A stretch of DNA of 63,054 nt, counting the filler. It is 11 parts of 11 records of this genome, joined end to end, with 100 filler letters (N's around TTAATTAATTAA, not from the genome) between each part and the next. Parts side by side here need not be neighbours in the genome. Positions count along the whole stretch, not along the records: positions 5,810 to 11,115 come from SRR31156797_106518; 10 more parts are not named here. One strand, given 5' to 3'. The notes beneath the pieces were generated by a model. The model did not search any database and was not told the DNA's origin. It saw only the letters and a list, made by a program, of their open reading frames with translations. Made by a program: the position numbers and the translations under genes. Shown here in pieces: positions 1 to 63,054 of this stretch (position 1 is its first letter; each line of letters starts with the position of its first letter).

Positions 1-2346
<2,346 letters not shown>

Positions 2347-2459
2347 AGCGTTTTTCGCGGATTACGGGGATTTCGGCGGGTAAATCCGGGTTTTGCTCCG
2401 GGTTTGCCCGCCTCTCCCGGCACAACTGCGGAAAACCGTAAAAAACGGCTTTGTTTTTC

Positions 2460-2488
2460 TTGACTGGCTTTGGCGCCGTAACTAGTAT
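2460..2488 (+). promoter_or_regulatory. sigma70-type promoter of the str operon
   Basis: TTGACT (2460-2465), 17 nt, TAGTAT (2483-2488), upstream of rpsL. Confidence 0.7.
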
Positions 2489-2683
2489 GCGGCGCTCTTC
2501 ACGGGGGCTGGTGGTGGGCCGTTCGGTCCAGACGCAGTCCTTTATGAGATTAACAAAACCTGTTCGATGCCGCCCGGGCGGTCTTAAGGGACGCCGTCGG
2601 GGAGGCTTTTTGCCTCGTTGAAGGGGTGTGTGCGCCACGTTTCCAAAAGTTGGGGGTTGGCGCCGATGGAGTGGAATGACGCA

Positions 2684-3055
2684 ATGCCGACAGTTAACCA
2701 GTTGATCCGCAAGCCACGGCAGGCGCCCATCGTTCGCAACAAGGTGCCGGCGCTGGAAAGTTGCCCGCAGAAGCGCGGCGTTTGCACGCGCGTCTACACG
2801 ACGACACCGAAAAAGCCGAACTCGGCGTTGCGTAAGGTTGCCCGCGTTCGTCTGACCAATGGCTTCGAGGTGACCAGCTATATCCCTGGCGAGGGGCACA
2901 ATCTGCAGGAACACTCCGTGGTGATGATCCGCGGCGGGCGCGTCAAGGACCTTCCCGGCGTCCGCTATCACATCATCCGCGGTACCCTTGATACCCAGGG
3001 CGTTTCCGATCGCCGTCAGCGCCGTTCGAAATACGGCGCCAAACGGCCGAAGTAG
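2684..3055 (+). CDS. rpsL: 30S ribosomal protein S12
   Basis: [10 protein letters not shown]...[11 protein letters not shown]...GGRVKDLPG. True start ATG 2684 gives 123 aa. Confidence 0.99.
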
Positions 3056-3541
<486 letters not shown>

Positions 3542-3571
3542 CGGCGGCAGGGATCTGGAGATATTCCGCGA

Positions 3572-5650
3572 ATGGCTCGTTCGACGCCCCTTGATCGTTA
3601 TCGGAACATCGGCATCATGGCTCACATTGATGCCGGCAAGACGACGACGACTGAACGCATCCTTTATTACACCGGTCGCTCCTACAAGATCGGTGAAGTC
3701 CATGACGGCAACGCCGTCATGGACTGGATGGAGCAGGAACAGGAGCGCGGCATTACGATTACGTCGGCCGCCACGACCTGTTCGTGGAAAGACCACCGTA
3801 TCAACATTATCGATACGCCCGGTCACGTTGACTTTACGATCGAAGTTGAACGGTCCCTCCGAGTTCTGGATGGGGCCGTTGCCGTATTCGACAGCGTCGC
3901 CGGCGTCGAGCCGCAATCGGAAACGGTATGGCGTCAGGCCGACCGCTACGAAGTGCCGCGCATCTGCTTCATCAACAAGATGGACCGCACCGGCGCCGAT
4001 TTTTACCGCTGCGTCGATATGATCAGGGATCGCCTGGGTGCCCAGGCAATGGTCGTGCAGATCCCGATCGGGTCGGAAGCCGAATTCGTCGGCGCCGTCG
4101 ATCTGATCGACATGAAGGCGATCATCTGGAAGGAAGAAACCCTCGGCGCCGAATTCACCGTCTCCGACATTCCGGCCGAATTGGCCGATCAGGCGGCCGA
4201 ATGGCGCGAGAAAATGATCGAACTGGCGGTCGAGCAGGACGATGAGGCCATGGAGGCCTACATCGAAGGCACCGAGCCGGACGTCGCAACGATCAAGAAA
4301 TGTATCCGCGCCGGAACCGTTTCCGGCGCCTTCGTGCCGGTTCTGTGCGGCACCGCCTTCAAGAACAAGGGCGTTCAACCGCTGCTTGATGCGGTCGTCG
4401 ATTTCCTGCCGGCGCCGACCGACGTCGGCGTCATCAAGGGCGTCAAGGCCGGCACCGACGAGGTTGTCGAGCGCAAATATTCCGACGACGAACCGTTTGC
4501 CGCGCTTGCCTTCAAGGTGATGAACGATCCCTTCGTCGGGTCGCTTACCTTCGTGCGGATCTATTCGGGCGTTCTGACGTCGGGCCAGCAGGTCCGCAAT
4601 ACGACCAAGGACGCGCGCGAACGCATCGGCCGCATGCTCTTGATGCATTCCAATTCGCGTGAAGACGTCAACGAGGCCCGCGCCGGCGACATTCTCGCCC
4701 TGGCCGGCCTGAAAAGCACGACGACCGGCGACACCCTGTCGGATACGAACAAGCCGGTCGTGCTCGAACAGATGGATTTCCCGGATCCGGTCATCGAAAT
4801 TGCCGTCGAGCCGAAATCGAAGGCGGACCAGGAGCGCATGGGCCAGGCCCTGTCGCGGCTTGCCGCCGAGGATCCGTCCTTCCGGGTCGCATCCGATTCC
4901 GAAAGCGGCCAGACGGTGATCAAGGGGATGGGCGAGCTTCACCTCGAAATCCTCGTCGATCGCATGAAGCGGGAATTCAAGGTCGAGGCAAATATCGGAA
5001 CACCGCAGGTGGCCTATCGCGAGACCATCACCCGCGAAAGCGATATCGACTATACCCACAAGAAGCAGACCGGCGGTTCCGGGCAGTTTGCGCGCGTCAA
5101 GTTCCGGTTCGAGCCGCTGCCGTCGGGATCGGGCTTCGAGTTCGAGAATGCCGTCGTCGGCGGGTCGGTTCCGCGCGAATATATCGCCGGTGTAGAGAAG
5201 GGCCTGAAGGCGGCTTCGGAAACCGGCGTTCTGTGCGGTTTCCCGATGACCGATTTCAAGGCCGTGCTGTATGACGGCGGCTCCCACGACGTCGATTCCA
5301 GCGTCATGGCGTTCGAAATCGCGACCCGCGCCGCGTTCCGCGAGGGTGTGACGAAATCGAAGCCGGTCCTGCTGGAACCGGTGATGCGGGTCGAAGTGGT
5401 GACGCCCGAGGAATACATGGGCGACATCATCGGCGATTTGAGCTCGCGCCGCGGCAACGTTTCGGGGATGGATCAGCGGGCCAACGCCCGTGTCATCACC
5501 GCGGAGGTGCCGCTGGCCAACATGTTCGGGTATGTCAGCACCCTGCGCTCGATGAGCCAGGGGCGGGCCCAGTTCACGATGCATTTTGATCATTATTCAG
5601 AGGTTCCCCAGCAAGTGTCCGAGGAAGTCAGGACACGGCTGGCTGGATAA
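3572..5650 (+). CDS. fusA: elongation factor G
   Basis: [19 protein letters not shown] and NKMD motifs; 692 aa. Confidence 0.99.
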
Positions 5651-5683
5651 CCGGGGATTCGGCGAGAACGGAGAAAAATAGCC

Positions 5684-5709
5684 ATGGCGAAGCAGAAATT
5701 TGAACGTAC
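5684..5709 (+). CDS. tuf: elongation factor Tu, N-terminal fragment
   Basis: ATG GCG AAG CAG AAA TTT GAA CGT AC = MAKQKFER(T), directly after fusA with a GGAG RBS. Contig breaks here. Confidence 0.9.
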
Positions 5710-5809
5710 NNNNNNNNNNNNNNNNNNNNNNNNNNNNNNNNNNNNNNNNNNNNTTAATTAATTAANNNNNNNNNNNNNNNNNNNNNNNNNNNNNNNNNNN
5801 NNNNNNNNN
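5710..5809. other. artificial contig spacer
   Basis: 44 N + TTAATTAATTAA (stops in all six frames) + 44 N. Confidence 0.99.
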
Positions 5810-5813
5810 GACA

Positions 5814-6196
5814 AAGGCCCAAGTACGCAGCGAGGAACCAGCATGCATTCGTCGGGAGAGGGCTGGCAGGAATTACATCTGGGGCACGGACGCACCCAGA
5901 CCACCGGCTCTCTCAGCCCCTTCCGGCCAACGCACTGCTGCTGGACCAGCGACAACCACTATGTGGTCCCTCAGCGAGAAGATCCCAACGCTGAAGCTCG
6001 CGACGTGCAGTTGTTCGGGTTCCGAAAGGCTTGCCTATCGATGACAGTGATGCAGCTAAGTCTTTCGCCTGCAGATGTGCATGAGCTTCCCGCGCCGATG
6101 TTCCGACGGACTTCTCGGACCACAAGCTGAGAACTATTCCTAAGACGGCGAAGAATCGCCCAAGGCCTCCATGTGCTACTATGCAACAGGTCGAAT
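5814..6196 (-). ncRNA. candidate structured leader RNA, copy A (unassigned family)
   Basis: Colinear conserved blocks shared with 9724-10093. Starts at the predicted +1 of promoter 6203-6231. Hairpins at equivalent positions with different sequence. Confidence 0.65.
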
Positions 6197-6202
6197 ACGA
6201 AA

Positions 6203-6231
6203 AGTTTACCATAGACAGAAGCCCCGTTCAA
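6203..6231 (-). promoter_or_regulatory. sigma70-type promoter with extended -10, copy A
   Basis: Minus strand TTGAAC, 17 nt, TAAACT, with TGn just before the -10. Same layout as 10100-10128. Confidence 0.7.
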
Positions 6232-6501
6232 GAAAAAAGCAGCCAGAAAACCATGCGGTTTCCACCGCGTCTTCGAGCCTGAGACCGCCGGGGGCGGGTC
6301 TTTTCGGACCTTTCTGGGGCCCCACGTCCCAGGGGGGGCATGGGGCGTCCCAACAGTTCTTCGGCTTCCTGGCCGCTTCGATCCAGTTCAATGCAGTTGG
6401 ACACGGCAGAAAACATGGGTTTGTCAGGGGGTGGGCAGGGAAACACCTGCGGCGGCAGTGGGTGCGGTTCGACCCGTGGGCCACGTCGAGCGGTGGGGCA
6501 G

Positions 6502-6541
6502 AGAGAAGAATGGGGCCCATACCAAGATGGTATGGGCCCCA
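6502..6541 (-). terminator. intrinsic terminator after the PA14-domain gene
   Basis: 14-bp perfect stem TGGGGCCCATACCA/TGGTATGGGCCCCA followed by TTCTTCTCT on the minus strand, about 40 nt after the stop. Confidence 0.75.
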
Positions 6542-6581
6542 GGAAACTACTGTACAACTGATGCTACGTGTTGCCCTCTCG

Positions 6582-9557
6582 TTACCAGGAGGAGACGCCG
6601 ATCAACTCCACTTCGCCGATCTGCATACTATTGGCAGAGCCCGCGTCCCGAACGGTCGGGAAGAGGACCTGATAGTACATGTAGGCGACCGTGTTATCGA
6701 ACTCAATCGGTGTCGCGTTCATGGTGAAGCGCGGCCAAGCTTCGTCGGCGGCGAAATCAACGATATCGCCGGCGGCAATCAGCTCGTACGGGCCATCGAT
6801 GCTCTCATTCGAGCCATAGACCTCGAAGGAGGCCGGATCACGCTCGACGGCATCATTGGCCGTGGTGAGCGTCAGGCCTGTAACGACAGTGGCCCCGACC
6901 GCAGGTGCGATCTGGACGCCGGTGGGCTCAGTTGCGCCCTTGAAGTGCAGGAACTTGGTACCGGTGTCATTGTCGAGACACAGATCCGGTGTTTCCGCTC
7001 CGGGCCAATCCTCATCGTTGGGAACACCCACGATGAGATCGTCCGGACTGGTGACATCGGCCATCACATTGTGGCTCATCGGCGTACCGACACTGACCGT
7101 CACATTGACCTCACCGCTACCGGCAGCCGGAGCATCCGGGGTACCGGCACCAACGGTGATCTTGGCCACGTTGGTCAGGTCAACACCGGCCAGCTCGGCC
7201 AGCGCGATGTTCCAGTTCTGCGTGGCAACGGCTTGCGTTGCAGCCGCATCGTCGGCGACAACCACGGTACTCTGGCCGGCGGCGTCTTCGATCGCCACAT
7301 ACAGACCAGCAGCATCGTTGCTGGGCATATCCACACCAATGGCTTCCACCATTATGTCACCGGTGATGTCTCCGACCATCGAGATCTCAGACATCTGAAC
7401 GACGACGGTGTTGGCCGCATCGTGACTGGTTACGGCCAGACCGACGAGCACGGGATCAACCATTTCGATCTCGACCGTGCCCTCTTCCAGCCACTCGACA
7501 CCATCAACTGAGATGTAGCCGGTGAAGGTGTTGCCCTCGCGGACCAAACGCGCGTAGTACCCAGGATCGACGTCGACGACGCCTTCCAGTGCACGGTTGC
7601 CGGCCGAGTCGGTGTCTGCTGCAGCGCGCCACTGGAATGTGGCACCGCCACCGTCGCCACCGGTGATGATCGAGTCGGCGTGGATCGAACCGGGCTCGGT
7701 GCTCTGGCGGATCATGAAGCCCGCCTTGGCCCAGGTGTTGGTGACGTTCTCAAGGCTGTCGACGCGAACGACCAGGTCAGCGTCGCCCGTGAGACTCTGG
7801 TATGCATAGCGGAACTGATCCGCGCTGCCCCAGATGTCGGCACCGGAAGCGCCCATCGTGACGACGCCGTCAACCTCGGCAAACCCGACCGGATTGCCCT
7901 GGTAGGACACCCGCAGGGTGTCGGGGGCACTGGCCGTCAGGTCTGCTCCATCCAGAGCCACCTCGAGGGTGTTGCCGGCCTCGCCGTAGACGAGGGTATC
8001 GGCAGCCACGGCGGCGAATTCGGCGGTCGTGAAGGTCCAGACATCGCCTTCCCAGACGTCGACGCCATCGTTCTCATCAACCATCCAGGTGTACGGCATG
8101 CCGTAGACCAGGTCGGCAGCGACACTGCTGCCTTCGACGGTGGCGACCAACTCGCCATTGACGGTGACGTCGCTCGAGACAGCACCGCGGCCGCCGTACC
8201 AATCCAACTCGGTGGCCGGGGCCACACCCGTGGCGCCATCGGCCGGAGCGGTCAGACGAGCCTGCGCCGGGACATAGGAGAACTGAACTTCGCTCAAACC
8301 GGCATCCGGGAACAACCCGCCCCAGTTCGTGTTGGCGGTCAGCTTGACATACTTGGCGCCTACGCCACCGAAATCGACGACCGTATTGGCCGCATACGCT
8401 TCGGCAGCAGGAGCTTGGGCAAACTCGACGTCCGTCAGGACCATCCACGTTTCGCCGTCGACGGAATACTCAACGGTGACGTCCTTGAAGCCATAGCCCA
8501 GGAAGCCTTCGAAGCCGGAGTTGGAGTTCCACACCGTCATGTCGACTACTTTGTAGACGCGGGGGAATTCGTACTGGATCGCAACGGCTTCGCCGGCGGC
8601 CGGAACGCCCAGCCACATGTCCAGCGATTCGGTGGAGTGGCCACCATCAACGAGGCCTGAACCGTCCACGGTCTGCTCTGGTCCGCCCACCGCGTCGCCG
8701 GTTGCGGCATTGCTGGTGGCGATGATACCTTCGACGAGGAACGTCTCGGGCTCGGTCGTGAAACTCCAGAGGAAGCCTTCGGCTCCATCCACATCCACGC
8801 GCCAGTAGTAGGTCGTGTCGGTGGCCAGATCCGCGCCGGCACTGCCCAAGTTGACAGAGTTTTCGACGGTGCCCTCAGCGAGCAACTCCAGAGCGGCCGG
8901 GTCGGTGCCGAGGAGCAGATCGACGATCGCACCTTCCGGGGCCGTCCAACTGATCACGCCATCAATGATGCCCATGGCGCCGTTGGCCGGGGACGGACCG
9001 CTGGCCTTGGTCGGAGCGGTGACTTCGTACTCGGCGACGAACAGCTCGCCGGGGATGACGGTGATCTCTTCGGAACCGGGGGGGGTCCAGCCCCAGTCTT
9101 GACCGTCACCGCCGCCACCTTCCTGCATGATACCGACGAACGCGAGGACCTGGCCCTCGGTCAGCATCATGGGTGCGGACTTCTGGCTTTCGTAGTTGCT
9201 CCATGCCTGGCTGGCTGTCCAACCGTCCACGCGCGCGATCTCCTCGGCGTTGACGGGGTTGTCGTCCATGCTGACATAGAGTCTCTGGTAATCGTCACCG
9301 GCGACGTAGAACGTGTACTCACCTGTTTCAGGAACGGTGAGCCAGCCCGTCATTCTGGCGGTGTAATTGTCGGCGATATCCGCCCAGGTCGGCTCCGCGA
9401 GGACATCTACCTGATCCGCGGGGACCCCGCTCTCAGCGATGGCGATGGCGTCATCGATACTTCCGCCACCGTTCCAAATCTCGCGCAGCACGTCTGCCGA
9501 CGACACCGTCGACAGCGCCATGCAAATTGTTAGCGCTAACAAAGCAAGTTTTCTCAT
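6582..9557 (-). CDS. large secreted acidic protein: PA14 domain, Ig/SusE-like modules, discoidin (F5/8 type C) and lectin-like domains
   Basis: Signal peptide MRKLALLALTICMALSTVSSA. PA14 signature NYTARMTGWLTVPETGEYTFYVAGDD. SPANGA/YYWRVD/GDVWTFTT modules typical of Sedimentisphaerales proteins. Discoidin-like YSVDGETW...AKYVKL...GLSEVQF. 991 aa from ATG 9557. Confidence 0.85.
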   Translation of the reverse strand: MRKLALLALTICMALSTVSSADVLREIWNGGGSIDDAIAIAESGVPADQVDVLAEPTWADIADNYTARMTGWLTVPETGEYTFYVAGDDYQRLYVSMDDNPVNAEEIARVDGWTASQAWSNYESQKSAPMMLTEGQVLAFVGIMQEGGGGDGQDWGWTPPGSEEITVIPGELFVAEYEVTAPTKASGPSPANGAMGIIDGVISWTAPEGAIVDLLLGTDPAALELLAEGTVENSVNLGSAGADLATDTTYYWRVDVDGAEGFLWSFTTEPETFLVEGIIATSNAATGDAVGGPEQTVDGSGLVDGGHSTESLDMWLGVPAAGEAVAIQYEFPRVYKVVDMTVWNSNSGFEGFLGYGFKDVTVEYSVDGETWMVLTDVEFAQAPAAEAYAANTVVDFGGVGAKYVKLTANTNWGGLFPDAGLSEVQFSYVPAQARLTAPADGATGVAPATELDWYGGRGAVSSDVTVNGELVATVEGSSVAADLVYGMPYTWMVDENDGVDVWEGDVWTFTTAEFAAVAADTLVYGEAGNTLEVALDGADLTASAPDTLRVSYQGNPVGFAEVDGVVTMGASGADIWGSADQFRYAYQSLTGDADLVVRVDSLENVTNTWAKAGFMIRQSTEPGSIHADSIITGGDGGGATFQWRAAADTDSAGNRALEGVVDVDPGYYARLVREGNTFTGYISVDGVEWLEEGTVEIEMVDPVLVGLAVTSHDAANTVVVQMSEISMVGDITGDIMVEAIGVDMPSNDAAGLYVAIEDAAGQSTVVVADDAAATQAVATQNWNIALAELAGVDLTNVAKITVGAGTPDAPAAGSGEVNVTVSVGTPMSHNVMADVTSPDDLIVGVPNDEDWPGAETPDLCLDNDTGTKFLHFKGATEPTGVQIAPAVGATVVTGLTLTTANDAVERDPASFEVYGSNESIDGPYELIAAGDIVDFAADEAWPRFTMNATPIEFDNTVAYMYYQVLFPTVRDAGSANSMQIGEVELIGVSSW

Positions 9558-9723
9558 GATACACCCTTTCCGATAATATTTCGGTTGCGTTCCGATTGAC
9601 CGTGCTAGCCTTACCATGCTCTAGCTGAGTGCCACCTCCTTCCTGCCGGTGCCCGTGGGGCTGACCGACATGTCGAACGGAGAACCGCGGCTCTCCGTTC
9701 GGCAGTATCCTCCCTGACCCATC

Positions 9724-10093
9724 AAGGCCCAGATGCACCGCAGACAAGCCATGCGCAGAGGATGAGGGGAAAGATGACCATCGCGGCATTCGCTGACGAC
9801 ATGCCACGGAACACCCACTCTCTCGCACCCTTTCCGTGGAGCTACTGCTTCTGGACCGACAATTTCAGTGTCATCTCTGAGTCGCTGCGTTTGCTTGCCG
9901 GGCTCATAGGAAAGCAACCACTTGCGTCGGAAGACGCCTGCCAGGGTCACAGGCAAAGTCCCTCATCCGCAAGTACTTATGAGCCGGAGGTGATCTTTTC
10001 AAGCACCTTTCTCGGGCGGCAAACTGAAACCACTCCTATGACGGCAATGATGTACCGAAAACCTCCGTGTGACGCAATGTCTACAGGTCGAAT
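9724..10093 (-). ncRNA. candidate structured leader RNA, copy B (unassigned family), in the 5' UTR of the PA14-domain gene
   Basis: Conserved blocks shared with 5814-6196. Begins ATTCGACCTGT 7 nt after the -10 box. No credible coding frame. Confidence 0.65.
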
Positions 10094-10099
10094 GTGTTT

Positions 10100-10128
10100 A
10101 GTTTAGCATAGACATGGCATCTATTCAA
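10100..10128 (-). promoter_or_regulatory. sigma70-type promoter with extended -10, copy B
   Basis: Minus strand TTGAAT, 17 nt, TAAACT, with TGn just before the -10. Confidence 0.7.
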
Positions 10129-10510
10129 GCAGGAAGCAGCCTGATTTCACGACTCGTGGCGAGTTTATTTGCCTGCCGGGGGACGGCTTCTCGGACCTGC
10201 CGACCCGTGGACTCCAGTGATGGCCGGGAAACCCCGGCATTTCCGGCCCCTTCCGGAGTCCACAGCGGCCGATGGCAGGCCCACCGGGCGTCAAGAGAGA
10301 CGCTGGAAAGGGAAGAAACGGCGGATTCGCGTCGGAGTGGCCCACGGGCGGCCGGGCAGCACCGGTCATAACAACGCTGCCGCCCGCGTGCGGTGTCTGC
10401 GGGCTATAGGGTTCCCTCGTCCCCCCGGTTTATGATATGCTGTAAAGGTCGGGTGCCGACATGCCGATTCCAGGGTTCCCGCCCAGAAGAACACGGTCAT
10501 GCCGACACCC

Positions 10511-11115
10511 CTAACGTGGAGCTTGGATGTCGATGGGCCGGGCGTAGACGCGCTGCCCATCGTCGTTGTCCATTGTGATGTTTCCGCCAATCCCGGGTAC
10601 TGCCGCATGCGCCGGGTCCGATGGTTCCTCAGGAGATGCGATTTCATCAAGCGGCGGCGCCCGCCAGATATGGGCGGTCCCCGTGGCATTGATCGCCACG
10701 AGCAGGGTGCCGTCGGGTGAGAACTGCAGATGATCTCTAATGAAGCCTTCGCCTTCCAGCGTGGCGACCTCGTGCCTGGTTGCCACGTCCCAGAGTTTGA
10801 CGGCTTCGTCTCTCTGGCTGGCGGAGGCGAGACGCTGGCCATCCGGTGAGAAGGCCACGGCGTGCACCCCGTTGAGATGGCCACGCAATTGGTCCACGAC
10901 GTTCCGTCGCGCGATATCCCACAGGGTCACGGTGCCTTCGGCCGATGCGGTCGCCAGGACCGTCCCATCCGGCGTGAACGCCATGCCCGAGATCCCCCAG
11001 CTTTCTTCGATTCCTTCCGCCGTCTCCATGTCACCTGTGCGAAGATCGACAAAGTGTACGCGTCCCTCCGATCCGCCCATGACCAGAAAACGCTCATTGG
11101 GAGAGAGAATAGGCT
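10511..11115 (-). CDS. WD40-repeat protein, C-terminal part (5' truncated)
   Basis: Repeats AFTPDGTVLATASAEGTVTLWD, GHLNGVHAVAFSPDGQRLASAS...VKLWD and FSPDGTLLV...HIW. Confidence 0.85.
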
Positions 11116-11215
11116 NNNNNNNNNNNNNNNNNNNNNNNNNNNNNNNNNNNNNNNNNNNNTTAATTAATTAANNNNNNNNNNNNNNNNNNNNNNNNNNNNN
11201 NNNNNNNNNNNNNNN
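11116..11215. other. artificial contig spacer
   Basis: N44-TTAATTAATTAA-N44. Confidence 0.99.
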
Positions 11216-11230
11216 CTATTTCTTGTAAAC

Positions 11231-11302
11231 AAAGGACTTGCAGCAATTGCAGGTCCTTTTTTTATTGGGCAAAGACGGGTGATTGTACCCCAGATTGTAC
11301 CC
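11231..11302 (+). other. terminator-like hairpin plus 10-bp direct repeat; probable integration (att) region
   Basis: AAAGGACTTGCA/TGCAGGTCCTTT plus T-run (11231-11263). GATTGTACCC twice (11281-11290, 11293-11302), immediately before the integrase relic. Confidence 0.5.
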
Positions 11303-11353
11303 TATCGAGGACCTGCTCAGTGAGAACGCGGGTCCTTTGTAGGAGTACAGCAG

Positions 11354-11790
11354 ACGGCATCTCTCAAGAAGAGGGAAAGAAGTACTACGCCCAATACTTA
11401 GGTCGGCAGAAGGCAGAAAAGAGTCAGTCTCAACACCACCTCTCTCCAGATTGCCAAGGAGAAACTGAGGCAGCTGGAATCGGCCCTTCACCGGGGCGAA
11501 GAGACTCCAGTACCCACGCGGACGAAGATCGAGAACATTCTGCAACGGTACGCAGATCACGTCCGGACCGTGAAGAGACCCAAAGGCGCCCAGACGGACA
11601 TCTACTACCTGAGGCATATGTTCGGCCCTCCGAGTCAACAGTCGCAGACGCAGCGTCCGGGCCATGAAGCGCCCGCCCAAAGAGGGCCAGGACAGACGCT
11701 TCAAGATGAGTGTCATCGAGGTCGCCTATCTTGAGGTGATCGCGACGGCCGACGTGTCGAACTTCATCCACAGTCACGTCAGAAGCAGGG
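11354..11790 (+). pseudogene. degenerate N-terminal part of a tyrosine-type site-specific integrase
   Basis: AGGAG RBS then ACG instead of ATG. Pieces in shifting frames: ASLKKR / KKYYAQY / SLNTTSLQIAKEKLRQLESALHRG...AQTDIYYLRHMFGP / KRPPKEGQDRR...TADVSNFI. These resemble planctomycete integrase N-termini (from memory). Catalytic domain absent. Confidence 0.6.
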
Positions 11791-11811
11791 GCCGTGCTCA
11801 CAACCGGATGG

Positions 11812-12399
11812 TTACGTCGGGTCGCTGGTTGCTCCCTTCTTCTTAGTGTCGTCAATGTAGTCCTGATTGTTGACCGACCTAATGCTGAATTTGCACCAGC
11901 TAGTGACAGTCATCGTCTCCAGGAAGGCCCGGGGTGTTCTACGGACCGGTAGTCCAGTTTGCTCAGCCACGAAGAGCCCAGCAGCGAAGAGATCGCCGTC
12001 TGTGACCGGCTGGATGCCTACATCGGGGAAGAGGCTCTTTGGGGTGTGGCCTTCTTGTTCGTATTGGACTCGGTAGCGACTCCAGACCTCGTCGGTAACA
12101 AACCGATCTGGAGTGGGGTGCTGATTGAGCCAACTCAGGTTCTCCGCACTGGCGTAGATCAACAGCCCCTTGCCGGGTCTGTAATTCCGGTCGACCAGGG
12201 GGATGGATGGGTGGAACGGCCACGCCCATTGTGGCATGTCGGGACAGTGCCAGGTCGCCTTACGGCGGCGTGAGTTTGGCAATCCGCCTGGACACTCAAT
12301 ACAGATGATGTTACCCAGACAGTTCTCGTGCTCCGGCTTGACGAAGAAGTCATTGGACACGGTAAACGGGATGGCTTTATACTCTACCCATGTTGTCAT
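11812..12399 (-). CDS. hypothetical protein, probably a truncated remnant
   Basis: Protein-like core PSIPLVDRNYRPGKGLLIYASAENL...WCKFSI. The end abuts the integrase relic. Confidence 0.35.
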   Translation of the reverse strand: MTTWVEYKAIPFTVSNDFFVKPEHENCLGNIICIECPGGLPNSRRRKATWHCPDMPQWAWPFHPSIPLVDRNYRPGKGLLIYASAENLSWLNQHPTPDRFVTDEVWSRYRVQYEQEGHTPKSLFPDVGIQPVTDGDLFAAGLFVAEQTGLPVRRTPRAFLETMTVTSWCKFSIRSVNNQDYIDDTKKKGATSDPT

Positions 12400-12472
12400 C
12401 TTGGAACGGGAGCCTCGATGGCCGGAGGCCCCGGGAAGTCAATCGATTGTGGACCCTGTCTGAGGAAACGGT

Positions 12473-14659
12473 ATGGACAACACATCACTGACCACGGGCG
12501 GCTTCACCCTGCCCGGCGAAGCGGGCTACGAAGAACTGACGCTGCGTCTGGCCAAGACGTGGGGCGCCGATGTGATTCGAGACAGCGATGGCACTCAGCT
12601 CTCCGACCAAATCTACACGTCGGGTTATGACATCTATTCCACCGTCTGTGTGATTCGCGCGGACAACGAATGGGCCAAGGCCAATCCGGACAAGCTCCAG
12701 CAATGCTGCCTGATGAGCGAGCCGGTTCTAGCCGAAGGTGATAGCGTCACTATCGAGTTGCTGAAGGGCTATTTCACCGAGCAGTTCCGCATCAACAGCG
12801 ACGACGATCCACAGCAGTGGTGGCAGGTCTTCGACCGAACGGCAGACCGGCAGGTGCCTGCTACCGATTGGTCGTTCGATGAGGCGACCGGGTCGGTCAC
12901 GGTCCGAAACACGAAGCCCTGGCACAGCTACACGGTGAATTTCTTCTCCTATCGCATCTGGGAGGAGATTTCCATGTACAACCATGTCACCAACGACTGG
13001 GGCGACCGCGAACACCTCATGCCGATCGAGCCCATGCATCCGGAAGCCCAGGAACAGATCCTGGCGTATCTGGAACAATGGCTGCGCGACCACCCCAACA
13101 CCAGCGTCGTCCGGCTGACCTCGCTGTTCTACAATTTCTGGTGGTTCTGGGGCGACCCGCAGAAGCAGCGGTTCATCGTCAACGACTGGGGCTCCTACGA
13201 ATTCTCCGTAACCCCCGTCGCCATCCGCAAGTTCGAGACCAAGTACGGCTACCGCCCCACCTCGGAGGATTTCGTCAATGCGGGGCTCTACAACACCTCC
13301 CACAAGGTCCCCTCGAAGACCTACCGCGACTGGATGGACTTCATCAATGAGTTCGTGATCGATTTCGGCCGCCAGTGCGTGGACCTGATTCACGCGCACG
13401 GCAAGCAGGCCTTCGTCTTCTACAACGACCACTGGGTCGGCATGGAGCCCTACAGCAAGCGGTTCAAAGACCTCAACCTCGACGGGATCATCGACGGCAT
13501 CTTCAGCGGGTTCGAAGCGCGCAAGGTCGCCAACACGCCCCACGTCAAGGTCAAAGAACTCCGAATGCACCCGTACCTCTTCCCAACCGGCGTCAACGGT
13601 GCGCCGTCGTTCCTGCCGGGCGGTAACCCCACGCTGGAATGCAAGACCTACTGGCTGGATATCCGCCGGGCTTTGTTGCGGGAAGGTGTCGATCGCATCG
13701 GGTTTGGCGGCTACCTGCATCTGGTCGAGAATCATCCGGACTTCGTTGACTACATCGTTCATATGACCGAAGAGTTCCGGCAACTCCGCAGCCTGCACGA
13801 GAACGACGCGCCCTATGCCCCCGAGTTCAAGGTGGCCATCCTCAGCGCCTGGGGCAAGATGCGGGCCTGGGGCTGTTGCGGCCATTACAATCATGGCAAC
13901 TTCTACAACGAGGTCATGGAATCCGTCTCAGGGCTCCCGTTGCACGTCGAGTTCATCAGTTTCGAAGACCTCCGCACCGGCGGCATCCCCAGCGACGTCA
14001 GAGTGATCATCAATGCGGGCGTCGCAGACACCTCCTGGTGCGGGGGTGAACACTGGGCCGATGAGAAGATCATCGAAGCCATCTCGCAATTCGTACACAG
14101 CGGCGGCGGCTTCATCGGCGTGGGTGAACCGACCGCGCTGAAGCATAGCAGCCTCTATTTCCAACTCGCTCACATTCTGGGTGTGGATCGCGAACTGGGA
14201 CTGACCAAGGCGTTCAACCGCCTGTCCTTTGATTCCGTCGGAGCGGGCCATTTCATCATGAGGGATGCAGAAGTCGCATTGGACTTCGGCCCGGACACCG
14301 GCAACATCTACATCCTGGATGACCAGACGGAGGTCCTGGCCGCTAGGGGCGAAAGCCCCACGGTCACCACGAGATCGTTTGGACAAGGCCGAAGCGTGTA
14401 TCTGTCGGGCCACGAATTCACGCCGGAGAATGTTCGCCTGCTCCATCGGGCCATTTTCTTTGCGGCCCAGGCCGAAGCGCAGTTTGAAACGTATCTTTGC
14501 AGCAACGTCCACACCGAATGCGCGTACTATCCGAATCATCGCAAGCTGGCGGTGATCAACAACACCGATCAGCCTCAAAAGACCCGGATAACCGCAGAGA
14601 AGGACGAAACGCTGACCGCCAGCCTGGAACCGTATGGCGTGCAGATCATAGACGTGTAG
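12473..14659 (+). CDS. GH112 beta-galactoside phosphorylase (1,3-beta-galactosyl-N-acetylhexosamine / galactosyl-rhamnose phosphorylase family)
   Basis: FTLPGEAG...WGADVIRDSDGT, RIWEEISMYNHVTNDW, catalytic-region FYNDHWVGMEP, IDGIFSG, ELRMHPYLFP; 728 aa. Confidence 0.92.
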   Translation: MDNTSLTTGGFTLPGEAGYEELTLRLAKTWGADVIRDSDGTQLSDQIYTSGYDIYSTVCVIRADNEWAKANPDKLQQCCLMSEPVLAEGDSVTIELLKGYFTEQFRINSDDDPQQWWQVFDRTADRQVPATDWSFDEATGSVTVRNTKPWHSYTVNFFSYRIWEEISMYNHVTNDWGDREHLMPIEPMHPEAQEQILAYLEQWLRDHPNTSVVRLTSLFYNFWWFWGDPQKQRFIVNDWGSYEFSVTPVAIRKFETKYGYRPTSEDFVNAGLYNTSHKVPSKTYRDWMDFINEFVIDFGRQCVDLIHAHGKQAFVFYNDHWVGMEPYSKRFKDLNLDGIIDGIFSGFEARKVANTPHVKVKELRMHPYLFPTGVNGAPSFLPGGNPTLECKTYWLDIRRALLREGVDRIGFGGYLHLVENHPDFVDYIVHMTEEFRQLRSLHENDAPYAPEFKVAILSAWGKMRAWGCCGHYNHGNFYNEVMESVSGLPLHVEFISFEDLRTGGIPSDVRVIINAGVADTSWCGGEHWADEKIIEAISQFVHSGGGFIGVGEPTALKHSSLYFQLAHILGVDRELGLTKAFNRLSFDSVGAGHFIMRDAEVALDFGPDTGNIYILDDQTEVLAARGESPTVTTRSFGQGRSVYLSGHEFTPENVRLLHRAIFFAAQAEAQFETYLCSNVHTECAYYPNHRKLAVINNTDQPQKTRITAEKDETLTASLEPYGVQIIDV

Positions 14660-14704
14660 CGTGCTCGTACAGACCCGTTCAGTCCCATTGAGGAACGATG
14701 CCCC

Positions 14705-16189
14705 ATGGAACCCAACGCCAACACCGCATCTGACGTCACGCCGTCCCATGCTCCCGCGGGAAGACTGTCAGTCTTCGAAAAGGTCGGATTCGGCCTGGGA
14801 GACACCGCCTCCAACATCATGTACCAGGCCTGGAGTTTCTTCCTGGCCAAGTTCTACACCGACGTCTTTGGCATCTCGACCAAGCATGCGGCCACGATGT
14901 TCCTCGTGACGCGCGTCTGGGACATGATCAACGACCCCGTCATGGGCATGATTGCCGACCGCACCAATACGCGCTGGGGAAGGTTCCGCCCCTACCTGCT
15001 CTGGATTCCCATCCCCTACGGCCTGCTGATCTACTGCATGTTCGTCACGCCGGAATGGGGACAGAATGCCAAGTTGATTTATGCGTATGCCACCTACATC
15101 CTGGCCACGATGGCCTATACGGCGGTCAACATCCCCTACTCGTCGCTGATGGCCGTGATGACGCCGGACCCGAAAGAACGCACCACGCTCTCGCAGTACC
15201 GGTTCTTCTGCGCCTTCATCGGCATGTTGATGATTACCACCTTCATGCTGCCTTTGGTGAAGCTGCTCGGCGCCGACCCCAACCACTCAGGCTTCGACAG
15301 CAATCTGGGATACAGCCAGGCATTGGGCTACCAGAGAACCATGGGCGTCTTTGGGCTCATCGCGATCGGGCTTTTCATGATTACCTTCCTGACCACTCGG
15401 GAACGCGTCGTGCCCGCGAAGACTCAGAAGGGGTCCTTCGGCCAGGACCTCACCGATGTCTTCCGCAACATCCCCTGGATCGTCCTGTTCACAGCCTGCA
15501 TCTTCTGGCTGACGCACAACATGATCCGCAACGGCGCGATCGCCTACTACTTCGATTACGTCAGCAGCAGTGGCAACGAGACCATGTTCACCTTGCCCCT
15601 CTTCAAATTGGACTTTGACCGAACGACCACGTTCCTGACGATCGGTACGTTCGGCATGATGGCCGGCGTCTTTCTCAGCACACCCTGCAAGAAGCATCTG
15701 GGCAAGAAGGCGGCCAGCATCATCCTGGCCCTGGCTGGGGCGGTGGTCGGCGCCGCCTTCTACTGGTTGCCGCCGGACAACTTCGTGGCGTTGGGGGTCA
15801 TGAATTTCCTCTGGTCCATCATCGCCGGCGCCACGCCCGTGTTCCTGTTCGCCATGTTCACCGATGTCACGGACTTTCACGAGTGGAAGTTCGGGCGACG
15901 CGCGACGGGGCTGGTCATTGCCGGCATCATGTTCGCCATCAAGATGGGCGTCGCCCTCGGCGGCTTCCTGATTCTAAAGCTCCTGGGCCACTTCGGCTAT
16001 GTCGCCAATCAGGCCCAGACCCCGGAGGCCATCCAAGGGATCACCCTGCTGCTCAGTTTGATCCCGGCCGCCTTTATCCTGGTCTGTGCGATCCTGCTGT
16101 GTCTCTATCCGATCAGTGAAAAGATGCTGGTCACGATCGAGACCGATTTGCAGGCGCGCAAAGATGCCACCGGCCCGCCGGAGGCATAA
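14705..16189 (+). CDS. glycoside-pentoside-hexuronide (GPH) family MFS symporter
   Basis: EKVGFGLGDTASN, DMINDPVMGMIADRTNTRWGRFRPY, NIPYSSL; about 12 hydrophobic segments. Confidence 0.93.
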   Translation: MEPNANTASDVTPSHAPAGRLSVFEKVGFGLGDTASNIMYQAWSFFLAKFYTDVFGISTKHAATMFLVTRVWDMINDPVMGMIADRTNTRWGRFRPYLLWIPIPYGLLIYCMFVTPEWGQNAKLIYAYATYILATMAYTAVNIPYSSLMAVMTPDPKERTTLSQYRFFCAFIGMLMITTFMLPLVKLLGADPNHSGFDSNLGYSQALGYQRTMGVFGLIAIGLFMITFLTTRERVVPAKTQKGSFGQDLTDVFRNIPWIVLFTACIFWLTHNMIRNGAIAYYFDYVSSSGNETMFTLPLFKLDFDRTTTFLTIGTFGMMAGVFLSTPCKKHLGKKAASIILALAGAVVGAAFYWLPPDNFVALGVMNFLWSIIAGATPVFLFAMFTDVTDFHEWKFGRRATGLVIAGIMFAIKMGVALGGFLILKLLGHFGYVANQAQTPEAIQGITLLLSLIPAAFILVCAILLCLYPISEKMLVTIETDLQARKDATGPPEA

Positions 16190-16250
16190 CGGAGTCGGAC
16201 AGCCCACTCGGTGAACGTGTAGTGATATGACGCCAGTACTCTGGCCCCTT

Positions 16251-16347
16251 TGTCATCCTGAGCCAACGGTGAAGGATCTGGGTCTGGCCAGAGGATGACC
16301 GTCAATCACGGTCCGGCCCCAGATGCTTCACTGCGTTCAGCATGACA
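16251..16347. repeat. REP-like long inverted repeat
   Basis: TGTCATCCTGAGC...GTGAAGGATCTGGG paired with CCCAGATGCTTCAC...GTTCAGCATGACA. The contig ends exactly at its edge. Confidence 0.7.
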
Positions 16348-16447
16348 NNNNNNNNNNNNNNNNNNNNNNNNNNNNNNNNNNNNNNNNNNNNTTAATTAAT
16401 TAANNNNNNNNNNNNNNNNNNNNNNNNNNNNNNNNNNNNNNNNNNNN
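16348..16447. other. artificial contig spacer
   Basis: N44-TTAATTAATTAA-N44. Confidence 0.99.
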
Positions 16448-16959
16448 ACCTGAGCAAGCATATTCATACCCGCTTTGGATACACAGTAGACGCCATTGCC
16501 CAGCTCGCCGATTTTAGAGGCCTGTGAGGAGATTGAGATTATTTTTCCGTCTTTTACGCCGTCCCTTACCATCATCTTGGCAATCTCTCTGCTTAGAAGG
16601 AAGGTGCTCTTCAGGTTGACGTTCATCACCCTGTCCCACTCATCAAGTTCCACATCCTTCATCAGCTTGCTGGTGGATATACCGGCGCAATTGCCCAGGA
16701 TCTCGACCTTGTCGCAGAGTTTGTCGATTTCGGCAACGGCCTTGAGAACATCCTGCATATCACTCATATCAGCGACAACGGGCCAGGCTTTAACACCTTT
16801 GGCGGCTGCTTCTTCAGCAGTCTTCTCTATGCCTTTTTTATTAATATCCATTACAACGACGTTAACGCCTTGATCTGCATATCCCACAGCCAATGCTTTG
16901 CCCATTCCTCTGGCCGCACCTGTGACGACCGCGGTTTTTCCCTTTAAGCCGAGATCCAT
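16448..16959 (-). CDS. short-chain dehydrogenase/reductase (3' truncated)
   Basis: TGAARGMG, NCAG, catalytic YCVSK. Confidence 0.93.
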
Positions 16960-17049
16960 AATCCTCTCCTGTTTTATTGAGTATTAATTAGCTTATTTGT
17001 GTTTGAAAAGGTTAAGGGGAGAAGCCCGAAAGCTCCTCCTCTGATGATG

Positions 17050-18018
17050 TTATTTGGAAGTCTTGGCGCCCTTTGTCTTGATATCCATGATAACGGCGAT
17101 CATGATAACGACACCCTTGAGAATCTGCTGCCAGTAGGGGGATACATTGGTCAGGTTCAGGATATTCTGAAGGATCCCGACGATGATTCCGCCCACAAGA
17201 GTACCCGTTATGGTTCCTACTCCTCCGGAGAGGGAGGTACCGCCGATAACGGCACAGGTAATGGCATCCAGCTCAAATGTCAGACCCGCCGCGGGCTGTC
17301 CCGAGTTGATACGTGACATCAAAAGAACACCGGAAAGACCGACCAATGTACTGGCCAGGGTATAGGTCATGATCTTTATACCTGTGACGTTTACACCGGA
17401 AGCCAGAGCTGCCGTTTCGTTACCGCCGATGGCATAGATATAGCGGCCGAAACGGGTTCGGTTTACCATCACCATGATAATGACCATGATCACAAGCATG
17501 ATAATGATGGGGTTGGGGATTCCGAAAGTGTAGCCCTGACCGAATACGGTAAAGTCTCCGATGTTGATAATGGGATAGCCGCCTGTATAAAGCAGGGCCA
17601 GTCCACGGGCTCCGGTCATCATGGCCAGAGTTACGATAAAGGGAGGCAGGGTGAAATAGGTAATCAGAAAACCGTTAATAAAACCAACCAGAGCTCCCGA
17701 AACCAGTCCCGTCAGGAGTCCAAGCCAGATACTGCCCGTATGGACGTACATGCTGGTCGCCAGAACACCAGTCAGAGCTACAACCGAACCGGATGACAGG
17801 TCGATTCCACCGGTTATAATGATCATGGTTACACCGAAGCCGATAATGGTGATGATAGACATCTGTCTAAGAACATTTATTATATTTCTGCTCGTCAGAA
17901 ACGCGGGACTCAGCAGTGAAGAGGCAATGATCATTACCGCCAGGATCACCAGAAATCCATATTTACCTAAGAACGTCTTTATGTCGAAATTATTGCTCAG
18001 AGCTTTCTCGCTACTCAT
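17050..18018 (-). CDS. monosaccharide ABC transporter permease (RbsC-like)
   Basis: GGIDLSSG, PPFIVTL, FGRYIYAIGGN, ELDAITCAVIGGTSLSGG. Confidence 0.95.
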   Translation of the reverse strand: MSSEKALSNNFDIKTFLGKYGFLVILAVMIIASSLLSPAFLTSRNIINVLRQMSIITIIGFGVTMIIITGGIDLSSGSVVALTGVLATSMYVHTGSIWLGLLTGLVSGALVGFINGFLITYFTLPPFIVTLAMMTGARGLALLYTGGYPIINIGDFTVFGQGYTFGIPNPIIIMLVIMVIIMVMVNRTRFGRYIYAIGGNETAALASGVNVTGIKIMTYTLASTLVGLSGVLLMSRINSGQPAAGLTFELDAITCAVIGGTSLSGGVGTITGTLVGGIIVGILQNILNLTNVSPYWQQILKGVVIMIAVIMDIKTKGAKTSK

Positions 18019-19522
18019 TTTTTCCTCCTGTTGCCAAGGTCATAACACTTTCCTGAGTCGCTTCTTCCCGGCTCAGCTCGCCCTTGAATTTCCCTTCATG
18101 CATTACCAGAATCCGATCGCTCATACCGAGTATCTCCGGAAGTTCCGATGAAATCATGATAACCGCCATACCCTTGGCCGCAAACTTGCACATAAGCTTG
18201 TGGATCTCCGATTTGGCTCCGACATCGATACCTCTTGTAGGTTCGTCGAGGATCAATACCTTCAGCGGTCTGATCAGCCATTTGCTGAGTACTACCTTCT
18301 GCTGGTTTCCTCCGGAAAGGGTACTGACGTTCACATCCAGGCTGTGTGTTTTCGTCTTAAGCTGCTTGGATATTTCTTCAGCTTCTTCCTTCTCATATTT
18401 GAGATCCAGGAATCCGTTCTTCGTAAACATCTCCAGGCTGGCCAGAGATATATTTTCCCGGATGGGCCGTCCAAGGCAGAGTCCTACTTCCTTCCGATCC
18501 TCAGGTACATAGGCAATCCCGTGCCGGATGGCGTTGATGGGTTTATTTATCTCGTAGGGAAGGCCGTCCAGAAGCATCTCTCCCGAATCCAGGGGGTCAA
18601 GTCCGAAAATGGCCCGGGCCACTTCTGTTCTTCCCGCACCCATAAGGCCGGAAAGACCGACGATTTCCCCTTGTCGGATCTGGAAAGAGACGTTTTCGAA
18701 TTTACCCTTGCTAGTCAAGTTTTTAGCTTCGAAGACAACATCGCCGATTTCCACTTCCGTTTTGGGGAAGAGGTGGGTCAGTTCCCTACCTACCATAAGA
18801 GATACCAATTTCTTCTCCGTCAACTCCGATGTGGAAACCGTATCGACATACTGGCCGTCCCGCATAACCGAGACTTCATCGGTGATCTCAAAGATCTCAT
18901 CCAGTTTGTGAGAAATATAGATAAAGGTAATCCCCTTGTCTCTCAGTTCGTTTATCAGTTTAAAAAGCGTGGCAACTTCCGCATCCGTAATGGCGGATGT
19001 GGGCTCGTCCAGTACGATCAGCCTGGAACCTCTGTGGATTCCCTTGGCGATCTCAACCATCTGTTGTTGTGACACGCTCAGTTTGTTCAATTTTGTTTTG
19101 GGACTGAATTGTCCCAGCCCTATACCATCAAGGTACTTGGCTGTTTCCTGATTGATGAAGTGGGCATCAACGAAAACCTTGTTTTTCTGTTTGGGTTCTC
19201 TTCCGAGAAACATATTCTCGGCAATGGTCATATCGCTTACCAGGTTCAGTTCCTGGTATACGGTGGATACACCGACATCAAAAGCATCCTGGGTATTTCT
19301 GATTTCGACTTTTTTGCCGTCAAACCATATTTCACCCTCGTTGGCGATATACTCTCCAGCCAGGATTTTCATCATGGTGGATTTTCCGGCTCCATTCTCT
19401 CCGCAAAGGGCGTGAACAGTACCCGGACGAACACGCAGCGTTACATCGTCAACAGCTTTAACGCCGGGAAAAGTTTTTACTATGTTACGCATTTCTAATA
19501 AAAACTCATTATTACTGCTCAT
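18011..19522 (-). CDS. monosaccharide ABC transporter ATP-binding protein (RbsA/MglA-like)
   Basis: Two ABC domains: GENGAGKST, LDEPT, LSGGNQQK, LDEPTRGIDVGAK. Confidence 0.96.
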   Translation of the reverse strand: MSSNNEFLLEMRNIVKTFPGVKAVDDVTLRVRPGTVHALCGENGAGKSTMMKILAGEYIANEGEIWFDGKKVEIRNTQDAFDVGVSTVYQELNLVSDMTIAENMFLGREPKQKNKVFVDAHFINQETAKYLDGIGLGQFSPKTKLNKLSVSQQQMVEIAKGIHRGSRLIVLDEPTSAITDAEVATLFKLINELRDKGITFIYISHKLDEIFEITDEVSVMRDGQYVDTVSTSELTEKKLVSLMVGRELTHLFPKTEVEIGDVVFEAKNLTSKGKFENVSFQIRQGEIVGLSGLMGAGRTEVARAIFGLDPLDSGEMLLDGLPYEINKPINAIRHGIAYVPEDRKEVGLCLGRPIRENISLASLEMFTKNGFLDLKYEKEEAEEISKQLKTKTHSLDVNVSTLSGGNQQKVVLSKWLIRPLKVLILDEPTRGIDVGAKSEIHKLMCKFAAKGMAVIMISSELPEILGMSDRILVMHEGKFKGELSREEATQESVMTLATGGKNE

Positions 19523-19559
19523 GGTTGTCCTCCTTATTTAGTCATTCAAAGGGTTAGTG

Positions 19560-19602
19560 TAGGATGAATCAGCCGGGATCGAGCCCCGGCTGATTCATCC
19601 TA
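19560..19602. terminator. 18-bp hairpin between the binding-protein and ATPase genes (mRNA-stabilising or attenuating)
   Basis: TAGGATGAATCAGCCGGG, 7-nt loop, CCCGGCTGATTCATCCTA. Confidence 0.6.
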
Positions 19603-19611
19603 TGTAAGGGA

Positions 19612-20534
19612 TTACATATATTCGTCGATGTTCTCTTCGGTAATAGGTACGAAGGGGACCATAACGTCGCCGGTAATTTTTTCGCCGTTCAGCAATTTTT
19701 CAATTGTATCGATAGAAGTCTGAGCCTGACCTACCTTGTCCTGGAGGACGGTAATGGTGAAGGTTCCTTTTTTTACATTCTGTTTGGCTTCGTCGGTTCC
19801 GTCGATACCGCCAATCATCACACCGGACATCCCGGCACCCTTCAGGGCTTCCAGTGCGCCGAGAGCCATCTGGTCATTAGCTGCGATTACACCGTCAATC
19901 TTGGGGAACGCCTGGATCATGTCTTCCATAACCATCATACCTTCTGCTCTGTCGTAGTTGGCAGTCTGGTCTGCAATGACTTCGATGTCGGATCTTTTGG
20001 CAAGTTCATCAAGAACGGCCTGACGTCTTTTTACGGTATGGTCCATACCGGGAGTACCCTGGAGGTAAACTACCTTGGCGTTTTCGGGAAGAACTTTGGC
20101 CATGTATTCGCGCCTTCCATCTGTCCGGCGTCATAGTTGTCAGAACCAACGTAAACAAATTCACCGGCATTGGGGTCAATTCTGGCGTTTACGGAAACAA
20201 GGGGGATGCCCGCTTCGTTGGCCATTTTTACAGCAGGGATACATCCGTTGGCGTCCAGGGGGCTGATTCCGATGGCATCAACACCGAGGGAGATAAAAGT
20301 CTCAATGGCGGCAACCTGCTTTTCGATGTCCAGAAGGGGGTCGATTACCTTAACTTCCCAGCCCTTGGCTTCAGCGGCTTTGATAAACTCTTCCTTCAGC
20401 TGATTCTGAAAAACATCCTGCGCACTGTGAAAGGTGTAACCGATGGTGATTTTTCCATCATCCTGCTGACCGGCTGCGAAAAGACCTCCGAATGCCAGGG
20501 ACAGCAACAGCGCTACCAATAATGCTTTCTTCAT
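19612..20534 (-). pseudogene. sugar ABC transporter substrate-binding protein (RbsB-like), split by a frameshift near 20110
   Basis: N-half MKKALLVALLLSLAFGGLFAAGQQD...YVGSDNYDAGQMEG and C-half YMAKVLPENAKVVYLQG...NDQMALGA...IGGIDG are in different frames. Removing 2 nt from GGCGCGAATAC gives GGC GAA TAC ATG. Confidence 0.8.
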
Positions 20535-20622
20535 AAATTCCTCCTAATGTCATGAAAAAGATTAATATTTTTCCTTCCTGTCTGCCATTAAAACATCCGG
20601 CAGGGGAAGCGTTGTTAATTTG

Positions 20623-20650
20623 ATTATAGCATGGCTTAGTGGTATGTCAA
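20623..20650 (-). promoter_or_regulatory. consensus sigma70 promoter of the ABC operon
   Basis: Minus strand TTGACA, 16 nt, TATAAT with TGn extension. Flanked by repeated GTTAATT words (possible ROK operator). Confidence 0.8.
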
Positions 20651-20903
20651 GTTAATTTGTTAATTAAGTTTATTTGAGTTAAATGCATTTTAAATCGTTT
20701 CTGTGTAAATAAAAAAAGAAAGTGCATTGAATCGATAAATATATACTTAATCGGAGTATATCAACTTAGTTTTTTGCAAATAACAGATTCCGTGGAAGCT
20801 CAAATGTCTTCTCTCAGCAAGAGAGCTGGGGTGTGCCCTTGGCAATGGTGTGTAAGAGAAGGAGGGGGCGTCTTTTTTCTTGAGTAGGATTAGGAAGGAG
20901 GAA

Positions 20904-21886
20904 TTAATAATCTCCGCGGTTCTCGAAATATTTTTTGGCTACATAGGAGGCACCGCCCCTCAAAGCGCCTTCTTCGTCGAAAATGGTATAGCGGATATCG
21001 AACTGTTTGTTCATTCTCAGAAAACCCTGTTTTTCGATCCGTGACCTGAGGCTGTTGAGGAAGTAATCCCCTGCGGTTCTGTAATCGCCGGCTATCAGAA
21101 TGGTCTCGGCGTTGAAGATCAGGTTGGTGTTGTAGAGCGCTATGACGAACCAGCCTATTACCGGGTCCAGTAGTTCCCTAGCGAACTCGTCGCCGTTGTT
21201 GGTTCCGTTAAAAATGCGCTGTAGTGAGATCTCTCCGCCGTTTAGGCAGGAATCGGGGTGTCCCGGGAGTTCTCTGGAAGCCCTGTTGAGGAGCCTTTCT
21301 TTGGATGTAAGCTGTTCAAAGCAGCCCTTGCCGCCGCAATGGCAGGTCTCAGGGTCGTTAGGATCGAGGCACATATGCCCGATCTCTCCCGTCAGGAAAC
21401 GGGGGCCCCGTTTCAACCTGTCATCAGCGATGATACCGGCTCCGACGCCGTCATGGTTGATGAGGATGCAGATGATATTCTTTTTGTCTCTGACCTGGCC
21501 GAGGGTTTTCTCAGCAAAAGCATGATAGCGGTTGTAGTTGTCAATGTAAAAAGGTGCTTTCAGCTCAACCTTTTCCTTGATCAGCTCCCGGATGGGGGAC
21601 AACGTACGCCAGGAATTGAACCGGGAGGCAGTAACGCTCATTCCGTTCTCCGAGTCGACGACGCCTGAACAGGCAACGACGATCCCGAGCAGATTCGATT
21701 CCTTTTTTACGGGGGCTTCAGGCTCCTGCCACTTACGAATGAAGTCGGTCATTATGGTGACGAGTTTTTCAAGCGCTTCGTTCGTCTTGATATGGACGAT
21801 CTCTTTGTAAAATACATTGGAGCGGGCATCGGTCAGGGCCAAGAAGACGGCTTCTCCTAATAACGCGATGCTGATGACATATCCGC
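20904..21886 (-). CDS. ROK family transcriptional regulator (5' truncated)
   Basis: GVGAGII, GEIGHM, Zn motif CHCGGKGCFE. Frame open to the contig edge. Confidence 0.92.
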
Positions 21887-21986
21887 NNNNNNNNNNNNNN
21901 NNNNNNNNNNNNNNNNNNNNNNNNNNNNNNTTAATTAATTAANNNNNNNNNNNNNNNNNNNNNNNNNNNNNNNNNNNNNNNNNNNN
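21887..21986. other. artificial contig spacer
   Basis: N44-TTAATTAATTAA-N44. Confidence 0.99.
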
Positions 21987-22943
21987 CCCCGATTCGGCCC
22001 CCGGAATGACGACATCGATCCCCGCGCGCTTGTAGAGCCTCAGCAGTTCGATATCCTCGTGACTCGTCATGGTCTCGCAACGCATGTAGACCTTGGCGGA
22101 AAGGGGCAGGCCCCGCCTGATGATTTCCTCGCAAATCTCGCGGGCCCGCTGTTTGCCATAGGTTCCCGGATCTTCGAAGGAACTGTCGGCGAAATTGAAC
22201 ACGCGGGCCCCGTACTGCCGGACCAGCACCTCCAGTTCATCGACAACGTGCCCGGGGGATCGGCCCCGCCATCGTTTGCCTTTCAGGGTCTTGTTGTACA
22301 GATTGACGCAACAGAAGGTGCAGGTGCCAATGCATCCGCGCGACGTGACGACTCTGATCGACTCGACGATGTTCCCGTCCACCGGGTCCTGGCGCGCCGT
22401 ATCGAGGAAATCCCGCGCGGGAAACGGCAGCGTATCCAAATCAAGGATCGCCTCCCTGATCTCGTTTCGGACGATGCGCTCTCCCTGCTTCCACACCAGT
22501 CCATCGATCTCGGAGAAATCTGTTTCGCGTCTCTCCAGGGCCATGAGAAGCTCGTGGCACGTCTGCTCACCTTCGCCGAGCACGGCGAAATCGAAGACCG
22601 GCTCGGTGCTCAGAATAGTCTCAGACAAGGTGACCAGGAACGGGCCGCCGATGACGGTGATCACGTCGGGCCTTTTCTCTTTCAGACGCTCGGCCATCAA
22701 TTTCACGTGCGTGTAATTCGCCATGTTCACTTGGAAGCCGAACACGGGGGCCTCGACAGCCGCGGCTCTTTCGACTTCTTCGTCGCCCCGGCTGGAAAAA
22801 CACTGGTGGATCGGTGCGGCATAGCCTCGGGCGCGCAGAAAGGCGGCCAGGCATGCGATCCCCAGTGGGATTTCCTGCTCGTATTGATAATCGCCATCCC
22901 TGACGACGTTGATCAGGGCGATGTCGGTGTGAGGGTCTTGCAT
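21987..22943 (-). CDS. cobalamin-dependent radical SAM protein (3' truncated)
   Basis: B12-binding region PLGIACLAAFLR...VIGGP...GEGE, LDTLPFPARD, SRGCIGTCTFC, GAESG. AAGGAG RBS before ATG 22943. Confidence 0.92.
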
Positions 22944-23173
22944 CCATGCTCTCCTTGCGACGGAGGGATCAGAGGTGTCCGACACCTCCTCTGCGTCCGA
23001 CGGGTGCTGCACCCCGGCGACGCTGCAATTGCTGGTCAGATTGTTAAGACCGCTCCATGCACAAGTCTCTCATGCGCATTCCGAGGCCTACCATATCGAG
23101 GAACCAAGATGGCGTCAACGCCGTTTTGGAGCGTGGTGCGGTGGTATGGGCGAGGATTCTCCGGGCACGTCCT

Positions 23174-23617
23174 TCACGGCCTCGGTGAGATCTTCAGTGT
23201 CACCGTCCCCACCCGAACGTTGGTATTCAGCGGGGGGAGCGTCTCGACGTCCACGTGGACGCAACTGCGCAGCGTGATCCCGGCACTGTCGGAATCCAGG
23301 ACGCTGAGCGAACTGGAATACTCCCCGGGCACCGCTCCGGTCGGTGTGAACTCGGCACTGACGTTCAAATCACCGCGCGCCTCCAGGGCGATGTCAACAC
23401 AGCCCTCGTATTCGTAGGCGGACAGGGGAAGCAGGTGAATGGCAAGCTTGTCCAAGTCCACGACATGCACCGACCAGGGGATGTCCATCAAGACCGGGAT
23501 CTCACCGACCTCCTGGGGAATGTCGCCATGCGGCCAATACCAGTTCGCGATCTCACCGGCCTGCGCCGTGGCCGCCCAGACACTAAGCGCAGCAACGGCC
23601 AAAACTTTCACTCTCAT
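23174..23617 (-). CDS. hypothetical secreted protein
   Basis: Signal peptide MRVKVLAVAALSVWAATAQA, GGAG RBS, beta-rich mature part with two Cys. Confidence 0.7.
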   Translation of the reverse strand: MRVKVLAVAALSVWAATAQAGEIANWYWPHGDIPQEVGEIPVLMDIPWSVHVVDLDKLAIHLLPLSAYEYEGCVDIALEARGDLNVSAEFTPTGAVPGEYSSSLSVLDSDSAGITLRSCVHVDVETLPPLNTNVRVGTVTLKISPRP

Positions 23618-24046
23618 CACCTGCTCTCCTACCTCGTCACATCGCCGGCCACCCATAAAGGGCCTCTCAGGCCGGCGCCCCCGTTCTATCACCTACGGGA
23701 ATCATACGCCTTCCCGCCGCCATGTCAAGAAAGAAAAGGACGGCAACGGGATTTATCCCTGCCCAGCTTCACATGTCGACAAAAAGCCCCACAACAGGCT
23801 TTCTGGGAAACAAAAGGAATGTTTTCACGCGCACGCCAAGTGCTCAGATCCCAGATCGCACCTCCACCATCCTCGCTTCGAACGACAGGTCCAGGCCAGG
23901 GCACCGTATGGGCCGGAAAGTGCGGAAGGACAGCCCACGCCACCGTCTAGAATATCGTTCGTCCCGCTATGCCCGTGCTGGCTGCGTTGGCTTCAGCCGG
24001 CACGGGATTTTTCGTGCCAGCCCTCGGTCCACTCCCTATCTCTCAG

Positions 24047-26398
24047 TTAGGATATCTTGAGTTCGGGAGAATAAACACTCGACGTACCAGTATCGCAAAT
24101 GACCAGTTCGTTTCTGTCCTTCTCCACAGGTACAACAGTCAGAACATGAGCAGCGCGAGAATAGTCTTTCCCTCTGATATTCTCGACCTCCAGGCGTCCC
24201 CACACAAGTCCTCTCTCGATCTTCTTCCATCCGAGTACCTTTGTCTGCGCTTTTTGGTTGAGGGTACTGGGAAACTCCAGTTCATCACCATCGAATGGCG
24301 TCACATGAAGATGGTAGTCTGCCATGGAGCTAAGGCCAAAAGAGAGTTTCCGATCGGAACCATCCCCATGCACATCCATGAAAATCGAGACGATGTTCTT
24401 AGCCTTGAAGAAATCCGTCAGAGCGCGCAGAAACAACGGTTCTTCGGAGAGCAATGGAAATCCGCTCTGGAGATGCGCCGTCGAGTGAAAGAGCACACGC
24501 GAGAAGATTACCTCGCCCGTGTCCTTGGCTGTCATCATACTAGACAGCGAGGAGATGAACTCCTCTGGTGTGATACACCCCGGCCTGAAACCAGCAATCA
24601 CAACTTTTCTGCATCGATCCTTGGCGCCCGCGGGAACACCCTGAATGTCGACGCACCGCCGATGAAAGTGTATCTTCTGGCCTCGGTTCTTTTCTTTGTC
24701 AAACATCTCTCGGTTGGTGCACTTCTCTCGACACGCGCCAACATCGCGCCAGCAGATCTTCTCACCGTTGTCGAGACAGGGGACCTGGTGGTCGCGTCGG
24801 ACAAAGAGATGGGTGCTCCGCGCGATAGCAACCTTCTCAAGGGCCACGTCTGATTCTTCCGCCAACTGGATGATCAGGACATCCTTGTTTGGGACGACTC
24901 CTTGTTTTTCGGAATCGATTCTCCAGAGCCCGCCCATGAGGATATTGAAGCCCAAGGCAAGCTTGTGCAACCCTTTCGGTCCGCTGACCACGAAGCAGGA
25001 GTTGGTCGGTATCGTATCGCCGTGAAAATCGTGGTCAAACGTCTCCCCCACCAGTATCGAATCCAGATGCGTGACTCCCGTGTGAACGGTCGCATGCTCT
25101 TCGCGTCGATCATGCATCTCTGATCGCGAGCTCGATATGTAGTGATGTATGGAAGGATAGACGACGATTCCGGTATCACGGCTGACGTTTCGGAGCGAGT
25201 GCTCCGGAGGCGATATTTTGTAGAGATGCGTACCGGAAATATGTCGCCCATAGTGTTTCTTCGCGATCTTCAGATAGCGCGTTTGATAGTTCAGTTTTTG
25301 CCCCTCGCTGAGTTCGATCACCAAATCAGCCAGGAATTCGCAGTCCGCGATCAACTCTCGTGCCTCTTCGGTACCCTCCAATCCATAATCTTCCAATAGG
25401 ATAAAGACGAGGCAGTCTGTCTTCTTAAACCGCCGAAAGACATCCCAGAGCCTGCGTCGGTCATTGCTGTCAACCTGAGAGACATTGAGCGAATCGATGA
25501 AGAGGACTTCCGTATATCGGAGGCTCTTCTCCACTTTTGGGCTCAGACATACATATTGGAAGTATTCGCCTTCCAGGGGCACGATGGAAATCACCCCGCC
25601 GTCAGTACAGTACGCGTCCATCTCGGCTTCGCTGCAGAACTTGTAGGTGATCGCCATACTCTTGATGGCCTCTCGTGTATCATTCGCACACCAATACCTA
25701 CAGGCGATCCCCTTCCTGGCCATGGCCACCATCATTTGGACTGCCATAGTGGTCTTGCCCGCACCGGGAGCCCCCTTGATCAAGACACTTCTGGGAACCA
25801 CCGCATCCTGACTAGGCAGATCAAAACCTCGCATGTCTGCCGCAGCAACAGCCTCGTCCGGAAGCTCGCCTTTTGCGGCCTCACGGGCGCCCCCGGGAAA
25901 CAGCAACTGATCGAGCCCGGCAATGCCCACCGGTGCAATCCCTTCTCCCGCCCCGCGTTCCTGTCTCTTGCGGATATACTGGACAATCAACAGAGGCATG
26001 ATGTACTGTCGCTTCGGATCTCCCGAAAAGCCACATTCGTTGCACAGCACATAGACATCGGTCAGGTCTACACCGCCATACTTGTCAGCGAGCGCGTCAT
26101 TCGCCTCCTTGCACAGGGACAGGACCTTGCCGCTGTCGACCCGGAATGAAAACTCCCCTACGCCTTTTTCTGCTCCGCCATCCAAATTGGGAATGAGATC
26201 GCCGTGGAGCGTGAGAGCTTCCTTCTTCTGAAGCTTCTTCATGACCTCTTCCAATGGAAGTTTGCCTATCAGGAACTCGACTTCACCAATCTGGAAACCC
26301 AGTATCTTTGGCGCGATCTTGACCACAACCTCCTTCCTATGTATGCCAAGGTCCTCCAGCTTGCTGTCGTCTCGATAAATGGCATAGAGTTCGCACAT
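24047..26398 (-). CDS. KaiC/RAD55-like protein with two RecA-fold domains and an unknown N-terminal domain
   Basis: Domain 1: GIAGLDQLL, GAPGAGKTT, LFIDS, EFLADLVIEL, RYLKIAK. Domain 2: TGVTHLDSIL, degenerate GPKGLHK, LSSMADY, RLEVENIRG. Confidence 0.8.
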   Translation of the reverse strand: MCELYAIYRDDSKLEDLGIHRKEVVVKIAPKILGFQIGEVEFLIGKLPLEEVMKKLQKKEALTLHGDLIPNLDGGAEKGVGEFSFRVDSGKVLSLCKEANDALADKYGGVDLTDVYVLCNECGFSGDPKRQYIMPLLIVQYIRKRQERGAGEGIAPVGIAGLDQLLFPGGAREAAKGELPDEAVAAADMRGFDLPSQDAVVPRSVLIKGAPGAGKTTMAVQMMVAMARKGIACRYWCANDTREAIKSMAITYKFCSEAEMDAYCTDGGVISIVPLEGEYFQYVCLSPKVEKSLRYTEVLFIDSLNVSQVDSNDRRRLWDVFRRFKKTDCLVFILLEDYGLEGTEEARELIADCEFLADLVIELSEGQKLNYQTRYLKIAKKHYGRHISGTHLYKISPPEHSLRNVSRDTGIVVYPSIHHYISSSRSEMHDRREEHATVHTGVTHLDSILVGETFDHDFHGDTIPTNSCFVVSGPKGLHKLALGFNILMGGLWRIDSEKQGVVPNKDVLIIQLAEESDVALEKVAIARSTHLFVRRDHQVPCLDNGEKICWRDVGACREKCTNREMFDKEKNRGQKIHFHRRCVDIQGVPAGAKDRCRKVVIAGFRPGCITPEEFISSLSSMMTAKDTGEVIFSRVLFHSTAHLQSGFPLLSEEPLFLRALTDFFKAKNIVSIFMDVHGDGSDRKLSFGLSSMADYHLHVTPFDGDELEFPSTLNQKAQTKVLGWKKIERGLVWGRLEVENIRGKDYSRAAHVLTVVPVEKDRNELVICDTGTSSVYSPELKIS

Positions 26399-26978
26399 AG
26401 CAGAACTGACCTCCCAATTGCATCGGGGCGCGGTTTCACGGCATCGGTTAGCGCCCGAGGTTCCTTTCGTCGGGTCTACTCACACACAACAGGATCTCTA
26501 TCTTGTGATATTGATGTCACCGGGTACGTCTCTGGCGCATGGAAGACTGGGGAATCAAAAGCGTGCGACACCCTTCTCGCATCCGGTCGGCGCAGCCGCG
26601 CCAGCGATGAAGGTGCTGGGTTCGTCTGCCGGATTTCCAAAACGTCTCCACACATAGCTTCCCCAAGCACGTTTGAGATATAGCCTACAGATATGCCGGG
26701 ATGGTGTCAATGTCGTTTTTGGGGCGGGGTTGTGGCGGGCATTTGCGGGAGTGGGTCTAGCGAGCATGTCGGGCAATCGCATTCGTGAGGGACAGGCAAG
26801 CACGGTGGCCAGCCCCCACAGGAGCGGGGATTTCCGTTGACGCCGAGGAGCGGCGTTTGTATTGTGGATAACATATGAGGATATTGAAATCGACAATCCA
26901 TCGTCAGTTCAGGCATCGGCAGGCCAGCGGCCGTCGACGCGGGGCCCGGAAGGGTCCAGAGGGTCTCCGGGTGGCTGC

Positions 26979-27344
26979 GGTGTCATCATTCGTGCAATAC
27001 GAACCCAATTCTGGCAAAGGGGAGAATTGCGTTAACTTCTTCCAGCAATTGCGGTTAAGTGGAACCAGGCCGGTCGGACTGGGCCAAGAACGAACCCAGT
27101 CGAAGCCAATTTCGAGATTGAGCGGCTCCCAGGGCATTCGTGTCGCCCTTTCCAGGCCATCGGGCCGCGGCGGGCGGTCCGCGCCCTGCCGCTTCGCGCC
27201 AAACAAAGCCAATTTGCCGCATTCTTGGCCTCAAAACGAGGGTTGGGTAAGAAAGCAAAGCCAATTTCCAATGCGGAAAACGGGCAAGCGTTCGCCACTT
27301 TGCGAACGCCCCGCCGGCCTGAGAAACGGTCGGGTGTCATCATT
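26979..27344 (+). repeat. dispersed short-motif array (AA[C/G]CCAATT core) bracketed by a 12-bp direct repeat
   Basis: ACGAACCCAATTC (about 26999), ACGAACCCAGTC-GAAGCCAATTT (27090-27112), ACAAAGCCAATTT (about 27203), GCAAAGCCAATTT (about 27255). GGTGTCATCATT at 26979-26990 and 27333-27344. Confidence 0.6.
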
Positions 27345-27371
27345 GACGCCGGTGCGATCCGGACTTATGAT
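27343..27371 (+). promoter_or_regulatory. sigma70-type promoter for the GH15 gene
   Basis: TTGACG, 17 nt, TATGAT. Confidence 0.6.
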
Positions 27372-27485
27372 AGCGCGTTTTGAACATGATCTGGAACTGG
27401 ATTCCCTCTGGAGTGCTCGCTCGTCTTACGCCGAACCTGCGACGAGCCCGGCGCCCGAGGCAGCTGTGATTAGGACACCAACTGC

Positions 27486-27638
27486 ATGGACAATCTCAAC
27501 TACGGCGTGATCGGCAACTGCAAGAGCGCCGCCCTGGTTAGCAGACAGGGCAGCATCGACTGGTGCTGCCTGCCCGATTTCGATTCGCCGTCGATGTTCG
27601 CCAAGCTGCTCGATGAGAAGAAGGGAGGCCATTTCGCC
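27486..27638 (+). CDS. glycoside hydrolase family 15 (trehalase/glucoamylase-like), N-terminal fragment
   Basis: [38 protein letters not shown]. Confidence 0.9.
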
Positions 27639-27738
27639 NNNNNNNNNNNNNNNNNNNNNNNNNNNNNNNNNNNNNNNNNNNNTTAATTAATTAANNNNNN
27701 NNNNNNNNNNNNNNNNNNNNNNNNNNNNNNNNNNNNNN
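27639..27738. other. artificial contig spacer
   Basis: N44-TTAATTAATTAA-N44. Confidence 0.99.
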
Positions 27739-27753
27739 GCTCTCAAACTCTAA

Positions 27754-29085
27754 CCTTATTCGTTAGGCGGGCAGCCAGAGACCATATATCCTTCCGACGA
27801 GGGCATTAAAGCTGTCAGAGAAGCCACAATTAAAGCGCTTGAGGGTGTAGATTTTTCCATGATCACCGAGGGCAGCACCGTGAACATTTTGGCCAGCCAC
27901 CATGGGTTTACGTTTATGGGCGGGGAACCCTACTCCGAAATGCTGCGGACCCTAAAAGACGTTGTGGAAACGGAAACGGGCGCTAAAGAAATCCGCCTGA
28001 GGGCTGGCTTAGGGATGCGATTCAGGGAGACCGAGGAATATATCAAGGCCTTCGGATTGGATGAATATTTCAACGGCAAAGCCATCGGCATCGCACCCAT
28101 AGATGCGGGCGTGGCCATTGAAACCAAACTGGGGACCCTATACGGTCTGAAGCGCGCTTACGATGCCGACTTTATTATCCACGCGCATAACAGCGACGTG
28201 CGCGAAGTTCATTTTCATCGTCAGGTTGACCGTGCTGTTAAACCTTTCGGAATGAGCTATGCGAGGTGTGAAACGCGATCCACCTACCATATGAACCTCG
28301 GACCCCGGGCCGCTAATTTTGTTGCGCGTTCAATTTTTGAATCGGACTTTGTCCAAGAGAAATTTGCATTCGCATGTTTTCTGGTGATGTCTCCGGCCGG
28401 GGCCATCGATGTTGATGCCGACAACAACCTTTATTCTTTGAACGACCGGGTCACGGCAGGGGGGATGAAACACTATGGCAAGATCATTGAGTTGATGGGC
28501 GCCATAAAGGAATGCATCGTTATCTTAGATTTTCCCTGCCCGGTGCCCTATGTCTTCGCTTGCGGCGTCATTTACGCAAACATGGCAAGCGCCAACATCG
28601 ACGTCTTCGATCTTGACAGTCCGCTTCCGCCATATACTTGGTATACTGAAACCTTTTATGATGACGGAGGAAAGCCGCTGATTCCTGAAATTCCTGAAAT
28701 AAACCCCGCCATAAAAGCCGTCGTTCACAATTACGCGTGGATCGGATATCCCTCAGTCTTCTTTGCGGAGCATACGCCTACGATCATGGTGGGCGCGGAG
28801 CAGGCCGAGCTGTTTAACCGCGACCCCATGAATCTCAATTATATGAAACACGCGCTTCTTGCCGACAATCTGGAGGCGGCAATGGCATTCGCCCGTAAGA
28901 CTTCGGGCACGGATAAGGTCATCATTTTTGACGGTGCCTCCGGTGGACTGAACGTGAGCCAATCCCTTGCTGAAGACCTTATAGAGCTCGCTCCATCTAT
29001 TTGCAGCAAAGTTAACCAGGTTTTGCTCCCGAAGTGGCTATCCCAACGAAATGTGGACCCGGGCCTTTTGGAGAGGGTTGCATGA
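27754..29085 (+). CDS. uncharacterised protein, weakly LarA/DUF362-like; true start probably upstream of ATG 27859
   Basis: Frame open back to a TAA at 27751 near the contig edge. GSTVNIL...AYDADFIIHAHN segment recalls the LarA/DUF362 fold. Stop overlaps the next start (ATGA). Confidence 0.6.
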   Translation, partial: PYSLGGQPETIYPSDEGIKAVREATIKALEGVDFSMITEGSTVNILASHHGFTFMGGEPYSEMLRTLKDVVETETGAKEIRLRAGLGMRFRETEEYIKAFGLDEYFNGKAIGIAPIDAGVAIETKLGTLYGLKRAYDADFIIHAHNSDVREVHFHRQVDRAVKPFGMSYARCETRSTYHMNLGPRAANFVARSIFESDFVQEKFAFACFLVMSPAGAIDVDADNNLYSLNDRVTAGGMKHYGKIIELMGAIKECIVILDFPCPVPYVFACGVIYANMASANIDVFDLDSPLPPYTWYTETFYDDGGKPLIPEIPEINPAIKAVVHNYAWIGYPSVFFAEHTPTIMVGAEQAELFNRDPMNLNYMKHALLADNLEAAMAFARKTSGTDKVIIFDGASGGLNVSQSLAEDLIELAPSICSKVNQVLLPKWLSQRNVDPGLLERVA

Positions 29086-29933
29086 TGCAAAGCGCCAATG
29101 TGCATGTTTTCACCTCAATCGAGGAGCGAGATCTCCGTTTGGACATTTTTCGCAACAATCTCCACAGGACTTATTGTGCCGTGGTGATTGCCGAAGCTGA
29201 TGGGATCATCAGCGGGCTCGAGCGTGCTGAAGCGTTGGCCGACGGTCTCGAACTTAGCTTTGATGCGTTGGCGGCTGCCGGCGAGCTTGTCGGCAAAGGA
29301 AAGGCCGTCTGCCGTATCGCTGGAGATCCTGTTTCTCTTCTTAAAGGGGAAGAGACAATTCTGGGGGCACTGAGCAAATCTTCCGGAATCGCCAGCGCTG
29401 CAAGTCTTGCCAAAAAGGCGGCATCAGGACATTTCCGCATCGTTTGCGGCGCCACCAAAAAAATGCCCCATGATCTAAAAACGACCATTCGAAAATCCGT
29501 CGCAGACGCCGGCATAGATGTGCGCATGGCGCGACAACCGTTCGTATATCTGGATAAAAACTATGTTCGCATCTTTGGCTCTTTGCAGAAAACACTGGAA
29601 GCCGTCGCACCTTTGAATCGCCCGATTGTGATTCAGGTCCGAGGAGAAACCGGTCCCATCCAGGAAGAAGCGGTGACGGCGGCGCAACGGGGGGCGGTCG
29701 TCATTATGGTCGATACGGGAAGGGTCAACGACCTTGAGGCGGCATCGATTGGACTTAGGGAAGCAGGACTGCGAGACCGGGTGGACCTTGCCTTTGCGGG
29801 AAATTTGAAACCGGAGGATCTGTTTGACCTCATTGGGAGAGATATAGACGCAGTGGACATCGGTTACGGAATCGTAGACGCACCCTGTCTTCAAATGCGG
29901 TTCGACGTTCAGACTGATTTAGCAGGCGACTGA
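29082..29933 (+). CDS. NadC/ModD-like phosphoribosyltransferase paralog
   Basis: AEADGIISGL, LLKGEE, SGIAS, GATKKMP, YLDKNY, IMVDTG, FAGN, VDIG. QPRTase fold with altered catalytic motifs (TKK for TRK, KNY for KDNH). Confidence 0.8.
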   Translation: MMQSANVHVFTSIEERDLRLDIFRNNLHRTYCAVVIAEADGIISGLERAEALADGLELSFDALAAAGELVGKGKAVCRIAGDPVSLLKGEETILGALSKSSGIASAASLAKKAASGHFRIVCGATKKMPHDLKTTIRKSVADAGIDVRMARQPFVYLDKNYVRIFGSLQKTLEAVAPLNRPIVIQVRGETGPIQEEAVTAAQRGAVVIMVDTGRVNDLEAASIGLREAGLRDRVDLAFAGNLKPEDLFDLIGRDIDAVDIGYGIVDAPCLQMRFDVQTDLAGD

Positions 29934-29934
29934 G

Positions 29935-30840
29935 ATGGAATATCGACTTCTTAACAAAACGGAGATCTGGGTCGGGCCCGTGGATCTGTCGGATGCGGAT
30001 CTCGGCCGATGTGCATCGGCTGTTGCCCGTACGCTAGGCCTGTCCGAAAAAACCGTAACCGTCACCGACGCACAAAAGGGCCATCTGACATTCGATGTAA
30101 TGAGTCCCACGGTTAAGGCGGAAAACATTATTGCACGAAAAGAAGCCATGCTGTCAGCGCTTTCTGAAGTGTCGGGCGTTTCCGTAACAGCGGCCACGGA
30201 CATCCATTCAGACGGCATTCTCGGTTTGATCAATGCCGCGCCCACCCATGGCGCCGACATTCTGCGGAGGTCCCGGACCTTGGGCAGGGAAATTGTTGAC
30301 CGCATCTCCAAAAGAGCCATGATTTTTCCAACCGGGACGGAGGTTATCCATCAACTGATCCGGGACACAAACACGCCCTTCCTCAAAAACCATCTGGAAG
30401 AGTTGGGTTACGACGCATTCGCTTCCGCGCCCCTGCCGGATGACGCCGCCAAAATTATCCGGTCAATTCGCGCGGCTGTGGATGACCCGTTTGGGCTGAT
30501 CATAACCACCGGCGGGGTGGGGGCGGAAGGAAAAGATCAGACGTTGGAAGCACTGGAAAAATTGGATCCGAATGCTTTGCTTCCATATGTTTTGAAGTTC
30601 AAAAAAGGAACGGGGCGACATGACAAGGATGGTGTGCGAATTGGCGTCGGAACGGTGGGGAATTCCCTTATCGTGTGTTTGCCGGGGCCAAACGATGAGG
30701 TGCAATTGATGTGGCCGGTGCTTCGGAAAGCGCTTATGGAAAATTGGAAAAAGCCGACTCTTGCCGATCATCTGCGACAAGTGCTGAGCGAGAAGTTCAG
30801 TCGCTTCAACCCTCGCCATATTGATTTAAATCACTTTTAA
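29935..30840 (+). CDS. molybdopterin-binding (MoCF_biosynth; MoeA/MogA/CinA-like) domain protein
   Basis: PTGTEV...IRDTNTP, LPDD, IITTGGVGAEGKDQT, CLPGP. Confidence 0.85.
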   Translation: MEYRLLNKTEIWVGPVDLSDADLGRCASAVARTLGLSEKTVTVTDAQKGHLTFDVMSPTVKAENIIARKEAMLSALSEVSGVSVTAATDIHSDGILGLINAAPTHGADILRRSRTLGREIVDRISKRAMIFPTGTEVIHQLIRDTNTPFLKNHLEELGYDAFASAPLPDDAAKIIRSIRAAVDDPFGLIITTGGVGAEGKDQTLEALEKLDPNALLPYVLKFKKGTGRHDKDGVRIGVGTVGNSLIVCLPGPNDEVQLMWPVLRKALMENWKKPTLADHLRQVLSEKFSRFNPRHIDLNHF

Positions 30841-30858
30841 ATTCAGGAGAATGATTAA

Positions 30859-31647
30859 ATGACTTTAACCGCAGAGCAGTTATCCGACGCGTCTGAATGT
30901 TTGATCCAAGCAACCGAAAGCAAACAGCCCGTTGCACCTCTAACGGAAACCTACCCACAACTGGACGTCGAGGATGCCTATAAAATTCAGCGCCATGTGG
31001 TAAACCATCGCCTGGCGGGCGGCGCTAGGATCGTTGGGAAAAAAATCGGTCTGACAAGCCCAGCCATGCAGAAGATGTTAGGCGTGGATGAACCCGACTA
31101 TGGTCATCTGTTTAATGACATGACCGTTTTTCAGGGAGAAGGCTTGCCCATGAGTTGTCTTATTCAACCGCGCATCGAAGGGGAGATCGCTTTTGTTCTG
31201 GACAAAGATCTTGTGGGACCGGGCCTGACAATCGCAGAAGTGGCCGGGGCGGTCGCCGGCGTTATGCCGGCCTTGGAGATTATCGACAGCCGCATTGCGG
31301 ATTGGAATATAAAAATCCAAGATACAATAGCCGACAACGCATCCGGTTCCCACTTCGTTTTGGGATCATCCATGATTCCAGCCGCAAAGATAGATCTTCG
31401 TTATGTAGGATATGTTTTAGTCAAAAACGGTCTTCTGGCCGGTACGGGCGCCGGCGCTGATGTTCTCGGCAGTCCGCTTCAGGCAGTCACTTGGCTGGCA
31501 AACAAAATGGGGGAATTCGGCATTGGTTTGAAAGCCGGCGAGATCATCCTCTCGGGCGCGGCTTCCGGTGCTCTGCCTATCGCTGCCGGCGATTCCATAC
31601 AACTGAACGTTGACCGGATCGGGCAGGTTGAATGTCGTTTTATCTAA
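30859..31647 (+). CDS. mhpD: 2-keto-4-pentenoate hydratase (FAH superfamily)
   Basis: DAYKIQ, GKKIGLTS, EPDYG, PRIEGEIAF, EIIDSRI, DTIADNAS. Confidence 0.85.
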   Translation: MTLTAEQLSDASECLIQATESKQPVAPLTETYPQLDVEDAYKIQRHVVNHRLAGGARIVGKKIGLTSPAMQKMLGVDEPDYGHLFNDMTVFQGEGLPMSCLIQPRIEGEIAFVLDKDLVGPGLTIAEVAGAVAGVMPALEIIDSRIADWNIKIQDTIADNASGSHFVLGSSMIPAAKIDLRYVGYVLVKNGLLAGTGAGADVLGSPLQAVTWLANKMGEFGIGLKAGEIILSGAASGALPIAAGDSIQLNVDRIGQVECRFI

Positions 31648-31828
31648 CGGCGTCGATTCCACGGCAAACATTTGAAAAAGAGATCTAAGCCACCATTATT
31701 GGCGCCTTTGTTAATGATTTTAGATGGGATAAATCCCAGTGCTTATCGCATTGACGCTAACGAATAATCCGTATGACCGTTATCAATTTAGCCCATAGGC
31801 ATAGGCCAAATGAAAGGGAAGGAAGATA

Positions 31829-32695
31829 GTGAAAAAACTTAAAGTAGCGCTTATAGGTCCGGGAAATATCGGTTCCGACCTGATGTACAAAGTTTTAAGG
31901 AGTGAAAAACTTGAGATGACCATGATGGCCGGCATTGTTGCCAAAAGTGAAGGCTTGCGAAGGGCGGGAGACTTGGGAATCGAGACCACTGCCGAGGGGA
32001 TTGGACCCATACTTGAAAATCCAGAGATCAAACTCGTCTTCGATGCAACCGGGGCAAAGCCCCACATGGCTCACGCTCCGCTTCTGAAAAAAGCGGGAAA
32101 GATTGCCGTTGATCTGACGCCGGCAGCGCTGGGACCCTATGTTGTGCCTGCCGTCAATATGGATGGCAACCTCGACAAGGACAACATTAACCTCGTCACT
32201 TGCGGTGGACAGGCAACCATTCCTATCGTTGCCGCGGTCAACCGCGTCCAGACGGTTGCCTACGGGGAGATTGTCGCTACCATATCCAGCAAGAGCGCTG
32301 GACCCGGTACGCGCCAAAATATTGATGAGTTTACCGAGACCACTGCTAAAGCCGTTGAAATTGTAGGCGGGGCCAAGAAGGGAAAGGCCATAATTATCCT
32401 CAATCCTGCCGAACCGCCCATTATGATGAGAGATACCATTTACTGCCAGCTTGAGGAAGAGGGCGACCCGGATGCTATTGCTGCAAGTGTATTGAACATG
32501 GTTTCAGTGGTGCAGACCTATGTACCCGGTTACAAGCTGAAAGTGCCGCCAATCATTGAAGGGAAACAGGTTACGGCAATGGTTGAAGTGGAAGGTGCGG
32601 GTGATTTTCTGCCTGCATACGCAGGCAACCTCGACATAATGACCTCAGCTGCAGTGGGCGTGGCTGAGCGAATTTCGGAGCATATTTTTCACTAG
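31829..32695 (+). CDS. mhpF: acetaldehyde dehydrogenase (acylating)
   Basis: [50 protein letters not shown]. Confidence 0.93.
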
Positions 32696-32744
32696 TGTCC
32701 GTCCACGAATGAGTAAATTTGTTCGAGTTCAAGGAAGGCGAAAA
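32693..32744. mobile_element. left end of a probable MITE-like repeat overlapping the mhpF stop codon
   Basis: TAGTGTCCGTCC...GTTCAAGGAAGGCGAAA recalls a multicopy Desulfobacterales intergenic element (from memory). The assembly breaks inside it. Confidence 0.4.
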
Positions 32745-32844
32745 NNNNNNNNNNNNNNNNNNNNNNNNNNNNNNNNNNNNNNNNNNNNTTAATTAATTAA
32801 NNNNNNNNNNNNNNNNNNNNNNNNNNNNNNNNNNNNNNNNNNNN
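32745..32844. other. artificial contig spacer
   Basis: N44-TTAATTAATTAA-N44. Confidence 0.99.
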
Positions 32845-32885
32845 CAGGCCACAAGTCGCTGGGTCATTGCAGTAAAATCAGTCAT
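32845..32885 (-). CDS. N-terminal fragment of the next operon gene, possibly a corrinoid protein
   Basis: GAGG RBS then MTDFTAMTQRLVA. Only 13 codons; assignment rests on context and resemblance. Confidence 0.35.
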
Positions 32886-32927
32886 ATTTACCTCTTTCGT
32901 TTATAGTTAGGTGTTGCCAAAAGAATT

Positions 32928-33302
32928 TTACAGGCCGGCCACCACATCGATTTCCACATCCAGGCCGTCGTAGATTCCGGCCGAGGCCACGGTGATCCGG
33001 GCCGGGGGGGAGGTTTTAAAATACCCGGCATAGACCTGGTTCATCTCCTGGAAATGGTCCATGGATGACAGAAAAATGGTACACTTGAGAACATTTTCCA
33101 TGGTGGCCCCTGCGGCTGACAGGATGGCCTTGATATTTTCCATGCAGCGCCGGGTCTGGGCCGTTATGGTTTCCCTTTCATATTCCCCTTGGGGGTTGAT
33201 GCAGATCTGGCCGGATAAATAGAGCATATCCTTGTAACGGACCGCCTGTGAATACGGCCCCACAGCCTTGGGTGCCTTGTCGGTTGCAATGATGTCTTTC
33301 AT
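32928..33302 (-). CDS. RidA/YjgF family enamine-imine deaminase
   Basis: APKAVGPYSQA, LSGQI, MNQVY, PPAR, VEID. Confidence 0.93.
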   Translation of the reverse strand: MKDIIATDKAPKAVGPYSQAVRYKDMLYLSGQICINPQGEYERETITAQTRRCMENIKAILSAAGATMENVLKCTIFLSSMDHFQEMNQVYAGYFKTSPPARITVASAGIYDGLDVEIDVVAGL

Positions 33303-33319
33303 GGTTTTTCCTTTGTGGC

Positions 33320-34528
33320 CTAGCCCAGGGGAACCCTGGCGTATACCGCCGGATTTTTGGGGTTATAGTATTGGTCCATGGGCCCTTCATCTTTAAACCG
33401 CCGGGCGCAGCGGTCCATACTTTCCGGGTCCAGGGTGACGCCCAGACCCGGGCCTTCGGGAACGGAAACCCGGTTGTTCTTGCAGTTGAAAGGCCCGCCT
33501 TGAATCACATCTTCGGTCATGAATCGGAACAGGGACTGATGGGGCTCGCAGATATGGCGGGTGGCGGCGGACACCTGCAGATAGGCCGCCGTTGCAAGCC
33601 CTGTATCTCCGCTGTAGAACCAGAAGTCCAGGCCCATTTGTTCACAGGCCGCAACGAATTTCAAGGTTCGTGAAATTCCGCCCACGGCCGTCAGATTCAA
33701 AACAAAGGTATCCGGCACACCGATACGGGCGGCAAGTCCCAGATCGGGCGTATGGGTGGAAAAGGGGATGGCCGAGTGTTTGCGCAGTTTTTCCATGTCC
33801 CAGAAGCTGCCCACGGGATCTTCAAAATTTCTGATGTTAAAGGGGGCCAGCCCCGTGAGAAGTTCCCTGGCCGAGGAAAGGGTCCAGGCCATGTTGCCGT
33901 CCAGGCGGATCATGGCGTCCTCCCCCACAGCCTCCCGCACCGCCCGGGTCACCTGGATGTCCAGCCTGGGATCACCGGTGGAGCATTTGCCCTCAAAATA
34001 GGTGGACCCGTGTTCCTCCTGCATCCTGGCGCAGTAGTCGGCAATATCTGCAACGGTTTTCAGTCCGCCGGCAGTTCCCTTGAGGGGCCTGAAGGAATAG
34101 TATTCGGTAAAGGGGATTTCTTTTCGAACCGCACCGCCCAGGACCTTGTACAATGGCATGTTCCAGGCTTTTCCCCTGATGTCCCACAGGGCCATTTCAA
34201 TGCCGCCGAAGGCCTTGATGGGGGTGTTTCCGTCGGTATTGGCCAGGACCCGGGTCTCAGGCAGGCACCGCAGTTCGCAGTCCTCAATGTCAAAGGGGTC
34301 CGCACCCTTAAGCCGGTGGGCCATGTGGTCGTTGATTTCGGTCTCGCATTCCCAGGACGGGGCTTCACCCAGTCCCACAATTCCCTGGTCGGTAAAGACC
34401 TCCACTATCACCCGGGTAATACCGGTATATTCCCCCACAGACCAGGTGTAGGGGGCGTCAAATGGGATACTCACCGCAGTTGCTTTTATGCGTTCTATTT
34501 TCATATTAAACTCTTTTTTAGGGACCAT
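33320..34528 (-). CDS. mandelate racemase/muconate lactonizing enzyme family (enolase superfamily) protein
   Basis: TDQGIVGLGE, IEMALWDIRGK...PLYKVLGG, RLDGNMAW, FEDP, VPEGPGLGV. Confidence 0.9.
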   Translation of the reverse strand: MVPKKEFNMKIERIKATAVSIPFDAPYTWSVGEYTGITRVIVEVFTDQGIVGLGEAPSWECETEINDHMAHRLKGADPFDIEDCELRCLPETRVLANTDGNTPIKAFGGIEMALWDIRGKAWNMPLYKVLGGAVRKEIPFTEYYSFRPLKGTAGGLKTVADIADYCARMQEEHGSTYFEGKCSTGDPRLDIQVTRAVREAVGEDAMIRLDGNMAWTLSSARELLTGLAPFNIRNFEDPVGSFWDMEKLRKHSAIPFSTHTPDLGLAARIGVPDTFVLNLTAVGGISRTLKFVAACEQMGLDFWFYSGDTGLATAAYLQVSAATRHICEPHQSLFRFMTEDVIQGGPFNCKNNRVSVPEGPGLGVTLDPESMDRCARRFKDEGPMDQYYNPKNPAVYARVPLG

Positions 34529-34532
34529 GTCC

Positions 34533-35966
34533 TTATTTATAGGTATCGATATACCGGCTCAATTCGGCATCCAGTGCGGGGTCCAGGAGGGGCTTGCAGT
34601 CTGCCACCCGTTTCTGCCATTTTTCCCAGGCCGTATCGATGAGGTTGGGCCGCTGTTTTTCCCAGTCCTGGTAGGGCTGCCAGAATGACACCTCGGGTTT
34701 CCATATGTTCCTGCAGGCCTCAAAGGTGGATTTTTCCATGAGGTAATTCCCGCTGTGGGCAACGGCATTGATGGAATCGAAAACCGTATCCCGGTCCAGG
34801 CTGCCCAGGCCCGATGCCAGAACATTTGTCCGGCTTAAAAGTTCCTCGTCCATAATCCATTTTTCGTAGCTGGTGCTCATCAGCGAGTCCATGACGCCAA
34901 CGGTTTCATTGACCATCTGAACCCCTGACATGCTCAGGGTCAGGTAATTTTGGGCGGTTTCCATTCCCGCCTGGTAATCCGCCATCTTGGCTTCGGATAT
35001 ACCGGCCATGGCCCGGGCCGGCAGTTTGTAATACCGGGCAAGCTGCATAACGGCCATGTTCACCAGGCTGCCTTCGGGACCGGCCCCGATGCTGTTGGCC
35101 CAGCGCATATCAGAGGTCAGGCCGCCGCAGGAATAGATAAAGGGGGCACCGGGATTGACTGCCTGGCTCAGACAGAGTCCTGCCAGCACCTCTGCATTGA
35201 TCACCGCTGCCATGCCGTGCATATTCAAAGGACCTGTGAGTCCGGCCATGGGGGCGGACAGCACCATGGTGACCTGGTTGTTTTCGGCGTAGGCCATGAG
35301 GGCCTCGCAGGTCAAGGGATCATAACAGAGGGGGCTGACCGGGTTGGGGCTGTATGCGATGACGGAATTGTCCCTCAGGTATCCCCGGCCGTACACCAGT
35401 TCAAGCATGGCAAAAAGGCGTCTGGATTCTTCCATGTCCGTGGCCACCCCGATCAGGGGTTTATGGCTGTGGCGCATGAGGTGCTGGACCAGTTTGAGAT
35501 ACCGGGTTTTTTCGTCCACATCACTGGGTTCCACGGGAACGGCTCCGACCATGTCCATGACGGGGCTGGTTTCGCACAATTTGGTGATATTATCGAAATC
35601 CGCCAATGTGGCGTTCCGCTTATGCCCGTTTTTTTCAATGATAAATACCGTGCCGTTGCCCGGGCAGATAACGGGGCGTTTCTGGGTATCCCCTATGGGC
35701 AGGGGCTGACGCCCCCCCCTTGCCTGGAAGGTGAAATTTTTGGGCGCGGTTTCAAGGGCTTTTTCAACCATGGATTCATCAATGTAAACGATATTACCCG
35801 ATACCCTGGCACCATAGGCGGACAAGGCATCGCAGGCCCCGTCAAATTGAAAGAGAATGCCCTTTTTGGATAGAAGGTCCATGGTCAGCCCATGGAGTTG
35901 TTCAACATCGTTCTTTGAAATTACTTCCAGGGGGGATTTGAAAAAAATACTGGTATCATGTTCCAT
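34533..35966 (-). CDS. trimethylamine methyltransferase (MttB) superfamily protein, non-pyrrolysine
   Basis: NPVSPL, NAEVLAG, QAVNPGAP, DMR, GPE, SEAKMADYQAGME. Uninterrupted ORF with Ile at the position corresponding to Pyl. Confidence 0.9.
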   Translation of the reverse strand: MEHDTSIFFKSPLEVISKNDVEQLHGLTMDLLSKKGILFQFDGACDALSAYGARVSGNIVYIDESMVEKALETAPKNFTFQARGGRQPLPIGDTQKRPVICPGNGTVFIIEKNGHKRNATLADFDNITKLCETSPVMDMVGAVPVEPSDVDEKTRYLKLVQHLMRHSHKPLIGVATDMEESRRLFAMLELVYGRGYLRDNSVIAYSPNPVSPLCYDPLTCEALMAYAENNQVTMVLSAPMAGLTGPLNMHGMAAVINAEVLAGLCLSQAVNPGAPFIYSCGGLTSDMRWANSIGAGPEGSLVNMAVMQLARYYKLPARAMAGISEAKMADYQAGMETAQNYLTLSMSGVQMVNETVGVMDSLMSTSYEKWIMDEELLSRTNVLASGLGSLDRDTVFDSINAVAHSGNYLMEKSTFEACRNIWKPEVSFWQPYQDWEKQRPNLIDTAWEKWQKRVADCKPLLDPALDAELSRYIDTYK

Positions 35967-36073
35967 GATGGTTTTCTCCGGTTGCGGTTTTACCGCAGTG
36001 TTGTTCTTATTTTAATTTTTGCAGGCGTTCAGTACTGGCCGCCTTTGGTATAAAAGTTGAAATTTTGGGGAAT

Positions 36074-36108
36074 CATCCCCGGTTCCGGCAGGGCCGGAAC
36101 CGGGGATG
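36074..36108. terminator. 16-bp hairpin downstream of the BCCT gene
   Basis: CATCCCCGGTTCCGGC-AGG-GCCGGAACCGGGGATG. Confidence 0.55.
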
Positions 36109-36146
36109 GTTTATATTAATAAGGGGTATGAGGTGGCGGCTGACAA

Positions 36147-37760
36147 TCAGTTTGCTTTACCGGCCATCTCCGCTTCAAGTGTCTGCCGGATAAGCACTTT
36201 TTGTTCTTCTATTTCCGCAGCCCGTTTGTCTTTCTGCTCTTTTTCATATTCCCGTTTGATGACCTTGAACAGACTGAGCATCATAAAGAGCATGAGAAGG
36301 GAAATGGGAAGCCCTGCCAGAACCGCCATCATCTGATAGGTGGAAAGACCGCCGGCCAGGGTCATGACCACTGCCAGCCCGCCCATGAGAAGGCCCTGGA
36401 GATACCGGATGCCTGCAGGCGGCTCGGCCGATCCCCTGGACATCTGCATGGAGGCAAAGAAAGATGCCGAGTCGGCAGTGGTGACAATAAAGATGAACAC
36501 ACTTAAAAATACCAGCCAGCTGAAGGCGTATCCGCCGTCAAAAACGGACATGAGAAGATAGATGGATTCGCCGAAGTCGTGCTTGATGGAGGCCACCATG
36601 GGGGCCAGGTTATTGATCTCCGCCCATTGGCCGGCACCGCCGATAATGGAAAACCATACAATACTGACAAAGGTGGGAATAACGGTTACGCAGAGGACAA
36701 ATTCCCTCAGGGTTCTGCCCCGGGAGATTCTGGCCATAAATCCGCCGGAAAATGGTGCAAAGGCCGCCCAGAACATGTAATAGAAAACCGTCCACCATCC
36801 CAGCCATGCGCCGTTATTGGGATAATCCGTGAAAAAGCTCATGTAAACAATGTTCTGAAGATAGGTGCCGGTGGCCTGGGACATGCCGTTGAGCAGGGTG
36901 GCGGTGGGGCCGGAGAAAAGGATGAAAAACAGCCAGAGAAAACCGATATAGACACTGGCAGTCGACAGGTGTTTGATCCCTTTTTTGATCCCGCTGACTG
37001 CGGAGGCGATAAAACAGGCCGTGAGGATGAAGATGAAAATATACAGGGCCCAATTGGCAAGTTCGATCCCCATCAGGTGTTTAAAGGCGGCCTTGGTGCT
37101 TTGAATGCCCAGGCCGATAACCGTTGAAATACCCAGGATGGTGGAAGCGATGGTGACGATTTCAACCACCTTGAGGAATTTGGCATTCTTGTATTTTTCA
37201 CCCAGCAGGCCGTAAAGGCTGGTGGAGATGTTCAGGGGCAGGCCGTAGCGGTATGCCGGAAAGGCAATGGCCATGCCCACCAGGGCGAAAATTCCCCAGC
37301 TGTGAAATCCCCAGTGAAAGATTCCGATGGCCATGCCCACGGACTGGGCCGCCTGGGATCCGGATTCGGCTAAATAGGGGGTGTTCTGCCAGTGGAGCAA
37401 CGGCTCGCCAATGGTCCAATAGGCATACCCTGCACCGACCCCGACGGAAAAGAGCATGGCGATCCAGGAAAAGGTGCTGTATTCCGGCTTATCATCCGCT
37501 TTTCCCAATTTTAAATTACCGTATTTACTGAATGCTATAAAATATAGGAAGACCAGGATAATGGAAAACAGGTACATGAACAGCCAGCGGAACTGAACCG
37601 TTACCCAGCCATGCATTGCCCCCAATACCTTTTCAAAGGATTCCAGGTTGGTGGAGCCCCAGATAAGAATGGACGAGATAATGATCAGCGTTGACCAGAA
37701 TAGGACAGGATCAAAATTTTTACTGCTGAAATTATTTTTAATGGATCCGGTATCAGACAA
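36147..37760 (-). CDS. BCCT family (betaine/carnitine/choline) transporter
   Basis: KPEYSTFSWIAMLFS, FHWGFHSW, WWTVFYYMFWAAFAPFSGGFMARISRGRTLREF. TTG start with AGGAGG RBS. Confidence 0.95.
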   Translation of the reverse strand: MSDTGSIKNNFSSKNFDPVLFWSTLIIISSILIWGSTNLESFEKVLGAMHGWVTVQFRWLFMYLFSIILVFLYFIAFSKYGNLKLGKADDKPEYSTFSWIAMLFSVGVGAGYAYWTIGEPLLHWQNTPYLAESGSQAAQSVGMAIGIFHWGFHSWGIFALVGMAIAFPAYRYGLPLNISTSLYGLLGEKYKNAKFLKVVEIVTIASTILGISTVIGLGIQSTKAAFKHLMGIELANWALYIFIFILTACFIASAVSGIKKGIKHLSTASVYIGFLWLFFILFSGPTATLLNGMSQATGTYLQNIVYMSFFTDYPNNGAWLGWWTVFYYMFWAAFAPFSGGFMARISRGRTLREFVLCVTVIPTFVSIVWFSIIGGAGQWAEINNLAPMVASIKHDFGESIYLLMSVFDGGYAFSWLVFLSVFIFIVTTADSASFFASMQMSRGSAEPPAGIRYLQGLLMGGLAVVMTLAGGLSTYQMMAVLAGLPISLLMLFMMLSLFKVIKREYEKEQKDKRAAEIEEQKVLIRQTLEAEMAGKAN

Positions 37761-37911
37761 AACTACCTCCTAAAAATTGCGTATTTAAGGTTAAGATCTC
37801 TTGACCCATGGGAAAAATTGCCTTTGGCTGTAGAGATCCGTTTTTTTTGATTACACTATAAGGTGCTGCCGGAGATTGTAAAAAAAATTTCTATTTCCGG
37901 CATAACACGGT

Positions 37912-38604
37912 CTATTCAGCTAAATCCAACTCCCTGAGTTTTTCCCGGGTGGGCGCCCCTGTTTTGATATCCCAGCCGCAGGCCTCATAGTATTCGTCCA
38001 GCATATCATCATAGTTTTTGATGGTGCAGTTTTCTTCATCTTTAAAGGCACCCGATTCCGGCATGGTCAATACCCGTTGGGGCAGCATGTCGTCCTTGCG
38101 CCCCATGGATTCCCGCATATTGAACATCCGCTGCAGGTTGAGCACCCGTTCCCCCACCCGGATCAATTCCCGGGCATCCATATCCCAGCCGGTGGCCGCA
38201 CTGAGCATTTCGGCCCAGTGGTCCGGGGTGATGCCCGCATAGCACATGAATTTGCAGGTGGAAAGGACATCCGGCAGGATCTGCCCCTGCTGGAGAAGGG
38301 CCGTATCCCGGCCTTTGCCCTTTTCATCCCATTGATCCACCGTTTCGGGATCCCGGACCCCGAATTTTTTCATGCCGTAATCCATTTTTCCCTTGTCATA
38401 GGACATGCCGTCCACGGGATGGATGTGACACATGCCCCGGCTTGCGGTGCCGTACCCAAGTCCTAAGGTTTTGCTTGATCTCGGATCATGGGCCGCGCCT
38501 TCCAGGCCTTTGACATGGACGGCGAATTTTTCAGATCCGTTTTTGATTTTTTCGGCAGCCCCTTTGACGCCAAGGGCCAGTATATCCCCCAGTCCCTGTC
38601 TGAA
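37912..38604 (-). CDS. tungsten aldehyde:ferredoxin oxidoreductase family, C-terminal part
   Basis: Frame open to the contig edge: RQGLGDILALG, HVKGLE...HDPR, RGMCH, CKF, GERVLNLQRMFN, DDMLP, EYYEACGWD...PT. Confidence 0.92.
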   Translation of the reverse strand, partial: FRQGLGDILALGVKGAAEKIKNGSEKFAVHVKGLEGAAHDPRSSKTLGLGYGTASRGMCHIHPVDGMSYDKGKMDYGMKKFGVRDPETVDQWDEKGKGRDTALLQQGQILPDVLSTCKFMCYAGITPDHWAEMLSAATGWDMDARELIRVGERVLNLQRMFNMRESMGRKDDMLPQRVLTMPESGAFKDEENCTIKNYDDMLDEYYEACGWDIKTGAPTREKLRELDLAE

Positions 38605-38704
38605 NNNNNNNNNNNNNNNNNNNNNNNNNNNNNNNNNNNNNNNNNNNNTTAATTAATTAANNNNNNNNNNNNNNNNNNNNNNNNNNNNNNNNNNNNNNNN
38701 NNNN
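38605..38704. other. artificial contig spacer
   Basis: N44-TTAATTAATTAA-N44. Confidence 0.99.
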
Positions 38705-39029
38705 TAACACCAATGGATTTAACGCGGGTCTCATGGTCGCCCCTCCAGGTTTATGGATGAATGATGTTGTATATCCATCTCTATATCAAGAAGCATACCG
38801 GAATCTCATATTTATTGAAATATTAAATGTTTCAATATTTTAACCTGCATCTCCGAGATGTTGAATCGATTTTAAAACGACATGTTTGTCAGTCAAAAAA
38901 ATATCAGGCCACATTTTTGTATGATCAACGAAGGTTGGCATACTGCGAAATCCTGGAAATGAAGACTTTTTTGATCTAAGCCGGATATAGCTGTACGTTC
39001 CCGTTTTCTTCGCGGGCATAGCGGTTTTT

Positions 39030-39788
39030 TCACATCTGTTTGAAGAGGTAGCCATAAGTGCGGCTGGATGTGAGAATTGTGTCATGACTGTTCAGTTCAA
39101 TACGGTAACGTCCGGTATATGAGCGGGTAGCGTGTTTGATGTTGGTAACCTTAACAATTGTGGCACGATGAATACGCCAGAACTGTTCCGGATTGAGAGA
39201 TTCCGCCAATTGTTTGATACTGGTTCTGATCAGTTCTTCACCGGAAGATGTGACGACTCGGGTATACTTATCCTCAGACTGAAAATAGCAGATATCATCA
39301 ACACTGATGAATCGCACCCGATGGCCACTTCCGGCCTTGACCCATTGCAGGTATGAGGGAGACGGCATTATCCCGTTACGGGTGTGAAGTAACGCTTCCA
39401 GAACGGTTGCGGGCAGGATACTGTTTTTACGAAGGTCTTTCTTTAGACGCGCCACGGTCTTTGCAAGTCTTTCAGCCGTGACCGGTTTGAGCAGATAATC
39501 CACGGCCTGTTTTTCAAAGGCTTCAATGGCATATTCATCATGGGCGGTAACAAAGACAATCCGGCAAGCGTCGCCGATCTTTGCCGCCGTCTCCAGACCT
39601 GTTTTTTCAGGCATGCGGATATCCAGAAAAACAATATCCGGCCGCAATTTTTCAGCCAGCCGCACCGCCTGGTTACCATCTCCGGCGGTGGCAATAATCG
39701 ACAATTCCGGCCACTGCTCCGCCAGCATATCTCGCAGATTTTCGCACAAGACCGGCTCGTCATCAACTATAATGGCGGTAATTCCCAT
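39030..39788 (-). CDS. LytTR family response regulator
   Basis: VDDE, FLDIRMP, FVTAHDEYA, YLLKP, FWRIHRATIV. Confidence 0.95.
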   Translation of the reverse strand: MGITAIIVDDEPVLCENLRDMLAEQWPELSIIATAGDGNQAVRLAEKLRPDIVFLDIRMPEKTGLETAAKIGDACRIVFVTAHDEYAIEAFEKQAVDYLLKPVTAERLAKTVARLKKDLRKNSILPATVLEALLHTRNGIMPSPSYLQWVKAGSGHRVRFISVDDICYFQSEDKYTRVVTSSGEELIRTSIKQLAESLNPEQFWRIHRATIVKVTNIKHATRSYTGRYRIELNSHDTILTSSRTYGYLFKQM

Positions 39789-40816
39789 GGTATTTCAATT
39801 ATGATCCTCAATCCGGTGGGTTGATTGGCTTCCATGTACATGGTTGCCGCTCCGCTATAATATAGGGCGAGACGCTCCTTGACATTGGCGAGTCCTACCC
39901 CCTGTTTTTCCTTGAGATCAAGCCCGATGCCGGTGTCGGACACTTCTAATTGTATGGTGCTCCCAATGCGTCCGGCAGTGATCAGGATTTCACCCCCTTC
40001 CGCTTTCGGCGCCAGGCCGTGCAGGATGGAATTTTCCACCAGGGGCTGAATCAGCATGGGCGGTACGGATACGTCGTGGAGGCTATGGTCCGCCTCAATC
40101 CGGTAACAGAGACGTTTCCCCATTCTGATTTGGAAAATCTCAAGATAGGCCCGTATTGCAGTCAGTTCCTCTTTCAGCGTTATGCTGGTCTTCCGGCTTT
40201 TTTTTAAGCCTGTGCGCAGGTAACAGGTCAGATTATTCAGCATAGCCCCGGCTGTTGCGCCGTCTTTTTTCTGCAACCCCTCGATATTGGCAAGGGTGTT
40301 AAAAAGAAAATGAGGTTCAATCCGGGCTTGCAGGAGTTTTAAGCGTGATTGCAATGCTTCTTTTTCATTTCCCAGCGCCTTTATCTGTTCTTTCTGAAGC
40401 TTGAACCGGGTGTCACTGAGTTTATGCCTGATAATAAAAAACGTGCTGACGGGTATCGTTAAACTGACGCCCAGAAAAAGTGCTTTCCACACGGAGCTGA
40501 GATGATAAGAGTTGTCGGAAAAAACATGGAATAAAAAAATGACGATCAGGATGCCGCAGACAAGACCGGCGCCGACCGTGACATATAAATACCCATAACG
40601 GCGTGGCCGCACAATGAAAAGTGCCAGATTAATAGAGGTACAGATGGACAGGCCCATTGCGAGACTGAGGATAATATGATCACATAATGATCCGTTTAAG
40701 ATAAACGTATGCAGAAAAAAGCCGATAAAGAGGCTGACAAAAACGGAAATTATCAGTGCCTTGAAGAATCTGCCGGGAGAAGCAAATATTTGGGGATCAA
40801 GTGTCTGATTATCCAT
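39767..40816 (-). CDS. LytS-family membrane histidine kinase
   Basis: Four TM segments, LQARIEPHFLFNTL, QPLVENSILHG, DTGIG, GVGLANV. Likely start ATG 40816. Confidence 0.93.
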   Translation of the reverse strand: MDNQTLDPQIFASPGRFFKALIISVFVSLFIGFFLHTFILNGSLCDHIILSLAMGLSICTSINLALFIVRPRRYGYLYVTVGAGLVCGILIVIFLFHVFSDNSYHLSSVWKALFLGVSLTIPVSTFFIIRHKLSDTRFKLQKEQIKALGNEKEALQSRLKLLQARIEPHFLFNTLANIEGLQKKDGATAGAMLNNLTCYLRTGLKKSRKTSITLKEELTAIRAYLEIFQIRMGKRLCYRIEADHSLHDVSVPPMLIQPLVENSILHGLAPKAEGGEILITAGRIGSTIQLEVSDTGIGLDLKEKQGVGLANVKERLALYYSGAATMYMEANQPTGLRIIIEIPWELPPL

Positions 40817-41111
40817 GCACACAAAATGATAAGGAATCGTTTCCAGACTGGGGCGCCGGAAGGGATACTGACTGAAACTATGACAATATTCATTACAAAA
40901 CAGGCGGTGGGAAGTCAAGGATTATCGGGATAGCGGTTACACTTCAATCCCATTTATTTACACTTTATCGCATGGCTGTTGACAAAAGATCCGCCAAAGA
41001 GTACCAGAGGGCACTCTTTTTACTTGTAACCGGCACGGCTCGAAGTGTATTTGCCCTCATCTTGAACCACAGGCGGCTGGAACGCCGGAATACGGCCGCA
41101 AGGAGATAAAC

Positions 41112-44100
41112 ATGCCGAAAATCACTCGTATTTTCTTTCTTTCCCTGTTGATATTCATCACCCATGTTGCAGCCGCCTTCGGAAATACCGAACCCTTATG
41201 GTACCATACAACGCAAGGGTCTCTGTTTTACGTTACATCAGAATCCGTGGGCCTGCCGGACGGGTTTAAAGCCAAACCGGACGTTTTTGTAACCCGAAAC
41301 GGTTCCTCCGCCGACGGACACCCCGTTGAAGTCCTGGTTAGCCCTGAGTATTTCGAGAGGAATTCGGTAAACAGCATCGCTTGTCAGGTGAAAACCCCTT
41401 TGGCGGCGGGCGCCTACACCCTTTGGCTTCAGCCCGCCGGGGACGAACCGGGTCAACAGGCCGACGGTCCCATTCCGGTTACGGACCGATTCATGGTGGA
41501 AGAACCGGTGATTGAATCGGTCCTGCTGAAAGAAGACGGCAACACTCCCAAGGCGACCCTGGTGGGTCGCTTTTTCGGCGCCGAGGGGATCAAGATATGG
41601 ATTGGGTCGAAGAATTTCGGTCCCATCAGGGGGTCGGCTTTTTCGGGAGGAGTGTTTCGCCCCTGTAAAATCGAGCAGCCCTACCGATTCGCCGATGCCG
41701 CATCCCAACCGGGGACCAGCTGCATGGATCCGCGAAACGGATTCAGCGAGCTTTCATTTGCCTTCCCCCATGCGCCGGTGGAACCCGGGGAATACACCGT
41801 CGGGTTGCGCAATCCGGCCGGAATGGAGGCATTCGCCACCCTTCAGGTGGGGCAATCCAGGGAAGAAGTGAATGTCATCCTGGACGTGGGTCCGGATCCG
41901 GCGGCGGGGGCCACAACACCTGAATCCGGCACGGGATTCACCGTCAATTCCGGCGAATCCGTCCGGATCATTGCCACGCCTTCCCTTCATTATACCTTCG
42001 GCGGCTGGACGGCCCGGGGAAATGCGGCTTTTGAAGATGCGGGGGCGTTAAAGACCCGTGTTACCGTCTATGAAGATGCGCTCATCACCGCCGATTTCAT
42101 TGCCAATCCCATCTTAACCATGAGAGTCTCTCTGCCGGAGGGCGGAACCACCGTGCCCCTGCCCGATCAAAGCTCAGCGGTAACACCGGGCGAATCCGTT
42201 GAAATTTCCGCCGGTTCTTTTTCCGGCTGGCATTTCGCGGGGTGGACCGCTTCCGAAAACGCTTCATTAAGCAATCATATGGCTTTAACGACCAATGTTA
42301 CCGTTACCGGGGACGCAGAGGTCACGGCGAACTTCGTTGAGAACGGCGTCTCCGGGGTCCAGTTCGCCGGCCTTGTTTCTGCTGAATCCGACACTTATGA
42401 GGCTGAAGGAGAAGCCAAATCTTTCCTTTGGCTGACCTGGGCGCCAGCCATATGCGTGGACACCGCGAAAGGGGACGTCAAGTATCAAATTTACATCGGC
42501 GAATCAAATTCCTTTGAAGAGCTCTTTCAGGAACAAAATCTGGCGTCATCCGTTATGGGAGTTCTGAGCGCCAAGGTTCAGGTCCGGAACGGACCGGTCG
42601 TCCTCTACGCACAGGCTATAGCGGTGGACAATCAAGGCAACGCCAGCATTCCCGAGCAACCCATGAAAATATCAGTGGGTGAAGCAACTGTTTATAAAGG
42701 GAGACTGGTAAATCTGCTGAATTTGGTCGGTGCGGATAACTACCAATTATCGGAGGACGAAAAAATCGTCACGCTGAAAGGCGATTACTGGGAGTCGGTC
42801 GGTTATGGAGATGTTGTGGAGGTTGCAATTCCCGGCATTCCCCCGGCGAAACTCCAAAAAGTTTCCCTCATATACCTTGACGAAGATGATAATACCGTCA
42901 TTTGGCTGGAAGACGGCAGCTTATCCGACGTTATCGAATCCGGTGAAATCAGCGGCGCTCTGTCCATGAACTCATCTTTGAAGGACAGCCTGTCCCGGGA
43001 AGCGCCGGAAGAAAATTCGGATGATGCTGTATGGGGACCACGCATTCGTGAAGAACAAATGGCGAATCATCGGGTTTATAGGCATCCTGAAAACCGTTTC
43101 CTCCTGATGGATCGTTCTTCCGACCGGTCCGGAAATCCAATTGAAAAAAACGCTCGATTTGTAATTGACATTAACCCGGACGTCAGGTTCGAGTATTCCG
43201 TAAACATTTCCCGTAGTAAATTTGATTACTCAATCCCCATTCTGAACGGTACGTTAAGCCATTTTTCCCTTTACGGTGACATACAGTTCAGCATTCATGG
43301 GGAATTGTACATTGACTCGACGGGTGATTACAACTTCGAAAAAAAAGGGATATATCTAGACAACCAAACCATCATCAAGAAATACCCGGATCAAGCCTAC
43401 GGCATTCGCGCTTTGTCCAAGTATCTGGATTTCTATCTATTGATGAACATCAAATACAAGGGCAAGTCTAACCTTAAAATCGTCGAACATTTTGACGCGG
43501 ACGTCAGTTTCAAATTCAAGAGCTCATGGGACTATAAAAACGGGTGGAAATGCCAGCCCGTGAATAAAATTGACCAACAACTTCGAGTTGATTCCGGAGG
43601 CGTTTTTTCGGGAACCCTGAACATGGATTTTTCAACGAAGATGCGTTTCGGCCTAAATTCCGGCCTTAAATGCCGAGCCTGGATGAAAAATTGCGCTTTA
43701 GCAACCACTGGGGCACATATAAATTTCCTTAATGAACTCATTTTTTCTGATTTAACGCTATGGGCGGGACAAGAGATCAATGTGCTAACCTCAGCCAACG
43801 CCCTTAAAACGTCTCTTCAACCCTTCACATATGTTCCTCCCGATAAATGGGATAAAATTTTTTCGTTGCCGCGCCTTAGTGACATTCCCTATGCAGCCAA
43901 TCCAACCCCTGCCGGGTCTACTGACGAACCAACGAATGACGAATGGGAATTCATTCCTCAAAAAACCCAGATATGGGAAGACGGCGTAAACAACCCCATC
44001 AGTAGGGCAAAATGGAAGTGGTACAAGGAAAAAGAAGGGAAAATGGTGGAAACGGACGCCCGCAGCCGCCCCTCCTTTCGTATCAGCAAAGTCAAGCAAT

Positions 44101-44306
44101 ACCCCGCGGTTGAGCCCAATCCATACGAACTGTGGATTCTTGCTCAATATTGGGGGATCAACCTACCGAAATATGATCCGGAACAACCGAACCACACGGA
44201 CATATACTATCTTCGGGCACGCCCCGTTTGTTCCAACGTCCCCGATTTTCTTATTCCGGAGAAGTGGTGGAAAGTATGGGTAACCGAGAATGACGAGAAT
44301 GATTAG
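41112..44306 (+). CDS. large secreted protein with InlB-B/Flg_new-like repeats and an FN3-like module
   Basis: AAGGAG RBS, signal peptide, repeats GESVRIIATP...YTFGGWT and GESVEISA...WHFAGWT...VTANF; 1064 aa. Confidence 0.8.
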   Translation: MPKITRIFFLSLLIFITHVAAAFGNTEPLWYHTTQGSLFYVTSESVGLPDGFKAKPDVFVTRNGSSADGHPVEVLVSPEYFERNSVNSIACQVKTPLAAGAYTLWLQPAGDEPGQQADGPIPVTDRFMVEEPVIESVLLKEDGNTPKATLVGRFFGAEGIKIWIGSKNFGPIRGSAFSGGVFRPCKIEQPYRFADAASQPGTSCMDPRNGFSELSFAFPHAPVEPGEYTVGLRNPAGMEAFATLQVGQSREEVNVILDVGPDPAAGATTPESGTGFTVNSGESVRIIATPSLHYTFGGWTARGNAAFEDAGALKTRVTVYEDALITADFIANPILTMRVSLPEGGTTVPLPDQSSAVTPGESVEISAGSFSGWHFAGWTASENASLSNHMALTTNVTVTGDAEVTANFVENGVSGVQFAGLVSAESDTYEAEGEAKSFLWLTWAPAICVDTAKGDVKYQIYIGESNSFEELFQEQNLASSVMGVLSAKVQVRNGPVVLYAQAIAVDNQGNASIPEQPMKISVGEATVYKGRLVNLLNLVGADNYQLSEDEKIVTLKGDYWESVGYGDVVEVAIPGIPPAKLQKVSLIYLDEDDNTVIWLEDGSLSDVIESGEISGALSMNSSLKDSLSREAPEENSDDAVWGPRIREEQMANHRVYRHPENRFLLMDRSSDRSGNPIEKNARFVIDINPDVRFEYSVNISRSKFDYSIPILNGTLSHFSLYGDIQFSIHGELYIDSTGDYNFEKKGIYLDNQTIIKKYPDQAYGIRALSKYLDFYLLMNIKYKGKSNLKIVEHFDADVSFKFKSSWDYKNGWKCQPVNKIDQQLRVDSGGVFSGTLNMDFSTKMRFGLNSGLKCRAWMKNCALATTGAHINFLNELIFSDLTLWAGQEINVLTSANALKTSLQPFTYVPPDKWDKIFSLPRLSDIPYAANPTPAGSTDEPTNDEWEFIPQKTQIWEDGVNNPISRAKWKWYKEKEGKMVETDARSRPSFRISKVKQYPAVEPNPYELWILAQYWGINLPKYDPEQPNHTDIYYLRARPVCSNVPDFLIPEKWWKVWVTENDEND

Positions 44307-44351
44307 ATTCCAACCATCAGGAACGGGTTTTATCAGGAGCAAGCCAAACCG

Positions 44352-45438
44352 ATGAAAATTATAGCCAGATTGTGCTTTTTGTCTTTCGTGATATTGTCAG
44401 TGTGTGGATACAGCCTCTCGGGATTTGCCGGGGACGCCATTGAGATCACCTCGGGATCCGTCATCAAGATCACCGCATCCGACGCGGGGCTTAAATCCTT
44501 TAAAAACAAACCCCTGGTTTTTATACTCTATGAAGAAGGGTTTTCCGGTTATAACCGTCTCACCGTTATAACGCCCGCGTCCATGTTCCAAGGGGAAGGA
44601 ACCCGGGAAATATTGTGTCAATTCCCGGACAAAACGCCGATCGGCGCCGCTGAAATATGGCTGACGTCTTTGGATCGAATTGGGTTTCTCAAGCTCATGC
44701 CTATTTATGAAGACGTCATCGTAAAAACACCCGAAATCACGGATGTGCTTCGATGTCCCGGACCGGATGAAAGAGACGTCTATGTGCTGAATGGGAGTTT
44801 TTTCGGTATGAATCCTGAAGTTTCCGTTTTTTTTGACCAGGACGGCGTTACCCGATCCATTCCGTGCCGCAATGTGCTTCCATTGCCCTTCCCCGACGCC
44901 CTCGGGCGGCCGGATGCCGGTTGCATGGACCCGTTCGGCGGCAACAGCCGATTGAAAGTAATGCCCGCGGAAGCGCTTCCCGTTGACGTGGATTTATGGA
45001 TGGAACTGAAAAGCGGCACCGGAAAGACAACGATTCAACTGGAGCGAAAACTGAGAAGCGATGTTATGCTGAAAATCAAAAATGCGCCATCCGACCTGGG
45101 GAGCACCTCCCCCGAACCGGGCGAGTATCTGATTCCCTTGGGAGAGCCCTTTGAAATATCCGCCATACCGATCCATAGTAGCGATCAGAAAGCCTATTTT
45201 AACGGTTGGCGGCTTGAGGGGAATGGTTCCATCCTGGAAGTTCCCGATGGCACCGTCTTTGTAACATTAGAGGGGGACACAACCGTGACGGCCGCCTTTT
45301 CATTGCAGCCCGAGATAACCCTTCAAGCCGAACCTTTTGACGGCGGAACCGTCCAAACCGAACTCACGGGCGACACTGCTCCCACATTGAACAAAGCCTT
45401 TGGAATCAGCGCCGGTCCCGCGGAAGGATTCCGGTTCA
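44352..45438 (+). CDS. secreted paralog of the upstream protein (3' truncated)
   Basis: Shared N-terminal motifs (GS..., FKxKP, GxFFG, PC...FxDA...CMDP..G.S.L) and the same repeat type (YFNGW...VTAAF). Confidence 0.8.
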
Positions 45439-45538
45439 NNNNNNNNNNNNNNNNNNNNNNNNNNNNNNNNNNNNNNNNNNNNTTAATTAATTAANNNNNN
45501 NNNNNNNNNNNNNNNNNNNNNNNNNNNNNNNNNNNNNN
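45439..45538. other. artificial contig spacer
   Basis: N44-TTAATTAATTAA-N44. Confidence 0.99.
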
Positions 45539-45693
45539 AATGGCTCGAAAACTTTGCTTATAAAACCAATTTAAGCTGGTGGATTTTTGCCGGCGCAGGT
45601 GTAGCCGTTCTTTCCATTGCATTATTTACCGTTAGTTTTCAGAGCTGGAAAGCGGCCTCCAGAAATCCGGTTGAAGCATTAAGATATGAGTAA
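45539..45693 (+). CDS. FtsX/MacB-like ABC permease, C-terminal fragment
   Basis: Translated by hand: WLENFAYKTNLSWWIF...TVSFQSWKAASRNPVEALRYE*, the typical Bacteroidetes C-terminus. Confidence 0.9.
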
Positions 45694-45716
45694 TACAATT
45701 GCTACATTCAAAAGAA

Positions 45717-46901
45717 TTAGCGTTTTTGCCGGGCCCATTTTGCCACAATAATCATCTGGAAAATAATAAAGGGTAAATTAATCAACAACAACATTTTCCA
45801 ACCCACAGCAAAAATAAACCAGCCCGCCGAAAGTGATGCCACTGCCTGAACACCAAAAATTACAAAGTCGTTAACAGCCTGCACCTTAAAACGTTCGCTT
45901 GATTTATAAGCCTGCGGAAGTAAAGTTGTAGCGCCAATAAACAGAAAGTTCCATCCTACACCAAGCAACACCAGCGAAACCCAGTAATTCCCTAAATCTT
46001 TTCCTGCAAATGCAATAACAATACAAATCAGATAAGCGATTAAACCGGTAATCATCATTTTCGAAACACCCAGTTTTTTAATAACCCAGGCTGTAATCAG
46101 CGATGGTAAAAACATGGCTACAATATGACTTTGAATTACCCATTTTGTGTGTCCCAGCGAGTGACCGTCCATAACGTGCATACTTACCGGCGTGGCGGTC
46201 ATAATAAAACTCATTACAGCATAACCAATGGTTGCACTTAATAAGGCCACCCAGAAAATACGCTGTTTAAGAATAATCTTCAGCGGTCGTTGTGGATTGT
46301 CCGTTTTTTCTTCGTGAATAACCGGATTTTTAAATCCAAGTAAAAACAACAATGCGACAACAAATAATCCGGCAAGTAAAATAAACGATCCGGCAAATTC
46401 AACATTCAGTAAATCTTTCCCAATCATGGCAATTTCAGGCCCTAAAAATGCTGCTGCAATTCCGCCAACCAACACCATTGATGCAGCTTTGGGAATTTTT
46501 TCCTCTGATACACTTTCCATCGAAGCAAACCGAAACTGCATAACACACGAATAAGTTGCACCAAACAAAAAAGTACTCAGGCAAAACAGATAAAAACTGG
46601 AAATTGAAATGGCATAACCTGCCAGAAAAGCCACAAGAATTGAATAAATTCCTATGATAAAAAACGATCGCCGGCGCCCAATTCTGTTCATCAATAAAGT
46701 TACTGGAGGGATAGTAATCGCTGTGCCCACAACAATACTGGCAACAGGCAAAGTAGCCAGGTTTTCAAGCGGTGCAAGCTGTGCACCTACCAGCCCGCCA
46801 ACAAAAACCACCATTGAACTTACAGATAATATTAAAGCCTGTGAAATGGTAAGAATCCACACATTTTGTGGAAGACCACCGATTAATTGGGTTTTATTCA
46901 T
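45717..46901 (-). CDS. MFS transporter
   Basis: About 12 TM segments, LMNRIGRR, QFRFASME, IQSHIVAMFLPS, LLGVGWNF. Confidence 0.9.
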   Translation of the reverse strand: MNKTQLIGGLPQNVWILTISQALILSVSSMVVFVGGLVGAQLAPLENLATLPVASIVVGTAITIPPVTLLMNRIGRRRSFFIIGIYSILVAFLAGYAISISSFYLFCLSTFLFGATYSCVMQFRFASMESVSEEKIPKAASMVLVGGIAAAFLGPEIAMIGKDLLNVEFAGSFILLAGLFVVALLFLLGFKNPVIHEEKTDNPQRPLKIILKQRIFWVALLSATIGYAVMSFIMTATPVSMHVMDGHSLGHTKWVIQSHIVAMFLPSLITAWVIKKLGVSKMMITGLIAYLICIVIAFAGKDLGNYWVSLVLLGVGWNFLFIGATTLLPQAYKSSERFKVQAVNDFVIFGVQAVASLSAGWFIFAVGWKMLLLINLPFIIFQMIIVAKWARQKR

Positions 46902-47035
46902 TTGGTATCAGTTATCGTATTGAAAGTTTAACTTCTTTTTACAGAAGATAACACAACAACGATCAACTAATGCTGAATGTTCGGAAACAGAGCTTTGAAT
47001 CTCTTAAAATATACGATTATTATTATCTCAGGAAA

Positions 47036-48568
47036 CTACTTTTTTATTGAATTTATGGCTTCTCCGATTCTGGAGATTGTTTCTTCTTTCCCTAGTATTT
47101 CACAAATTACAAATAAATCGGGGCCCATATTACCACCAACCAAACACAGTCGCAACGGATTCATAATCATGCCAAATCCCCACTCTTTTTCATTCATAAA
47201 AGTTGAAAAGGTTTCCTTTATTGAATCGGCATTCCAGCTTTCAACAGCACTAAAAACACCATTTATTTCAGTGAGCTTTTCAGGAGTATCTTCTTTCCAG
47301 CGCTTTTTAACCGTTTTTTCATCGTAAGAATCGGGTGCCACAAAAAAGAAATAACTTTGTTCCCATAAATCGGAAACAAATTCGCATCGCTCTTTTACTT
47401 CATCAACTACCCTCTCCACTTTTTCAGGATTTGCCGAGATTCCCTTTTCCTTTAAAACAGCTGTAAATAATTCAGAAAGTTCTTGTACTGTTTTTTGCTG
47501 AAAATAATGTTTATTGAACCATTTTGCTTTCTCCGGATCGAAACGTGATCCTGATTTCACCACCCTTTCCAAACTAAATAATTCTGTTAATTCACTAATT
47601 GACATTATTTCCTGTTCGGTTCCCGGATTCCAGCCCAGCAAAGCCAGCAGATTAATAAATGCCTCAGGGAAATATCCTTCTTCGCGATACCCTTTTGAAA
47701 CATCGCCGGTTTCAGGATCTTTCCATTCCAACGGAAAAACAGGAAATCCCATTTTATCGCCATCGCGTTTACTAAGTTTACCTTTTCCAACTGGTTTCAA
47801 TATTAGAGGGAGATGAGCAAAACGAGGTTTAGTATCTTCCCAGCCTAAAGCTTTATAAAGCAAAACATGCAATGGCATCGAAGGCAACCACTCTTCCCCG
47901 CGGATAACATGCGTAATTTTCATTAAATGATCGTCGACTACATTTGCCAAATGGTAAGTTGGCATTCCGTCCGATTTAAAAAGAACTTTGTCGTCGAGAC
48001 TTTTTGTTGTATTGAAAGTTACCTGTCCGCGAATTAAATCGGTTTCTGTAACATCCAAATTCTCTGGCATTTTAAACCGGATTACATAATTTTCACCCGC
48101 TTCTATTTTTTGCTGAACTTCATTTCCCGATAATTTTAATGAATTATTCAGGGTTTCGCGTGTACCAATTCCGTAAGAAAAAGTTTCTTTTTTCGCTTCT
48201 GCTTCCTTTCGCAGCGCATCAATTTCTTCCGAAGTATCAAAAGCATAATAAGCCCAACCCGAATCAACCAGTTGGTCGGCATATTTTTTATATAAATCTT
48301 TACGCTCGCTTTGGCGATAAGGGCCAAATTCACCTCCAATTCCCGGACCTTCAACCGGATTTAATCCGCACCATTTTAAGCTTTCAATAATATATTCCTC
48401 TGCTCCCGGCACAAACCGCGTTTGATCGGTATCTTCAATACGAAGAATAAAATCGCCGCCAAGTTTTTTAGCAAACAAATAATTAAACAGTGCAGTTCTT
48501 ACGCCACCCATGTGCAGCGGACCTGTTGGACTTGGGGCAAAACGTACCCTTACTTTTGATTGGCTCAT
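47036..48568 (-). CDS. gltX: glutamate--tRNA ligase
   Basis: RFAPSPTGPLHMGG, RIEDTD, KLSKR. Confidence 0.98.
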   Translation of the reverse strand: MSQSKVRVRFAPSPTGPLHMGGVRTALFNYLFAKKLGGDFILRIEDTDQTRFVPGAEEYIIESLKWCGLNPVEGPGIGGEFGPYRQSERKDLYKKYADQLVDSGWAYYAFDTSEEIDALRKEAEAKKETFSYGIGTRETLNNSLKLSGNEVQQKIEAGENYVIRFKMPENLDVTETDLIRGQVTFNTTKSLDDKVLFKSDGMPTYHLANVVDDHLMKITHVIRGEEWLPSMPLHVLLYKALGWEDTKPRFAHLPLILKPVGKGKLSKRDGDKMGFPVFPLEWKDPETGDVSKGYREEGYFPEAFINLLALLGWNPGTEQEIMSISELTELFSLERVVKSGSRFDPEKAKWFNKHYFQQKTVQELSELFTAVLKEKGISANPEKVERVVDEVKERCEFVSDLWEQSYFFFVAPDSYDEKTVKKRWKEDTPEKLTEINGVFSAVESWNADSIKETFSTFMNEKEWGFGMIMNPLRLCLVGGNMGPDLFVICEILGKEETISRIGEAINSIKK

Positions 48569-48590
48569 CGTTTGTTTTAATATTTTGGTG

Positions 48591-48598
48591 CAAAGATA
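48591..48598 (-). promoter_or_regulatory. Bacteroidetes -7 promoter element of gltX
   Basis: TATCTTTG matches TAnnTTTG, about 22 nt upstream of the ATG. Confidence 0.65.
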
Positions 48599-48700
48599 AA
48601 ATAAAATAGAAACCCTATTTTTATGAACTCAGCATTTAACTCCTTTTCAAAAAAAGGGAATTATAATTACTTTTAAATCCGGATTCAATAAATTAAGAGA

Positions 48701-50923
48701 ATGAATAAAAAGTCGAGAAAAAATAAAAAGTCATCAGACAGGAATGATTTTATCGATATAATTTTTTCAACTAAAAATAGATGGTGGTTTATTCTTGCAT
48801 TGGTTGTTATAACATTTGCGGTGTTTAGCCCAACTTTAAACAATGATTTTGTGAGATGGGACGACAATCAATACGTAACTGAGAACGAATTAATTAAAGA
48901 AATCTCTATCGATGAACTCGGCAAATTTGGTAATAATGTTGGTGGAAACTTTCATCCTCTTACAATGATTTCGCTGGCTTTGGATTATCATTTTTTTGGA
49001 TTAAATCCTTTTTATTTTCATCTGAAAAGTCTACTTTTTCATTTGTTTAATACTATTTTGGTTTTTTTCTTCATATTGAAAATTTCCAAAAAAAACGTTT
49101 TTGTTTCCTTTTCCACTGCATTACTTTTTGGTATTCACCCAATGCATGTGGAGTCGGTGGCCTGGGTATCTGAAAGAAAAGATGTTTTATTTTCATTTTA
49201 TTTTCTTGCCGGTTTACTTTTGTATTATGAATATCGTGAAAGCAAAAAAATTATTTTTTATTTCCTTGCAATAGTTTCTTTTCTATTATCTGCCCTGGCC
49301 AAATCAGCTGCAGTAGTTTTTCCAGTGATCCTTTTACTAGTCGATTTTTATGAAAATAAAAAGCTGGAATTAAAATCACTATTACAAAAAATTCCGTTTT
49401 TTGCCATCTCATTATGGATTGGAATTATTGCATTAAATACGCAATCGGAAGTTGGAGCCTTGGAGAAAAATGCATTTTCATTTTTCGAAAAATTAAAGGT
49501 GGCATCCGGTGGAAATTTTATGTATTTTAAAAAATTCTTTGCTCCATCTTCAATGGTTGCATATTACCCAATTCCTAATTTCAATGATAATTCTTTGTTC
49601 TATCTATTCTCTATTTTATTTAGTGCTTTTCTCATTTTTATCATCGTAAAGTTATACAAAAAGCAACCCTGGGTTTCATGGGGTCTTGCTTTCTATTTTG
49701 TTACAATAATATTAGTACTACAGTTTTTACAAGTGGGTGGCTCATTTATTTTCGACCGTTATACTTATCTTCCATATATTGGATTAGGATTTGTTTATTT
49801 TACATTTTTCTCAATTTTGTTTAAAGAATTTAAAAGAATAAAATCTTTCCTGATTACAGTTCTCATTTTACAATCTGGTTTTTGGGCTTTTACAACTTAT
49901 GTTCAGACAAAAGTGTGGACAAATACAGAAACACTTTGGACAAATTTCATTGATGAATATCCATTGGAATCGTCGAATGCACACAACAACCTGGGAGAAT
50001 ATTATTATTTAAACGGAGATAGTACCAAAGCTTTATCGGAGTACAACAAATCAATCGAAATTGACATTAATAATTACAGAGCCTATACTATGAGAGGCCG
50101 GTTCTATTTTGAATCGAAACAATATGAATTGGCTAAAAGCGATTTTTCAAAAGCACTCTCAATAAAAACCGATTATGTAGAAGCTTTAAAAGGAAGAAGT
50201 GCTGTTAGCTATTTCCAGGGACAGCTTCAACTTGCATTGGAAGATGTGGAATCTTTACTTGAACTGGATAATTTAAATTTCGATGCTTTAAACCACCGGG
50301 GAAATATTTATATTCAACAAAATAAACTTGACCTTGCTTTGAATGACTTTAACAAAGCTATTTCCATCAATAAAAATTTTCAAGATGCGATAAATAACAA
50401 AGCTCTAGTTCTTGCTTTAATGAATGATTCAACAGCAATTAACCAGTTTAATGCGATTGTTGAAAATGATCCAACTAATTATGTTGCTTTATCGAACAGG
50501 GGAGCCATTAGTTATACGGCAGGAAAATTAGAATCAGCACTTCAGGATTTTAACCATGCATTACAATTGAAAGAGAACTATTCCGAAGCACTTAAGGGAA
50601 GATCTGCAATTTATTACGACCAGAAAGAATATTTAAAAGCTATTCCGGATATTACCACTTTTCTTAATTCGAATCCGGAAAATTACGATATGCTAAACAG
50701 AAGAGCTTTGTGTTATTTAAATACAAATCAACATCAAAAAGCAATAAACGATTTTAATAGTTTAATTGAAATAAATCCAAACGATGGAAGTAAATACCAG
50801 GGAAGGGGATTTATGTATATAAGATTAGGAAATCTGGAAAAAGCACGAGAGGATATAATACTGGCTAAGGAACTTGGAATTGAAATAAATCCAAATATTT
50901 TAGAAGTATTACAAATCCAATAA
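48701..50923 (+). CDS. TMTC-like GT-C membrane glycosyltransferase with C-terminal TPR array
   Basis: FVRWDDNQYV, FHPLT, HPMHVESVAWVSERKD, DRYTYLP, then about 9 TPR repeats. Confidence 0.88.
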   Translation: MNKKSRKNKKSSDRNDFIDIIFSTKNRWWFILALVVITFAVFSPTLNNDFVRWDDNQYVTENELIKEISIDELGKFGNNVGGNFHPLTMISLALDYHFFGLNPFYFHLKSLLFHLFNTILVFFFILKISKKNVFVSFSTALLFGIHPMHVESVAWVSERKDVLFSFYFLAGLLLYYEYRESKKIIFYFLAIVSFLLSALAKSAAVVFPVILLLVDFYENKKLELKSLLQKIPFFAISLWIGIIALNTQSEVGALEKNAFSFFEKLKVASGGNFMYFKKFFAPSSMVAYYPIPNFNDNSLFYLFSILFSAFLIFIIVKLYKKQPWVSWGLAFYFVTIILVLQFLQVGGSFIFDRYTYLPYIGLGFVYFTFFSILFKEFKRIKSFLITVLILQSGFWAFTTYVQTKVWTNTETLWTNFIDEYPLESSNAHNNLGEYYYLNGDSTKALSEYNKSIEIDINNYRAYTMRGRFYFESKQYELAKSDFSKALSIKTDYVEALKGRSAVSYFQGQLQLALEDVESLLELDNLNFDALNHRGNIYIQQNKLDLALNDFNKAISINKNFQDAINNKALVLALMNDSTAINQFNAIVENDPTNYVALSNRGAISYTAGKLESALQDFNHALQLKENYSEALKGRSAIYYDQKEYLKAIPDITTFLNSNPENYDMLNRRALCYLNTNQHQKAINDFNSLIEINPNDGSKYQGRGFMYIRLGNLEKAREDIILAKELGIEINPNILEVLQIQ

Positions 50924-50993
50924 CTGCATTTTATCACACTTTTATTCCCGGCCAATCCTTTATTTTGTAAAATAATTTAAAATTCGCTAAACC

Positions 50994-52181
50994 ATGTACG
51001 GAAAAATAAAGGAAGATCTTAAAAATAACCTGAATGAATTAAAAGAACAGGGATTATATAAAACCGAACGAATAATTACTTCATCACAAAGTTCGGAAAT
51101 TACCGTTGGGAACGAACAAAAAGTGCTTAATTTTTGCGCCAACAATTACCTTGGATTAGCGAATAATCCGGAAGTTATAAAAGCGGCTCAGAATATTATG
51201 ACCGACTGGGGTTTTGGACTTTCATCGGTTCGGTTTATTTGCGGAACACAACAAATTCACAAAGAACTGGAGGAAAAAGTTTCAGCATTTTTAGGAACTG
51301 AAGATACCATTCTCTATTGTGCAGCATTCGATGCAAATGGTGGTGTTTTTGAACCACTTCTTGGCGATGACTCAGCAATCATTTCAGATGAATTAAATCA
51401 TGCTTCCATTATTGATGGTGTTCGGCTCTGTAAAGCACAACGTTTTAGGTACAAACACTCAAATATGGATGAACTTGAACAGTGTCTAAAAGATTCGGCT
51501 TCAGCAAAATATCGTATTATAGTTACCGACGGTGTATTTTCTATGGATGGCGATTTAGCAAAACTTCCAGAAATTGTTGAGTTAGCCGAGAAATACGATT
51601 CCCTGATTATGGTTGACGATTCGCATGCAACAGGTTACATTGGTAATGCCGGACGTGGCACCGCTGAACATTTTGAGTTACTTGGGAAAATAGATATAAT
51701 AACAACCACTTTTGGAAAAGCTATGGGCGGAGGAAACGGAGGTTGCACCTCGGGGCGAAAAGAGATAATTGATATGCTACGTCAGCGTTCCAGACCTTAT
51801 TTGTTTTCGAATACATTGGCTCCGGCAACTGTTGGCGCAACATTGAAAGTAATCGAAATGCTATCGGAATCTGCAGATTTACCGGCCAAAACGATGGCAA
51901 ATGCAGTTCACTTCCGCACAAAAATGGAAGCCGCTGGTTTTGACTTAGTTGATGGAAATACTGCAATTGTTCCGGTTATGATTTACGATGCACCACTGGC
52001 AGTAAAATTTGCCGATGAATTGCTAAAGGAAGGTGTTTATGTAATCGGATTTGTTTTCCCGGTTGTTCCCCGGGGAAAAGCCAGAATTCGGGTTCAGCTT
52101 TCTGCGGCACATACAACCAAACAAATCGACAAAGCAGTTGAAGCATTTATAAAAGTGGGGAAAAAACTGAATATTATTTAA
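50994..52181 (+). CDS. kbl: glycine C-acetyltransferase (2-amino-3-ketobutyrate CoA ligase)
   Basis: NFCANNYLGL, SVRFICGT, LNHASIIDG, DGVFSMDG, RSRPYLFSN, ARIRVQLSAAH. Confidence 0.96.
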   Translation: MYGKIKEDLKNNLNELKEQGLYKTERIITSSQSSEITVGNEQKVLNFCANNYLGLANNPEVIKAAQNIMTDWGFGLSSVRFICGTQQIHKELEEKVSAFLGTEDTILYCAAFDANGGVFEPLLGDDSAIISDELNHASIIDGVRLCKAQRFRYKHSNMDELEQCLKDSASAKYRIIVTDGVFSMDGDLAKLPEIVELAEKYDSLIMVDDSHATGYIGNAGRGTAEHFELLGKIDIITTTFGKAMGGGNGGCTSGRKEIIDMLRQRSRPYLFSNTLAPATVGATLKVIEMLSESADLPAKTMANAVHFRTKMEAAGFDLVDGNTAIVPVMIYDAPLAVKFADELLKEGVYVIGFVFPVVPRGKARIRVQLSAAHTTKQIDKAVEAFIKVGKKLNII

Positions 52182-52202
52182 TCCTAAACCAGTTAAAAAG
52201 TT

Positions 52203-52237
52203 AAGCTGTTCTGAAATTATTTGGAACAGCTTTTTTT
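52203..52237 (+). terminator. intrinsic terminator after kbl
   Basis: AAGCTGTTC/GAACAGCTT stem followed by a T-run. Confidence 0.8.
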
Positions 52238-52268
52238 ATCGGGCTCCGGGAATAGAAATAGTAGAAAC

Positions 52269-52368
52269 NNNNNNNNNNNNNNNNNNNNNNNNNNNNNNNN
52301 NNNNNNNNNNNNTTAATTAATTAANNNNNNNNNNNNNNNNNNNNNNNNNNNNNNNNNNNNNNNNNNNN
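52269..52368. other. artificial contig spacer
   Basis: N44-TTAATTAATTAA-N44. Confidence 0.99.
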
Positions 52369-52457
52369 ATCGGAACTTAAATATGAGAAACGCTATAGTT
52401 GTCGTCAAGTTGGGTTTTTTATTATCACAGATCAATCAACTTTGAAAAAACAAGTTA

Positions 52458-52481
52458 GCGCCCACAGGGGGGCGCCCCTAC
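52458..52481 (-). repeat. GTAG-type REP-like palindrome
   Basis: Minus strand GTAGGG-GCGCCC-ccctgt-GGGCGC. Confidence 0.5.
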
Positions 52482-53348
52482 AACATATAAGTAGCTTTTT
52501 CCTGGTTTTAAGACCAAAATTGCATAAACCAAAAGTCACGCCAATCAGACCGTACTTTTAGCAAGCACTATATATTTATAAGTGATTTAATGTATGTGAG
52601 ATGGTTCAAGGCCAGGATAGGATAGTGCAGCCGGAAGAGTTAATATTTTTTCGCAAAAAGAGTATTAATTTAATGGGTTATACAGACGGTTGGATTGATA
52701 TGCGTGTACGGGCAATCAATTTTATGGTTCTGAATCAGAGACTGAACTCTACAATTGTAGAAGTGCGGCATGTAATTTAGATAGGATTCACCGGAACGGC
52801 AAGCCGTTCCGGTGAAGGTTGGTAGGTAATATTGCGGGGCGCGAAAAATTTCGCGCTATATGTAGAACACCCTTCATCCAAAAGGGTAGGTGGGGAAACT
52901 ATTCATATGGCAAAGAATTTATTTCTGCAACCCCTTTTTTTATTTTTCTTATTCATTCAATAATTAGAGGTTGTTAAAAGTTGTTTTACTAATGGCGCCG
53001 CCCCTTCGGCCCTTGAATAACGTATATTTGGGGGATTGGCGTCGCAATATTCTTAGACTGCATGCCCCGGGACGGTTCAAGTGTGTAAATATCCCTAAAA
53101 TCCGGGGCGCACAGATGTAATTGCCCTGGTTCGGTTTCATTTGAGTAATTTTCCATATCTGCTTGAGGCTTCCGGTCATTTATCATTGTCGCGCCATTAT
53201 TATCTTCCGATTGTTGCGTCCGGGCGCCTGCGTCGAATGATCTGTAATATTCTAAAATAATCTTCATGTTATCGGACTGTCACTTATCTTAAGCCGGCTT
53301 TGCGGTTGTATAATTCTTATTTGTTACACGGATGCCTGTTGCTTCCTG

Positions 53349-53450
53349 TCAGGATAGAATCGATAATTGTTGAGACAGGAAGAGCAGAAGTATAAGCCCC
53401 GTGATTATCCCCAAAATCGCTATCGCCCAATTCTTGTTAAGCAACTCCAC
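53349..53450 (-). CDS. small single-TM protein (33 aa)
   Basis: GTG start after GAAGG; hydrophobic WAIAILGIITGLILLLFL. Confidence 0.4.
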   Translation of the reverse strand: MELLNKNWAIAILGIITGLILLLFLSQQLSILS

Positions 53451-53511
53451 ACCTTCACCTTCCCTCATTATTATATAATCCAATAAAACCCTATACGCCC
53501 CCTTTCTCCGT

Positions 53512-53898
53512 CTACTTTTGGTTAAATCTCCTTTCCCAGTCATACTCTTTTCCCGTGACCGTATCTTCCATCCGGCGGAGACGGCGTTCGAGGTTGTCAT
53601 ATGTGTTTTTCAACCTGTGAATGGCCATTCTCCGGGATGATGTATAAGAGTTGTAAAATTCCTGGTCCCCCATGGTTCTGAATTCCACAACCGGCTCCGG
53701 TTTCATCAGGAGAGCGGCCAGCAGATAAAGACCTGCTATCGGCCAGATGCCTGTGAAGATCAGAAAACCGACCGCAACAACCCGGCACCAGAAAACTGAA
53801 AGATTGAAATATTCAGCCAGTCCCTTTATGACCCCCAGAATAATTCCCGACCGGGATCGGTAGGGGCGGGAACGATCGTTTCCAAAATCCCTGTTCAT
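53512..53898 (-). CDS. pspC: phage shock protein C
   Basis: YRSRSGIILGVIKGLAEYF, TM segment, LERRLRRMEDTVT. Confidence 0.92.
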   Translation of the reverse strand: MNRDFGNDRSRPYRSRSGIILGVIKGLAEYFNLSVFWCRVVAVGFLIFTGIWPIAGLYLLAALLMKPEPVVEFRTMGDQEFYNSYTSSRRMAIHRLKNTYDNLERRLRRMEDTVTGKEYDWERRFNQK

Positions 53899-53900
53899 GT

Positions 53901-54140
53901 TTATTTTTCCTTTCTCGACCGATCGCGTTCCGGGTCCAGGAGGAGAGTTTCCAGAGTTTCTATCCTTTCTTCCATCCTGGTCAATCCCTGATGGATTTCC
54001 TGAATAATCCTGGTCTCCTCCTCCTGAAGCTCTTCTTTCCCGCCTCTGGCGACTTTAAGCGCCCAGATGACGAAAAAGCCAATAACGACAATTATGGGAA
54101 AGCCGAATATCAGCAGGATGGCCAAAGCGCCTGGATGCAT
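53901..54140 (-). CDS. pspB: phage shock protein B
   Basis: N-terminal TM, RMEERIETLETLL. Lies between pspA and pspC. Confidence 0.85.
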   Translation of the reverse strand: MHPGALAILLIFGFPIIVVIGFFVIWALKVARGGKEELQEEETRIIQEIHQGLTRMEERIETLETLLLDPERDRSRKEK

Positions 54141-54189
54141 AATACCTCCTCCGATACACAAGCAGTTTTAGTTAGATAAATCAGCTTTC

Positions 54190-54867
54190 TCAGCCTTCAT
54201 CGCCTTTCCGGGCCGCCTTGGCCTTAAGTTCGTCCAGTTCCTTTTCTATGTCCTCATCTTCTTCCAACTGCACGAATTCCTCTTCCAGGCTGGGCTTGCG
54301 ACCGTAATTAACCAGGTCGGCTTCGGCTTCCATGCGCTCAATTCTGCTTTCGAACTGTTCAAAACGAACAATAGTGTCTGAAGAATCATAACGCCTGATT
54401 TCAGATTGAGCCTTTTTCTTGTTTTGCGCATGGATGTGGCGCTGAACGAGCATTCTCTGTTTTTCCCGCGCCGAAGCCAGCTTTTCTTCAAGCTGTGAGA
54501 TCTCTTCCTGGTACTGCTCGATAAGCGCCTGGGCTTCCTCGGCTTCACGATCCAGTACTTCGGCCCTTTCATTATAACGCCTTTTTTCAAGCAATGCTTC
54601 CCGGGCCAGGTCTTCCCTTCCCTTGTTGACGGCCAGTTCGGCTTTTACCGCCCAGGCGCCGGATCTTTCGACTACTTCATCATATGCTTTTTGAATGCGC
54701 TTTTTGGTCGCCATGGCGCCGGCGCAAGAAGCCTTGATTTCAACCAGGGTGTCTTCCATTTCCGTGATCATCAACTTGATCATTTTTTCGGGATCTTCGG
54801 CCTTATCAAGCATTGCATTGATATTTGAGCTGATAATATCCCTGAATCTGCTAAATATGTTTGTCAT
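54190..54867 (-). CDS. pspA: phage shock protein A
   Basis: IFSRFRDIISSNINAMLDKAEDPEKM, GREDLAREAL. GGAGG RBS before ATG 54867. Confidence 0.96.
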   Translation of the reverse strand: MTNIFSRFRDIISSNINAMLDKAEDPEKMIKLMITEMEDTLVEIKASCAGAMATKKRIQKAYDEVVERSGAWAVKAELAVNKGREDLAREALLEKRRYNERAEVLDREAEEAQALIEQYQEEISQLEEKLASAREKQRMLVQRHIHAQNKKKAQSEIRRYDSSDTIVRFEQFESRIERMEAEADLVNYGRKPSLEEEFVQLEEDEDIEKELDELKAKAARKGDEG

Positions 54868-54906
54868 GTGACTACCTCCATTAATATGTATGCTGCCACG
54901 AAATAG

Positions 54907-54923
54907 AGCAACTATTGGGCCAA
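54907..54923 (-). promoter_or_regulatory. sigma54 promoter of pspABC
   Basis: Minus strand TTGGCCCAATAGTTGCT = GG-N10-GC, divergent from pspF. Confidence 0.85.
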
Positions 54924-55056
54924 ACAATATTTTTCTGAAATTTACAATACAATTCAGGTAATTAAGGTTTTCGATCATTTTATCGGCAGACATGTTGCGC
55001 TGTATTTTTCGCCGATTATTTGCATTTAAAGCCAAGTTGCGGCATAATTAACAATC

Positions 55057-56100
55057 ATGAAAGACAGATTGATTAATCCAGCCGGACATCAGCAGACCAT
55101 CAGGGAAGCCATTGGAGAATCCGAGGCTTTTCTTGCTTTCCAGGAGCAGCTTTCACGAGCGGCCAAGGTGGACCGGCCCATATTGATAATCGGGGAACGG
55201 GGAACGGGAAAAGAACTGGCCGCCGCGCGCCTTCATTTTCTTTCTCCGCGCTGGGGCGAGCCGTTTATGGCCCTGAATTGCTCCGCTCTTTCACCGGCTC
55301 TAATTGAATCGGAATTGTTCGGTTATGAAGCGGGGGCCTTTACCGGAGCGGTTCGTCAAAGGGCCGGACGTTTTGAAGCCGCAAACGGGGGCGCCATATT
55401 TCTGGATGAAATCGGCAATATTCCGCTTGAGGTTCAGGCCAAGATATTACGGGTGGTCGAGTACCAGACATTCGAAAGGGTCGGCGGCAGCACGCCCACT
55501 CAGGTCGATGTAAGAATTATCGGGGCCACCAATGCAGATTTGCCGGCCATGGCCAGGGAAGGGAAATTCAAAAGCGACCTTCTCGACCGGCTTTCTTTTG
55601 AAGTGTTGCATCTGCCTCCATTGAGAGAACGAAAAGGCGACATAGAGATATTAGCCGGTCATTTTGCCGTTCGTATGGCCCACGAACTCGGCCGTATGGA
55701 AGTGCCTGTTTTCAGCGATCAGGCCATGTCCGCGCTTGAAGCGCACAAATGGCCGGGCAATGTTCGTGAATTAAAAAATGTAGTTGAGCGGGCGGTCTAT
55801 CGAACCGATTCGGATACAATCGACGATATTGTTTTCAATCCCTTTCCAACCCGGGAAGAAATCGAAACCCGGCATGATCCTCGGCCAGAAAGCAGGCCGG
55901 ATGAGCATGAATCGTCGTATGAAGCAACCCTGGACGATTCCCTGCCCGAGCAGGTATCGACCCTTGAAGTCGGCCTGATAAAAAAAGCCCTGCAAGACGC
56001 CAAGTACAACCAGAAAAAAGCGGCCGAATTACTGGGGCTTACTTATCATCAATTCCGGGGGCTATACCGCAAGCACAACGACAAACTCGGAATTCAATAG
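55057..56100 (+). CDS. pspF: psp operon sigma54-dependent activator
   Basis: GERGTGKEL, GAFTGA, FLDEIG, WPGNVRELKN, HTH LLGLTYHQFRG. No N-terminal sensor domain. Confidence 0.95.
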   Translation: MKDRLINPAGHQQTIREAIGESEAFLAFQEQLSRAAKVDRPILIIGERGTGKELAAARLHFLSPRWGEPFMALNCSALSPALIESELFGYEAGAFTGAVRQRAGRFEAANGGAIFLDEIGNIPLEVQAKILRVVEYQTFERVGGSTPTQVDVRIIGATNADLPAMAREGKFKSDLLDRLSFEVLHLPPLRERKGDIEILAGHFAVRMAHELGRMEVPVFSDQAMSALEAHKWPGNVRELKNVVERAVYRTDSDTIDDIVFNPFPTREEIETRHDPRPESRPDEHESSYEATLDDSLPEQVSTLEVGLIKKALQDAKYNQKKAAELLGLTYHQFRGLYRKHNDKLGIQ

Positions 56101-56108
56101 TTGACGTC

Positions 56109-56555
56109 TTAATCCAGATCTACTTCTGTTTTACAGTTGCGGCAGCTCTTGGCGCCGCGAAACAACTCATAACCGCATGACGGGCATAAATAGCGCTTTT
56201 TTTCTTCCTCAACCCATTTTTCCGTCCCCAATTCCCGCCACTGGGGAATAGCCCGCATAATAACCTTTTTTCCAACCGGAACCGGAAATTCATCTATGTA
56301 ATTACAGGGCCATTCATCGCATTGGTAGCAGCCTTCGTATCCTTTTTCCTGGTTGCAGGACCTTATATGGCAGACTTCGCAGAAAACGGCCTTGGTGTCG
56401 GACATGCAGCCCATACAAGTAAGCTCATTCGGGGACACGCCGTAAAAACCGGCCAGTTTTTCCTTGAATTTCTCGTTTCCGTCGCGATTGGCGATCATAA
56501 CTCCGCAAACTCCGCAATAAAGCCCGCACGGGGCGATCATTCCCTGATCCTGCAT
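56109..56555 (-). CDS. Cys-rich DUF3795-like protein
   Basis: APCGLYCGVC, CMGC, CxxCxIRxC, CYQCDEWPC, C-terminal CPSCG...CRNC. Confidence 0.85.
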   Translation of the reverse strand: MQDQGMIAPCGLYCGVCGVMIANRDGNEKFKEKLAGFYGVSPNELTCMGCMSDTKAVFCEVCHIRSCNQEKGYEGCYQCDEWPCNYIDEFPVPVGKKVIMRAIPQWRELGTEKWVEEEKKRYLCPSCGYELFRGAKSCRNCKTEVDLD

Positions 56556-56834
56556 GAACTCCTCCTTTTGAAAGACTCTGGATAAACCTTTTATGCCATA
56601 AAGATCCGCCTTTCATCAACCTCAATTATTAGGAATAATCAGGACGCCCATATTATAATTTCCTTTCTGTTATTATTCTCAACAGTCCTTTCCTCGGTCA
56701 GGGCGGCGCAAAAAGCCTGGCTGTGTCGGTTTTTGCGGAATCAGGAATTGCGTGCAGGATTAAAAGTCTATTCTAATTATCCAATTATTCTTTTGATATG
56801 GACTGGGTGGGATGATCGTGGTAATTTTTATTCG

Positions 56835-57254
56835 ATGACTGACAACCTTACTCCTGAACAACGCAAAAAAACCATGACGAGGGTAAAAAGCCAGGATACT
56901 TCACCGGAGATGAAGGTCAGGCGCCTTGCACATTCGCTTGGCTACAGATTCAGACTTCACAGAAAGGACCTCCCCGGCAAACCTGACCTGGTTTTTCCCA
57001 AGCTTAAAAAGGTAATATTCGTGCATGGTTGTTTTTGGCATGGGCATCCGGGTTGCAAGGCTTCCAAGCGCCCGACAACTAATACCGAATATTGGAACAA
57101 AAAGCTGGACAGGAACATTGCCAGGGATAAATTAAATCAGGAAAAGCTAGTTTCAATGGAGTGGCGTTGTCTGGTAATCTGGGAATGCCAGATCAAGAAA
57201 ACTGAAGATTTAAACAAGATTTTAATTACTTTTTTGAGTGAAGTGAATGAATAG
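56835..57254 (+). CDS. vsr: very short patch repair endonuclease
   Basis: MTDNLTPEQR..TM..VKSQDTSPE, DLPGKPD, FVHGCFWHGH, WEC. Confidence 0.95.
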   Translation: MTDNLTPEQRKKTMTRVKSQDTSPEMKVRRLAHSLGYRFRLHRKDLPGKPDLVFPKLKKVIFVHGCFWHGHPGCKASKRPTTNTEYWNKKLDRNIARDKLNQEKLVSMEWRCLVIWECQIKKTEDLNKILITFLSEVNE

Positions 57255-57456
57255 CAACCCATTCGGCTTTTATGAATTTTTCGCTGGCGGCGGCATGGCC
57301 AGGATAGGCCTTGGCGACAGGTGGTGCTGCCTTTTTGCCAATGAATGGTGCGATAAAAAGGCGGAATCCTACAGGCGAAACCACAATGCAGACAGGGAAT
57401 TGGCGGTTCGAGATGTCACTGAAATTACTCCGGATGATTTGAAAGGCCGCCCCCTG
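57247..57456 (+). CDS. DNA (cytosine-5) methyltransferase, N-terminal fragment
   Basis: Motif I EFFAGGG, FANE; overlaps the vsr stop. Confidence 0.88.
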
Positions 57457-57556
57457 NNNNNNNNNNNNNNNNNNNNNNNNNNNNNNNNNNNNNNNNNNNN
57501 TTAATTAATTAANNNNNNNNNNNNNNNNNNNNNNNNNNNNNNNNNNNNNNNNNNNN
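57457..57556. other. artificial contig spacer
   Basis: N44-TTAATTAATTAA-N44. Confidence 0.99.
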
Positions 57557-58083
57557 AAACTTGATGGACGTCTCAACATATAAACGGTCGGCTTCCTCGT
57601 CCGTCTGATCCTGCAGGTCGTCCAACACCTTGGTGTAACATTGAAAAGCCTGCTCGGCGTCAAACGACTGCCGGTGGACGTCCCCGGCCCGGCTTAACAA
57701 CAGGCAATGTTCATAACTGTTCTTGACCTTCAATAAGTGTCGGCCGAGCCGCAGCCATTTGTAATCCTCTTCAGGCAGGTCCCGGACAAGCAGGTGTATA
57801 ATGCGGCGGCGTAATTCATCTTCTTCGACCATGGATAGCTGGTCGCGCCATTTGCTTCTTTTTTTATTGGAACGGAATGAATAGATGCCCAGTCGGGGGG
57901 ATGTCAGGTTTTTTTTTTCACCTCATCCTGAAGTTCATCAAGAATCTGATGGGCTTTGAAACCGGTCAACTCCACCAGCCAGTCCACGGTAAAATCGCCT
58001 TCGAAAAGCGAAGCCGCACAGTGGAGTTTTTGCCGGGTATCTGGTGAAATAACCGGATCGAGCGGAGAATTAAAGCCGTCCAT
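57557..58083 (-). pseudogene. N-terminal part of a probable large transcriptional regulator, frameshifted in an A10 run
   Basis: AGGAG RBS + ATG 58083: MDGF...ASLFEGDFTVDWLVELTGFKAHQILDELQDEVKKKT*. The protein-like frame resumes NLTSPRLGIYSF... after the run. Divergent from a sigma54 promoter. Confidence 0.6.
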
Positions 58084-58268
58084 GCCTATCTCCTGTGTTG
58101 TTCATCTTCGATTCGGATTCTCAATTATTAACAATTCCACAAGTACACTGTCAATACAATTCGTAAAATATTGCGAATCCCGCCCAATATATTGAAAACA
58201 TATTGAGAGGCATATTATAATTAAAGCAAAAACATGCCGATAATACTGATTTTATCCTCACCATGCCT

Positions 58269-58284
58269 TTGGCATTAATATTGC
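58269..58284 (+). promoter_or_regulatory. sigma54 promoter of the bzdN/bzdO-like operon
   Basis: TTGGCATTAATATTGC = GG-N10-GC. Imperfect palindrome ATTCGTAAAATATTGCGAAT (58159-58178) upstream as a candidate activator site. Confidence 0.8.
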
Positions 58285-58492
58285 CTTTCATAATTGCGAT
58301 CCGGATATTTAAAAAGCTATGGGGAATAAAACCCCTTTTACTGTAAAGTTGAATCGATATTGCCTAACCGTTTTTTTGAATGCTTGAACCAGGAGCCGGC
58401 AAATATCGTTTTGCTCAGCCCTGTGAACAAAAATACGTCCCGGTGGGCCGCGTTTCACCCATGGCCGCTGGAAGAAAGGAAGTGTCAACCCA

Positions 58493-59638
58493 ATGAATAC
58501 GCATCCTGGGGACCAGTTAAAGATTTTTGAAGATTGGCACGAAAATCGGCACGATTACGCCATGCGCTGGAAAGAGAGAACAGGGGGAAAAGTCGTTGGT
58601 ACATTCTGCACTTACGTTCCCGAAGAATTGATCTATGCCGCCGGAATGCTCCCGGTCAGAATTCTGGGCAGCCACGAACCGGAAAAGGAAACCGCGCAGC
58701 ACATTTTGAGTATGTACTGCTTTTTTTGCCGCGACATCCTGGCCCAAGGCCTTAAAGGCCGATATGATTACCTGGACGGCATTGTTATTTCGCAATCCTG
58801 CATGCACATGCGGCAGGCTTTCCACAGTTGGCAAATGCACCTGCCCATTGAATTCAGTTATTACATCAATATGCCTCACCACGTGCAAAGCCCGAGGGCG
58901 ACTCCGTTTTTGGCCGGCGAACTGGCCGAATTCAAAAAGGCCGTGGAAGAGTGGATCGGCAAGCCCATAAACGACGAAGATATTGACCGGGCTATTGAGG
59001 TGTACAACGAACACCGGCGCCTGATGAAACAGATATATGAATTGAGAAAAGCGGAAGATCCGCCCCTGACCGGCCTGGACGCCCAGCGGATGGTCGTGTC
59101 CAGCCAGACCATGGACAAGGCCGAACATAACCAGGCCCTGAAAGCGGCTCTGGAGGCCCTGCCCAACAGGGAAATCAGTCGAGAGACCGGCGTACGCCTG
59201 ATGATAGTCGGCAGTGAAAGCGACGACCTTGAATTTATCGACATGATAGAACAATCCGGGGCCACAATAGTCACGGACGATCACTGCACGGGCTCCCGAT
59301 ACTTTTGGGGCGAGGTCGAGCCCAACGGCGACAGGCTGACTTCAGTGGCCGCCCGTTATGTGAACCGCGTCCCCTGCCCCAGCAAAGACTTCCCGCAATC
59401 GACCCGTTTCGATCACATCCTCGAAATGGCCAGGGAATACGATGTGCAGGGCGTGCTGTTGCTGCAGCAGAAATTCTGCGACCCCCATGAAACAGATAAT
59501 CCCCTTTTACTGCGTTTCCTGAAGAAACACGATTATCCGACCCTGTTCCTGGAATTGGCCGGGACCATGCCCGTGGGCCAGTTCAAGCTCAGGGTAGAGG
59601 CTTTCCTGGAAATGTTGGGCGAAGACAGCTTGTTCTAA
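58493..59638 (+). CDS. bzdN: benzoyl-CoA reductase subunit N-like (BcrC/BadD/HgdB family)
   Basis: RHDYAMRWKERTGGKVVGTFCTYVPEE, CFFCRDILAQGLKGRYDY, DDHCTGSRYFW, QKFCDPH. Confidence 0.8.
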   Translation: MNTHPGDQLKIFEDWHENRHDYAMRWKERTGGKVVGTFCTYVPEELIYAAGMLPVRILGSHEPEKETAQHILSMYCFFCRDILAQGLKGRYDYLDGIVISQSCMHMRQAFHSWQMHLPIEFSYYINMPHHVQSPRATPFLAGELAEFKKAVEEWIGKPINDEDIDRAIEVYNEHRRLMKQIYELRKAEDPPLTGLDAQRMVVSSQTMDKAEHNQALKAALEALPNREISRETGVRLMIVGSESDDLEFIDMIEQSGATIVTDDHCTGSRYFWGEVEPNGDRLTSVAARYVNRVPCPSKDFPQSTRFDHILEMAREYDVQGVLLLQQKFCDPHETDNPLLLRFLKKHDYPTLFLELAGTMPVGQFKLRVEAFLEMLGEDSLF

Positions 59639-59659
59639 ACGAAATGCAGGTTCGGAAAG

Positions 59660-60982
59660 GTGAAAGATATGCCTGAAAAAAAAGTATATGAAACCAGGCC
59701 CCTGGCCTGCTGGTCAAAGGTCAAGGAGTTACAGGAGAAATATTACATCGATTACATGCAGGCCGACGACAATCGCGGCCTCAGGGTTTCGGGCGGCACA
59801 CTGGCCATGGGCGCCATTACCGCCGGTTTGGGCGACGACGTGTATCCCCTGGCCATGGAACCCTATGCGGCCATGGTCGGGGCCAGCGGAAAATTCAATG
59901 TCGCCTGCCTGGAAGCAGCTGAAAAATATGGATTCGCGGCAGACATGTGCGCTTACACCAAAAATTACTGGGGATCGATCCTTTTGGATCAATACCTTTT
60001 CGGAGGGGCCTTCCCCAAGCCGGACCTCCGCTGGCAGACGCACATCTGCTGCACTCACGCCAAAAGCGACACCGTGGCTTCTACATTGGAAGGGGACGTC
60101 CCGACATACATAGTCGATGTCGCGGTCGGTTATTACAGCCCGAAAAAGGAGCATAAGGTCAACTACCTGGTCGGCCAGATGCTCGACGGCATAGAATGGC
60201 TTCAAAAGGTTACCGGCCGTGAGTACGACGATGAAAAGCTGATCAAAGGGACTCTCAACGAAATCCGCTCGGCGGCCCTGTGGGGAAAGATTTGTTCCTA
60301 TAACAAAAACCAGCCCGCGATTCTGGAAGAAAAGACCATGTATCCCCTGCAGGCCATTCATACCCTGATTCGTCAAAAGGATGAAGGCGTGTCTTTTTAC
60401 CGCGAGCTTTTGGATGAAATGGAAGATCGCAAGGCAAGCGGCATAGCCGCCATCCCCGTGGAAAAATGCCGGCTGGTCACCACCAATCAGCCTCCCTGGC
60501 CCATGCTCAAGCTTTTCCGCTACTTCGAACTTTACGGCGCAGTGTCAATCGGCTCCCTTTATTCATACGCCCTGACCACGCCCTGGGAAGTCGACGAGCA
60601 CGGTTCCATGACCCCGGTCCTGCTGCCGGAAGAATCCGGAGTGCAGCTCAACACCCGGGAAGAAGCTCTTGAAGCGTTGGCCGAACTGTACATGAAAGTG
60701 CCCACCTTCTACCTGTTCCACGACATTGAATTCCGCAGCATCATGGAATGCAAGCTGGTGGAAGACTGGAACGTCGACGGCGTGGTCATGCACCTTAACC
60801 GGGGTTGTGAAGCCGGTTGCATGGGCATATTGGAAACCCGCAAAATGTTGATCGACAGGGGCGTTCCGGTGATGCTTTTTGAAGGTAGCGTGGCGGATGA
60901 AAGAGAACTGGACGAAGGCCGCATCATTAACAGGATAGACAATTTCATGGAGACTTTGGGGCTCAATAAATTAAATCTGTAA
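59660..60982 (+). CDS. bzdO: benzoyl-CoA reductase subunit O-like (BcrB/BadE/HgdA family)
   Basis: AGLGDDVY...EPYAA, DMCAYTKNYWG, FGGAFPKPD, HICCTHAK, HLNRGCE. Confidence 0.75.
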   Translation: MKDMPEKKVYETRPLACWSKVKELQEKYYIDYMQADDNRGLRVSGGTLAMGAITAGLGDDVYPLAMEPYAAMVGASGKFNVACLEAAEKYGFAADMCAYTKNYWGSILLDQYLFGGAFPKPDLRWQTHICCTHAKSDTVASTLEGDVPTYIVDVAVGYYSPKKEHKVNYLVGQMLDGIEWLQKVTGREYDDEKLIKGTLNEIRSAALWGKICSYNKNQPAILEEKTMYPLQAIHTLIRQKDEGVSFYRELLDEMEDRKASGIAAIPVEKCRLVTTNQPPWPMLKLFRYFELYGAVSIGSLYSYALTTPWEVDEHGSMTPVLLPEESGVQLNTREEALEALAELYMKVPTFYLFHDIEFRSIMECKLVEDWNVDGVVMHLNRGCEAGCMGILETRKMLIDRGVPVMLFEGSVADERELDEGRIINRIDNFMETLGLNKLNL

Positions 60983-61012
60983 ATTAAAATTCCGGGAGCA
61001 GGGAGGTTTGAT

Positions 61013-61441
61013 ATGACCAAAGGCAAACTGGATGAAAACCTGAAAAAGGTCTTGAAGCGAGACGCAGGGTATAATGACGAGGAACTCGAGCTTATTGAAA
61101 ACAATGACAAGCTCAGGGAAATCTGCGAAGCCATACCTTCACTGTTCGGAAAAAAAATAGTGGCCGAATGCGTGCAGGCCGAACACTGCACTTACAACAA
61201 AATCGGCGACAGGTATGTATTCAATGCCTTTGGCGGCATGATCAAGGACGAAACCTGCAAGTCGCCGTGCCTGTGGGCCCTGGGGGCCATGTTCCCGGTT
61301 TGCTACATGGTTTATGACCGGGCCGCATCCGGCCTGGATCCCAATGGAATGCACCTGGACCACGTCCGCTGCCCGGACACCGGATGCAAATTCGGAGGAT
61401 TCGGGACGGCCACGTTCAAAATCACGGTCCAGGACGCTTAG
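61013..61441 (+). CDS. small Cys-rich protein (TIGR04076-like)
   Basis: C...HC..KIGDRY, CLWAL, VRCPD...FKI; GGAGG RBS. Confidence 0.7.
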   Translation: MTKGKLDENLKKVLKRDAGYNDEELELIENNDKLREICEAIPSLFGKKIVAECVQAEHCTYNKIGDRYVFNAFGGMIKDETCKSPCLWALGAMFPVCYMVYDRAASGLDPNGMHLDHVRCPDTGCKFGGFGTATFKITVQDA

Positions 61442-61507
61442 GTTCTATTCAATAATTTTTCATAATGGGGGAAATGGGTTTTAACCAGGTAATAAGGAGG
61501 TTGTCCG

Positions 61508-63043
61508 GTGCAAGACTACCCATGGTGGAGCGATAAGCATAAGAAACTGAGGATAGAAGCCAGGGATTTTACCGACCAGGTCCTCATACCGTTGGCGGAA
61601 AAGGCTTGTTTAAAAAAGGAATACCCGTGGGAAGCGGCCAGGGAGCTGGCTAAAACCGGCTGGTACGGCGCGACTATTCCCGAGAAATACGGTGGGCGCT
61701 TCGAAGAATTGGGCGTTACCGGCGGCTGCATCCTGGCCGAGGAAGTCGGCCGGGCCGGAGCGCTGTCTTTCAATTTTTCCACATCCATTGTCGGCGGTAT
61801 GCAGCAGATCGTGCACGCCGGAACGGAAGAACAAAAACAGAAGTGGCTGCCCCGAATGGCCTCGGGAGAAATAATCGGCTGCATAACCATGACCGAGCCC
61901 TATGCCGGCTCCGATGTTGCCGCCATTGAATCCCCGGCCGTGCGGGACGGCGACCATTATATTGTCAACGGCGTAAAAAGATTCCAGACATCCGCCGCGG
62001 CCGCGGACCTGTACATGTCCTATTTTAGAACCAGCGACGACCCGGCCGACCGGAAATCCTATCGTCACCTGACCGGCATGATTGTTGAAAAAGGCACTCC
62101 CGGTTTCACAGTCGAAAGAGTAAACGACTGGCTGGGCGCCGAAGGCATGTATAACTGTTATCTTCGTTTTGACAATGCCCGGGTGCCGGTGGAAAACGTT
62201 ATCGGCGGAGAAGGCCTGGGCTGGGGCGTGATGATGTCCGGTCTTAATATTGAAAGGTCATTGGGCGCGGCCGGTCCCCTGGGCGCCATGCGCGAAGCCA
62301 TCCGCTACGCCCGCCACCACCTGGAAAGACGCGTACAATTCGGGCAGAAAACAGGCTCCATGCCCATAAACCAATCCAAGCTGGCCGACATGTATTCCCA
62401 ATACCAACTGGCCCGGCTTTTGATTTTCTATTCCGCTCACTGCGCGGACCAGGGGCTGGAAGTGCCCGTCGAATCGGCCTTGTGCAAACTCTACATATCT
62501 GAAGCCGGATTTGATATCGCCAGGGAAGCCATCCAGTGCATGGGCGGCAACGGGGTCATGAAAACATACCCGGTTGAGCGCACCTTGAGGGAAATGAAGC
62601 TTTACCAGATCGCGGCCGGGACCAACGAAGTATTGCGCATGCTCATATACCGTCTTGGCTCGGGCCTGTTCGCGGACGAACTCAAACCCCACGTACGTAT
62701 GATGGATGAAGAAATAGGCCAGCCCCTGCCGGTGGGAATACCGCCTGAAGTAAAAAAGGCCGCGGATGAGAACGACTTGCTTAAAGTCCTGGCTGAAAAC
62801 TACAGGCTCAATCCGGGCCTGCATATGACCGTTGCGGACATACATACATTTTTAAGTTTTGAAGAAGGAGAATTGGAGGGCTATCTCGTATCCCTGGAAG
62901 AAAAAGGTTTGGCGTCCCAATTCTTCAACAGAAAAGGCAAGGTGGAACTGGCCAAGGCGACTTTGAAAGGCATTGCCGAAGCCTATCCGACCGATCATTA
63001 CCGGTACATACCGGACTGGGTCGCGCCGGAAGACGTTTTTTAA
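61508..63043 (+). CDS. acyl-CoA dehydrogenase with a C-terminal extension of about 120 aa
   Basis: IPEKYGG, QKQKWLP, TEPYAGSD, NGVKRF, RVQFG, QCMGGNG, IAAGTNE; AAGGAGG RBS. Confidence 0.93.
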   Translation: MQDYPWWSDKHKKLRIEARDFTDQVLIPLAEKACLKKEYPWEAARELAKTGWYGATIPEKYGGRFEELGVTGGCILAEEVGRAGALSFNFSTSIVGGMQQIVHAGTEEQKQKWLPRMASGEIIGCITMTEPYAGSDVAAIESPAVRDGDHYIVNGVKRFQTSAAAADLYMSYFRTSDDPADRKSYRHLTGMIVEKGTPGFTVERVNDWLGAEGMYNCYLRFDNARVPVENVIGGEGLGWGVMMSGLNIERSLGAAGPLGAMREAIRYARHHLERRVQFGQKTGSMPINQSKLADMYSQYQLARLLIFYSAHCADQGLEVPVESALCKLYISEAGFDIAREAIQCMGGNGVMKTYPVERTLREMKLYQIAAGTNEVLRMLIYRLGSGLFADELKPHVRMMDEEIGQPLPVGIPPEVKKAADENDLLKVLAENYRLNPGLHMTVADIHTFLSFEEGELEGYLVSLEEKGLASQFFNRKGKVELAKATLKGIAEAYPTDHYRYIPDWVAPEDVF

Positions 63044-63054
63044 ATTTACCGCCC

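Follow-up and report, generated by a model that had tools for sequence, protein, structure and literature searches.

A conserved non-coding 5' leader of genes for secreted PA14 proteins in Phycisphaerae-type planctomycetes, with a putative orphan Shine-Dalgarno box

The element described here is, judged by its sequence and position, the 5' leader of two tandem paralogous genes that encode secreted PA14 lectin-like proteins. It is best read as a new variant of a known leader type rather than as the new large structured RNA proposed in an earlier, sequence-only reading of this DNA. Tentatively, and with confidence a little short of even, we suggest that it acts in cis as a 5' UTR that influences the stability or translation of the mRNA in the manner of a STAB-SD and is possibly gated by CsrA. 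The window, by which we mean the whole 63,054-nucleotide stretch that was analysed, is made up of about 11 short contigs with linkers of the form N44-TTAATTAATTAA-N44 between them. Record titles point to a Phycisphaerae/Sedimentisphaerales-type genome of an uncultured planctomycete group, in agreement with the Phycisphaerae-like origin suggested earlier.

Two diverged copies, A (6231 to 5810) and B (10128 to 9724), align colinearly on the minus strand. They share a promoter and all of the conserved blocks listed in the earlier reading are visible. The first 107 nt are 72% identical by blastn (E 6.6e-9). An HMM built from the pair finds no third copy of the leader in the window but recovers the element from relatives, with E values as low as 1e-57 at first and 1e-66 after iteration; thus the similarity of A and B reflects homology and not chance. 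Leader A (5810..6196, minus strand) runs into an assembly joint (5710..5809, strandless and not biological sequence), before the domain that carries hairpins P2-P4 and the orphan Shine-Dalgarno box. The 383 nt previously given for this copy is thus a truncation artefact of the contig end at 5810. The gene belonging to copy A lies outside the window, and the DNA past the joint, with an EF-G gene, is another contig. That A starts the next transcription unit is therefore not visible in the window, but in relatives a 638-663-aa PA14+Ig+LamG gene follows the copy-A-type leader. Copy A groups with the upstream type of its own lineage, which suggests recent conversion or duplication.

Leader B (9558..10093, minus strand) is non-coding; between the predicted +1 and the base ahead of the ATG it measures about 536 nt. 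The earlier estimate of 370 nt, ending at 9724, was too short, because conservation continues past that position to the ATG at 9557 and is seen along the whole leader in 11 orthologs. Across the family, leaders are approximately 350-600 bases long. The true ribosome-binding site, GGAAAGGG (9564-9571), and the ATG (9555-9557) together occupy 9555..9571 on the minus strand. They open a gene (6582..9557, minus strand) for a 991-aa secreted protein with a signal peptide and, by Pfam, a PA14/GLEYA domain and an F5/8 type C (F5_F8_type_C) domain; no NCBIfam model was found for it. A terminator scan identified a terminator-like 14-bp hairpin 3' of the gene (6511..6541, minus strand), and the description of B as leading into a secreted PA14 gene with its own terminator is borne out.

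Homologs were collected and their downstream genes tabulated, as the earlier reading had proposed. The element occurs in all 13 genomes of one genus, with one to three copies each, and in 5-6 of 151 genomes in wider samples, giving 29 unique genome copies; metagenomes contribute 19 instances, spread over 14 of the 29 loci that were matched by pattern. Wherever downstream sequence is available, in 28/28 genome and 17/17 metagenome instances, the leader directly precedes a PA14 gene with a signal peptide, and all of these genes belong to a single family whose members have a common signal peptide and N-terminus of about 290 aa. Because it always stands ahead of one paralogous family, we infer that the leader was duplicated together with the start of the gene. 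The idea of a cis-acting module reused ahead of tandem genes thus holds for the cis location but not for a free module.

No conserved open reading frame or three-periodic substitution was detected in the 29 leaders, in which variable sites are spread evenly over codon positions (111/122/117). Four of the 29 lack any ORF of at least 60 codons on either strand, no listed ORF is common to all, and ORFs in leader B have no Pfam matches. The absence of a shared protein frame reported earlier is thereby confirmed, and the codon-level conservation that would have spoken against an RNA element was looked for and is absent. A leader peptide was also considered and rejected: an ATG does lie in frame 27 nt ahead of the start, but stops interrupt it in several copies.

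Substitution patterns place the leader under purifying selection. Leader identity exceeds that of 4-fold sites in the adjoining gene in 15 of 16 pairs examined: orthologous leaders are 66-82% identical over at least 473 aligned nt, as against 44-73% for the adjoining 4-fold sites. The window and locus L005, for example, share 66% of leader positions versus 44% of 4-fold sites, and L033 and L035 share 81% versus 44%, with a protein identity of only 53%. The leaders of L005 and L033 are 66% identical over 516 nt, although their proteins are only 40% identical.

The last ~150 nt of the leader contain three hairpins with compensatory changes. P2 (9707..9718, minus strand) is a 3-bp hairpin, GUC[AGGGAG]GAU, with an A-N-GGA-N hexaloop of the CsrA-site type. 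Among 35 distinct leaders, its closing C-G is retained in 33, GGA in the loop in 34 and the full A.GGA. loop in 29, and the next stem pair covaries (CG in 16, UA in 14, UG in 4). P3 (9674..9701, minus strand) is a 12-bp hairpin, CGAACGGAGAGC-CGCG-GUUCUCCGUUCG, with 10 of 13 family pairs changed on both sides. P4 (9651..9661, minus strand) is a short G+C hairpin, GCCC-CAC-GGGC, which reaches 7 bp in most relatives and has changes on both sides in 5 of 7 pairs, though few cells carry one. Pairing holds in 81.3% of the cells for the 35 distinct sequences, compared to at most 53.4% with partners slid, and the covariation score is 0.297 versus at most 0.132 with controls. Double changes affect 18 of 30 pairs (reached by 2/500 shuffles) and 84 cells (reached by 0/500), counts that derive from closely related sequences and in large part reflect the split between upstream and downstream paralogs. 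One of the structure alignments was fitted to the model; an unfitted MAFFT alignment gives the same structural picture. The covariation check thus favors P2-P4, where double changes go beyond controls, but not the closing helix P1, in which approximately 80% of cells are paired and changes are one-sided only.

Support from covariation is therefore local, and the leader as a whole folds with no more than ordinary energy (z -0.98 and +0.58 versus shuffled sequence), so that the label of large structured RNA is weak. Rfam 15 yields no match at gathering score in the whole window or in five related loci, consistent with the earlier failure to recognize a riboswitch, T-box or intron. Between 5500 and 10500, the only match at E<=10 is Ysr224, a chance match inside coding sequence.

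Immediately beyond P4 lies a candidate orphan Shine-Dalgarno box, GGCAGGAAGGAGGUGG (9632..9647, minus strand), 82 nt ahead of the ATG and without a start codon behind it. GGAGGU is present in 35/35 distinct leaders and AAGGAGGUG in 30/35, at 82-106 nt from the ATG, and 12-13 nt of the box are complementary to the 16S 3' tail GGAUCACCUCCUUUCU, as read in congener L086. By eye, the box pairs in full with this tail both as (A)GGAAGGAGGUGG, its form in the genus, and as GGAAAGGAGGUGG, its form in the outgroup. No ORF starts 3-13 nt downstream of the box in the window; an AUC follows it in most copies and is not conserved. The 14-mer CAGGAAGGAGGTGG occurs 22 times in 12 of the 13 congeneric genomes (reversed control, 0). 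Thirteen of these occurrences are outside the PA14 leaders found by the models and lie 117-189 nt ahead of genes for signal-peptide proteins, one of which is a further PA14 paralog.

According to our preferred explanation, a transcript would begin at AUUCGACCUG and a 30S subunit would dock on the orphan box. The docked subunit and the adjoining hairpins may protect the downstream message from 5'-end-dependent attack by RNase E, and/or the subunit may use the box as a standby site from which the real start, 82-106 nt further on, is supplied. The predicted outcome is high and long-lived expression, which a CsrA-type protein could gate via the GGA hairpin P2 and the CAGGAAG within the box. Genes for RNase E/G were found in all five genomes searched, as was csrA (PF02599 over cut-off, in congeneric or related genomes, with three copies in G001). 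RNase J (TIGR00649 over cut-off) was found in 0/5 genomes, so the classical STAB-SD mechanism cannot apply as such. FliW was likewise found in 0/5, thus CsrA would need another partner or target set.

The box includes CAGGAAG, a CsrB-type CsrA element, so that CsrA, instead of the ribosome, could be what binds there. An unlikely alternative, though the strongest of those considered, is therefore a CsrA-controlled leader or sponge, in which a CsrA dimer would bind P2 (C-ANGGAN-G) together with other GGA sites, namely the true SD and the CAGGAAG within the box, either repressing or activating translation of abundant messages or, in a lineage that lacks FliW, being titrated by GGA-rich leaders. 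P2 fits the CsrA target defined by SELEX, which according to the review PMC7652899 has GGA within a loop of six nucleotides and a stem of up to 4 bp, as well as the CsrB repeat CAGGA(U/A/C)G given there. CCUCC is rare (0-1 per leader), and the 9-20 GGA per leader slightly exceed dinucleotide shuffles (mean z 1.2, 27/28 positive), a weak enrichment in that the 28 values come from related leaders and are not independent. The presence of csrA in 5/5 genomes fits as well, yet the gene is so widespread that this tests little. GGA alone suffices for CsrA, whereas GGAGGU(G) is invariant in 35/35 leaders, which fits 16S pairing better. Sites bridged by one CsrA dimer are typically closer together than the ~75-90 nt between P2 and the box, a long distance unless P1, which lacks covariation, forms.

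Promoter B (10100..10128, minus strand) is predicted to comprise a -35 TTGAAT (10123-10128), a 17-nt spacer and a -10 TAAACT (10100-10105), and promoter A (6203..6231, minus strand) a -35 TTGAAC (6226-6231) and the same -10 (6203-6208). Both follow TTGAAY-N17-TAAACT with TG ahead of the -10. A simple promoter scan flagged neither; they are proposed because the TTG...G.TA...T pattern (T1 T2 G3, G22, T24 A25, T29) is invariant across 18 copies while the spacer varies. They would represent strong sigma-70-type promoters, with a predicted +1 at 10093 for B and 6196 for A and transcripts beginning at the invariant AUUCGACCUG. At this predicted start lies the block ATTCGACCTG (10084..10093, minus strand), always with 6 nt between it and the -10; the earlier placement of its first base 7 nt past the -10 is confirmed by the sequence. 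Of the 29 unique genome copies, 22 carry ATTCGACCTG unaltered and the others have 1-3 changes in it. RNAalifold pairs the 5' block with the orphan box, a pairing that is disrupted without compensation in outgroup copies and was rejected. The invariant 5' block and the conserved first ~300 nt are not accounted for by our preferred explanation.

Conservation could partly be at the DNA level, with ATTCGACCTG as an operator or initial-transcribed-region signal (a repressor site, promoter-proximal pause or elongation-factor loading site), a reading we consider somewhat less probable than control by CsrA. In its favor, ATTCGACCTG is the most invariant block of the leader and keeps a constant distance to the -10 in 29/29 copies while spacer and flanks vary. 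No conserved pairing partner was found for it, and the folding of the first 75 nt is in no way unusual (mean z of -0.08 for 29 leaders). Constant position is, however, equally expected for a motif required at an RNA 5' end, ATTCGACCTG has no dyad symmetry by eye, and a DNA-level signal cannot account for ~500 nt of conserved sequence downstream or for the compensatory changes.

We regard as improbable an RNA that senses a ligand or other signal (a riboswitch-like element, a thermosensor or an antitermination element), in which the P1-P4 junction would be an aptamer controlling either the downstream RBS or the orphan SD. Such a function is compatible with a junction of several stems, in which the joining regions are conserved and stems covary, directly 5' of an SD-like sequence, and the RNA would be new given the lack of an Rfam match. 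However, no intrinsic terminator was found on the minus strand in 9558-10093 or 5810-6196, a point against a riboswitch or attenuator of the terminator type; a conserved alternative pairing to the true SD is absent (by eye, GUCCUC/GAGGAC fails in the outgroup and several paralogs); and P1, which would close the junction, lacks support from covariation. The products of the downstream genes are lectin-like and secreted rather than proteins of transport or metabolism, the range is one genus and a few relatives, and the folding energy is ordinary. Least probable by far is a neutral remnant of tandem duplication, which would explain why leaders are always duplicated with the gene 5' end and why copy A groups with its own lineage's upstream type, but is already contradicted by the excess of leader over 4-fold-site identity, by leaders alignable at only 40% protein identity, and by invariant blocks and compensatory changes.

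OLE, GOLLD, HEARO, ROOL and raiA are large structured non-coding RNAs, all in Rfam. The leader resembles them in size range (350-600 nt), in having conserved blocks between variable stretches and in its occurrence in uncultured lineages. It differs in that Rfam has no match for it and in that it forms the leader of a single gene family rather than a free-standing gene, is narrowly distributed, folds with ordinary energy and covaries in three hairpins only.

The ompA 5' UTR and long leaders of S-layer genes stabilize abundant envelope and surface-layer mRNAs, mainly via a 5'-terminal stem-loop; a search of the open literature on such stabilizers returned no relevant paper. The leader shares with them its length, local hairpins and a gene for a secreted or surface protein, with strong expression predicted here. 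It differs in that predicted folds leave its first nucleotides unpaired in most copies and in that its conserved feature is an orphan SD.

With CsrA/RsmA leaders and sponges (glgC, hag/flaA, CsrB; the flaA leader binds CsrA according to PMC4894983), it has in common a short stem with a closing C-G and a loop of six nucleotides that contains GGA, additional GGA sites including the SD, CAGGAAG in the box and csrA in host relatives. It departs from them in its targets, which would be secreted proteins of lectin-like type, and in the wide spacing of the candidate sites; FliW was not found, and in the loci that were searched Rfam detected no known CsrB-type sRNA.

In Bacillus, RNase J degrades mRNA 5' to 3' and is blocked at a STAB-SD by a bound 30S subunit. 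A case of such blocking is hbs, as described in PMC5737220. In the planctomycete host, with RNase E/G and no RNase J detected, a different nuclease would have to be blocked. According to PMC9943677, scanning by RNase E starts at the 5' end and obstacles bound to the RNA impede it. The box considered here also follows three conserved hairpins and is 12-13 nt long. In cry3Aa of Bacillus thuringiensis (Agaisse and Lereclus 1996, as recounted in PMC12970973), the transcript begins at -558 and an SD-like sequence near -125 protects the stable form. The PA14 leader is likewise long, with a distant promoter (-536 to -590, approximately, as predicted), and precedes a gene for an exported protein, as cry3Aa does for a crystal protein, with very high expression probable here. 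In both, the 5' UTR carries an SD that can pair with the 3' end of 16S rRNA but is used by no start codon, placed at about -125 in cry3Aa and at -82 to -106 in these planctomycetes.

The two colinear minus-strand copies claimed in the sequence-only reading (6231 to 5810 for copy A and 10128 to 9724 for copy B) were recovered with all of the named blocks, as was their common promoter (TTGAAY, a 17-nt spacer ending in TG-N, then TAAACT). ATTCGACCTG begins 6 nt past the -10 box in both. The first 107 nt of the copies are 72% identical (blastn, E 6.6e-9), and no third copy was found in the 63-kb window using an HMM built from the pair. Ten N44-TTAATTAATTAA-N44 linkers (5710-5809, 11116-11215, 16348-16447 and seven more) divide the window into about 11 contigs, each of 5-7 kb. 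Because the window is a chain of short contigs, genes on either side of a linker are not genome neighbours. Both leaders sit on one contig (5810-11115), whose end cuts copy A; the proposed length of 383 nt reflects this truncation, and the EF-G gene past the linker is unrelated to copy A. Copy B had been taken to end at 9724, but conservation goes on for another ~165 nt, up to the ATG (9557) of a 991-aa protein that carries PA14/GLEYA and F5/8 type C domains as well as a signal peptide. A terminator-like 14-bp hairpin (6541-6511) lies behind this PA14 gene. Plasmid sequences gave no match. Among sequencing runs, a single DNA run, perhaps the source, contains the stretch in full and another contains a 0.06 share of it; no RNA run is listed for it. 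Upstream of promoter B, a WD40/PD40 beta-propeller gene is cut by the contig end, leaving its 3' part (10511-11080, minus strand); in relatives this place is occupied by a 526-633-aa PD40-repeat ORF, preceded by a DUF6057 gene.

With the PA14 protein as query we obtained 19 loci from Sedimentisphaerales/Phycisphaerae MAGs, and iterated nhmmer placed the leader upstream of the PA14 ortholog in ten of these. Six of the ten carry a second leader after the PA14 gene, before a 639-663-aa PA14+Ig+LamG protein. The two proteins have in common a signal peptide and ~290 N-terminal residues (53% identity), from which we infer that the leader was duplicated along with the 5' end of the gene. L107, the metagenome relative nearest the window, has its second leader in front of the gene for a 638-aa PA14+Ig+LamG protein, and a protein of this kind is our best guess for the gene behind copy A. 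In a FastTree phylogeny of the first 400 nt, read with support values left aside, copy A (5810-6231) pairs with the second L107 copy (L107 4109-4708), and this pair is sister to the clade of copy B, L008 and the first L107 copy, apart from the "downstream" leaders of other genomes. This topology suggests gene conversion between the tandem leaders, or re-duplication, in the lineage of the window. One genome has three tandem leader-gene units at ~3.7-kb spacing (G267:C25 104677, 108458 and 112066; L043, L051 and L049), the third of which lacks most of the P2-P3 region described below.

The distribution of the leader is narrow. A model of the promoter and first ~100 nt (R1), kept sequence-only because RNAalifold gave no consensus base pair over the 5' 135 nt, matches 13 of 13 genomes of the genus (1-3 copies per genome; G001 and G002 are congeneric), 6 of 151 genomes in a family-level sample and 5 of 151 in an order-level sample. 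BLAST of one leader against five genomes was too insensitive and missed downstream copies. Pattern matching of metagenome contigs returned 29 loci, of which 14 contain true leaders (19 instances); the other 15 contain no leader and were discounted as matching by chance. In all 28 genome instances with downstream sequence and in 17 of 17 such metagenome instances, the leader is followed by a gene whose product starts with a signal peptide and then V/L-x-R-E-I-W; two further metagenome instances are cut off at contig ends.

Of 16 pairs compared, 15 show higher identity in the leader than at 4-fold (silent) sites of the gene behind it. The values are 66% for the leader and 44% for 4-fold sites between the window and L005 (protein identity 68%), 81% and 44% between L033 and L035 (protein 53%), and 66% over 516 nt and 46% between L005 and L033 (protein 40%); these identities are inflated by the alignment method, the 200 nt upstream of the promoter also reaching ~70% over fewer aligned bases, and HMM E-values are the firmer evidence of conservation. 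The leader is non-coding: variable sites are spread over the three codon phases (111/122/117, with p at least 0.69 in every window), most indels have lengths not divisible by three, four of 29 leaders have no ORF of at least 60 codons on either strand, and no listed ORF is common to all. We are highly confident that this is a selected, non-coding, cis-located leader. In many leaders an in-frame ATG occurs 27 nt upstream of the accepted start (window 9558-9584 and homologous places, e.g., L005 2974-3000) and would yield MSFVRGG...MKK; because several copies have intervening stop codons, it probably reflects conservation of RNA sequence and not an N-terminal extension.

No Rfam match was found in the window or in five related loci. 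The minimum free energy of the whole leader is ordinary (z -0.98 for copy B and +0.58 for L005), as is folding of the first 75 nt (mean z -0.08 for 29 copies against mononucleotide shuffles). Structure is proposed by RNAalifold in the last ~150 nt before the RBS region, with a closing helix (P1) and three hairpins (P2 to P4). In a MAFFT alignment of 27 sequences, 82% of cells pair, and a shift of the partners by 1-3 columns lowers this to 54% or less; the covariation score is 0.276 versus at most 0.130, and none of 500 shuffles attains the score of 0.276. When 35 distinct sequences are aligned to the structure model of this 3' domain (R2), an alignment that leans towards the model, 81.3% of cells pair (at most 53.4% in the control), the covariation score is 0.297 (at most 0.132), and double changes occur in 18 of 30 pairs (reached by 2 of 500 shuffles) and in 84 cells (0 of 500). 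P3 provides the bulk of the signal, with double changes in 10 of 13 pairs. One pair of P2 divides CG:16/UA:14/UG:4, P4 is mostly invariant G-C and P1 varies on one side only. Since many of the changes separate the upstream from the downstream paralog, the number of independent covariation events is small. R2 matches the same places as R1 in the 13 genomes and nowhere else convincingly (two weak extra matches have E 0.004 and 0.009), which argues against the 3' domain as a free module elsewhere. Two downstream-copy leaders (L004 6195-6570 and L005 6195-6570) are only ~340 nt long and lack the central ~200 nt; they retain the 5' ~150 nt and the domain with P2-P4 and the box described below, so the two ends of the leader appear to be its essential parts. 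A long-range pairing between the invariant 5' block at the predicted +1 and GCAGGAAGGA was rejected, as the partner is altered without compensation in outgroup copies. Searching the full alignment for stacked compatible columns mainly picked up G-U-permissive matches to G-rich blocks, and this result was set aside. The leader is not the new class of large structured RNA that had been proposed; its sequence features instead identify a putative long regulatory leader with an orphan Shine-Dalgarno (SD) sequence and a CsrA-type hairpin.

The orphan SD, GGAAGGAGGUGG, lies 82-106 nt upstream of the ATG. Of 35 distinct leaders, all contain GGAGGU, 30 contain AAGGAGGUG and 25 the complete 12-mer. In a congener the 3' end of 16S rRNA reads ...GGAUCACCUCCUUUCU, and by eye (A)GGAAGGAGGUGG is complementary to 12-13 consecutive nucleotides of this tail, with two G-U pairs among them; GGAAAGGAGGUGG, the variant in the outgroup, is equally fully complementary. 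No start codon follows the box, which is the sole one of three AAGGAGGU occurrences in the window without a start close behind. An upstream ORF initiated from the box was rejected, because the AUC five bases past it is replaced by ACU, GUC, ACC or GCC in 7 of the 35 copies and no reading frame is kept across them.

P2 has a 3-bp stem, and its six-nucleotide loop reads A-N-G-G-A-N in 29 of the 35 distinct leaders; GGA is present in the loop in 34 and the C-G closure in 33. In PMC7652899, a high-affinity CsrA site is described as a hairpin with a stem of at most 4 bp and GGA within its six-nucleotide loop, and the SELEX consensus and CsrB repeat are given as RUACARGGAUGU and CAGGA(U/A/C)G, respectively. 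P2 has this described form, and the box contains CAGGAAG.

The box also occurs beyond the PA14 leaders. The 12-mer is found 1, 5 and 7 times in three genomes, compared with 0-2 times for a reversed control. The 14-mer CAGGAAGGAGGTGG occurs 22 times in 12 of the 13 genus genomes, and its reversed control not at all. Nine of these occurrences are PA14 leaders. Another ten are found 161-189 nt upstream of orthologous genes whose signal-peptide product has the N-terminus MC[KR]RL...DPDIIGWWWFDEGGG. G269 holds the remaining three, upstream of other genes for secreted proteins; one of these genes is a PA14 paralog whose leader differs apart from the box. Overall, the 14-mer precedes other signal-peptide genes by 117-189 nt in 11 of the 13 genomes (L145 on G002:C25, L129, L132, L137-L141, L144 and L146; also L133, L143 and L150). 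In the largest non-PA14 group UUUCCUU precedes the box and could pair with its first half. The other 12-mer sites include an ordinary SD and a site 96 nt upstream of a small ORF whose product is not of the secreted kind. Full-length PA14 paralogs in L013 (2366-2995) and L010, the latter from the same MAG as L007, have another leader, ~600 nt long and with a TTGACT-N17-TATAAT promoter of its own, and only the GCAGGAAGGAGGTGG box is common to both kinds of leader.

Host factors were sought in the genomes of five relatives (G001-G004 and G263; loci L053-L057) as matches over family cut-offs. All five encode csrA (three copies in G001, two in G263) and RNase E/G; none has a match to RNase J or to FliW, the usual CsrA partner outside Gammaproteobacteria.

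Our preferred reading, which we put a little short of an even chance, is that the leader acts as a ribosome-docking stabiliser or standby site. This cis-acting 5' UTR would determine how long the mRNAs of two abundant, secreted lectin-like proteins last and how they are translated. With no RNase J match in the relatives, RNase E would have to be the nuclease held off; PMC9943677 describes RNase E as scanning from the 5' end, with bound obstacles hindering its progress. A 30S standby role, and CsrA gating via P2 and the CAGGAAG part of the box, would be additions compatible with the stabiliser. The main rival is control by CsrA alone, for which P2 and the csrA genes would supply site and protein; if true, it would provide a target set for CsrA in a phylum with none known. 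Neither ribosome docking nor CsrA accounts for the conserved first ~300 nt or for AUUCGACCUG, which is invariant and always lies equally far from the -10 box; AUUCGACCUG could instead be a DNA-level signal. A riboswitch-like leader is much less probable, because there is no terminator and no conserved alternative pairing that hides the SD, and the closing helix is unsupported.

Under a broader and rather unlikely proposal, the leader belongs to a lineage-specific post-transcriptional regulon: in this Sedimentisphaerales genus, lectin-like secretome genes would have long leaders with a common 14-nt box, CAGGAAGGAGGUGG, serving as a regulated 30S docking/standby platform or a CsrA sponge. CAGGAAGGAGGUGG is complementary to the extreme 3' end of 16S rRNA, and the PA14 leaders couple the box with the CsrA-type hairpin. 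If correct, secretome expression would be controlled in a mode not described in Planctomycetota, in a bacterium lacking FliW and RNase J. To our knowledge almost nothing is known of post-transcriptional control in this phylum, and the organisms in question are uncultured. A leader that exceeds the silent sites of its own gene in conservation (and in some pairs the protein), together with a box that recurs before other secreted-protein genes of the genus, points to a testable, lineage-wide boosting or gating of secretome expression.

Among the papers listed in open-literature searches on structured RNAs in Planctomycetes and on STAB-SD, supplementary motif lists aside, none describes this leader. 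The closest described device is the STAB-SD stabiliser of cry3Aa, which likewise has an unused SD upstream of the gene. The cry3Aa transcript starts at -558, and the SD that protects its stable form lies near -125 (PMC12970973). The leader would extend this idea from hosts with RNase J to a host with RNase E.

Follow-up and report, generated by a model that had tools for sequence, protein, structure and literature searches.

The window, that is, the whole stretch of DNA analysed here (63,054 nt), is composed of 11 unrelated contigs joined through spacers of 44 N, TTAATTAATTAA, and another 44 N. The 11 stretches vary in GC content between 36% and 61% and also in tetranucleotide profile; the first contig, whose RpoC is that of Rhodospirillales, is by this spread of GC and tetranucleotide composition unrelated to the second stretch. 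The two leaders described here sit on the second stretch (5810-11115) and are read on the minus strand, on which a WD40-repeat gene fragment is followed by a promoter-like site, leader B, gene B, a terminator-like hairpin, a second promoter-like site, and leader A (Table 1). About 30 full-length relatives of gene B were found in metagenomes with 60-82% identity, a protein of Anaerobaca lacustris, which also has several paralogs, shows 66%, and the other named matches come from Phycisphaerales, Sedimentisphaerales, and Planctomycetota MAGs. Since the relatives of gene B are of the Phycisphaerae type, the host is a Phycisphaerae planctomycete.

The terminator-like hairpin after gene B suggests that copy A has a transcript start of its own. 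As the window joins unrelated contigs, copy A stops at the contig edge (5810), and an ORF at 3074-5593, which lies on a different contig, is not the gene of copy A. A 33-kb contig of the likely source run contains the whole second stretch unchanged, and ~650 nt past 5810 it carries a paralogous, PA14-like piece with 36 differences over 148 nt, implying that genes A and B are tandem paralogs.

Table 1. Features of the second stretch in window coordinates; a position in leader B (B n) converts to the window coordinate 10094 minus that position.
Feature	Coordinates	Strand	Description
Promoter-like site, copy B	10100-10128	-	TTGAAT (10128-10123), 17-nt spacer, TGC and TAAACT (10105-10100)
Leader B	9558-10093	-	~536 nt, from the putative start AUUCGACCUGU to the base ahead of the ATG
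Predicted hairpin H1	10065-10087	-	B 7-15 with 21-29; ensemble weight sum 5.1
Predicted hairpin H2	10042-10057	-	B 37-41 with 48-52; CGGUA..UGCCG (B), GGCGA..UCGCC (A)
Predicted domain 2	9898-9987	-	Long irregular hairpin, B 107-196; closed by GGCUCAUA/UAUGAGCC
Predicted domain 3	9726-9857	-	B 237-368; closed by GGUCCAGA/UCUGGGCC; holds purine words, distal hairpin, and CU tract
Purine word CGGAAAGGGUG	9826-9836	-	11 nt identical to the ribosome-binding region of this leader
Distal hairpin after GAGAGAG (predicted)	9782-9808	-	CGUGGCAU..AUGCCGCG (B), UCUGGG..CCCAGA (A)
Pyrimidine (CU) tract	9754-9781	-	Predicted to pair with GAGAGAG and the purine word CGGAAAGGGUG; B helices 258-268/330-340 and 270-283/313-325
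Strong hairpin (predicted)	9671-9704	-	12-17 bp, B 394-421; z=-5.8; 17-nt arms 88% complementary
Pre-SD hairpin CCGA/UCGG, Shine-Dalgarno region GGAAAGGGUG, and ATG	9555-9585	-	Conserved with L016 through 9 codons
Gene B	6582-9557	-	991-aa secreted protein; signal peptide, PA14 and F5/8 type C (discoidin) domains
Intrinsic terminator-like hairpin, 3' of gene B	6511-6541	-	14 pairs, then a T-rich tail
Promoter-like site, copy A	6203-6231	-	TTGAAC, 17 nt, TGG and TAAACT
Leader A	5810-6196	-	First 387 nt, then contig end

Related leaders and a third copy

The promoter-like sites of copies A and B share the layout TTGAAy-17-TGn-TAAACT, and both leaders open with AUUCGACCUGU. These sites match the sigma-70 consensus at 8 of 12 positions, which is under the threshold of the promoter scan; we infer that TTGAAy-17-TAAACT acts as a promoter and place the putative transcript start at ~10093, about 7 nt past TAAACT. 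Leaders A and B are 52% identical over ~390 nt when gap columns are counted as mismatches, and their matches are arranged block-wise, with 82 columns in runs of at least 5 compared with 42.6 +/- 11.9 for random placement (P=0.0006). Among the matches listed for a seawater run, one of 359 nt is a variant of leader A that differs from it in 21 places. Judged from the sequences, A and B are homologous non-coding leaders and the module is real. Two neighbouring genes for secreted sugar-binding proteins would each begin with a related untranslated leader of ~535 bases, likely a new control element.

The sole true homolog found besides A and B is a metagenome locus (L016), which is 81% identical to A, is without the first ~100 nt, and extends to the ATG. 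All comparisons therefore concern three sequences (B, A, and L016), of which A and L016 are close relatives. The matches between B and L016 are block-wise as well (102 columns vs 46.3, P below 0.0002), and the conservation runs a further 165 nt beyond the point at which the original prediction ended, unbroken to the ATG. This conserved tract comprises GGUCAGGGAGG, a hairpin, GGAAGGAGGU, the CCGA/UCGG hairpin, the Shine-Dalgarno (SD) region, and the nine first codons (MRKLALLAL). The L016 protein is secreted and carries an Ig-like domain, a LamG-like domain, and a dockerin-like tail, and it has one shuffled domain in common with the protein of gene B (residues 33-191 in L016 and 555-714 in B, 50% identity). 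The different protein architecture that follows the L016 leader implies that the leader moves as a module with different genes. A sigma-54-like TGGCAC, considered as a second promoter near the ATG, is present in B and is not kept in L016.

Further homologs were sought with a 20-base pattern from the leader, and candidates were verified by blastn. The pattern retrieved 11 stretches from metagenome contigs, one of which is a true homolog (L016), and five stretches from species-representative genome contigs, none of which proved to be a true homolog by blastn. Four pattern or protein scans and one alignment scan of viral contigs yielded no leader homolog: the six matches of one scan all belong to one unrelated phage gene, two other scans returned none, and another pattern scan gave 68 matches without a single relative. 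One distant paralog locus in the viral contigs (L023) is without leader-like DNA. The leader was unmatched in a plasmid collection, and nhmmer with a three-sequence profile recovered only the known B, A, and L016 from the window and all loci. In addition, literature searches on structured RNAs and intergenic regions of Planctomycetes, on their transcription starts and untranslated regions, and on Sedimentisphaerales discoidin proteins turned up no description of a leader of this kind.

In none of the six frames does translated B resemble A or L016, and the similarity between A and L016 is equal across all frames and switches frame at 1-nt indels. The indels between B and A measure 1, 1, 7, 2, 3, 5 and 1, 1, 3, 1 nt. 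By all signs in their sequences, the leaders are non-coding. Comparison of the whole window with Rfam 15 (4227 families) at the gathering score gave no match, and at E up to 10 the second stretch gave three weak matches with neither leader among them. A scan of the minus strand for terminator-like sites found none within either leader. GGA motifs occur 12 times in B (11.2 expected), 8 times in A (6.5 expected), and 14 times in L016 (9.6 expected), and GGA is not among the significantly conserved 3-mers; being neither enriched nor specially conserved, the motif lends no support to a CsrA-type mechanism. The leader lies outside every described family that could be compared, and we regard it as a candidate new regulatory RNA family absent from Rfam.

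Helix placement in the diverged copies

Consensus folding no better than in shuffled controls, named beforehand as the outcome that refutes a conserved structure, is what we observed for A and B. For B aligned with A by MAFFT, RNAalifold gave -52.5 kcal/mol compared with -51.0 +/- 5.7 kcal/mol for column shuffles (z=-0.27; 38 of 100 shuffles were as good), and consensus folding of the two per domain gave z values of +0.51, -1.05, and -0.94. After structure-profile re-alignment, with the full pipeline run on shuffled pairs as well, the SCI was 0.34 vs 0.33 +/- 0.04 (30/77). Folded singly, each leader is ordinary in comparison with its dinucleotide shuffles (z=-0.54 and -0.12).

The by-eye search for equivalent stems was also written as a program, which collects stems of at least 4 bp with both arms within +/-8 nt of the equivalent place and selects a greedy nested set, and the shuffles for this search permuted the columns between the conserved blocks. 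It returned 13 shared stems between B and A with a weight of 169, compared with 11.5 stems and a weight of 149 +/- 13 in the shuffles (10/150). For stems that differ in sequence, the weight was 153 between B and A vs 143 +/- 15 in shuffles (40/150) and 167 vs 167 between B and L016 (53/100); since so many shuffles were as good, equivalent stems of unlike sequence are at chance level. By-eye stem matching thus yields nearly as many stems in shuffled sequence. In the triple alignment of domain 3, RNAalifold counted 10 compensatory pairs vs 6.7 +/- 2.0 in shuffles (35/400), and double compensatory changes between A and L016 are not enriched (2 vs 1.5). Covariation at the nucleotide level is unproven, and the fold is not provable from three sequences.

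The variable arms are misaligned, as exemplified by one domain 2 helix whose 3' arm is 10 nt closer to its partner in B than in A. Because column-wise methods fail at such places, base-pair probability matrices were compared directly: the matrix of A was mapped to B via the alignment, the best A pair within t nt was taken for each B pair, and the nested sum of sqrt(p*q) was maximised. With this statistic, which was devised in this analysis and is unpublished and uncalibrated on known RNAs, the overlap between B and A at t=3/6/10 was 30.7/47.3/68.4, compared with 16.5 +/- 7.1, 25.2 +/- 8.5, and 35.1 +/- 9.8 in block-preserving shuffles, of which 3/93, 2/93, and 0/93 reached the observed values. 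Circularly shifted maps of B and A never did so (0/38 at each t), their maxima being 29.2, 43.6, and 62.2. The best shifted maps come near the observed overlap at the two narrower tolerances (29.2 vs 30.7 and 43.6 vs 47.3). For B and L016, the overlap was 41.2/61.4/69.6 vs 17.1, 28.1, and 39.7 in shuffles (0/63 at each t), and again none of the 38 shifted maps reached it; the sharpness of each ensemble in this comparison is no different from the null. Part of the B-A ensemble signal is owed to purine and pyrimidine tracts that are able to pair in many registers.

The close pair of leaders gave a further indication. The 52 substitutions leading from A to L016 break 15 predicted pairs compared with 22.9 for random placement (P=0.005), and in the reverse direction 11 predicted pairs of L016 are broken in A compared with 19.3 (P=0.0025). 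The original claim of helices at equivalent places despite changed sequence stands, then, as far as the shift-tolerant ensemble test is concerned, which offers moderate statistical support for a shared helix placement, whereas column-wise consensus folding and the stems of different sequence remained at chance. For diverged long leaders, column-wise consensus folding can overlook shared architecture. The leader module is probably structured and cis-regulatory.

Predicted fold and the copy of the ribosome-binding region

Best supported in the predicted fold are H1, H2, domains 2 and 3 (both long irregular hairpins), and the strong hairpin at 9671-9704. The stems listed in the original prediction are readable in the minus-strand RNA, namely GAC/GUC vs UGC/GCA, CGGUA/UGCCG vs GGCGA/UCGCC, AGGUG/CACCU vs GUCG/CGGC, and the distal CGUGGCAU/AUGCCGCG vs UCUGGG/CCCAGA, and so is the pairing of GAGAG with the CU tract. 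The 3-bp stem after ACCUGU is present, but it is merely the tip of an 8-bp bulged hairpin (H1), whose lower stem (CCUG/CA..GG) is conserved and whose top 3 bp vary between GAC/GUC in B and UGC/GCA in A; the stability of H1 reaches p=0.056 in B and p=0.17 in A. H2 is more stable than its controls in both copies (z=-3.4, p=0.023 in B; z=-3.1, p=0.013 in A), and between them one of its pairs is changed on both sides (A-U vs G-C) and one on one side. The stem after CCGAGAA is readable, but its stability is ordinary (p=0.12 in B, p=0.55 in A).

For domain 2, the closing helix reads GAAGCUC/GAGCUUC in A, and three inner helices of B are shared with A and with L016; a signal from column-wise alifold is absent in this domain. 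A long-range helix GCUCA/UGGGC had been proposed to close a domain of over 200 nt. Its five base pairs can be read, but the pairing is probably wrong, as UGGGCC pairs better with GGUCCAG in all three sequences, and GCUC pairs locally with GAGC, giving a domain of only ~90 nt. The closure of domain 3 takes the general form GGUCCAG(R)/(Y)YUGGGCC with 7-8 bp in B, A, and L016; the eighth position pairs as A-U in B and as G-C in L016 but is mismatched in A. Alifold of domain 3 in the triple alignment gave z=-2.8 (2/200; 4/400 for the energy), and across the 40 pairs predicted for this domain 89.8% of cells are paired. CCAGMAGCAGU and CGGAA, two words that had been thought unpaired, are predicted to be paired within domain 3, and that claim is probably wrong too. 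The distal hairpin differs in stability among the copies (p=0.12 in B, 0.05 in A, and 0.68 in L016), and the pairings of the CU tract have equivalents in A and L016 when read by eye. The strong hairpin at 9671-9704 lies outside the tract covered by the original prediction, is without a U tail, and is not terminator-like; its L016 counterpart occupies the same place with a lower stem of other sequence (weight sum 11.8).

The purine word in domain 3 and the ribosome-binding region of B form an exact 11-nt direct repeat (9826-9836 and 9562-9572, spacing 264), and a repeat of the pre-ATG window like this one would arise by chance in B with a probability of about 0.002. An exact SD copy is found in B only; in L016, the purine word and the ribosome-binding region are alike at 9 of 12 positions (exact-word P=0.78), and both words are complementary to its own CU tract at 10 of 11 positions by eye. 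The SD-like words and their complementarity to the CU tract suggest a decoy/anti-SD/SD arrangement. The predicted partner of the B SD is the H2 region (p=0.96), not the CU tract, which among duplex partners of the SD window comes 5th in B and 2nd in L016, and B and L016 have different predicted SD partners. Perfect 9-bp complements between domain 2 and the CU tract were also noticed (one in B, two in L016); about 0.6 would be expected in each by our own estimate, and none is conserved.

Cis-regulation, rival explanations, and known systems

On balance, we favour the reading that promoter, a long (~535 nt) non-coding 5' mRNA leader, ribosome-binding site, and first signal-peptide codons constitute one module, which in uncultured marine Phycisphaerae (Planctomycetota) precedes differently built secreted carbohydrate-binding proteins. 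The RNA would start ~7 nt past TAAACT, and the folded leader would be a chain of H1, H2, domains D2 and D3, the strong hairpin, and a small SD-adjacent hairpin, acting in cis at the post-transcriptional level on translation initiation or mRNA stability. Perhaps the pyrimidine tract of D3 is normally held by the purine words that resemble the ribosome-binding region, and a bound factor or a condition altering D3 might then free or occlude the real ribosome-binding site; we surmise this mechanism, as the most likely one, with low certainty.

It is possible, though on the unlikely side, that the leaders are a diverged duplicated upstream region without any specific RNA fold: promoter, untranslated region, and gene would together have undergone tandem duplication and recombination onto other genes, the blocks that stayed conserved would serve as DNA operators or as plain sequence signals (promoter, ribosome-binding site, standby sites), and matching stems would turn up in any pair of GC-rich sequences. 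Consensus folding of A and B at chance, shared stems (13 vs 11.5) and 'compensatory' pairs (10 vs 6.7 in shuffled triple alignments) close to their shuffles, the tandem paralogy of genes A and B, and an even spread of the substitutions between A and L016 all fit this picture. It is less easily reconciled with an ensemble overlap above two kinds of control in two comparisons, with substitutions between A and L016 that spare predicted pairs, and with a leader that accompanies proteins of different architecture; moreover, 535 bp of conserved operator DNA 3' of a promoter would be unusual, which we counted against this explanation. It may also be asked whether the leader senses a ligand. The alternation of short conserved words with variable helices, the size and multi-domain layout, and the duplication of an SD-like word in B would suit a riboswitch in which a large aptamer (D1-D3) controls the ribosome-binding site on binding a small molecule, for instance a second messenger or a product of glycan breakdown. 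We consider this quite improbable, as Rfam returned no match for the window at the gathering score or for the leaders at E up to 10, a terminator-like expression platform is missing, no SD-sequestering helix is common to B and L016, and the controlled genes encode lectin-like secreted proteins with no obvious ligand logic.

Two further explanations separate the conserved tract from the mRNA leader or let it encode something. The coordinates of the original prediction stop at UGGGCC, at the closure of domain 3, which would agree with a free-standing non-coding RNA gene of ~370 nt reaching from the start to UGGGCC, after which the protein gene would have a promoter of its own; this appears very unlikely to us, because a terminator after domain 3 was not found, the conservation between B and L016 is unbroken to the ATG, and no conserved second promoter is readable near the gene. 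Scarcely credible is a small protein or upstream ORF within the leader on either strand: stop-free stretches in B do reach 113 codons in sense and 161 in antisense, yet no frame of B shows similarity to A or L016 on translation, the A-L016 similarity changes frame at 1-nt indels, and no conserved start codons come after the SD-like words.

Our favoured reading of a cis-acting mRNA leader module can be extended to a more specific, and in our estimation doubtful, proposal. We speculate that the leader might belong to a hitherto undescribed class of large, multi-domain leader RNAs (~535 nt) and mark a Phycisphaerae regulon of secreted glycan-binding surface proteins, with a glycan-derived ligand or a dedicated RNA-binding protein as the cue that switches translation via a built-in ribosome-binding-site decoy (purine word, CU tract, and real SD). 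Phycisphaerae planctomycetes are major polysaccharide degraders in sediments and seawater, and to the best of our knowledge the control of their very large repertoires of secreted lectin-like proteins and enzymes is almost entirely uncharted. A conserved leader of >500 nt before genes of different architecture would give a handle on the regulation of these secreted proteins.

Long cis-acting 5' leaders are known from mRNAs of surface and secreted proteins, such as the E. coli ompA 5' UTR with its stabiliser hairpins and the pgaA leader. The present leader resembles these in placing untranslated hairpins and purine-rich words before genes whose proteins are exported and in its proposed action on the ribosome-binding region or mRNA stability, whereas it is two to four times longer, is unrelated to them in sequence, and belongs to a different phylum. 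With the riboswitches and cis-regulatory leaders of Rfam it shares the position between promoter and start codon and the conserved words between variable helices; it differs from them in matching no family, in being without a terminator platform, and in that covariation is not established. OLE, GOLLD, HEARO, ROOL, and raiA are large free-standing structured RNAs with strong covariation, all of them in Rfam. They are alike in their several hundred nucleotides and several domains, while the present leader is joined to a coding region, has no Rfam match, and shows ordinary folding energy. The Rhodopirellula-1 motif is listed as a cis-regulatory candidate from Proteobacteria and Planctomycetes with no Rfam number (Weinberg et al. 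2010, PMC2864571, Table 1), and, as far as its table row describes it, the likeness to our leader consists in being a candidate cis-regulatory motif for Planctomycetes.

Make-up of the window

Spacers of the form N44-TTAATTAATTAA-N44, found at 5710-5809 and at nine further places, join 11 unrelated contigs with GC contents of 36-61%, and feature links spanning these joints are invalid. One such link would be that of leader A, the truncated relative of leader B, with the ORF at 3074-5593, which lies on another contig. The RpoC-bearing contig 1 and contig 2, which carries both leaders, derive from different source organisms. Contig 3 may come from the same organism as contig 2, since their tetranucleotide profiles correlate at 0.87.

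Features in the window and in the metagenome locus L016
Feature	Position	Strand	Remarks
RpoC, C-terminal part	148-2346	+	contig 1; 83% identity to Shumkonia mesophila (Rhodospirillales)
Lacto-N-biose phosphorylase, then MFS sugar transporter	12473-16189	+	contig 3
Direct repeat CGGAAAGGGUG, domain 3 copy	9826-9836	-	11 nt, exact
Direct repeat CGGAAAGGGUG, second copy	9562-9572	-	11 nt, exact
Strong hairpin	9671-9704	-	arms 17 nt, 88% complementary; z=-5.8
Conserved word GGCTGCTT	10131-10140; 6234-6243	-	
Terminator-like hairpin	6511-6541	-	14 pairs
Terminator-like hairpin	6255-6268	-	5 pairs
Protein B	6582-9557	-	
L016 protein	L016 23-1738	-	

Elements in and around the leaders

The word GGCTGCTT precedes the -35 hexamer of both promoter-like sites by a few bases and may represent a UP element or an activator site. 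The interval from gene B to promoter A contains two terminator-like hairpins. Of the two copies of the direct repeat in leader B, the first is located inside domain 3, a predicted hairpin domain, and the second makes up gene B's Shine-Dalgarno region. The strong hairpin of leader B, which lacks a U tail, falls outside the stretch to which the original prediction referred; L016, the metagenome locus with a third leader copy, has a hairpin at the equivalent position, with a different lower stem.

A two-word search pattern matched six IMG/VR contigs (L017-L022), with the same 87-nt span in each and letter-identical stretches in the three compared. These were rejected as leader relatives: the pattern match is due to chance, and the span belongs to an unrelated phage gene.

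Proteins behind the leaders

For about 580 residues in protein B, no Pfam family gives a match. Protein B and the L016 protein have one domain in common (50% identity), which is placed differently, at residues 555-714 in the former versus 33-191 in the latter. The two belong to a family of secreted, lectin-like proteins with shuffled domains.
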